Positions 1-52,086 of a stretch of DNA of 52,086 nucleotides are shown one piece after another; the stretch's first letter is position 1; every line of letters starts with the position of its first letter. The translations under genes were made by a program, and so were the position numbers. Location: NCBI GenBank assembly GCA_000708835.1, contig DF237538.1:1-52086 (forward strand). Direction: 5' to 3'. The stretch comes from Klebsormidium nitens (taxonomy: Eukaryota; Plantae; Klebsormidiophyceae). The notes beneath the pieces are model-generated. The model made no database searches. It saw nothing but the letters and a program-made list of their open reading frames with translations, and was not told the DNA's origin.

Positions 1-2668
1 GGGTTTGGAGGCGGCGGGTTTGGGGGAGGGTTAGGGGGTGGAGGGCTCGGCGGTGGGGGATTTGGTGGCGGTGGTTTGGGTGGTGGCGGATTTGGTGGGG
101 GAGGCGGTGCTACAAAAGCAGAGAACGGTGTCAGTTTGCCAGGACCGTGAGGAAGGTAAGGCGTCAGCACTAAGTATACTAAGAGTGCACGCTTTCTGCA
201 GCTTGAAGTACTGGGTATGGTTCTTTGCAACATTTTGACGTTAATAGTCGCTCAGCAGAATCCCTCTGCACGGGATTGTTAAAAACGGCCAGAGAAATGG
301 CGACTTGTAAACTTTTGACAGCGAATCTCCCGACTTTCGTGAGAACCCGGGGCCCATTTAGTAGAAAGCTGAAACTCAAGTTCTACGCCTTTCATGCCTG
401 CACCCACTATAACCCCAAGCTAACTCCAGCTTTGTCCCGGATAACCCATTTAGGAGTCGCTGATCTGCAGAACAAAGTCAGTACCTTGTTGCTTACGATA
501 GCTGGTTCTCTGTTCGGCTAATGCAAGCCTCAATCTGGGACATAATCAGCAGCATGCCAAAGTGTTCAAATGTGCCCGGTCCAACTTACATGGAGGCGAC
601 ACGGCAATGTCGTCTAGATGGAGAGACGAGGGGTTGTCCGTCAACGCAAACTTCACGGTTGTGCTCGTGCTGCTGGCCGTAAACACGGCCGAATAGCTGA
701 CGAAGTCCTGTTGGGGCGTACTTGACATGGTGAAGATTGTGGTTGACCCGGCCGTCACCGTCAGTGAGTTCGGCGTGGCCTTCCCGCTGTTCGATCCGAC
801 ACCGAAGAGGAACGTCACGGTGTACGTCACACCTGGGAGCGGAGTGGAACGGAACAGGAATATGAGTCAGAGAAAGAATCATGCGTGACGGAGTAAGACG
901 TCTTCCATCTCGGTGACTTTGGCCATGAGCACATCTGGAGCTGTCGATCCAAATCCGTTCCCTGTTCCGGGGTAGCTTCACCGGTATCGCAATGTCCATG
1001 GGCGAAGGAATGACTTTCCAGGGCGTCCGAATGACCATCTTGAGACCTTACGAGTCGACCGTAGTGACCCTAGAAAGACACCCACAAAGTAACCAAATTT
1101 GGCTAGTTGCAGAAGCGTTAGCTTACGGCCGTCGTACAGTGCGAGTCGCACACTCTTGACCTTTCAAGCATTGAAAGCTGCGAAAACTCATCGCAGGCCT
1201 TTGGGGCTGCGTATGAGCATCCAACAACTTCCTTTTTCTCTCCTTCGGACGGCTACTTGACCCGGAGCTCAAGGATGCCAGAAGGACTGATTCCACAGTG
1301 CAGTGGCCCAGTCCTGTTGTGCAAAGGTAGTCATCTTCAGTCCCAACAGAATCTACAGGACTCACCGGAAGTGGTGGCGACGGCCTGCGCGATCGAGCCC
1401 GGGCTTCCGAACGCCGCCGCATAGTAGCCCGAGCGTGACGTGGGTGCGTACGTGTCCGGCTGTGCGCCCTGGACTGCGTCCTGGTCAGCGGCCAAGTCGG
1501 TGAGGTTATGGTAAACGAAGAAGAAATTGGTTGTGCCCGCCTTGGTCCAGCCAGTGAAGGAGTTTGTCTCAAACCCTCCGTTCGTGATAAGATTTGCTCC
1601 TGCAATTGTGATACAGCTTTTTGAAGATGGTTGTGAGCAACAGAATCAGAAAGAAACTCCGATAACTCTCGATTGTTCCGACGGCCGATTGCAAAGATAG
1701 GTGAGCCCCCGAAGGACGGGTGGGGTTACGTTGGGGGTTAGGGTGGCTGCGGGTGCGCAGCGCATAATGTTTGGGGTTAGGAATTTTAGTTGAGGTGCCC
1801 GGGGCTTATGTATCTCAATACAATCTCCTGTTAGTACAATTCAGAGTTGCCAGTATCAGAAAGAAGGTTTTGCCCAACCACGTAACACACAAACTGTAGA
1901 TCTGGGGGGCATTCTGGTTGGAGAGGAAATGAAGTCAAGCACGTGGAGTAGACAGCAGATGCAATGCTGGAGACCGGAGCAGTGTCTGGTCGATGTAATA
2001 CTTCAGTGTTTACCAAGATGAAGTAGGTTGAGAGGGCCTGGCAAGCAGACTTGAGCCACCTGCAATATTCATCTTCGCAAGGAGACGAACATCCTGGAAG
2101 ATAGATTAGAAGCAACAAAGAGAAACGCTCCATCGATAATCTGAAGGAAGGATGTGGCTTTTTCTGCCACCATCAAAGAATGTCTCATTCTACTGCGAAA
2201 ACTAGTAATGGCAGACCACTTCTAAGCTAGAAGTGACATTCTGGCCAAAAACGGAAAGTTGTGGCGCTCTGTAAATGGATGCAGACTTTGCAACGCGACC
2301 AACGTAGGTGTTTGAGAGGGCACGCAATGCAAATCCAAGACAAGCGCACCGTAATGAAGTTGTGAAATGCACATACTCTTCTTTCCAAGCATGTGCATCG
2401 AAATCCTGTGAGTAAGGAAGCTAAGTCCTCAGCGTCTGAATTTATCACCACTTTCCTCATCAGGCATCCAATTCCAGATTCTATTCCTAAAGAATACTTA
2501 GGGATGAACTGACCATCAGAATCTTCACCATTGGGATTCTGTCTAAGTCAAATCTCCATAGTTGATTGGCAATAACTCACCTGCCGCCACCGCCACACAG
2601 CGGATCAGCGCCACAAAGCAGAGAGCATGTTGGGCCCTAATCTTATGACACCGTATGGACGATGCCAT
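1..2668 (-). CDS. Secreted carbohydrate-binding-like (CBM4_9/DUF642-like galactose-binding fold) protein with C-terminal Pro-rich extensin-like stalk; 3' partial
   Basis: Exons 2668-2581 (MASSIRCHKIRAQHALCFVALIRCVAVAAG, signal-peptide-like), 1599-1366 (ANLITNGGFETNSFTGWT...SGYYAAAFGSPGSIAQAVATTSG), 832-590 (VTYTVTF...PNSLTVTAG...STTVKFALTDNPSSLHLDDIAVSPP) and 109-<1 (SPPPPPNPPPPKPPPPNPPPPSPPPP...). All introns are GT-AG and all junctions are phase 1. Confidence 0.8.
1687..1825 (+). mobile_element. MITE-like element with G-rich telomere-like core, copy 1 (intron of the CBM-like gene)
   Basis: Core GACGGGTGGGGTTACGTTGGGGGTTAGGGTGGCTGCGGGTGCGCAGCG is shared with five other sites. Imperfect complementary arms: GATTGCAAAGATAGGTGAGCCCC / GGGGCTTATGTATCTCAATACAATC. 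Confidence 0.55.
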
Positions 2669-3730
2669 AGCTTACGCATAGTCACCGCATGCTTACGCAG
2701 CGCGTGCCCTTGCTTCGTGCAGGCCTAGCCCTGGTCCTCGATACTTTTAATGCATCTAATGCTTCGTGGCTAATCTAGCTTGCAGAGACTTCTCTTTGCG
2801 GTTGGCTTTTGCGTGTTCTAGATAAGTAGGTGCAAAATGTTTTTGAGCTCGTTTGAACTGCTGGCCCCGGTAAAATGTTTGGGATCAGAGTGCGCAAGCT
2901 ACATAGCTCTCAGATGCGAGGCCTTTGCCTCGTCAGCGTCTCGATGCAGTTCAAACCCTGGGGACCAGCTAGAGGCACTGCGCCCCTTGCTTCGCATCTT
3001 TCTCCAAGACAAGCCAGCACCACCATCTCTTGCAGTGACTACAACAGCAGGTGCGCGCAGCAAGGCTTGCGAAGCATTAAAGCCCCGTTCTTCCAGGAGT
3101 CCCATCCTTGTCTAACCTACAGTCAATAGCTTGCGAAGTCACTCTCAAGACAATAATATCCTGTTTGTCCGTTGAAAACGAAATGTGCTGGTTAACAGAT
3201 GCTGTTTACCATCGTGCTACAATCTGTTGCAGGTTTGTTGATCTGGTCCCCTGAGAGCCGGGGCGGGCCACTGCAGAGAGCTGCTGCTGTCCATGTTGCC
3301 AGCCAGCTTGCCGCTTGCAAGCTGACCGTCTTTCCCCATGTCTTTGCAAGTGAACCAGACTCAAGTCAGAGTCGACAACCAACTTCATCCGCCAAACTTG
3401 CTGGGACTCCTACCTGTGTAAGAGTATGCCTATGTTGCAACTTGCAAGCAGGAGCTCCAAGTCCTGGCTCCAGTGCTAGGACAGCCTAGGAGCCCTGTAT
3501 TTCTGCTACCTATCGATCTCCGCAGGCCTGACGATGTCTCAGTTTTCTGCACATGCTGATGTCCTGAGCTGAGCTGCGCAAGCTCTCAGTGTGCGCAAAT
3601 GCGGCCAGTGATGCAAAACTATCAAAGCAGACTCCTTTTGTTAGTGTCTCCGCCACTCTGAGTGGTGTGAATCACTCTCAAGCACCTGGAAGCACCTGAA
3701 TTATTGCAATTTTTCAGCGGTTAGCAATGA

Positions 3731-3791
3731 GACTGACACTGACATTGACACTGACAATGACATTGACATTGACATCGACATTGACATTGAC
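3731..3791 (+). repeat. Hexamer tandem repeat (GACATT/GACACT)n, about 10 units
   Basis: gactgacactgacattgacactgacaatgacattgacattgacatcgacattgacattgac, followed by three TTAGGGTTA motifs at about 3811-3900. Confidence 0.85.
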
Positions 3792-4025
3792 CCGGGGCAC
3801 TCTCTGTGACATTAGGGTTACGCTACAAACCTGTGACGGTTCACGGCAATCGTCGAGCGCTTTGTTAGGGTTACGTCATATCCAAGTGACATTAGGGTTA
3901 GACACTGACAGTGACAGCCGGGCAGAGTTCTTTTGGTTTTAGTGTTGGAAGCCATTTATCCTGACCCGATTCCACCCGTACTAGAAATTGTACCGCAAAG
4001 TGTACGGTAAAGCTGACAGTCTGAC

Positions 4026-4819
4026 NNNNNNNNNNNNNNNNNNNNNNNNNNNNNNNNNNNNNNNNNNNNNNNNNNNNNNNNNNNNNNNNNNNNNNNNNNN
4101 NNNNNNNNNNNNNNNNNNNNNNNNNNNNNNNNNNNNNNNNNNNNNNNNNNNNNNNNNNNNNNNNNNNNNNNNNNNNNNNNNNNNNNNNNNNNNNNNNNNN
4201 NNNNNNNNNNNNNNNNNNNNNNNNNNNNNNNNNNNNNNNNNNNNNNNNNNNNNNNNNNNNNNNNNNNNNNNNNNNNNNNNNNNNNNNNNNNNNNNNNNNN
4301 NNNNNNNNNNNNNNNNNNNNNNNNNNNNNNNNNNNNNNNNNNNNNNNNNNNNNNNNNNNNNNNNNNNNNNNNNNNNNNNNNNNNNNNNNNNNNNNNNNNN
4401 NNNNNNNNNNNNNNNNNNNNNNNNNNNNNNNNNNNNNNNNNNNNNNNNNNNNNNNNNNNNNNNNNNNNNNNNNNNNNNNNNNNNNNNNNNNNNNNNNNNN
4501 NNNNNNNNNNNNNNNNNNNNNNNNNNNNNNNNNNNNNNNNNNNNNNNNNNNNNNNNNNNNNNNNNNNNNNNNNNNNNNNNNNNNNNNNNNNNNNNNNNNN
4601 NNNNNNNNNNNNNNNNNNNNNNNNNNNNNNNNNNNNNNNNNNNNNNNNNNNNNNNNNNNNNNNNNNNNNNNNNNNNNNNNNNNNNNNNNNNNNNNNNNNN
4701 NNNNNNNNNNNNNNNNNNNNNNNNNNNNNNNNNNNNNNNNNNNNNNNNNNNNNNNNNNNNNNNNNNNNNNNNNNNNNNNNNNNNNNNNNNNNNNNNNNNN
4801 NNNNNNNNNNNNNNNNNNN
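4026..4819. other. Assembly gap (794 N)
   Basis: Run of N. Confidence 1.
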
Positions 4820-6012
4820 CCTATGTTCTTGCCTGTCGTGACCCATCGCGAGACAGCTTCGATGCAATTTGTCGAAAGCGTTACATGCGTTACATATATA
4901 CATGTCAGTGTATACGATTATTCGATCTCGATTTCGATACACCATGTGTGACATATATAAGAATGACGCATTTTTGTTCAAAGGACCTGAACTGAAAGTA
5001 CGGTCCACGCGGAGACCCTGTGAACCAATGATCCCGCGTGTAAGATGTTTTCACACTTTTTTGGAGCCTGAGACACTAACAAAAGGAGTCGACTTCGTCG
5101 TACTGGCGCCAGTGATATTAGAACGCGAGCGCGCAGAACCAGTGGGCTTAGATCGACGGCTTCGGTGCACTTGTCCATCCCATCCACGGCCTTTACTTTT
5201 ATCCTTGGAAAAAAGGCAGTATGGGATGAAATGAGGGGGACTGGCTGGGCGCATCCGGACCATCCAAAGTCATATCCAACGGTTGTCTGGCGCATGCAAG
5301 ACTGGCGCTAAGTTCGTAAGTCTAGTTCGGAAGTTTGCAAACACTGCTTTGCTGTGGCCACATGCTCGCTCTTTCGGCTCTTTAGATGGCTGATATCGAC
5401 GCGTTCGGCCTGTCTCAGGTGGCCAGGGTGATGGTTGACTATCGAATCGAAGAGAGATGCTAAAGACCTGCTGACTCGGATTTTCCGCCAGGTAAGACCG
5501 CCATGCTCGAGCCAAATTGCTGTGGTCGACAGAAAGCCCCGGAGTTATTCTCCGATGTTCGAGAACAGCCCGGGAGCAACCGGGAGGCGTGAACCACCCA
5601 TTCGCATGAGCTATTTTACCCCAGCTGGCAGCTAGCTGCTGATCAGTGTCAACCGGTGGTACTTTCCCCGTCTGCCAATCTCCCCGTTACATTCTACCTA
5701 GTGACGCCCTGCCGGTCTGTACCGTTCGTGCCCGGTCGACAGCAGCTCTTGCTTGCTTCAAAATTGCATCCTTGCTTGCTTGCGTTGTTCCGAGTGGCCG
5801 CGTAGGAGCACTTTGTCAGGGTTGATCCCTCAAGCTTCAGCGTCGTCAAGCAGGTGAAGGTGACTGTCATTGTGGTCATCAAGCGCCTTGAACTTGAAGC
5901 GAACGCCTCCAGCATCACCTCTTAGGGCTCCTATCTACCGGACAAGTTGTGATCAGCCCCCCGACCGGTGCCGAACCCCTTCTCGAAGGTTGTCCACGCG
6001 AGGTTAGCGAAG

Positions 6013-12133
<6,121 letters not shown>

Positions 12134-12772
12134 CCCTAAAAATTGCGCTTAACCATTCCAGTAGTCAAGACCAGAGGTTACGAGGATACAAAAGGGGAGC
12201 CTTCGTAACCCAGGGTCTCTGTGTAGACTAGGTTTGACACAAGCCAGCCTTTTAGATTGGCTGGCGGTGTGTCGATGACGCGCAATTATCTTCGCTAGCC
12301 AAATGGAGACAGTAGCTCGATTCAGTTAGGTGTGGGTAATCAGACGGAATCGTGTACCTACAGAGACAGCAAATAAGCACTGATGACCGTGTAAGCAAAT
12401 GCTGTCCATAGCTATTAGTGCGAGCATGCAGATAGGAGTCTGGTCCTGAATAACACCCCAGTCGGGGCGAAGTCTAGTTGGTCCAATTCTGTGTCGAAGT
12501 TAGGGTTGGCATCAGGTGCTAGAAATTGACTTGATTCTTCCGTCAAACAAGCTACTGGGAGAGGCTAGCCACCAGTTTTCGACACTCGTTTTAACATTGT
12601 TCTATTGGTTTTCTTGGTTTCTCGTGCGGGGATGCATGTTGGCATATTGGCATGGGTTCAACCGCCAATGAGCTCAAAAAATTTTGAGCCTTGTACTATA
12701 TGGGCGGGCTGAATCAATATGTGTTATCGCCGGCCAATTTGCACTTGTGACGGGTGCTTGTTGGCCAGTGTG

Positions 12773-13063
12773 CTCGCCCCGGAGAACAAGATTATGCCGG
12801 ACTTCAAGTGCTAACCGTAAACCTTGATTTTGCGCTTGACCATTCCTGGCATAGTCAAGCTAGCGGAGGTTACTAAAAGCACAATGAGGGGATCGCCTCC
12901 ACGAGCGAAGTCGTCGAAACTCGATCAGGGTCTCTTTATAGCCTAAATTGTTTTACGCAAGCATTGCTGTGCAGCACGCGCATGTCCATGATCGACCCGC
13001 AATTATCTTCGCCAGCTATAGATGCAGAGACTAAAGCTCGATTCAGTGCATATGAGGTGTGGG
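12773..13063 (+). repeat. Degenerate direct duplicate of the MIPS last-exon 3' end plus 3' UTR (source about 12092-12336)
   Basis: ccggagaacaagattatgccggacttcaagtgctaacc versus ccggagaacaacatgatgctggagttcaagtgttaacc; similarity continues through gcaattatcttcgc and agctcgattcagt...ggtgtggg. Confidence 0.85.
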
Positions 13064-14974
13064 CCCGTGATCGAATAAAAACGTGTATCTCTAGAGACAG
13101 CGGACAAGGACGGATATTGATGACGGTTTGTATGATACTCTCTAGAAATATTTAAGCGCGTACCTAGGTAGGTCGAAGTCTGCGTTCTGAAGAACCCCTG
13201 GCACAGTTGGGAGTGAAGTCTACTTCGTAGTCGATCGCAAAATCTAGCTCCGTCGAAATCAAAGTTGGCATCAGAGGAGCGTCTTAATTCTTTGCAAATT
13301 GTTATTTGATCGCAGGCTAGAGGGTAGTCATCAGTGTTCGCGGATTTCTCGGTCACTATACCTCGTAGCGTTCAGTTGCTTTCATGTTGATATCGATAGA
13401 ATTTGACTTACGCTGGCAGCTCATGTATCATATGCAATCTAACAAATGATCAGAATCCGCCTTGCATTAGTATTCAAGTACTTCCACATAAGTGCAATAG
13501 ATGCATATTAGGTAGCGGTCATGCAGCAGATTCACGAATCTAGGATGTAAAGGAAAGTATACCTGGGCCATTCATCATGCGCCGGAGCTAGCTAGATAGG
13601 TAGCTTAGCATCATGCAGGTTGCGTGCGTGTTTGGGTCCTAATAGCAATTGCGAGCCTGTCGATCGAACGAGTTTCAGCGAGTCTCTCAGCCCCTAGCGG
13701 GCCTGCGCAGCGCAACCCGGCTGCCAATGATGCAGATCAACCGGCCGTACAGACTATAACATGCTCCTCGCAGGCATTAAAACGTGCGCAAGTCAGCAGT
13801 GGCCCGACTGAACTTCAAGCCTCCCGACGATCAGATTGGCGGACGACTGTGCACCCCGGCAGGTTTTATGATGCATTCTTGAGCTCGGTGCACGGAATGT
13901 GCCTCGGGCTCTGAGTTTCAATTCTCGGACGTTCTCAACTTCCGTAGTTCTGGGATTCATGCGGTAATAGTAGTCTATCTGCAAGTCAGCGTGCACGAAC
14001 TTGTGTTCAGCTGGGCCGCAAGCGGCTCTTTCCGGTCCACTACTCCATGTTCTCCAGAACAATCAAAATTCACCAAGGCTTGAAGTCCTCCCTTAACACA
14101 CTCAACATGTACGACGGTAACCAATTCCGCTTTGGATTGTCAAGCCCTGATTAATGTTTTCTTCGTCATTTGCTACTATGTGCCTTTCCAAGGTCGCGTT
14201 TTGCAGGTACAATCTTACCGTCCAGTATGATTCGCTGGCGCAATAATACCCATCTTCGAGACAGTTTTAGAAGAAAAGGTAATCACCTACGACCTTTCGA
14301 CTGGCCGGGATACACTGGTCAATCAATCTAGTTAAACCACGTGATCGAGGAAATTTGCTCTTCCACTGCCCATTCTTTCCCCGCGAAGGAATCTCCTCAT
14401 CATCTCGAGTGCATTTCGCGGCTGATCCATTGCGACCTGCATAATAGAGAACGCAATCTCTCAGAAGATTCAGCTCGTACCGACAAAGGCGACGCAAGAA
14501 TAATTCACGAGGATTACAGAAAGTGAAAGGTTGCTGTTCGCAGATGACTTCCTCGACCTTTTCAGAGGCTGACCAACTCTGCACCGTCGGTGGCACATGC
14601 AAAGGGTGCTCTCACTGTGCACGACTTTTCTTATGCCAAATCGCCCTATGAACACGGCAACTATTGCAGACATCTGCGTTTCCTGTCCCTTCGCGCTTCC
14701 CCCCCGAAAGTCGAACTTTGCCACAACGCTTCCACCTTGTCAAAGTCCCTCTCAGCTTTCCTATCAACTAGATTTCTCTAAGGCGATGCCGATATGCACC
14801 TAACAAGAGTACATGAGACCGAGCCAGCATACTTCTCGCGCTTGACCACAGGAAACACCACGGCGACTCAAGGCATGCTCGGAATGCCTCCGCGATCAAG
14901 TCAAAGCATTTGTGACTGATCAACAATGCCCACAAAAAGCAACACAAGCTGAGGTTACCTACATACTTCAATGG

Positions 14975-15144
14975 TTTCGGTAGGCTGTTTTCTAGGTAGG
15001 ATAGTAACAGTCCCGGGGAAGGAAAAGCTAAACCTAAACCGACAAAGGAACCCGGTCCGCAGCCGTACCCACCACAACCCCCAATCTAACCCCACCCGCT
15101 CCCCGGGCCATGACCATTTCCTACCTAGAGCCAACCTACCTAAA
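14975..15144 (-). mobile_element. MITE-like element, copy 2 (just downstream of SCPL-A exon 9)
   Basis: Reverse-complement core (ccgcagccgtacccaccacaacccccaatctaaccccacccgct). Arms are built from doubled TAGGTAGG / CCTACCTA-type motifs. Confidence 0.55.
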
Positions 15145-18100
15145 CTAAAGGTTTATGTGACTTACCATGTGCCCCGCGTCCTTGACCTGGATAGAAAGAC
15201 GAAGCGATCGTCAAGAGTTTCGCAGCATAAGCGACGCGAATGGTGTCTACAATTGTCGCTTACAAGTCTCGCTTGTTGCGATGCTCAAGGTTCTCTTTTG
15301 ACGCTCGGCAAGACCATGGTACGTCGTTAGCATCTTAGCAGTAATGCTCCAAATAAGAGGGGTCACGACGAGGGGTTTGACTAAGAGACGTCTCTTTTCC
15401 TTTACCATCCATCTCGTCTCTGCCTTGACTAGGAAGTACGGAAGACTCAACAGCGGACGTTAGGAATCTACCGCACGCCAAAGTTTGATGGGGATTGACG
15501 CCCAACACGCCAAACAGCGTGTTCCTTTAGACATGAAGGTGAATTCCTTTTCAGGTCGCACCGCAAGAGCGCTCACAACTCTATGCTTCGCACATGCAAG
15601 TTCCGGCAAAGCGGGCTTTTCGATACTCAGGCCCGCGTCTCCAGCAAAGCAGCCAAAGCTTACAAGCTTGAAAACCCAACAGTGCCCACCTTGAGAAACC
15701 CGAGCAGGTCGGTTCCGGTGAAGTTGCTGGCAAACTCTCTGTCAACCGTGAAGTTAACCCAGGGCGCTTTGTTGTACGCTTCCTGGCCCGACCACTCCAT
15801 AGCCGCCATCCACCGAGAGTTGCCTGAGGGAAGAAAACGAGTCTGTTAACCGAGCCTAACCGCGCGCTTTCTTGGGTTTGGTTGACGACAGCATCTTTAA
15901 CCGTGAAGTACGTCCCTAATTGTGAGGTTTGGTTTGACGCGAGGTTTCGGCTTACAAAGGGCACTGTTCTTCGACGGACCATGACCGCGAGACTTGAAGC
16001 GAATAGGCTGGGCCCCAAAAATGGCTTTGATAAGCCCACGTTCCTTTCTTTATTGACCTCAGTCACTTCGGTCCGGGCTTTTCGGCCTTTACTATTGTTC
16101 GTACAATCTCGATCCGTCGTAGTCGGCATAGGTACACAAGGATTGTAGAAAGGACTGTCTGAAAGGTACGGTGGGACGAAAAACGTTGGTGAGACTCTCG
16201 CAACTGATTCTGTCTACACTGACCGACCCAACTTCAAACCGAGGTCGCACTCGCCCGCTGGTTTTTGGAGCCATCGAACTGTCCTGGTTTGAATGCAGAA
16301 AAGGAAGCGCTCGTCGAAGCTTCATAAGCCCGCCGTCAAAGAGAAACTCACCGATCCAGTTGCAAATGAAGTCGTCCTCGCCCGCAAAATTCAGGAAGCG
16401 GATTCCGTCCTCCAGGAGCGCCGGAATCTTGGGCTCCAGGCTGCGCATGATGTCCGCCAGCATCGCCGTCTGAATCTCGGGACTGGCACAAGAGAGCGAA
16501 TCAAAAACTGGTGTCAAAGAGAGAAGTGTAGAGGTTCCGAATGCCCACCTAGTCAGTTGCAAAGATGCATCCGTCGAACCACTAAATGCATTTGCGGCGA
16601 TCAGGAACGGCATGCAATTTGATACTCAAAGCTCCGAGCTCTGGTCTATCGGTTTGGTTTGAAAAGAGACGGCGCATGGTATCAAAGGAAATGTCAAGCC
16701 CGGACAAGTGATCTAAGATTCGCCAGTTGTTCGAAAGTTGCTGTAGGACAAGCGGCTCTTTAAGAGGTTGACAGCGCTTGCCGGCAGGCCACCCATTCGC
16801 GGTCCTGTACGCCGAGCTCCTTCTTGACGGCGGGCTGGTTCAGAAAGCGGTCCAGGTACAAGACATTCTTTGGTTTTGAGGTTTAGGGGTTCAGAGTCTC
16901 GGGTTTGGGTTAAGAGAAAGCGTCTGCACGCGCGCACTTGCAGGCCGCCCAATGGCGATCCTCCACGCCGAGCTCCTTCCTGACGGCGGGCTGATTCAAG
17001 AAGCGGTCCAGGTACGAAAAGTTTTAGCACAGCGGGGGTCCGAAGTCGCACTTCTTGCGGATGTCGTATATCTGAAAAATGAGAATTTAAAGTTGGTAAG
17101 AACACCAGCCTGTGCCGGGTAGGATTATTGTTCACATGCCCTTCCGATTGCGATTAGATTGCAACTTCTTGGAGCAGGTGTTTAGAGGAAGTGGGTCTTT
17201 TAAGTATCGGGTTTAGAGCTTACTATAGAGCCTACAGCTTAGTAAATCTAATCTGTCATGACATCGTAGGTTTGGAACAACATCGCTCTATGCAAGTCTT
17301 TACTTCGTGCTGGGTGTCTCGCCTGTTTGAGCTTCGCTCGTCGCTCCACGTTGTTTGTATGTTCTCTTTTGAGTCGCCGTTCTTGCAGAAATGAGCATCG
17401 TCGCTCAAAGCTATTTAACTAATCTGTTCTCTACGCCTTCTAAATTTTCAACGCAACTTGACCAGCTTCACGGTCCCTTACGCTAGATAGTCTGGGCAAT
17501 CCCAAGGACAAGCGACTCAGCATCGATTTCAATCAGGAAACGCGATCCAGTCTCGATCAAGACACGCGATGCAGTCTCGAGTAAGCTAGATATCACCACA
17601 TATCATGGTGACATCACGGTGACGATTTGCCGAGACATGTAGACCCGCGAGACATCTCTCAGCTAGAGAAGCCCTTGTGTTTCTCGCGTCACATTATGAA
17701 AAACATTTTGTCACCACAAAACTTATCGGGCTCTCACGTTCATGTTGTTCGCTTCCGCCAGGATGGGGTCGACAATTGTCTGGCAAATGTAGAACGCCGC
17801 AACGCAGCTGACAGAGCCGTTGGTGCCGCACGCGTGGATAGCCGTGGCGCATACCGGATACTTTACGCGCAGCGCCTCGTAAGTAGTCTTGGCGATTAGT
17901 TGGTTCTGGTACGCGTAATTGGCGTAAGCGCCATACTGAATGTCGGGTTGGGTCAGCCCGTTCCCGATTGCGATGCCCTGTAGAAAGCAGCAAGAAACGG
18001 TTAATATCTAACCAGACTGACCAACCCAAATGTTAAGAACAGGTTGCGTTTATTCCGGAGGAGTTTGGCAGGCGCGTACTGGTGAACAGAGTTCTGAGAG

Positions 18101-18844
18101 AAAGAGACGTTCTCAGAACTTGCTAATGACTGCAAGAGGGTTCACAGGATCCGGAACCTGTAGAAAGTGGATACTTGACGCGCAGCTCCTCATGCGTCGT
18201 CACAATGCTGACAAGCAACGGTGGCGTAGGCGCCCTACTAAATGTCGGGCTGGGTTAAGCCGTTCCGAACTGCAATGCCCTGCGCGAAGCAAAGCCGAAG
18301 CACCTTGTAAGACCTCGTATCCTCGCCGTCACAACAAAGTTACCCAATACGTCAGATTTTAAACATCGATTCGCCACGAAGTCAGGAGTATTGACAACGC
18401 TGTTGCAGGGTCCAAGTCAAAATTTTGGTTTCAAACGAAAGGATCTTCGGGGGCGCCCTTCCAAGGATGCCGGAAGTCCCAGAACGAATCCGAACGGGAC
18501 CTTGACTGCAGTCTGAAATCAGAAGAGAGAAAGCTAGACCACCTAAACGCAGCTGAATAGGACTAAGAGCTGACGTAAGTAGAGAAAGGACCACCTAAAA
18601 GTAGGCAAAGTCGACGTAATCACAAACTGAAAGCGGGCCGGCCAATTGATCAAGGGGATGTACCTTGAGGTTGAGGTGCGGCCCCTGCTTGGCCTTGTTC
18701 ATGGCGTGCACCTTGGCGGCGACCGCCGGAACGAAGTGCCCAGCATACGATTCGCCGGTGATGAACAGGTCGTGGTCCTGGTACTCGGGGTGCGCTGCGT
18801 AGAATGCCTGCACATGAATCGTGCTGGGCTGATATCTAGTCTAA

Positions 18845-18993
18845 AAATAAGCCAGGTATAATAAGCTAACCACACTGGGACGGGTGGGGTTAGATTGAGG
18901 GTTTAGGATGGGTTTGGGTGCGGAGCGGGTAGATTGTTGGATTGGGTTTTGAGTGTTTGTTGGGAGGTTAGCATACCTGGCTCTTATTATACC
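18845..18993 (+). mobile_element. MITE-like element, copy 3 (SCPL-A intron 3)
   Basis: Core ctgggacgggtggggttagattgagggtttaggatgggtttgggtgcggagcggg. Arms AATAAGCCAGGTATAATAAGCTAACC / GGTTAGCATACCTGGCTCTTATTATACCT. Confidence 0.6.
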
Positions 18994-19905
18994 TAAAATA
19001 GTCCGTCATACAGGAATGTTCAGGTACTCGTTTCTAGCACCTATTGCAGGACCGTGGCGTTCAGTACTGATTACCTTGTTCCAAAATTCCTCGGGCTCAT
19101 ACTCATAAGCAGAGCACTATCAGTTCGCCAACTCGAACCTCAAATCACGCTTTTTTTCAGCCAAAATTTGTGCTAGGAATGATACTTTTGGCACGGGTAG
19201 CGACTCTGTATTGACCTTCGAACCTACGCAGAGAGCCCCAACGAGGGGGGTGATAGATTTCTGGCAACTTGATGAGGTCCCAAAGGATGCTGAAAAACGA
19301 ACGGGAGAGTCGTCGGCTGGTTGGAGAGTTGCACTATGTGGCCCGCAACGTTCAGGGCCTCGAGCGGCACAAAAGGAGTTTCGTGGCAGCGCTGTCAAGG
19401 CTGGAATAAAGGAACTGTTTCTGAGAAAACTTCTTGGCAGGCGCCGTGGCGCCAACTAGCTCCTCCAAAACCTTGTTTGCAGAATTAGCTGTTTGCTCTT
19501 ATGTTTTTGGGTGAGGTCCAACTCGTCGAAGCACAGCCGTTCGATGAGTCGCGTTTCGAGCGCCGCAATCAGAAAGCAGTCCCTTAAGGGAAACACATGT
19601 GATCGGTTTAGCTTCGAATCGTAATCGAAGAGCTCCGATCGCCTGCTATGAAAACTCAATTTTTCGTATTTTGGCATGCCCAGTAGCAGTGCTCCTGTGA
19701 AAGCACAAGTTCGAGGGGCCACGGTGCACGGACTCAAGGCCAACTCTAAGATACTGTCACCTGCTGCGACTGTTTGACAGCTGCAAATCAATCCTTCTGA
19801 GGTAGAGGCCAGAGATCGCTTCTTGTCTTTGTGGAATATGCACCAGGAAAACTCGAGAACGAGAGGCAAATGCCAGAAAAAACGACAATTCTACAAAAAG
19901 AACCG

Positions 19906-20042
19906 AATAAGCCAAGATAATTTTGAGCTCCGACTAACACTCGAAAGCCCAAAAACACCTGCTCCGCACCCATGCCCGCCCTCACCACCGAACTAACCCT
20001 ACCCGTCTCAGTGCGCTTACCTCATTACTATCTCGGCTTATT
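19906..20042 (-). mobile_element. MITE-like element, copy 4 (SCPL-A intron 3, opposite orientation to copy 3)
   Basis: Reverse core gctccgcacccatgcccgccctcaccaccgaactaaccctacccgtctcag. Arms AATAAGCCAAGATAAT / ACTATCTCGGCTTATT. Confidence 0.6.
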
Positions 20043-22343
20043 ATCATCTTTTTGAATATACTCGAAAAACCGGCCGTGTTGTCAACAAGCTCACCAGCAG
20101 AAAATCGTACATGTCCTCAGACACGCCCTTCTCGGTGTGCACGATGTCACGCGGGTCGTGGCTATAACTAAATCCGGTGCCGATAGGCTGGTCCACGAAA
20201 ATCAGATTGGCTACCTGCACAATCGCGGGTCACGCTCCGACTTATAATTGTGTTTGCTTCTCTCGAGTGCCATTTACAGTCTCGGCTCTACAACTCCCTT
20301 TCACTGTTGAGACGGCTCTGGGTTCGAATTGCTGCACTTGCAGGAGAATAGAACAAGGTCGCTCTCTGCTTAGAGTCGCCATGGTGATACCGGCTTGATC
20401 GACGGGATTCGAAAAAGCTTCGAAGGTGTTTGATAGCTTCGTCCGATTGACTAACATCCAATGTCCTCATCATCGATGATGCAAAACTTGTACCAGGCCA
20501 AAGGAGGAGGAATGGTGCCTTCACCGCAGCGATCCGAAAATGACGTCATCTGCTCACAAGGCCCTCACAAGAAATCAACTTATGGACATGCCTCAAAATA
20601 GAGAACGGACGCGGATTTATTCACCTTATCCCAGCCATAAGGGTTCCAGCTGAAGCTCCAGTGTTTCGTTGTCAACCTTGAAGGGGCCGTTCTCCGCAAA
20701 CACGTCTAGCTCGCCTGAGCAACCAGGCCCTCCCGTCATCCATAAGACGACAGGGTTGGTAGACTTGTTTTCGCGGGACTCAAAGAAGAAGTAGAACATC
20801 CTGGCACAGGGAACTGGGGGGGTTTGAATAAGTAGAACATCCTGAGCAGATCAAATGGAGCCGGGGCGTTGACGTAGCCGGCGCAAAGTGCTCAAGACAG
20901 AACCCTTGCCAGTCTGTTGTGACTTGACTGATGTCACAAGGTGAACAAATGTCATTATCTTTGAAAGCAATTAGAAACAGTCAGGCAGGGGCTCAGTGCA
21001 TTAGTGAAGCCTGTGGGTGGGTTGCCAGTTTATGGAAGGGGCCAACGTACCACTTGTCTGTGTCGCCTCCGAATGAAGATGTTGTAACTGGCCTTCAAAA
21101 GGAGATGGTGTCAATGGAAGATAACCAGAATGAGGCACTTTCAGCCTTGCATTTTACCCTCACTCTTGACATCTGATTTTTGGACACTCTATTGAGTGCT
21201 TGCTAGGTTGCTGTTCTTGCACAGCAACAAACATCCACCTACCAGCAGCTTCCAATCAAGGAGGAAGTTCAAGAGTTTTGGACATTGACGGCGCACCTAG
21301 CATCGTGCGTCCGGTTGAGGCGGAAGTACCCTGCGTAGTGCCCCAAGTCCTCGTCAGCATTCTCCCCAGCCGGCATTAGCTTCACTGGACTCTCCATCAG
21401 CACTCCTTCCCTTATGCTTCCCTTATTCCCCGCCTCCTCATTGCTCCCCTCCCCTGACGGGCACCTTTTCTGACAAGGCCTCTTTCCCCAGGGTTTCTGG
21501 CATCTCAGCAGCCCCGACCCCTACTTCCGTCGCCTGGGGGGACGACACCCCCAGCTCTGAAGCAAAGGCCTCCAGCCTGGAAGCAGAGAGCTCGTCTTTG
21601 AAGGCATGCAATCTGTCGGAGAACTTGGATTCTACCCAGTCTCGAATGTACGCCATCTCTCGCTCCCAGGCCGGCTCTACGATGGTGCTTGCCGCTGCTG
21701 CCGTCAGGGTGAGGAGGAGCAGGAAGCACTGAAGGGCGGAGGGAGCCATATATTACGGATGTCAAGCCTCAAAGTGAATTAAGCAACTCCTTTTAGCAAC
21801 CAGCGTTCCAGCTTTGACTGCCCTGCTGCCTCACTTGAAAGTCAGACTCCTAGGTTCCAATGCCGTGTTCACATGCGTCTACAGGTTTGTGGCCTGCCAT
21901 TCTCTGCCTGTCACATTTGGACATCTATCATTGCTTTGTCGACCGTCTAGGATTGAAACCTGTTTAAGCCTTGGTCCTGCATCCTCAGGCCCGTCAAGGC
22001 CTCTCTATGAAAGGAGAAGCTTCTGCGGCGGCCTCGGCTCAGGGCTGCATGAGTAACGCAGGTCCTGCAGTTCTGCTGGCATTGCCAGCTCGGGCACCGC
22101 GGCCAGTCTGCAATATATTACCATTAGGTGCGAAGCTGCGGAAGTCGACAATTAACTGTGCTCTGCACAGCTTCTTTTGGGAATATGATCGAACACTCCG
22201 TCGAACACAGCTTCCTTGGGTGCGGAATTGACGGTACCGGTATGCTCCATCGCCGTCGATGATGCCAGGAATGATGCCATAAATGATGAACTCGGTCGGA
22301 GTCGGGTCCAGCTCAGCTTTGTCCAATCTCTCGTCACATACCT

Positions 22344-22708
22344 CTCATGCCATTTATATCCTGGCCCGGATCTTGCCAAACCTTTTCGTCCACTAACCCA
22401 AACCCACCGCTTTTTGCGGTACTTTGTAAAGGCTTTTGCAAGACGCCATTATTTAACAATCCACCACCTGCTCCGCGGCTAAAGCACACCTGAGACAGTC
22501 CAGACGAGGCCTTGCATGTGTCAAACAATGCAGAAAGGAGGAGATAGAAGTCCGCCATTGTCGTAACCTGGTGGAAGCCATGACCAGAACCCAAAAAGCG
22601 TACACAAAATGTATGTCGAAACCGTCCGATGGAAGTTCAACGGGGCTTCTGCGACCGTCCGATCAAAAAGTCCTGGCAAAATGCGGGCCAGGATATAAAC
22701 AGCATGAG
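22344..22708. repeat. 35-bp inverted repeat (4 mismatches) with about 295-bp spacer; probable transposon remnant
   Basis: 22344-22378 ctcatgccatttatatcctggcccggatcttgcca versus reverse complement of 22674-22708 ctcatgctgtttatatcctggcccgcattttgcca. Confidence 0.7.
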
Positions 22709-23125
22709 CCTACATACGGTAGCATACATCACGTATACCTACATCACATATACACGATCGTTCTTCTCGATATCCCGGTACGAAGTATCCGTCCTGCAGT
22801 GCCTTCCTGTCCGCAACGTGAATCGCTTTCACATGCATCGAAGCAAAGTGCTAGAATCTGAAAGAGAGGCCATTTGGAAAAGAAGTCGGGACTGGCACCC
22901 AAGTCCCAAATATAATAAGCACTTGATCACGACTTCATAAGTACCTTACAAAAGTCGCACTAGAATGGAGGCCAATTTGAGCAGCACAGAAAGAACAAAG
23001 ATGTTACCACTTGACTATTTTACACAAGCTTGCTTGCAAGTCGTCTTGAAAGTCTACAAAATCTACAGTATAGCAGGTTTTGACCTACAGCTTTTTGACT
23101 GAGAAATCAATGGGCGACCTCCCTG

Positions 23126-26100
23126 TCAGATGACGTAAGCGAGAGGCTGTGCAGCTTCATCGGCCATCTTTTCTCCACGTACGAACCTCCTCAGCATCTC
23201 AAGTGCGTTCTTCGGCTGATCCATTGGGACCTGCGGAAATGGCAAAGTGAGATTGTTGGAAATGTTGCTTGAATCGACACGGAGTAAGTGTCTTGCTGGT
23301 CACGAAGAGCTATTTTGAAGCGGTTGTCGAAACCAGACGCTGACGCAGATCGCAAATCTTTTGCCTTTCGGCTGCCCATGCAGAAGTTGCTCTCAGCTCT
23401 GCAAAGACTCTACTTCAAATCAGTGGCGCATTGAACACGGCAACCATGATACTTTATCCGAAATGAATCTTGTTGCCTGTCCTCTTGCGTATCAACCCAA
23501 TGCCACTACGCTTCCACAACCACCTCCCAAAGTAGTTCAATGAAACAGCTTCGTATACGCTCGATTCCACCAAGACAACGCCACATCGCACCTTAAAAAG
23601 ATAATTTTATTCGACCATGTTCTCCTGCTCAACGCCAGCATCATTTAGGATTGCGCCCAAGCAAGTCAACACATGCTCCCCCTTGCCTCGTCGCTTTCTA
23701 AACAGAGGGCGTCCTAGAAAGAACGCATACGTGACACAAAATGATGTGCACGGGTAGAATCGTAAAAGTCGCGACGACTCACCAGGTGTCCCGCGTCCTT
23801 CACCTGGAAACAAAGATGGAGGAGATGTCAAAACAAATGCGGACTAAGCAATGCAGATGGTAGCCCACAAGTTTTGAACTTACTAACGAGGCGTGGAATT
23901 TTCATCAGACGCTTTGAGGGTGCGCTGGTAGATATCACATCAGCGGTTTCGGATTCCGCAAGGTCACGAGGAGCGGTTTGACAAAAAGCCTTCTCGTTCT
24001 CAGCCTTCTCTTCTCGTTTCTTTTCTGCTTTATTAGGACCGTAAGGTAGACCCGATAGCAGCGCAAAAAAAACTTTACGAACGCCACAGCTCGAAAGGGC
24101 ATTGACATGTCCGCACTTGAAACCGGCGTGTTCCCCCTCTTTAATGAAGTCTATCCATGTGCACTGTGAAAGAATGTACGCAGCACACAAATGCCGACAA
24201 CCTTGTGCTGATCATGTGAGGACTTCCAGGAAAGCACCAAAGGTTTTGAATCGAAGCTCTTAGTGCCCACCTTGAGAAACCCGAGCTGGTCGGTTCCGGT
24301 GAAGTTACCGGCTAACTGCCCGTCAACCGTGAAGTTAACCCAGGGCGCCTTGTTGTACGCTTCCTGGCCCGACCACTCCATGACCGCCACCCACCGAGAG
24401 TTGCCTGAGAGTGAAAAGCAATCCGTTTAACCAGTATACCCGCTCGCTTTCCTGGAGTGAATTGACGGAACGGAAGGAAGGAGAACGCGGACTCCCGGCA
24501 GGTCGGTCTCGGGACCCCCCTCGGCCATAATTCGACGGTTCGGAAAGGTCTTGTTGTCAATCTCAACCGTCGATACCCTGGGGTTATAGCCAAGGGGGCT
24601 TGCGAGGGATGGCCAGGAGTCCGTGTTTCCCCTTCGTCCGTCACGAGAAGAGCTTCTTGAAACTTTTTCGACAGAGAGGTAGGGCTAGGGCTTCAAATGC
24701 CCGCTCAAGCGGAATTTTACGTGTAAGTGCACTATTCCTCGACCAACCATGAGCCGACACTCAACGCGAATCGACTGAGCAAATGTGAGAAGATCAGCCC
24801 CAGAGGCTTTGTATCTCCATCGGGATGCATCGATCCAGGCTGCTTGCAGCGTCACAAGTGTCTGCACGTTACTATATTGCTCATCGACACAATTGCCGAA
24901 ACAGACCATGTAACCGTATGAACCATGGTAAAACTCATACCTGGCAACTTGTTCTGACCTCGCCATTGATCCGTCCAAAGTCACCCACAAGATATCTACT
25001 CGCCCCCGCCAAAGTCGGCATAATTCGAAGTGGAAGAGAACCCTCTCTTCAAACCCCACGGCCGCCATGGTTACAGACACTCACCGACCCAGTTGCAGAT
25101 GAAGTCAAACTCGCCCGCATAGTTCAGAAAGCGGATTCCGTCCTCCAGGAGCGCCGGAATCTTGGGCTCCAGGCTGCGCATGATGTCCGCCAGCATCGCC
25201 GTCTGAATCTTTGGACTGGCACAAGAAGGCGAAACAAAAAGTGGTGTCAAAGAAGGAAGCCTAAAAGTTCCGGGCGCCCACCTAGCCAGTTGCAGATGAA
25301 GTCATCTTCCCCTGCGTAGACGAGAACCTTTACGCCGTCCTCCAGCATGGCCGGAATGACCGGCTCTGAGTTGCGCATCCAGTCGGCCAGCATGGCCGTG
25401 TGAACCGTGGGGCTGCAGGGCGCAACTAAACCAGTTAAGGCGCCTAACCAAGCTGATAACTAAGGAAGATTGAGACCCACGACCCAACTGATTTTGGGGG
25501 CAAATAAGTGCCCTGCTCAACGGACTGATATTGCTCTGAGAAACCAAAGTTGAAGCGAATATCGACCATTACTGCCAGATAGGGCGTACGGCGGCAGTGC
25601 GCGCCTGGTAAAATCTGACCGGACATGGGCTGTCTAGAAAAGCGGTCCCAGGTGGTTGACGAGGCTGCCTAAAACATGTGATCAGGCTCGTTGAAGAGCA
25701 AATCCAAAGTTCGACCCGATCCTCGTATGCGTCCGTCTGAGCAACTCTGTATGCAAAGTCGTGAGAGGATGGACGGCGCGACTTAGAAAGCGCAACCGAG
25801 GGTTTCGTTCTCTCAATGCCGCTCAAAGGGCGGAGGCGGGGAACAGAAAAGATGGTGCTCATCCTAATTTTGCAACCCAAAAGTGCCTCAGATCGTGTGA
25901 ATCGAAAGGGTACTAGCATTTACGAGTATCGCAGTAAACGGGTCAAGCCCGGAGGTTCGAGGTTTGAAGTTCGTCACATATTTTGGGGGCCATGCGAGTC
26001 GTAGGAGTATCAACAGAATATGATACAGCCTTCAGAAGACACAGCAAAGGTGTGAAGAGACGGTCGAAGGAAAGGAGGACGAGTTTGCCCCGTGTACTTA

Positions 26101-29100
26101 CGACATGGACCATTCTTGCCCGTCAAACTCAGAACAGCAGGTCTCATAAATGACGCCTTTCCTTATTATTCACCCCTAGAGAGAATATCAAGCAAACAGA
26201 AAGGCTCAGAATAAATATCAAGCAAACAGAAAGGCTCAGAATAAACATTTCCAAATTAAGGTGAAAGGAAAGGGAAAAGGTATACAGCGCGCACCTGCAG
26301 GCCACCCAGTAGCGGTCCTCCACTCCGAGCTCCTTCTTGACGGCGGGCTGGTTCAGGAAGCGGTCCAGGTACGAAAAGTCGTAGCACAGCGGCGCGACGT
26401 CGCACTTCTTGCGGATGTCGTACACCTGCCGGGGGGCGCACCAACACGTATTCAGTTCCACCGTTGGTGTCTTCTAAATGATTCTTCAGCCTCACAATAA
26501 ATAATCTCGCAGGGTTCTTCACTGGAGAACACTCAAACTCCAAAGTGACAAGTGAGAACTCGGGCTCCGACGTTGATCTTGTCGGCTTCCGTGAGAATGC
26601 GCACAACGAGCGTCTGGCTGATGTAGACCCACTACGACACAGCTGAGGAAGCCCTCGATGCTTTTCAAACATTATCGGCCTCGCAAACAACTCTGACTCG
26701 GCGGGACTTTGTAGCTCGAAAGTATTAAACTTTTCAAGGTTTACGGGAAAAAAGAAGCTTCCTCTCGTTGATGTTGTTGGCGTCCGCCAGTATGCGCAAA
26801 ACAATCGTCTGGCAAATGAAGAGCGCCGCAATGCAGATGATGGAGCCCTGGTGCTTTCAGAAACAGTTCTGAGCCTCACAAAAAGAGACTGATTTGTCCG
26901 ATACTTGCACCTCGAACTATCATTTTCAAGAAAAATGATGAGAGTTCCGGGCTCTCACGTTAATGTTGTTCGCCTCCGCCAGTATGCGCACGACGATCGT
27001 CTGGCAGATGTAGAGCGCCGCAATGCAGCTGATGGAGCCCTTGGTGCCGCACGCGTGGATGGCCATGGCGCAAACCGGGTACTTGATGCGCAGCCCCTCG
27101 TACGTGATCTTGGAAATCAGGTGGTTCTGGTACGCGAAATCGGCGTATGCGCCGTATTGGATGTCGGGTTGCGTGAGGCCGTTCCCAATTGCAATGCCCT
27201 GCAGAGAGCGAGAAACAGGTCTGAAATGTACCAGCTTCAAGGGACTCTTGACGAACCAAAGTGTGGTTGCAAACGGGATGCAAGCATTTCTTAAGCTCGG
27301 ACTTGACAGGCCGGTTCCGGGTAGAAAGCTCTGGGAAGAAGTGCCGTTCCTAACCACAATGCCAGATCTGAAAGTTCTTCAGCGACACTAAATGCTTTCA
27401 AGAAGATTCTCGTAAGATATTTCAGGCTTTGGAGGGCTCTCTGCAGGGCGTCTTTGTGCTACGGTTCTGAAGAAGTTGTAAATGCTCAATGCGCTGAGTC
27501 ATTCTCAGCGCTGTAGTACTGAATGTCGGGCTGTGTCAGGGCGTTCAATCGCGAGGCCCTGCACAAAGCAAGGGTTCCGACAATCTCCTTTAACGTTAGG
27601 TACTGGATGCCAGACAAACGCTGTGCAGAGTCTGGTCCACTTTCGGGGTGAGAAACCTCGACGGTGTCACGAGGATATTGCAAGCACAATACGTAGCCAC
27701 AGGGGACATTCACTGCTGCTTGATCTCAGGCATCCAGGCGACCGCCAGCATCAACGTCAGTGGGCTGATGATCACAAACTGATCGTGGAGCAGGTTTTCG
27801 ACTGATCCCTACTGGAGCAAATCCAGTGAAAACTCCTCGAGATAGGAGAGACCAGACGAAATTGTGCTTTCGCGACTTGACTGACAATGGGGCGGTGCGA
27901 AAAGACTTTTGAGTTGGCGAAAACCGAAGCATGCGCACCTTGAGGTTGAGGTGCGGCCCCTGCTTGGCCTTGTTCATGGCGTGCACCTTGGCGGCGACCG
28001 CGGGGACGTAGTGGCCAGCATACGATTCGCCGGTGATGAAGAAGTCGTGGTCCTTGTACTCGGGGTGCGCTTCGTAGAAGGCCTGCACGGGAAATGATAA
28101 CAAGCATTGAGTTCATTTGAGATACGGCTAGGTTGAGATAGGTCAACGTCGGAGGAACGGATGGGATTAGTTTGGGGGTTAACGAGGGTCCAGGTGCGGA
28201 GCGCGATGGCTTTATGTCCGGGATTTCAAGCGATGCGTCCTCCCGGTTTTCTGTTGGTTTTCTCAGCGTGGCTCAACTCAACCTGAAAATGAGACTTGCT
28301 AGTGGGACGTGGATATAAAGACGCCGAGGAAGCTGGAAGAAAGGATTTGATCGAGCGAGTCCGTGTATGTGAGAATCTAATGAACCGGCCAAGACAGGAA
28401 GCTTGTACAGGACGCTTGCAAGGCAGAAAGCTGGGACAGTTGCCTGACACCCCTGCCCGACAAGAGGTGTCCTCCCCGGAAAGATCCCGTTCTGATTACA
28501 TGAGGTTCTGCCTGTGAGAGGCCTGTAGGAACTGGGAGAAGGTGCTTTGAGGATGCTGTGACGGCTCGATGAGATGCTGGTGTCTGGTGCGGTCCTAGGG
28601 TCTGATGGCTGGAGTGACGAAGTCGTCAAGTTCCTCAGGAAGTCGCAATCTGTAGTCATGATATTTGACACCCCGCAAAAGATGCCCGGAAAAATCATGT
28701 GAGGCTGCCGCGCTGAGTTTGACGAAGGTTCTGGAAATGAGCAGTGGTGTCTAGAGACAGCACGAAAAAGATGGATACCTAGTGCAAGAAGCTAAAGCTG
28801 GCCGGAAGAGGTTAACCTACGAAACAGGCTACGAAGACCGTCTACTTAGCGGTTGTAAATCCCTCTTGAGGCAGAGGCGGCAAAGGGCTTCATTGGCTAG
28901 TTCTGTACCAGGACGCTCGATCACGGCAGACACGCAAAGAGAAAAGCGGCCAGATTGTTGTGAGGCTCACCAGCAGGAAATCGTACATGTCCTCAGACAC
29001 GCCCTTCTCGGAGTGCACGATGTCACGCGGATCGTGGCTGTAACTGAAGCCGGTGCCAATAGGCTGGTCCACATACACCAGGTTGGACACCTGCAAAAAC

Positions 29101-30537
29101 GGCAGATATCATCCTGACTTTGACTTCGTTTATTTTGTTCCTGTCGCTTGTTTTCCCTGAAAAGTCTGATCATAGAACTGTTGTCACGCTTTGACGACCC
29201 CTGCTGTTCAAGTTGCTTTGGTTTCACTTTGCCTCAATTATACATGAGCATACTTGATACCCATTGAATCAGTACGAGGTTGCTCAGGTAGGGATTGTCA
29301 ATTTCAGAAAAGCTTGGTCTGGGACTAGACGTCCAATGTCCAAGTCAGGCACAATCAAAGATGCAAGATGTGTTCCTAGGCAAAGAACCAAGCTTGGGGC
29401 CTTTAGCAACTCGAAAGCGACTCGGCACAGCAACTGGAAAGTGACTTATCTGCTCGAACCTGACACACGGTAACTCCATTCAATCAACTGGCCTCCATAA
29501 CAACTAAAGATGCAAGTTCAAATACCTTGTCCCAGCCATATGGATTCCAGCTTAGTTCCAGTGTTTCGTTGTCGATCTGGAAGGGGCCATTCTCCGCAAA
29601 GACTGCCAGCTCGCTCGAGCACCCGGGACCTCCCGTCATCCACAGGACGATAGGGTCGGTCGACTTGTTGCCGCGAGACTCAAAGAAGAAGTAGAACATC
29701 CTGAGCAAAAGAAATCGACGGGGTTTTCACGTGCTCTGTGAACTGCGTGTGGAACACCCCTGGTGGTGTTACCGAAAGCCTAAGCTGAATCACAATAAGA
29801 ACAGAGTTGGGGACTCTGTGCACTGATTAAACCTGATGCAGTGGTGGCGGTGTTTTGTGGAATCCTGAATTATAATAGTACACATCTCACATATTTCTCA
29901 AATACCTGGCCTCCAGAACAGAGATCAACATGATCAAAATGGGACACTTTTAGCCTCACGATATCCCTCGCTCTTCACGTCCCTCGCTTCAAAACTCTAT
30001 CCAATACTTGCACTGCAACAAGCATCCACCACGAGATGATGAAGAATGAAGAAGTTCAAGCAATCACCACTCAACTCTGACGACTCACCTTGCATCGTGC
30101 GTCCGATTCAGGCGGAAGTACCCTGCGTAGTGCCCCAGGTCCTTATCAGCATTCTCCCCAGCCGGCATTAGGTTCAGTGGTCTCTCTACCAACAATCCCT
30201 CCCTTCTGCTTTCCTCATTCCCCGCCTCCTCACTTCTTCCCTCCCCTGACGACACCACTTCTGACAGGGCCTCTTTCCCCAGGGTTTCTAGCATCTCAGC
30301 AGCCCCCACCCCCTCCATCGCCTGGGGGGACGACACCCCCAGCTCTGAAGCAAAGGCTTTCAGTCTTGAAGCGGAGAGCTCTTCTTCAAATGCATGCACG
30401 CCATCGGTGAACTTGGTTTCGATCCAGTCTCGCACGTCCGCTATCTCGCGCTCCCAGGCCGGCTCTGCAAGGGTGCTTGCTGCGGCTGCCGTCAGAGTGA
30501 GGAAGAGAAGGAAGCGGTGCAGGGTGGAGGAAGCCAT
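23126..30537 (-). CDS. SCPL: Serine carboxypeptidase-like (peptidase S10, SCPL48/49 / carboxypeptidase Y type) paralogue B, intact, 549 aa
   Basis: Exons 30537-30089, 29700-29526 (WMTGGPGCSS), 29090-28971 (VDQPIGTGFSY), 28082-27939 (GESYAGH, catalytic Ser), 27198-26959 (GIAIGNGLT), 26425-26295, [25412-25282 or 25215-25085] (catalytic Asp), 24404-24271, 23803-23783 (VKDAGHL, catalytic His) and 23230-23126 (VPMDQPKNALEML...*). Total 1650 nt, all introns GT-AG, N-terminal signal peptide. Confidence 0.95.
25085..25215 (-). CDS. Alternative exon 7b of SCPL-B (candidate mutually exclusive exon)
   Basis: 131 nt, flanked by CCAG and GTGAGT, same phases as 7a. Encodes (S)PKIQTAMLADIMRSLEPKIPALLEDGIRFLNYAGEFDFICNWV(G) with no stops. 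Confidence 0.85.
25282..25412 (-). CDS. Alternative exon 7a of SCPL-B (candidate mutually exclusive exon)
   Basis: 131 nt, flanked by GCAG and GTGGGC. Encodes (S)PTVHTAMLADWMRNSEPVIPAMLEDGVKVLVYAGEDDFICNWL(G). Confidence 0.9.
26184..26244 (+). repeat. 30-bp tandem duplication in an SCPL-B intron
   Basis: aatatcaagcaaacagaaaggctcagaata occurs twice in tandem. Confidence 0.9.
28117..28283 (+). mobile_element. MITE-like element, copy 5, degenerate (SCPL-B intron 3)
   Basis: Core ggaacggatgggattagtttgggggttaacgagggtccaggtgcggagcgcg, with weak arms containing GGTTGAG / CTCAACC. Confidence 0.45.
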
Positions 30538-31371
30538 TGCAAATGCCAATCTCGAGGCAAGAGCACTTCCTTTTGGCAACCTAGCTGTAAGAATACAGCG
30601 TTTACAGCGCTTTCCACTGGCGGTTTATAGGGCTTTCCACTTACCACTTAGCAGTTTGCTACCATTTCTCTCGCCTGCCACCCTTCTGCTGCAGCTCCTG
30701 GGACCTGACCCCATATAAAGATTTTGGGTAAGAGTAACCTCTTTGTCGGGTAAAACGGGTTACCCTAACACAAACGGCGAAGTAATTCGATGCAGACCAT
30801 GCCGTCCCCGGTAAACCAGCGTCTGGTAAGGCCGGTGGCAACGTTAACAGCTAACCGAGCAGTAAAGGGATGGTTTTGGAGGGTTTGCTCTGCTCTTCAC
30901 TCTTCAAAAGCATGGACTTCTTGGAGAAGCTTTGAAGTTTGAAGAAGCTGGAACTTGGAAGGCAAGCGCTCTGAGTCTGAATCCCGACTCACAAGGGCGC
31001 CAGCCAACCTAGCGTCATTTTACATCTACCTAACACTCAAAAGAAGTATCAAAAGTGCTGTGACGGAAAAGGGTCCTAGCAGTGATAGAAAGGTCATTAT
31101 CACCTGGGCGCTGGCAAGAAAGCTTGGTCAAGAAAGCACAGGAATCTGCTGGCGGGCGTTTCAAATCGGCGGCACTTAGTTTCGCTTTTGGTGGTATCGC
31201 ATTGGCACTGCACGGCTTCTTCGGCTCTCGCAATCTGCCTTCAAAAAAACCCTCTGCGCAACGTGCTTTGGAGACCTTTGGTCTGAGAGACTGGAAGAGT
31301 AGCGCTTCAGGGGGAATTGAGGTTGCTTGCACTTTGGCCCCAGAGGCCGAGACTTTTCTAGGGCAGCGAAG

Positions 31372-34300
31372 ATGGTGAAGAAGCAGAAGGAGGGGAAGAT
31401 TATGAATCCTACGGACGCCCATCGCAAGATGGAGCGAAGGAAGGAGCTCCAGCGGGTGAGCGATGTTTGCATCTTGCTCTTATTCCCAAATTTCAAGAAT
31501 CCTGTCTGTCCTCCTTTCTTAATCGCTTCTGCTGTTGCCGGACAGTGGAGGTAAAGCGGAGATCTAAAGTAGTTTGCTGATGTTTTGTGCATTTGACTTT
31601 TGCTTGGGGGTATTTGGTGGTTTGGTGGCGCCCATCAATTGCCACTTCTCACTCATTGCCATGCAAAGTGCCGAGCGCTATGCACTTAGTGTTGCACTAG
31701 CATACGTAAGGTTTAGGGGTTTCTTCCATATTTAGCAGCGACATGGCATATTAGTGCATTCTGTCTCTTAGGATTCACTTTGAGGTTTTACTTGAAATAG
31801 GACATTATGTTGTCCTACTTGGAACCCATGTATCCAGAAACTCCGAGGGCTCTTTTGAATTGCAAGTTTGCACTGATGGACATTAGCGTATCCCGTGTCG
31901 CTATCAATGTCGCAGGCTGCGGTTAGGCTCGTTTGCAGCTTCTACTTCTGGTTGGTTGTATCTCAAGGCCTTGTCTTTCATGATGTCGGAAACATCTGAA
32001 TGGTGGCATTAGGCACAAACCGCTGTTGTGTAAGGAAAGTCCACACCTTCTTTAGATCATCCACCACCGGGGCCAAGAGTGCAAGCAAATGCAGATTTTG
32101 CTGGCGCTTTTCTGACAGGCTTTCTTTAAGTGTTCATTGGTCGTCGTACCACCTTCTTGACCACCTCGTCGTGACTGGAGCTGAAGTGCGCTTGCGGAGT
32201 TTTTGACATCTGGCTTTGTGGAAGCAGTCTGGACCATAGGCAGGATTGATTCTTCATGGCAATGCGGCAACGTGAAACCATGAGCCATTTCGAATGCAGA
32301 ACAAGAAGGAGCGCATGAAGGTGCGGGAGGTGGGCGTCCTAAAGAAGGACCCCAACGCGATCAAGGCGCAGATCGACAAGCTCGAGCAGATGCGTAAGTT
32401 CCACCTCCGCATTTTCAGTCATCGTTTTCATCCTGCCTGGAAGCAGAATGCGCTTAGAGTCCAGTTGTTGCGACATGGCGCCAAGGAGGACCCATGGAAG
32501 TCATAGTAGAGAAAAGCCAGCCTTTTATGTGGGTGTCGTATGGCGCTCCACTTGCCTGAAGGGGGCATCAGGTATGAAAGGGCTCAGCGACAATAGCTTC
32601 TGGGCATCGGATGGGCTATCTGCATCTTAGATATCGACAAACAAAGCAGTATCGTGTCAGGAGGCGTTCGGGGGCCCAAACACTCTCCTCATAGAGGCGT
32701 CTGGATGCACACGTCCTTTCCTGATCTCACTGGGTAGCCTGATCTCCGTGAAGCCGGTCTGAGAATCTGACAATGATGGAGTTGGGGATTGCGGGTGGTC
32801 GCCCGCTTTAAGGAGGGGATCAAAGGTGGATATAAGCAAGGCAAATTTTGGGCGCTTTGACATGGGATTCTGTGTCCGATGCAGAGGCCGACGGCGCACT
32901 GGACAAGACGCGGCGGCACAAGAAGCGACAGCTGGAGGAGAGCCTGGACAAGGTGGTCAAGAAGCAGAAGGAGTACGAGGAGAAGATGCGGGAGAAGGGA
33001 GAGGAGCCGGTTATGTTCAGGTGGGTTAAGCTTTCTGGGGGTTTGGCGTTTGTGACATGGAGGGTTTTGATCGCTTGGGGTTGAGCAGGGTATGAGGAGA
33101 TGCGGGAAAAAGGAAGGTGCCGTCATGCTCAGGTAAACTTGGCTTGTTTGGGCTTGCGGTTGTGATCATTCAGGATTCTGGATCGTTGCAGGAAGTGAGC
33201 ACAAGAAAGTAAGAAACAAAATATGCACCCAGGGGGTCCGAAGTTATCTGCTTCCCTGTTGTTTCAGGGGCTTGGGGGTTTCCGATTTTATCGGTCTGGG
33301 CATCAAGGTTGTATCTGAGGTGCTCAAGAAGCCGCTGGCGTTTTTGTTGAGAGTAGGGGGTTGAGCAAGTTGTGTTCACGCGACTTTGATTTCCGGAGCT
33401 TTGGGTTCGTCAATCTTTGAGAAACAATTAGACTAGCAGACAGTAGAGAAGAACGCGAAAGGATCCTAAAGAGTGTTGCCTGACATGAAGGGAAATGGTC
33501 CAGCGAAGCAGAAAGTTCGTGGATTCGATGGTGAAATCATCTAATATTTGTCTTGAGGAGGTGGTCAAAATGCCGGAGGAGAGTCAGAAGGGAGGAGCGA
33601 GCGTTGCGAGCGTGTCGAAACCAACGCGGTTTCTGGGCGACTTAGCAACATGCTACATTTGCCCTTCTCCTAGCCAAACGAATCTTTGTTTTCCGATGTA
33701 AAACTCTGGCCTGTGACAGTGCTATAACGATGCAATTTTCCCCTCCCAATTATCTGTGTCTTTTCTCGTGTGCAGCCACTTGGCACCGCCGAAGCCCAGC
33801 ATGGTCGTGCCCTTGAATGACGTCAAGGTCGCGGGCGACTATCCCCGTCCGGAGGTAAGGCTCCAACCTCCGCTCGTTAGAACGTTAGTCGAAGCCCAAG
33901 TCGGAATGCATTACCTCCCTCTCGTAATTCAGGGAACGAAATGCGATATTGACGGTTGAGGCAGGGGTAACAGACGTAGCTCAAGTAAATCTTGACTGAG
34001 AGGCGCAGAACCTTTGAGCACGCCAGTTTCGCTTTGCTTCACGAGTTCGGACGTCCTTTATGTACGATCTATCAGGATCTTTGAAGCGCTGCAGATCCGC
34101 AGGCCTCTTATCTCGTGCTCCACACGCTCACGAGGTTTGTTGAGCAGTTACGGCTTGTGCCCCCGCTGAAACAGCCTGTATCAGTTTCGGCAACACATAA
34201 GGAGCACATCTGAAGGGTTTTGAATCCGGGGATCATTCAGAAAGTACTGTCCCCGTCGAAAGCGATGCCGAAGTGTTTGCAGAAGCACCTGGGGTTACTG

Positions 34301-37184
34301 GAAATTCTACGGTTCCTGGCACGGACTCGTTGCCCCAATGATTGCAGGATTCCGTGTACTATCATCCGGAGCTCAACCCCCAGGGACTTCCGCCGGGGGG
34401 CAAGCCCCAGATGTACCGAGCACGCCGTAAGTATTTCAAACTCTTTGCTCGGCCTTTAAAATTGTCATCGAGCATACCCTCTCTATAGTCCCTTGAAACA
34501 GTTGTAATGTCTCTCCGATCAAACGAGTAGATCTCTCTGAACTCATATCGAGATGCCCTGCATCGGGACTGGCGATTGGCTTTGAGCCTTCGCTCTTCGA
34601 GAATCTGCCACAGTTGTTTGTTCAACTGTAGACATGACGGAATTCGGTTGTTTACTGCCTGCAAAGAGATTGTTTTGAGTGGGCCACTGCAGTCTGATAA
34701 GGCACAAGGATGAACGAGCCCGTTCGGAGCTCGTACAAGCGGACCAAAGGCAAACGTTGGTTGTGAAAGGAAGTGCAATTACGAGTGGATTCTCCTCTAA
34801 GAAGTTCATACCACCATCGCTTAACGTCTTCCATAGTGGCCGCTCTTCCAGGTTTCATTCCCTCGCTCCTTGTTTTCTTGACTGACGCAATCTTTCGGTC
34901 CTCTTTGGCAGCGGTCGAACCCATCCCCTCCCCTGCTAAGCAGACCGACGCACCCCCCCTCGCACTCCCCATCCCCCCGCCCCCCAAACCCCCTGCCCCG
35001 AAAGANNNNNNNNNNNNNNNNNNNNTAACGCCACGACCCGACCGCACCCCCCCCTCCCGCCCACCTCCCCCACTCCCCCCCGCCCCCCAAACCCCCCCTA
35101 CGCCCCCGAAACCGAAGCCCCTCGCCCAACTCCCCCTCCCCCCCCACCGCACCCCCCCCCACCCCACGCCGTCCGAAGCCCCCCCCTCCCTCCTCCCCCC
35201 ACGTCTTCGCCTCCCCTCCCCCTCCCGCTTCGATTCAGGGGAGCGCCCGCCCACTTGGCCCTGGGCTTCGTATCCCCCCCCCTCCGCCTCCAAGGGGCCC
35301 GACTGCGGAGCGCCCTCCTGTTGAGTTGGGGCCCGGCATGGTGCCACCGGGGCCTCCTCCCCGGACTGGGGGGGTGCCTCCGCCCCCCCCTCCGAGGTTG
35401 ATGCCGGATGTGGCGCCTCCAGGAACGGAACCTGGTGAGGATCTGTCGTAATCTAGCTTCCCTACAAAATGCTGCATGAAGTCAGGGTTGAAAGGATTTT
35501 TCAACCCTGACTTCACGTCTCTTCAAGTCTCTCAAAAGCTGATGTATTGGAAGCGGGCTGATAGTTTCAAGCCGACGAGTTCGCAGGGCAAAGACGCCGC
35601 TGAAGCCCCTGTTGCGAATGCTTGACGGACTACGACTTCTGAACGTACATAGGCGGACTCTCGTCCTTGTCAGACGCGCCTGGTCGGTGCTGTCGCTCTA
35701 TGAGGGTGTATGCCGCTTGCTCTTTCCCTCGTGCAATGACATATAAAACTTGAAAGTGTCTCAAAGTTCCACTTTCACCACTAATCTCATCATCTGCCGA
35801 CCCATTTTCATGCAGAAGCGGAGTTGAGCCCGCCAGGCGTCCCCCCCCCTCCTCCCCCGCGCCCTGCTCCAGCCCACCAAACAAACGACACCCCACCGGG
35901 CCCCAGTTCAGTTCCTCCCCGTGCCATCCCCCCTCCTCCGCCTCGCGTACAACAAGCCTCCGTCCCCCCACCCCCTCCCCCCCGACCAGCTAATCCACCC
36001 CCCCAAAACGAGACAGCAAGCTCCGGTCCCCCGGGCGAGGATAGAGCAGAAACCAGAGAAGCAGAGGGGGGTCCCTCCCGCACTCAGATGCGCCCCCCCC
36101 CGGGGCCGCCGCCGATGCGCGCCCCCCCGGGGGGGTTGATGCGGCCGCCCCCAGGACCCCCCCCTGCGATGAGGCCCCCGACGGGACCCCCCCCCATGAT
36201 GGCGCCGTATGGAATGAGACCGCCGATGCACTTTCCGCCCGGGATGAGACCCCCGGTCGGTGTTGCACCCGTGATGAGGCCCCCGGTTGGCCCTCCCCCG
36301 GGCGTGGCGGAGGAGAACCGGCCGTCGTTTGTGAAGGAGGCGTCGGCGGAGCTGACCGTGAAGCCCCGAGTGAAGGCGCCCAATAACCCGGAGCTGACGT
36401 CAATGGTGAGTGAAGCCGCTTACTGATAATTCTGAGTCTGCTTTTGTTTTCTTGGTCTGTCTGTGAGTCTGGTTTTCGCAAATCCGGAGCGGAGCATCTT
36501 CTTCTTAGACCTTTGTTTGAACCTCGGGGTTCACTTTCGAAGCTCATTGTACTGTTGCTCTCACGAAAGGGATTGCGAGCTGGTGCTTATCTGAATTTTC
36601 CTTCTCGTTTCCGTACCCCTTCTAAATAAAGGTTGAAGTGGCTCTGGAAAAACGGCTTGTCCTGTGGCCCGCATCAGCAGCTATCATATCCGCTTTGCGT
36701 CAAAGCAGTCGCGCTACACGAGTAATCTGATCTTTTCTGGCTGCGGTCTTCCTTTCTACTCCAGACCAGGTTTTGTGAGGGTCTTTGTCAGGGGCTGCTA
36801 GCTTTAAAAACGGCCAGAGTGCCGTTCTTCGGAAGGTGGATCCGCGTCCGAACTTGAGCGTCAATTGTTCTGCGTTTGTCGATGCTGCGCTTTGGGTGTT
36901 CTTGCCTGTTGACAGTGCATAGCAGAGTTACGATGTTGAATCTCATCAAGCAAAGCCTTACCAATTTAGATAGACTTTGATATAAAAACGGTGATCCTCC
37001 TGAGTTACAGGTACCTGCATCTCTGCGTGTGAAGCGACAAGAGGCCGTCGTGCACAAGCCCAAGCCACGCGTGCCGCTTCCGGGCGGCATTCCCGTACCA
37101 AAGCCCGCCACCAAACCCGCGAGCATGGACGACTCGTACCAGGCGTTCTTGAAGGAGATCGAAGGCTTGGGGGCCCTTGAATAG
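31372..37184 (+). CDS. WBP11: WW domain-binding protein 11 / EARLY FLOWERING 5 homologue (splicing-associated, Pro-rich)
   Basis: Exons 31372-31455, 32300-32393, 32885-33020, 33776-33854, 34348-34426, 34912-35434 (contains a 20-N gap and probable homopolymer indels), 35816-36405 and 37011-37184. The N-terminus [12 protein letters not shown]...[18 protein letters not shown]...[26 protein letters not shown] and C-terminal [10 protein letters not shown]...[18 protein letters not shown] match the ELF5/Wbp11 family. Confidence 0.92.
35006..35025. other. Assembly gap (20 N) inside the Pro-rich WBP11 exon
   Basis: Run of N. Confidence 1.
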
Positions 37185-37664
37185 TCAAACGCTGGACTTG
37201 TACACTTCCTGAAAAGGGTTCGAAACAAACGGCGTCGATCTTTTGTCACGAAACGACAGGCGTCGATTCTGGATGAAGCAGGCTCGAATGGACAGTGTTG
37301 TGGACGATCTACTTATGTTCGATGTCTGACCTCGTCCTACGCTACCCAATGCAGTGACCGTGCGACTGCCCGGCCAGGCTGCACATGCCCTGCTTGCTGG
37401 GCCCCCCGGCCACACTGACACGAGAAGCTACCATGGCAGATCAGATCGACACTTGCTGCACCACCCCATTGACAATTCGATATGCACAAACCTACATAGG
37501 CCGCGCTGCCCCGGCAAAAAACTTTCATGAGTTGCACCATAAATAACCGGGTTGTGTCAACATCATGTCATGGTCAGATGTACAGTCTGCGGCGGGCCCG
37601 GGGCGGGCTGCAGCTGCAAATTTTAGCATCTTAAATTTGTGCCCGCTGGCAGGCTTTATAAGAA

Positions 37665-37841
37665 TCTTCAATTTAGCAATAGTAAGCTTTAGCAATAGTA
37701 AGCCACCAGCCTGGGACGGGTAGGGTTAGCTTGGGGGTTAGGGTGGGTTCGGGTGCGGAGCGGGTGTTTTAAGTAGGTTAGGTTTTTAGTGTTAGTGTCG
37801 GAGCTTACTATTCCTAGGGCTTACTATTGCTAAATTGAAGA
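37665..37841 (+). mobile_element. MITE-like element, copy 6, with perfect 23-bp terminal inverted repeats
   Basis: TCTTCAATTTAGCAATAGTAAGC (37665-37687) is the exact reverse complement of 37819-37841. Core ctgggacgggtagggttagcttgggggttagggtgggttcgggtgcggagcggg. No clear target-site duplication. Confidence 0.7.
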
Positions 37842-38925
37842 GACATAGGCTTTATGGCGGCAGCGAGCTTGTATATACCTACCTCATAACACGGGCGCGC
37901 CGATCATTTAATACTATAGAGCTAGCTCTGATATATATCACATATCCGGACTGAGGATAAAACATTGACTGTGTGATCACGGTCCGCGCGGTCTGCGGTC
38001 GAGAGTCTATTCAAATGTGAATCCGCGAACTGATTTGGATATCGGACCGCCCGGCCATACACAAATGCTGACGAAGACTCCAGCATCGAAGCACCGTCCT
38101 GAGTAGCCGCTGCAGTGACAGTACTAGTTTTCATCTGATCGATAGAAACTCGAACGTTGGCCGCTTCACAGCAATTAGATAGTGAACATGCAGTCATAGT
38201 TCCTTGGCTGTTAGGTCCGTAGTAATTGTTGAGAAGAAGTCGTAAGAACATGTCCTTGCGAACAGCACTAACAATGCCCTGTACCCGCACTCCGCCCCAT
38301 GCCTTTGATTCGCACGGGCTATAAGAGAAGTATCCATGTTGGCCGCACTCCTCACGTGTATCCTAGACTCAAGGGTCACGGTCTGCTCGGGATCGGGAAG
38401 TTCATCATTGCAAGTCGATCAGGGTACATGCGGTGCCAAGGCAGATTTCATTCACTCTGCCGCAATTAACAAGTTCACACTGAAAAGCTGGTCAATGGCA
38501 GAAAGCAGGACTAATGCACAAGATAACGACCGATCATGTACTCATCAGTCGACGCCCCTAGCTAGTGCCCTACCATTTTCCTGAAGATTAGCCATGAGTC
38601 TCCGTCCGACTGCTTTACGTCGAAGCGTGCTTCTATAAAGAAGGGTCCACAATGTCCCAGCAACGCAAGTAACGCAGATGATAGTGCTACACACTAGCCC
38701 CACACTAGCATCTGCGAATGCGGACTAAAGACTGCGAATGCAACCTATAAGCTGCCAGCCGGGTACCCGCTATTCGAAGCCACAGCTAACGCCAAAATGA
38801 AGGGCTTTTGCACCTCAGTTACACACACACATTAACCCAGTGATTAGTTGTAACCTTGATTGTAGACCACATGTAAACACCACCAATCAGTTGGACGTAG
38901 AAGTTTGACAACGCGCTTGCCGAGA

Positions 38926-41332
38926 TTAACAGAGGGAGACCGAGAAGTAGACCTCGCCGTTGACGGCCACGTTTGCATAAGGGCTGGTCACGTATGTGAT
39001 CTGGCCGGTCGCGCCGGAGAAGTAGCCGCTGCCGCCCAGGATCGCATCCGGGGGCTGGGGAAGCTCGGCGAAGCCGTCGATCACTGCACGTCAGGGTTAG
39101 CGAGGGGTTTGCGATGGGTTACACATGGGCCGTTTGTGACAGATTTTCAATGAGTTTGTTTTGGTATCTTGTTGAAATTTGTCAGCGCTTCGCAACCAAA
39201 CAGCCCAGGTTTCTGATGGAGCTGGAGCGGGGCTTGTGAGCGGTTTGTTGAGCTGGATTTGGATTCACTAGAGAATGCTGCGGCTGCGAGCTGTCAAAGA
39301 GAACGCGGGGTTCGATAACGGAGAACCTTTCAACGGCTCAACTGAATGCTGCCCGCATTCGAGACACCCTCTCTCAGATTGGTTCCTCATCCAATAAGTC
39401 CCGACAAGGCCATAACCTGGCGTTAAACCTGACCCTCTCAGGCTCGGTGCGCAGTCTGGCTTACAGTTTGAGATTGACAGAATGGGAGAGACCGAGAGTC
39501 AGTGAAATGGAAGCAGCTTAACTCAAAGAAGGAACCCCGACCCAATTTCGATTTGTTCGTGACGGGAAAAGCATCGGTTCTCGACACCAGCTGGTCAAGC
39601 TCATGCAACCGGGGGTCGTCCCTCGATCTCCTCAGGCTTTCAGGAAACAGTCCGCTCACTCAGCTGGCCTTTCTCCTTCTCTCACAAGGAAGTTGACAGG
39701 TAACGGAGAAGAAATGCAAGCCTTCACACACCTCCGACTGCTTCTGATGCGGCACAAGACATCCAAAGGAAGCCGAAAGGTTGCGAGCCGAATAGAAAAA
39801 GAGACTCTGAAAAAAGCATCACTCACGCTGGAATGCGAGGGTGCTGTTGGCATACGGCCCCGCGAAGAAGACGAACGTCTCGTGGCATAACTTATGCATG
39901 CGGCCACAGGACAACCAAAGGAAGCCGAGAGTTTGCGAACCAAACGAAAAAAAGAGGGGGGGGTGGGGGCAATGCGAAACTTACGCTGGAATGCGAGGGT
40001 GCTGTTGGCATACGGCCCGGCGAAGAAGACGAACGTCTCGTGGCAGAAGAGCGTAAAATTGGTCGCGTTCGCGGGAACCGGCGCCTGGACCACGGTGCAG
40101 TGTCCAGCGCCATAAGCGACGAGCGTCCGGTTTCCGGTGGGGCCCGGGTCCGTGATGTTGGTGATATCGTATATGTCGTTGTTATACGCGATGTAGTCGC
40201 CCAGCTGGACCAGGCTGCTGCTGGTGTTGAGGTGGTTCGGGTACGACGTGTGGCGGGGGGTGTTGCTCGCGGACAGCGTCTCGATCAACCTGGGGGGCGG
40301 GGCGGAGAAAAGGTGTAAGTTTCTGCTTAAAGAAAGGGAAAAACTTGTGGGGAAGAAAGAAAACACAAAAAGTGAATTCAGATGTAACGGAGCAGCGTCT
40401 CGATAAAGCTGTGGTTGGGGGGGGGTGGTCAAGAAAAGGGAGAGAAGAAGGTGGGAGGGAATATAAGACGGTGTGTAGTCTGAGAAGGGAACAGCGTCTC
40501 ATTCACCCAGAGAGGGGGGGGAGGGAAAGAGAGAACGGCGCTCCGATCTTGGCAATTTACGGACGATTTCGTGTCTTACGAACAATGGTTTGTTGAATCC
40601 TGAGGCGGGGCCAGCGACAGGATCCTTATTGTGCACGACACATCCTAGTTTGCCTAGTCAGCAGACAGAGTCTCGATCAACCTGGGGCTCGTTATTGAAA
40701 TTATATGATTACTTGTATCTAAAGTGCAAGTCTCTGAAGTGTTGCACGGAAAGGTCTGACCTTTGAGCTTCTTTAAGCTCAGGGTGAGTTCAAAGAAGGT
40801 ACGTTTTGCTTGTCTGCGAGAAATGCGGTAGAAAAGTTCTTATCTTGGGCATTTCTCATAATTTCTAATAACAATGCTTCGTGGTTAGCTACTGCAGCCT
40901 TTCTTACAGAGTGACGGAGAGAAGCTCCGCTTCCGAGTCGTGAACTGTCCCGGTATACAGCAAACTTATGTCTCATTTGCGCGTGGCCAGGCTATACTAG
41001 GCAGCTGTGAAAAGGCACAACAGAAAAGTCTTTGGAGAGGTCAGGGGGAGCCTCCATTGCTTGTTCTTCTAAATTCTGCGGTTGTCATTTCTTCTCCATA
41101 TTTGGTTTTATACACGACATCTAAAAGAGGCAGGCCATGCCAATGACTTGGCACAATGCCGCAGCTGATGGGTTGAGCTCGCAAGGTCGCGCGCGAACTG
41201 ATCATTTCACTTTTCCCAAAGCTAGATGCATAGAATGTACATGCATGCATCACATGCTTGCGGTTTCTAATGATAAACTCGAATGCTTACCAGTTAGCTG
41301 ACGAGCCTGCGCTTGGGACTGTGACTTGGCGG
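38926..41332 (-). CDS. Dirigent / allene-oxide-cyclase barrel-like protein, probably secreted; start exon not identified
   Basis: Exons 41332-41291 and 40944-40908 (small, phase-compatible, less certain), 40289-39985 (LIETL...QLGDYIAYNNDIYD...YGAGHCTVV...FCHETFVF...STLAFQ) and 39083-38926 (LIDGFAELPQPPDAILGGSGYFSGATGQITYV...VYFSVSLC*). The AxxGGxGxFxGAxG motif is typical of the dirigent/AOC fold. Confidence 0.7.
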
Positions 41333-43496
41333 CTGCAAAAGGGAAAGAGTAGACTTCAGAAAATCTGTCACCCACATTCTCGACTTAGAATCTTTCCTTA
41401 AAGTGCAATTGTGAGGGGCAACATCACTTTCTTTGGAATCGAAGTAGACTGTGTGGTTGCAAATGATGGCAGATTGGTTCACTTTGTCACGTTGAGGAGC
41501 TAATGTACTCATCAACACCTGTCAGGATGCTGACAGTTCATTAGTGCATTGCAAACAGCGGTCCTCCTTATTTCACAGCCAGCAGACGGCAAGAAGTCCC
41601 GAAAAGAGGTCAGAAAGTCTCTGCAAATAGACAAGCAGTTGACTTCTGGCAAGCCTGAACCTAGAATCTTTGGCCGATGGAAACTTATCATCTCAGCACA
41701 CTCAAACCAGTGGAGAAGCATTAGGTAAACTGGCTGGGGCGGAGGTTGTATTGCAATGTCCAAACAAAGGTGTTTTTGCAGTCAATCCAATTTTCAAGTT
41801 TACCTGATTGCCACCTCTTCCGTTGGCGTTGGCGTCGCTTTGACCACCTCCTGACGCGCAGAAGCAGATGTGTTGTGAGTTGGTGAATGCCTTCTCTCAC
41901 AGAAAAAGCGAAGGGGACGGTTTCTGTTGCTTCTGAGCTATGGCGTAAAAACTCACAGTTGTGAAATAGTGCGCTAGCCTGTTGATCGACTTGACGCCGT
42001 TGAAGCTGAAATTCGAGCGTCAAAGCTGGAATTTGAGCGTCGAGGGGCTGCTCAGTGCTCAGTACTCATGACGAAAGCTTCCACCTGGCAATAACGACCT
42101 GTGCACTGACAGCAGGTCATACCTTATACTGTCTACCACAGTACCGTACCACTGTAAGCCTTGTAAGGTGACCAGCTAGCTGTACCTTCTGTAGCTGGTA
42201 CCTAGGTACCGTGATAGGTGACTTCTGAATCAGCATTTATTAATTGTTTTCCTCAAGTGATGCAAGTCGAGAAAGAAAATGTTCTGAGAAAGCTTGCCGA
42301 TGTGTCAGGAAATATTTTCTAGCATTTTCCGCCATTTTGTCACACAAAAACGCCTAGAGAAGGTTCAGATCTGCAAATTATCCGAAAATTTCTTGGCAGC
42401 CTGAGGCTGCTGATACGACAGATCGATTTGGAAATAATGAATCTGCATGAAAAGTGCCGATCACAATGGGAACCATAGTAGGTAATACCGTAGGCATGTT
42501 CTGGTCTTGACAAGCCTGACATGTCCCAGGCTCAGCCAATCACAGTACCTACCTACCGGCTGTTACTAGGTAGTACCGTACCTATCTACCAGTAACCGTG
42601 CCAAGAAAAGGGTACGGGTAACGGCAGATAAACATAGGTACGGTGTGCAATCTTCGGTACATCATACATGTGACCTTCTGCTCAAGCCTAAGGTCGCGAT
42701 TCGCGAACTCTTGAACGGTCGGGCCTCGAGGCAAACTGATGATTGCCGATCGGCCAAGCCTTTAATACGATTAACGGTCATTTAAACTCATTTCTAGATT
42801 CTGACAATACTATATGTACCCCATCTACCCCGTACTGTACGGTCCGACGAAGCCTCGCGACTCCGAGCGAGTCGCGCCGGCGAGTCGCGAATCTGACAGG
42901 TTGGCAGTCTCGACCGGGGAGAAGTCCCGAGGATAGCGGCGACCGAGAAAAAGCTGATGCAGAACTCGGGAATGGGGACCCGGGGGTCAGGTTCCGGCCG
43001 AAGATGGACGGTTACCGTACGCAGGTAGTTCTTGCCGGCCGGCATCTCGAATCATGACGGCCCCGCCGCATGACTTCGGCCAATCACAGTACACCGCGTG
43101 TCCTTCAAGTTAGTCCCAACTGCTGCCAAAAAACTCAGATTGTCGGCTCTGCATGAAATCACGACCGTTTTGAGTCGCCCTACAGCAGCGAGTACCGCGC
43201 CCCACGACGGTACTGTGACCTGTCCCCTGCTTTTGACGCTCCTTGATCCGCCCTACGCTAATGATACGCACGGGCTATATCTCGGAATCACGTCGCGCTT
43301 ATCCAGCTCTAAATCACCGGCACAGCTGGCCACAGAAGTACGTTGTGCCCACACGCACGCGAGATGTTCACAAATCGCAGCTCAAGCTCAGCTAAACAAA
43401 CCAGACCATCTTAACCTCCACCCCGGGTTCTTTTAACCAGCTCATCCCGTCAACTGCCCACCCGCGAAACTGAGCTCTACAGCGCGCCCGCGCACC

Positions 43497-46400
43497 TTAG
43501 TACATCTGGTTACTCGCAAACCGTTTCTCAAACCGGACCACCTTAACCTCCACGGGGTTCTCGTCGTCGCCCTTCCGGAACGCCGCCACCTCGATCGTCG
43601 TCGCGCCGAACTTCATCCGCACGTCGAATGAGCGCTGGCCACGTGGCAGGTCTTCCATGTCGAGCGAGAACCCAAAGTCTTCTTCCACTCCGTCGTCGTC
43701 CGCGAATCGTGGGTCGCGCTTATCGGTGGTTAGTAAAAAGACGGGGCACTGGGTTTGGTCCAATTTGGACGGCCGGAAGGAGTGCCGGATCTCCGAATCG
43801 ACCAGCACCTGCCAAAAGAGAAAAGCATTGAACGGCCGAATTGGCTCATTGTGGCTCTTCATAAGAGTTGGTTGCTAGTGCTCCAGAAGCACCGAGTCTC
43901 TATTTGTTGAAGGCCAGAGTAATCAGAGTTTGCATGGACAGATTAACTTGCATTTCTGATGACACCTTATACATGGTCGCCCAGAGAAGTGCGCCGGCGG
44001 CCGGTTGACCCATTTTACAAGTGGGCATTAAGGTTGAACAGATTCTGTTGGTTCCTCATATTGTTGTTGATCACGCAAGACGTGTTTAGAATCTGCTCGC
44101 AGAATATCCCATAGGCTATGGGTTGCACTAGAGAAAACCGACATAAACCAGACAAGTCGATATCGAAAAGACGAGATACAGGATGAAAGTACGAAAAACG
44201 AGAGGAAAGCAGATAGAAATACACGAGTCCGTCTAAAGCTACACAGAGAGAGGAAAGAAACAGGAAACAAAGGAGGAGGAGGAAACGAAAAGAGAGGAAC
44301 GAACGAAAGATAAGACGGCACCTGGTCGCCGTTGCGCACGAAAATGTTGAACGAGTTGCTGACGTGGAAGCAGCCGTCCTCGTCGTGGAACCACTTTTTG
44401 TCCTCGGGGTCGCCCGGCCGGAATTCGCGCGCGCACTTTATACCGTACGTCTTGCGCGAGGTGCGCTCCGTGATGATGGACGGGTCCAGCCCGAAGAGGA
44501 CCGCGCCCTGGCAGATGGCCGTGCCTGGAAAAAGGGGTTACAAGGGGTTAAGCTCACTTCGTGAAGGTTTGATTTCTTTAAGAAGGCATCCGAAAAAGCA
44601 GAATTGTGCGGTTGGCAAAGAGGGGATTGAGGAGTACCGCGAACGGCAAGCCGAGGCGAAGTCTGTCTCTGTCAGTCACGCCCGTGTGCAAGAGGCAAAC
44701 AAAAGGTTCATGCGGGGTCAAACCTGGGCAAGTGCGTAAAAGTTTCTGAGAAACAATAGGACGCTTCATAGGGTTTGAGATGGTTTGAACGTTTTGATCT
44801 GAAAAACACTCAAAGCCAGCGCCTGCGTTCACCCCTTACCAAGCCCTTGGTCTTTTTCCATTCCAAACATCCATCTTGTCTCCTGTAGACTTTCTCATCC
44901 AACTAAAACAACTCTGACCTGGCTCCGGCGGCGTGACTATGTTGGCTACCCGGTGCGCGAATGTCTCAGTCACGCGCTTGATGAGGTACGGCGACTGGGA
45001 GAACCCCCCGACCAGGAAGAGCTGGTCACACTTGGGGCTCGCCGCCAGCTGCGCGTCGATGAGCGCCAAAATCTTATCCAGCGTCGGGTCGAAGATGGAG
45101 CGCAGCTCCGCAGGACTGATGATCAGCCGGTCCCTGCGGAGAGGACGGATTCCGGCGGATAAGTTGGGCGGATTCTGTCGACAGATTGGGGAAAACTTCT
45201 AAGGAGAAGGTCTACCCAGGGTCCGGTAGTTTATGGAGCGAAGCTCCGCAGGGGTGATGATCTGCGCGTAATGATCTGCCAGTCCCTGCGGAAGGAGCGG
45301 ATTCCGCGGATGATGGATAGCAGAATATAACGCCCTGGGTGCGATTTTTGGATCTGGTTGAGCCGCGTTCCCGTCCAGCACTGGGTTGAAGACGAAGCAG
45401 AGCTCCTGATCATCATCAGGTGGATGTTGCACATTACAATAAGGCACAGAGAGCGAAGTGGTAACGAGTTTCTGAAGAAGAGGTACTGAAGTGACTATAA
45501 GGGCCCTTTTGAGGGGACAGTCACTTGAAGATACCATGGCGAGTTTTTGCGAGGAAAGGGTGCAGCATCAAACAAATTAACTGTGCCTTTGCGTCACCTG
45601 ATCCGCAAAACTGAGCGAGTTATGCAATCTCATACTTCTATCAACATCACCCGAGTTCGCCACTGCTTTGAACTGATACTCCAGATAGCTATTGAGCGAT
45701 CTCTCGTCCTCGAAGTGGGTTTCCTGTCCTTGGAATGGGTTACCTGTCCTCCAAGTGGGTTACCAGTCCTCAAAGAGGGTTACCGGTCCTCGAAGTGGGT
45801 TACCTATCTCAAAGTGGGCTACCTGTCGTCGATGAGGGTTACCTGTCCTCGAAGTAGGTTACTTGTCCTCAAAGTAGGTTACTTGTCCTCAAAGTAGGTT
45901 ACCTGTCCTCAAAGTGGGTTAACTGTCCTGAGAGTGGGTTACCTGTCCTCACAGTGGATTACCTGTTTTCTCTCAACGTGGGCTGCCTGTCCTCTAAGTG
46001 GGTTACTTGTCCTCAAAGTGGGTTACCTGTCCTCGAATTGGGTTCCCTGTCCTCAAGTGGGTTAATGTCCTCAAAGTGGGTTACCTGTCCTCAAAGTGGG
46101 TTCCGTGTCCTCAAAGTGATTTACCTGTGTTCGAAGTGCGTTAGCTGTCCTCAAAGTGGGTTACCTCTCCACAAAGTGAGTTACACGTCCTCAGAGTGGG
46201 CTACCTTTCCTCAAAGTGGGTTACCTGACCTCGAACTGACTTACCTGTCCTCGAAGTGGTTTACCTGTCCTCGAAGTGATTTACCTGTTCTCAAAGTGGG
46301 TTACCTAAAAAAAGGCTTACCTGTCTTCAAACACCTCGGAGTCTTCTTTCTCCCACATGGCCGCCAGCCTGGCCGGCAGGTCGAAGACGACCGGGTTGCC

Positions 46401-49400
46401 CGCGCCGTTGAAGCCGCGCTTCTGCTGCTCCCACCACGACATGAGCAGCACCATCTGGCGCGGGTGGGCGTCCAGGAAGCGCTCCAGGCACGGGATGCGG
46501 TCGCCGAGAAACTCCAGGAATGCGCCGTCCACGTAGGTACCCCCGCACAGGTCGCCGCTGCCGCGCGACACCTCGCGCAGCGAGCGGTCCATCTTCTCCT
46601 GCACGATCAGGTCCACCGTGCCGCCGCCCACGTCTGTGTAGAAATTCTGGACTCAGGTGAAAAGCCGACGGGAGTTGGAAAAGTGACTTGAGGTGAGGAA
46701 TGAAGCGGATTACTGGACTGATTTGCCCACATGTCCGGATTGTCAGGTCTGTTGTAATGCCGCCCAGGATTGCAATAGAGGGCTCCGAATGTGAAGACAG
46801 CACAAGAAACAAAATGGGAGCCTTCACTTCTACGTTTGACGATATCGAAACCTGTGCAGAAAGATTTGACGACGCTTTCATTGGTTCAAGCGAACTTAGC
46901 AGGCAGTTGTCAGAATACACCGGTCCTATTTCCAGCAGCTGCAATATACCCGCTCTGTCATGAACATGATTCCACGATTCCACGTTCTCGGAACCCCTGA
47001 CCTAGTTTTCACGGTCGCGTTGCTCCCCCACCCGCGACATACCTTGTGGCGCTTGATTTGTCCTCGCGCGGCCGCTGTAAAGCAAACGAGCCGAAGAAAA
47101 CGTAGAAACCAACGAGCTTGGAACCCACTTCCGATCAGAAAGACGCCGCCGGCTTGAGTGCCCCCTTTGCCGCCGCCATGTGCTTGTCGCAAGGTGAAAC
47201 AAAAGCAGACTGAGACGAGCGGAAAGCAGATTTGGAACCCACACGCGATAAGGAACATCACAAAACCCCCCCCCCGACAGATTGGCGCCTGAAAGACGCC
47301 ACCCATGCCCGCACCAAACTGTTGTAATGTTATCCGCCCAACACGCGCCAAAGTGTCACCAGAAGAACACCAAATTGGACCTGAAGCATATTTGACGACC
47401 AAAAGGCTCGTGTCAATTGGGCGTCACTTAGTCCCTCATAGCATATTCGGTGCCTTTGTTGTGTTAAAGTCTTGTAATGTTTGTTGCCTATCTGGAGCAA
47501 ACCCATTTGGCGCCTATCAGGCGCCAATTTGTCGGGGGGGCAAGTTTGTGATGAAGAGCTCGCCGCGCTTGATCCGTTCCCCCTGGCTGTGTTGCCGCAA
47601 GCAAGTTCAATTGGAGAACGGAAAATTTTAAGAGCCCACCTTGGATAAGGAAGAGGTCGCCTCGCTTGATGCCCGCCGCGGCGCCGCCATGTGTTTGTTC
47701 GAGGTAAAAATAAGCAGAACTCAAGCGGAAAGCAGATTTGAAGCTCACCTGCAATCATAATCACGTCTACGCGCTTGATCCCCCCCGCGTGGCCGCGTTG
47801 TGTTGTGGCCAGGCAAAATTAGTACGGAACGAGCAGGAGTTCACCTGCGATGAGGAAGACGTCGCCTCGCTTGATCCTCCCCGGCGCAGCCGCCCTGCGT
47901 TTGTCGTAAGAGGGAACTAGAGCATGAAAACAAGAGAAGACGACATATGAGCCCACCTAAAATCAAGAAACGTCCCCACGCTTGATTTCCCCCCCTGGCG
48001 GCCGCCATGTGTTGTTGCAAGTTGAAAGAAAAGCAGAATAAGTCAAAAGAGTAGGCGTTTTCATTTGAAGCCTACCTGCGATCAAGAACACGTCTCCGCG
48101 CTTGATCCCCCCTCGCGCAGCCGCCATGTGTCTGTCGCAGTAGACGGCGGCCGCCTCGGGCTCGAGCACGATGAGCAGCGGGTGCGGGCTAGCGCCAGGG
48201 CCGATCAGCCCCGCCGCCTCCGCGATGCGTTTCATCTCTTGCTTCGCGGGCTCCTCCCATATGGCGGGCACCGTCAGGCACCACTGGATGTCGGACTGCG
48301 CGAAAAACGGTTGTGACAATGGGTGCGTCATCTTTTTGGTGCCTCAACTTATTTCGGAGTTCAAGATCGTCAGGGTAACTTTCCCAAATGATAAACTTAA
48401 ATCCAATTGTACTACGTTTCATCCACAATCTCCTCCCAAATGGCGGGCACCGTCAGGCAACCACTGGATGTCGGACTGCGGGGACAAAAGGCTTTGGATT
48501 TACCTTCTCAAAATATTTGCGTCAACTGCGACTCTAAAATTGAGAAGCGATCCTGGTCATGAGGATAAGATTGAAGGGGATACGCGTGTTATCTGTGAGT
48601 TTCCAGGCGCCAAAGCTGATGCGAAGCCTCGTACTTGAATCTATGGGGGAGAAGTTGTGTCGTCTTGAAGTGGGAACCCTGACGAGAAGCCTACTCGCAG
48701 CTTGGAAGGAGGCCCTAATTTTGGGTTTCGAGCCCGCTGGAGACTGGCAAGAGAAAAGGAATGAAAGGCCCCGAGTCCTGACATACTTGCCCACCTAAAA
48801 GGTGGGCAAGTCCGACGTACTTTCCCAATTTAGCTTGAGTCTCAGTCAGCTGTTGACCAATACTTCTATTCCGAAGGAACACCCCCATATTCATCAAGTA
48901 CTAAAAGCGGAACTACCCCCCACCTTCTCGATGCACGCCCCCTGCAGCTTGGCCCGGATCTCATTAGAAAGCTTTTCTTCACTGTCTATACTCAATTAAC
49001 CACCCGCTTGTTCGCAGACGAATGAAAAAGCAATAAAATTACCTTTCTGATGTAAGCCCCCAGCTTGGCCTGGATCTCCTTGACGGCCATAGCCCCCATC
49101 TCGGCCAGGTACTCCGACAGCACGCGCCGCACTGTCAGCCCCTCTGGCAGCTGCAGCCCCTCCCCCGCGAAAGCATACTCCGCGCTCGCCAGGTGCAGCT
49201 TCACTCGGCTCAGCATCACCTGCACCAAAAATCTCGTATCACTAGTTGCCCTCCGTTCGGTTTGTGAAGCAATCTTAGCAAAGCCCGTCGGGCAAAGGAA
49301 GCTAAGTTTTTTTCTACCTCAATTCGGACCGTTAGCTGGCCCTCGGTTCCATCAAGCGTCGCTCGTAACGAGATCCATCTGATTCTTTCTCCTGAAAGCG

Positions 49401-50033
49401 TCGATGGTCTTAATGACAAACGTTTTCCAGAATCCGAAGGCTCAGCAGAGATCATGAGCCTTTCCACCTACTTTGAGATCGAAGAACCGTCTAAACTGTG
49501 AATCGGACTCTCGTTACCTGAACTCTGTTTTGCCTGACACATCCGACCAGGCCCTCTGCATTCGACATACTGAAGAAGTTTGAAGCCTGAGCTCGGGCTG
49601 GAATTTGCACCTACTTTCTGCAAAAAACCATTTCGACGCCTGTTTGGAGGATTCAACAAACATAATCAAGAGCATAGGCAGGACTATTTTTCTGGGACGT
49701 CTTGTCATGGTCACCCTACCTGCCGCCCCTCCGCGGTGTCTTGCCCCGGTCCCAAGTAGTCCAAGTGCCGCAGCATAGCGGGGTATCCGATCTCCAGCAA
49801 CTTCCAGCCACCCCCCGGGGAAGTCTCCTGGTAGAGAGACGTGGTGGAAGTTTTGCAATAAGGGCGACCGATCGCCTCCACCTGCCCCGGCCAGTTGTAT
49901 TCGCCGTAAACGTTCCCGGGTCGCGCCGGTAGGCGTAAAAGAAGCCGGAGTACGTTGTCCCGAGGTCGATCGCGGCGACCACCGGGGAGGGGGCCAGGCT
50001 CACGGTCTCCAGAGCGCGCCGCGCGTCTTCCAT
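43497..50033 (-). CDS. Hsp70-superfamily actin-like ATPase, HSPA12-like subfamily (about 584 aa if one frameshift is corrected; possible pseudogene or assembly error)
   Basis: Exons 50033-49720 (AIDLGTTYSGF...PYCKTSTTSLY), 49219-49043, 48295-48076 (WCLTVPAIW, LEPEAAAVYC), 46633-46321 (DVGGGTVDL, CGGTYVD), 45133-44919 (FLVGGFSQSPYL), 44524-44322 (GAVLFGLDP...SRKTYG) and 43808-43497. Exon 1 is 314 nt, one base short, with the shift at ccg gga acg (about 49912). Confidence 0.85.
45705..46310 (-). repeat. 20-bp minisatellite, about 30 copies, consensus (+) AAAGTGGGTTACCTGTCCTC, in Hsp70-like intron 4
   Basis: Head-to-tail degenerate units without spacers. The gene-sense unit is GAGGACAG|GTAACCCACTTT, versus the adjacent real donor GAAGACAG|GTAAGCC at 46321/46320. 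Confidence 0.95.
47025..48020 (-). repeat. Degenerate tandem array (about 8 units, roughly 100-bp period) of the Hsp70-like exon 3 3' end plus donor
   Basis: Variants of (+) ctacctgcgatcaagaacacgtctccgcgcttgatccccc...gccgccatgtg near 47040, 47125, 47235, 47545, 47635, 47745, 47845 and 47960. Confidence 0.85.
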
Positions 50034-51518
50034 TTTGACAGCGAAAGGGGTGGCTTTCTCCGGGTGTGGAGACCTGAAGTCTGTGTTCGAATGTAAAAGG
50101 GTGTGACTTTCTCCGAATGTTGTACCAAAAGTCTGTTTTCAAATGACGAACTTGAATGAGTTACCTTGAACGGTGACGCTTCCAAGAATTTGTGCAATCT
50201 ATGTACTGTCTTCTTTTTACATTCCTAGGTTTTCGTCCTTCTGTGCTCCGAATTAGAACAGCTTCGGTGCTCTATGGAAGTTATCCGACTTGCGAATGAA
50301 CCCGTTTTCCTTCTTTGCTGTGGAAGAAAGGTGTTCTGGTCACTTTCGGGTCAGGATCGCCTGGCAGGTCAGACTTTCTTCCTCAGACTTTCTGTGACGT
50401 GACGTCTCTTCAATGGAGGCGCCTTTCCTTCAAAATGTTCCTTTTGGAGGAGCGCCTTTTGGAGGTAGAGTGCTGGGGTTTCCTTCAAACTGCTGAACTA
50501 GGAGCGGAAAGGACACTCCCTTTCGAAGCCGGCTTTGAGAAGTTGAGTTTGGTGAGCGACTCCAGTTCTTGTCACGTCAATCACAGCAGGATCCAGTCCG
50601 AAGATGCAGACACTGATCGTATGAGCGGGTACTCCGAGTCCAGAACATGTTCAATACAATGTGTGTGAGTCAAATCGCTGGCGTTACTCGTGCACTTTCA
50701 GGTCACACTCCCATTAATAGCCGTATGGAAATAGCCGGATCGAAACCCCCTCGTTAGAGTAAAACCGAAACGGATTGCAGCGCGCCGGTAAGGTTCTTGT
50801 TTCTACCTACTCTCGGTGGGCCCTCGAAAGTCGCGATTATAGCCGTTTGCTTTTGGGACGTCAACTGCCCTCGGACTCTCCAAAGGTAGAAATTAAGAGA
50901 GGATCAATGCTAAGATTACGGGGTGAGCATCCAACCTGTATCGAAATTCGGTTGTCCCATCATGCTCTGTTTCCTGGTCCCGTCAATGAATCTCAACTCT
51001 GTTTCGTCGCGCAAATGAGCATCTTTTACACGTCACATCCAAGCCGTGGTCATGTCAAGGATTCCCCCTCGTCGTTTTCTCTCTCGGAGATTTCGGGAGT
51101 CGTGACCGTCGCAGTGCTGACTGTAAAACAAAAGAGTTCCTTGATTTGACGAGAACTTGTGATAGAAGAAGCTGTTTGTGCAATCCCCTGGGAAAACCAA
51201 AGCGGATTTTGTGACCGAAAAATGTGCACCTAGGCCAAAGTTCGAGGTGTTCCACTCCGTTGAATCAAAACGAGGTAGCTTCGTCGACGTGCAAGAGGTT
51301 AGCTTCCGAAGAGAGAACCACCAGCTGTTGCGGTAAATTCCTCGCAATCGAAGAGCCAGTCCCCAGAGACAAATGTCAACAGCAGATTGCTCTCGAAGAG
51401 GCACGCTAACTTTTCTTGAAACAAGAATCCCTGAAGTACCTTGCGCCCCCTTGATGACTAGATGACTGAAATTCGTCACTAGCAACACTTCACTGCTCTC
51501 GGCGTCCCCCAGGTTTAC

Positions 51519-52086
51519 ATGGGCGGAGGACCCAGCCGGGGGAGCTCCGACGAGAGTGCTTCTTCCTTGGAGGACCCATCAAGCGACAGCGTCCTGGTTG
51601 TGAGAATGAACCGGCAAGGGAGAGACGGCTTGTACCATAACCAGGGATACAACTACGGCTACAGAGGGGGAGCTGCTTATCCAAATGTCTCCTCCAGGAG
51701 AACCAGCTAGTATTCAGGTGGCAACTATAACACAGGTTCCGGAGCTCACAATGTTGGCGGCAGGACAGGGGAAATCAACCGAGCGAGTCAGGGGCACTCT
51801 GGCGGGGCGGGTTCTCCAAACAATGGGCCGCGGGCGGGGGATGCCCACGTGGCAGGACACGTGGCCCCCTCACAGGGGACAAGCGCGCCCGGCCGCGACT
51901 CGGAGGGTTGGGGTTTAGCACTGGAGAGCGCCGGACAGCAGATAACGGCTTTGAACGGACACGTGGCGTCCATGTACCAGTCCGTCTCGAACACGCTGGA
52001 GAAGCTACAGGAGGCGCGCGAGGAGATGCTGACGTCACAGGCGGCCGCGGCCGCGCGCGAGGCCGACGCCTTCGAGCGGCTCGCGG
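51519..52086 (+). CDS. Partial unknown protein (Gly/Ser/Asn-rich N-terminus, then coiled-coil-like), interrupted by one in-frame TAG
   Basis: One frame reads MGGGPSRGSSDESASSLED...RRTS*YSGGNYNTGSG...HVASMYQSVSNTLEKLQEAREEMLTSQAAAAAREADAFERLA to the window end. The distal part has GC3-rich codon usage; a CCCAG acceptor ends at 51512. Confidence 0.5.

Follow-up and report, generated by a model that had tools for sequence, protein, structure and literature searches.

The window analyzed here, a stretch of 52,086 nucleotides from the streptophyte alga Klebsormidium nitens (contig DF237538.1), holds a serine carboxypeptidase gene with two similar copies of the exon that encodes the catalytic Asp. 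The locus raises the question of whether these copies are mutually exclusive exons, as an initial annotation of the sequence had proposed, and whether one gene would in this way make two proteases with different substrate pockets.

Gene 1 (K. nitens, minus strand, 30537-23126) is a carboxypeptidase-Y (CPY)-like S10 serine carboxypeptidase. The PF00450 Peptidase_S10 profile matched both on the exons and on the whole protein, and both isoforms contain the triad motifs GESYAG (Ser268), DFICNW (Asp457), and DAGHLVP (His514), with Ser/Asp/His motif columns that are invariant or nearly so among 50 homologues. The structural comparison with CPY suggested in the initial annotation was made with an AF2 model, which covers isoform B; it superposes on CPY (1ysc) with a TM of 0.88 and an rmsd of 2.4 Å. 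The product would be a CPY-like serine carboxypeptidase of family S10, vacuolar or secreted, with predicted activity. The gene model is as follows.

23126-30537, minus strand: gene 1, with 10 coding exon positions and a product of 549 aa with either exon 7
30537-30089, 29700-29526, and 29090-28971, minus strand: exons 1, 2, and 3
28082-27939 and 27198-26959, minus strand: exons 4 and 5
26425-26295, minus strand: exon 6, constitutive and upstream of the twin exons, whose donor at 26295 joins 7a or 7b
24404-24271, minus strand: exon 8, constitutive and downstream, whose acceptor at 24404 takes 7a or 7b
23803-23783 and 23230-23126, minus strand: exons 9 and 10

The boundaries of introns 3′ of exon 4 were taken from RNA junctions, and these introns are GT..AG throughout. 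Boundaries of exons 1 to 4 come from splice motifs and the reading frame, with the exon 3-4 junction seen as a loose end in the RNA contigs. In its 7b form, the model is identical to GAQ90008.1 (P0271), which represents the 7b isoform only; the 7a isoform is absent from public annotation. An Rfam scan of the window gave no matches.

The two candidate exons lie between exons 6 and 8.

25412-25282, minus strand: exon 7a, 131 nt, residues 421-463 of isoform A, with Trp431, Asp456, and the catalytic Asp457
25215-25085, minus strand: exon 7b, 131 nt, residues 421-463 of isoform B, with Ile431, Phe456, and the catalytic Asp457

Both are in the same phase, and each has a CAG acceptor before it and a GT donor after it (GTGGGC for 7a and GTGAGT for 7b). 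Aligned without gaps, they are identical at 92 of 131 nt and, in the same frame, in 29 of 43 full codons, which corresponds to 70% nucleotide and 67% amino-acid identity. A direct-repeat search retrieved the pair as a 149-nt direct repeat with 70% identity and a spacing of 197 nt, and the two translations match the same PF00450 profile positions (311/313-351). The resemblance is far beyond chance. The initial annotation had described two homologous 131-nt exons of identical phase with a gap of 66 nt, and its coordinates proved correct to the base; the motifs that it quoted, AGEDDFICNW in 7a versus AGEFDFICNW in 7b and DWMRN versus DIMRS, were likewise right. Its statement that the inclusion of both exons or of neither shifts the frame is borne out by the gene model, in which including both leads to a stop inside 7b and skipping both leads to a stop in exon 8, each of them premature.

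Evidence for either-or splicing was obtained from RNA contigs of public runs X3, X22, X31, and X20, which come from four studies and carry two organism labels (A and B). Junctions 26295>25412 (exon 6 to 7a) and 25282>24404 (7a to exon 8) were present in 4/4 runs, as were 26295>25215 (exon 6 to 7b) and 25085>24404 (7b to exon 8), the latter two with 0 mismatches to gene 1. Single 190-nt bubble contigs contained 30 nt of exon 6, the 131 nt of either 7a or 7b, and 28 nt of exon 8. Depths for 7a versus 7b, a rough measure when taken from contigs, were 362 versus 336, 35 versus 57, 9.9 versus 11.2, and 14.7 versus 10-17 in the four runs. The 7a share of ∼38-52% varied little among these runs and thus gives no hint of regulation so far. 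Neither a 7a-7b junction (25282>25215) nor a junction of exon 6 with exon 8 was listed in the contigs of the four runs, which are assembled from short reads and from which rare forms containing both 7a and 7b may drop out. More widely, 14 runs belonging to 6 studies each contained 0.72 of the words sampled in 25085-25412, with none higher, and this is about the share expected for both exons minus the spacer. As an internal control, the other partial exon copies in the introns of gene 1, which contain stops or are truncated, had an RNA depth of zero. The initial claim of mutually exclusive splicing is thus supported by all four of the predicted junctions at similar depth: both exons, and not only one, are spliced in, and the predicted flanking positions 26295 and 24404 are real splice sites.

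Two mRNA forms could also arise from two near-identical loci or haplotypes with one exon each, rather than from alternative splicing. The window does contain a tandem paralogue whose sole exon 7 is of the 7b type, and this exon shares with 7b a stretch of over 80 nt without a difference. The relevant part of this gene is as follows.

16352-16561, minus strand: counterpart region in gene 2, defined by alignment
16561-16549, minus strand: remnant of a lost 7a in gene 2, its last ∼13 nt
16548-16483, minus strand: homologue of the 66-nt spacer, preceding gene 2 exon 7
16482-16352, minus strand: the single exon 7 of gene 2, of the 7b type

The contigs, however, match gene 1 over all 131 nt of 7b, including a gene-1-specific TTT codon, and over both flanks, where gene 1 differs from the paralogue at at least 5 positions in the last 30 nt of exon 6 and at 3 positions in the first 28 nt of exon 8. 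The contigs therefore derive from gene 1, and the near-identical exon of the paralogue is ruled out as the source of the 7b signal. In addition, only two K. nitens proteins, those of gene 1 and the paralogue, were found among the close homologues, and contigs from a related species hold both exons in one locus. An origin of the two forms from separate loci is in our judgment extremely improbable.

Taking 7a and 7b as alternatives within gene 1, we used the paralogue to date the pair. Gene 2 keeps the spacer and the 7a remnant, and the exon duplication is therefore older than the gene duplication. As independent evidence for 7b, gene 2 was rejected, and it serves only for this dating: its exons 1 and 2 are frameshifted, exon 6 contains a TAA, and the 406-aa model in the annotation skips the oxyanion-hole exon.

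Conservation was assessed in a related alga (79% protein identity; loci L001-L003), which has both exons, intact splice sites, and a spacer of exactly 66 nt. Relative to the orthologous exon, dN/dS was 0.04-0.07 for 7a and 0.09-0.12 for 7b at a dS of 0.8-1.3, with no indel and no stop in either. Both exons and the 66-nt spacer have thus been preserved by purifying selection in this relative, in which synonymous sites are saturated. The initial annotation had named neutral divergence of 7b as an outcome that would speak against it; what the comparison between species shows is purifying selection on 7b. The orthologue survey that it proposed was fruitful for the related alga, in whose loci the twin exons were found, but not for metagenome contigs, which yielded single-copy 7a-like segments in marine green algae only and no more twin-exon loci. 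Between the 7a segment and its single-copy counterpart in the marine green-algal genes, identity is 72-81%; 7a is the ancestral type and 7b the derived type. A K. subtile transcript (P0151) also has the 7b type, as does transcript P0152.

These data bear as well on the possibility that one exon alone gives a working enzyme and that the other is a young or decaying duplicate, spliced in as noise. Tandem partial exon copies are common in gene 1 and mostly dead, the annotation and the transcripts of K. subtile and the related species show 7b only, and non-synonymous evolution of 7b is two to three times faster than that of 7a. However, both forms are in frame, both exons retain every invariant family residue, and the two were found at approximately equal depth in four runs; dN/dS is at most 0.12 for both over a dS of ∼1, without indel or stop, and the dead copies, in contrast, have no RNA depth at all. 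We consider splicing noise very unlikely. Our reading is that exon 7 was, with high probability, duplicated in tandem long ago and that the two copies now act as mutually exclusive exons. We note that the related alga carries a third, decayed exon-7 copy; a search for such a copy in K. nitens gave no significant match. We also note that, within this one gene, the selected twin exons adjoin decayed, unexpressed partial exon copies.

How the choice between the exons is kept exclusive can be considered at two levels. At the protein level, exclusivity would be guaranteed by the frame and, presumably, by nonsense-mediated decay. Splicing itself may be a second level of enforcement, which we suggest tentatively because no more than 35 nt separate the 7a donor from the likely branch point of 7b in the following element.

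25281-25216, minus strand: spacer between 7a and 7b, 66 nt, with the 7a donor GTGGGC, a pyrimidine tract, and the 7b acceptor CAG

The putative branch point is a branch-point-like TTGAC at 25250-25246, with its A at 25247; the distances are 35 nt to the donor and 31 nt to the acceptor. The spacer is exactly 66 nt long in gene 1, in the paralogue, and in two distinct related-species sequences (L001 and L003), and its identity is 71-77%, whereas the introns on either side reach 35-44%. Introns of ∼66 nt are spliced in many plants and invertebrates; the text of the K. nitens genome paper does not mention introns, and no intron-length statistics were found in it. Other known ways of enforcing exclusivity were also considered. 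Competing RNA structures of the docking/selector type were rejected, as a lone 16-nt inverted repeat, at chance level, was found and the spacer alignment, a small sample, contained no compensatory pairs and no covariation. Incompatibility of U2 and U12 splice sites was ruled out, since the donors are all of the GTG/GTR U2 type. In exons 2 and 3 of alpha-tropomyosin, exclusion is steric, the donor being too close to the branch point. Exons 7a and 7b resemble that pair in their very short 66-nt spacer and in a candidate branch point 35 nt from the upstream donor, and the invariant length of the spacer across lineages would suit a steric type if the putative branch point is used; the steric class in the animal catalogue comprises spacers under 50 nt (Hatje 2017, PMC5740500).

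We next compared the proteins. The 43 swapped residues comprise a helix (421-431), a loop, a second helix (439-444), a strand (448-454), and the catalytic-Asp loop. Isoforms A and B differ at 14 positions, 7 of which are type-specific in every species seen. Type-specific residues, by exon position, include Trp versus Ile at 11, Ser versus Leu or Met at 15, Val versus Lys at 18, and Asp versus an aromatic residue at 36, and the most notable changes are Trp431 to Ile and Asp456 to Phe, Tyr, or Ser, the latter adjoining the catalytic Asp. In phmmer alignments against the PDB, CPY residue 312 was the counterpart of the 7a Trp, and CPY Asp338 that of the shared Asp, in agreement with the initial assignment of the Trp/Ile position to CPY Trp312 and of a catalytic Asp to both exons. 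Trp occupies this position in 125 of 138 homologues, as it does in 7a, and 7b has Ile. CPY Trp312 is a residue that we take to belong to the S1 pocket; a literature search for support of this role found none. CPY Ile340 and Cys341, which are encoded in the same exon here, form the S1 subsite (PMC2773364).

With respect to known enzymes, the gene 1 product is like yeast CPY (1ysc, 1cpy, and 1wpx) and the plant SCPL48/49 type in its PF00450 domain and Ser/Asp/His triad, in the DFICNW of both isoforms, whose Ile and Cys line S1, and in the DWMRN family motif of 7a. It is unlike them in its long N-terminal extension, largely of low confidence in the AF2 model, in the placement of the catalytic His on a 21-nt microexon, and, for the 7b isoform, in the Ile that replaces the conserved Trp.

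From these differences we infer that the two isoforms would be two isozymes. They may well differ in P1 preference or in kinetics, because the type-specific changes include Trp431, in the presumed S1 pocket, and Asp456. A few apparently ordinary homologues have residues other than Trp at the CPY 312 position, so the change from Trp to Ile need not be dramatic. It is conceivable, then, that mutually exclusive splicing is real and the isoforms functionally equivalent, the pair being kept since loss of the splice signals of either exon would disturb splicing and not for the sake of two specificities. An isoform ratio near 1:1 with little variation among runs would fit this, as would the mosaic of consensus and non-consensus residues in each twin exon and the aliphatic residues found at the Trp position in other family members. 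On the other hand, the type-specific residues have been held apart across a dS of ∼1, which is unexpected if the sequences are interchangeable, and the swapped segment lines the active site. Functional equivalence thus appears unlikely to us. The fullest version of the isozyme reading, in which an ancient pair conserved across Klebsormidium lineages yields two carboxypeptidases with different S1 pockets and a length-constrained 66-nt spacer enforces the choice sterically, is itself offered only as a speculative and rather doubtful model.

For animals, homologous mutually exclusive exons that arise from tandem exon duplication have been defined and listed in catalogues (Pillmann 2011, PMC3228551; Hatje 2017, PMC5740500). 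Exons 7a and 7b are like them in their equal length, equal phase, conserved splice sites, and homology. They also each join both neighbours, with no junction listed between them, and, their length not being a multiple of 3, shift the frame when included together. As in the animal cases, the exon ends fall in or beside secondary-structure elements, such that the swap would modulate the protein without remodelling it. Unlike the entries in the animal catalogue, their host is a streptophyte alga. When the Kassiopeia paper appeared, such splicing was said to be undescribed for Arabidopsis (PMC3923563), and with this literature the initial description of mutually exclusive exons as uncommon in the green lineage holds. 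A literature search for mutually exclusive exons in the S10 peptidase family found no case.

Taken together, these data indicate that one gene makes two enzyme variants at approximately equal mRNA amounts, and they add a second isoform, 7a, to a public annotation that has one. Homologous mutually exclusive exons typify animal genes, and records of them from plants are scarce; 7a and 7b represent a clean case from a streptophyte alga, in which four independent datasets give RNA support at the level of junctions and both exons are under purifying selection. Live twins beside dead copies offer a natural view of the birth and the fixation or loss of tandem exon duplicates. Since the swapped segment belongs to the active-site wall of a hydrolase that is well understood, any functional effect that the swap may have is directly testable.

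We compared exons 7a and 7b of gene 1, a minus-strand S10 serine carboxypeptidase gene of Klebsormidium nitens resembling that of yeast carboxypeptidase Y (CPY). The initial annotation had described two homologous 131-nt exons in one frame, 66 nt apart, and all its quoted details proved right on reading the minus strand, where the layout is ...CCCTGCAG/CCCCACGG...CAACTGGCTAG/GTGGGC..(66 nt)..GTGCCAG/TCCAAAGA...AACTGGGTCG/GTGAGT (slashes, exon boundaries). The exons share their frame and are identical at 92/131 nt and 29/43 codons; a repeat search returned the pair as a 149-nt direct repeat with a spacing of 197 nt, and both translations match Pfam Peptidase_S10 at equal profile positions. A model of ten exons was built from RNA-contig splice junctions and GT..AG checks.

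Exons of gene 1 (window positions)
E1: 30537-30089, minus strand
E2: 29700-29526, minus strand
E3: 29090-28971, minus strand
E4: 28082-27939, minus strand
E5: 27198-26959, minus strand
E6: 26425-26295, minus strand
E7, first alternative (7a): 25412-25282, minus strand, 131 nt, donor GTGGGC
E7, second alternative (7b): 25215-25085, minus strand, 131 nt, donor GTGAGT
E8: 24404-24271, minus strand
E9: 23803-23783, minus strand
E10: 23230-23126, minus strand

The product has 549 aa whichever exon 7 is used (isoform A, 7a; isoform B, 7b). Its N-terminus resembles a signal peptide, and its S10 motifs are GESYAG (Ser268), DFICNW (Asp457) and DAGHLVP (His514). Including both exons or neither had been claimed to break the frame, and translation bore this out, with stop codons inside 7b and in exon 8, respectively. 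A homologue search assigned the window to Klebsormidium nitens. Isoform A is unannotated, since the annotation gives GAQ90008.1 (P0271), which equals isoform B, and the 90% cluster of this protein has no 7a form among its members. The AlphaFold2 model of isoform B (mean pLDDT 80.7) superposes best on CPY (1ysc; TM 0.88, rmsd 2.4 A). The catalytic histidine sits on a 21-nt microexon (KDAGHLV; 23783-23803, minus strand), both junctions of which are present in one contig of the public RNA run X3 at a depth of 685.

In each of 14 RNA runs from six studies, the share of 31-mers sampled from 25085-25412 that were present was exactly 0.72, and in no run was it higher; this is about the ~0.68 expected from the two exons if the spacer were absent. 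Splice joints were searched over window positions 23000-28200 in four public runs (X3, X22, X31 and X20; four studies, two organism labels). Each of the four predicted junctions, 26295>25412, 25282>24404, 26295>25215 and 25085>24404, was found in the contigs of all four runs, with GT..AG at its bounds when read along the strand of the gene. The joint-bearing contigs are 190 nt long and consist of exon 6 (30 nt), one 131-nt exon and exon 8 (28 nt), a two-branch bubble linking constitutive exons. This evidence comprises assembled contigs only, with no full-length molecule.

Branch depth by run (approximate)
X3: 7a 362, 7b 336
X22: 7a 35, 7b 57
X31: 7a 9.9, 7b 11.2
X20: 7a 14.7, 7b 10-17

Consistent with the predicted absence of a 25282-25215 junction, neither a 7a-7b joint nor an exon 6-8 joint is listed among the contigs of the four runs, which may drop rare forms. 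We also considered gene 2, a tandem paralogue, as the source of the 7b RNA. The contigs match gene 1 with zero mismatches in the flanks and across the whole of 7b, and their flanks differ from the paralogue at no fewer than 5 positions at the end of exon 6 and at 3 at the start of exon 8; the 7b signal is therefore not paralogue-derived, this source being ruled out by the gene-1-specific flanks. The junction results for gene 1 are of the kind by which mutually exclusive exons were validated in human (PMC5740500).

As to how exclusivity may be enforced, the sequence shows frame incompatibility of the both-exon and neither-exon forms, and nonsense-mediated decay is assumed to clear double-inclusion and double-skip products. 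The spacer has an invariant length in four independent sequences (gene 1, the paralogue, and L001 and L003, contigs of genomic DNA from a related alga). It contains a TTGAC/TTAAC motif 35 nt from the 7a donor. In a steric model, the 7a donor would be close to this predicted branch-point-like motif in the short spacer; we regard steric exclusion via the 66-nt spacer as a tentative proposal, with chances somewhat below even. All donors are U2-type, and a conserved competing RNA structure, searched by inverted repeats and spacer alignment, was not found.

The related alga is represented by a transcript (P0152) that shares 79% identity with the K. nitens protein and by contigs L001-L003, from JGI metagenomes 3300060284 and 3300060285. 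These contigs hold both exon types intact, with AG/GT sites kept and the spacer again exactly 66 nt long.

K. nitens compared with its relative
Exon 7a: dN/dS 0.04-0.07, dS 0.8-1.0, identity 85%
Exon 7b: dN/dS 0.09-0.11, dS ~1.3, identity 77-79%
Spacer: identity 71-77%, indel-free
Flanking intron: identity 35-44%, gaps numerous

Non-synonymous change is two to three times faster in 7b than in 7a, and L003 and L001 differ in 7b with a dN/dS of 0.12. From the dN/dS figures for 7b, the neutral divergence that the initial annotation had named as contrary evidence was therefore not found. In L003 (11439-11764), 7a and 7b have the peptide EDGIQVLIYAGE in common, yet four synonymous sites differ there; where the relative's twins share EDGIQVLIYAGE, the 7b of K. 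nitens (window 25085-25412) and of K. subtile has become EDGIRFLNYAGE, a pattern reflecting either lineage-specific 7b change or an old event of conversion from one twin to the other. In L001, the orthologous gene is followed downstream by an ORF for a retroelement reverse transcriptase (18932-20135; RVT_1, RT_RNaseH).

Exon position 11 (positions 1-43 being residues 421-463) is Trp in 125/138 homologues, mostly land-plant SCPL48/49-type, and a few ordinary homologues also lack it. In metagenome contigs of marine green algae, single-copy genes contain a segment that shares 72-81% identity with 7a and includes His4, Trp11, EPVIP, Met22 and GEDDFICNWL. The Trp count and these 7a-like segments therefore identify 7a as the ancestral type. 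Type 7b, marked by Gln4, Ile11, Lys18 and, just before the catalytic Asp, an aromatic residue or Ser, was found in K. nitens, K. subtile (transcript P0151) and the relative (P0152, L001-L003); it is a derived type, so far seen only in Klebsormidium.

Gene 2 lies directly downstream of gene 1 (21749 to ~14335, minus strand; 82% protein identity), and its only exon 7 belongs to the 7b type. Upstream, this exon is preceded by a homologue of the entire 66-nt spacer and by a remnant of 7a, its last ~13 nt, the remainder having been deleted; therefore, the exon duplication predates the gene duplication. Exons 1 and 2 carry frameshifts and exon 6 a TAA, and the annotated 406-aa 'Serine carboxypeptidase' (P0002) has a model without the GGPGCSS exon; the gene being thus degenerate, we rejected it as evidence on function. 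It is probably a transcribed pseudogene. One X3 contig extends from exon 8 sequence into its intron 8. The 3' part of its exon 6 is present twice in tandem on the minus strand, at 16775-16867 and at 16931-17023 (156 nt apart); a normal GT donor is missing from the second copy.

Other partial exon copies lie in the introns of both species' genes, all truncated or stop-bearing.

Partial exon copies
26850-26761 and 26628-26560, minus strand: exon 5 3'-end copies, intron 5
27570-27517, minus strand: exon 5 5'-end copy, intron 4
L001/L002 11248-11310, 11370-11459 and 11907-11966: degenerate or truncated exon-7-like copies, two preceding the intact 7a/7b pair and one following it
L003 11811-11879: degenerate or truncated exon-7-like copy, after the pair

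The K. nitens copies have zero or background RNA depth and are therefore dead pseudo-exons. The relative's introns hold fragments of exon 2, exon 4 and additional exon 7; its additional exon-7-like copies are further duplication rounds, since decayed. Tandem duplications of 150-370 nt seem to arise readily in the gene, and the intact, expressed 7a/7b pair is conspicuous beside the decayed duplicates of the same genes. Elsewhere in the window, intron 6 holds a perfect 30-nt tandem duplication (26184-26245, 2.1 copies), Tandem Repeats Finder reported a 20-nt minisatellite with a splice-donor-like repeat (45706-46306, ~30 copies), and a GC dip at ~4000-4850 is an assembly gap (N run, zero composition), not AT-rich DNA.

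By phmmer, exon 7 aligns to CPY residues 302-344. The alignment agrees with the earlier placement of the 7a Trp at CPY Trp312 and of a catalytic Asp in both exons, the shared Asp aligning with Asp338. We take Trp312 to be an S1-pocket residue too, as CPY structure and mutagenesis work by Endrizzi in 1994 and by Olesen and Breddam in 1995 reportedly indicates. In the AlphaFold2 model, exon 7 forms a helix (421-431, with the Trp/Ile position at its end), a loop, a helix (439-444), a strand (448-454) and the Asp457 loop. The shared Ile-Cys aligns with CPY Ile340 and Cys341, which form the S1 subsite (PMC2773364). The isoforms differ at 14/43 exon residues, and differences at positions 3, 4, 11 (W/I), 15, 18 (V/K), 22 and 36 are kept in all species; position 36, adjoining the catalytic Asp, is Asp in 7a versus Phe/Tyr/Ser in 7b. 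From these substitutions, we put the chances at about even that the isoforms differ in P1 preference or catalytic efficiency.

The 7a/7b pair fits the published criteria for homologous mutually exclusive exons (PMC3228551; PMC5740500) and is a textbook case. Mutually exclusive exons were said in 2014 not to have been described for Arabidopsis (PMC3923563), and our literature search found no S10 family case and no Klebsormidium paper on such exons. We therefore count the host lineage and the gene family (S10) as new, together with the unannotated isoform A.
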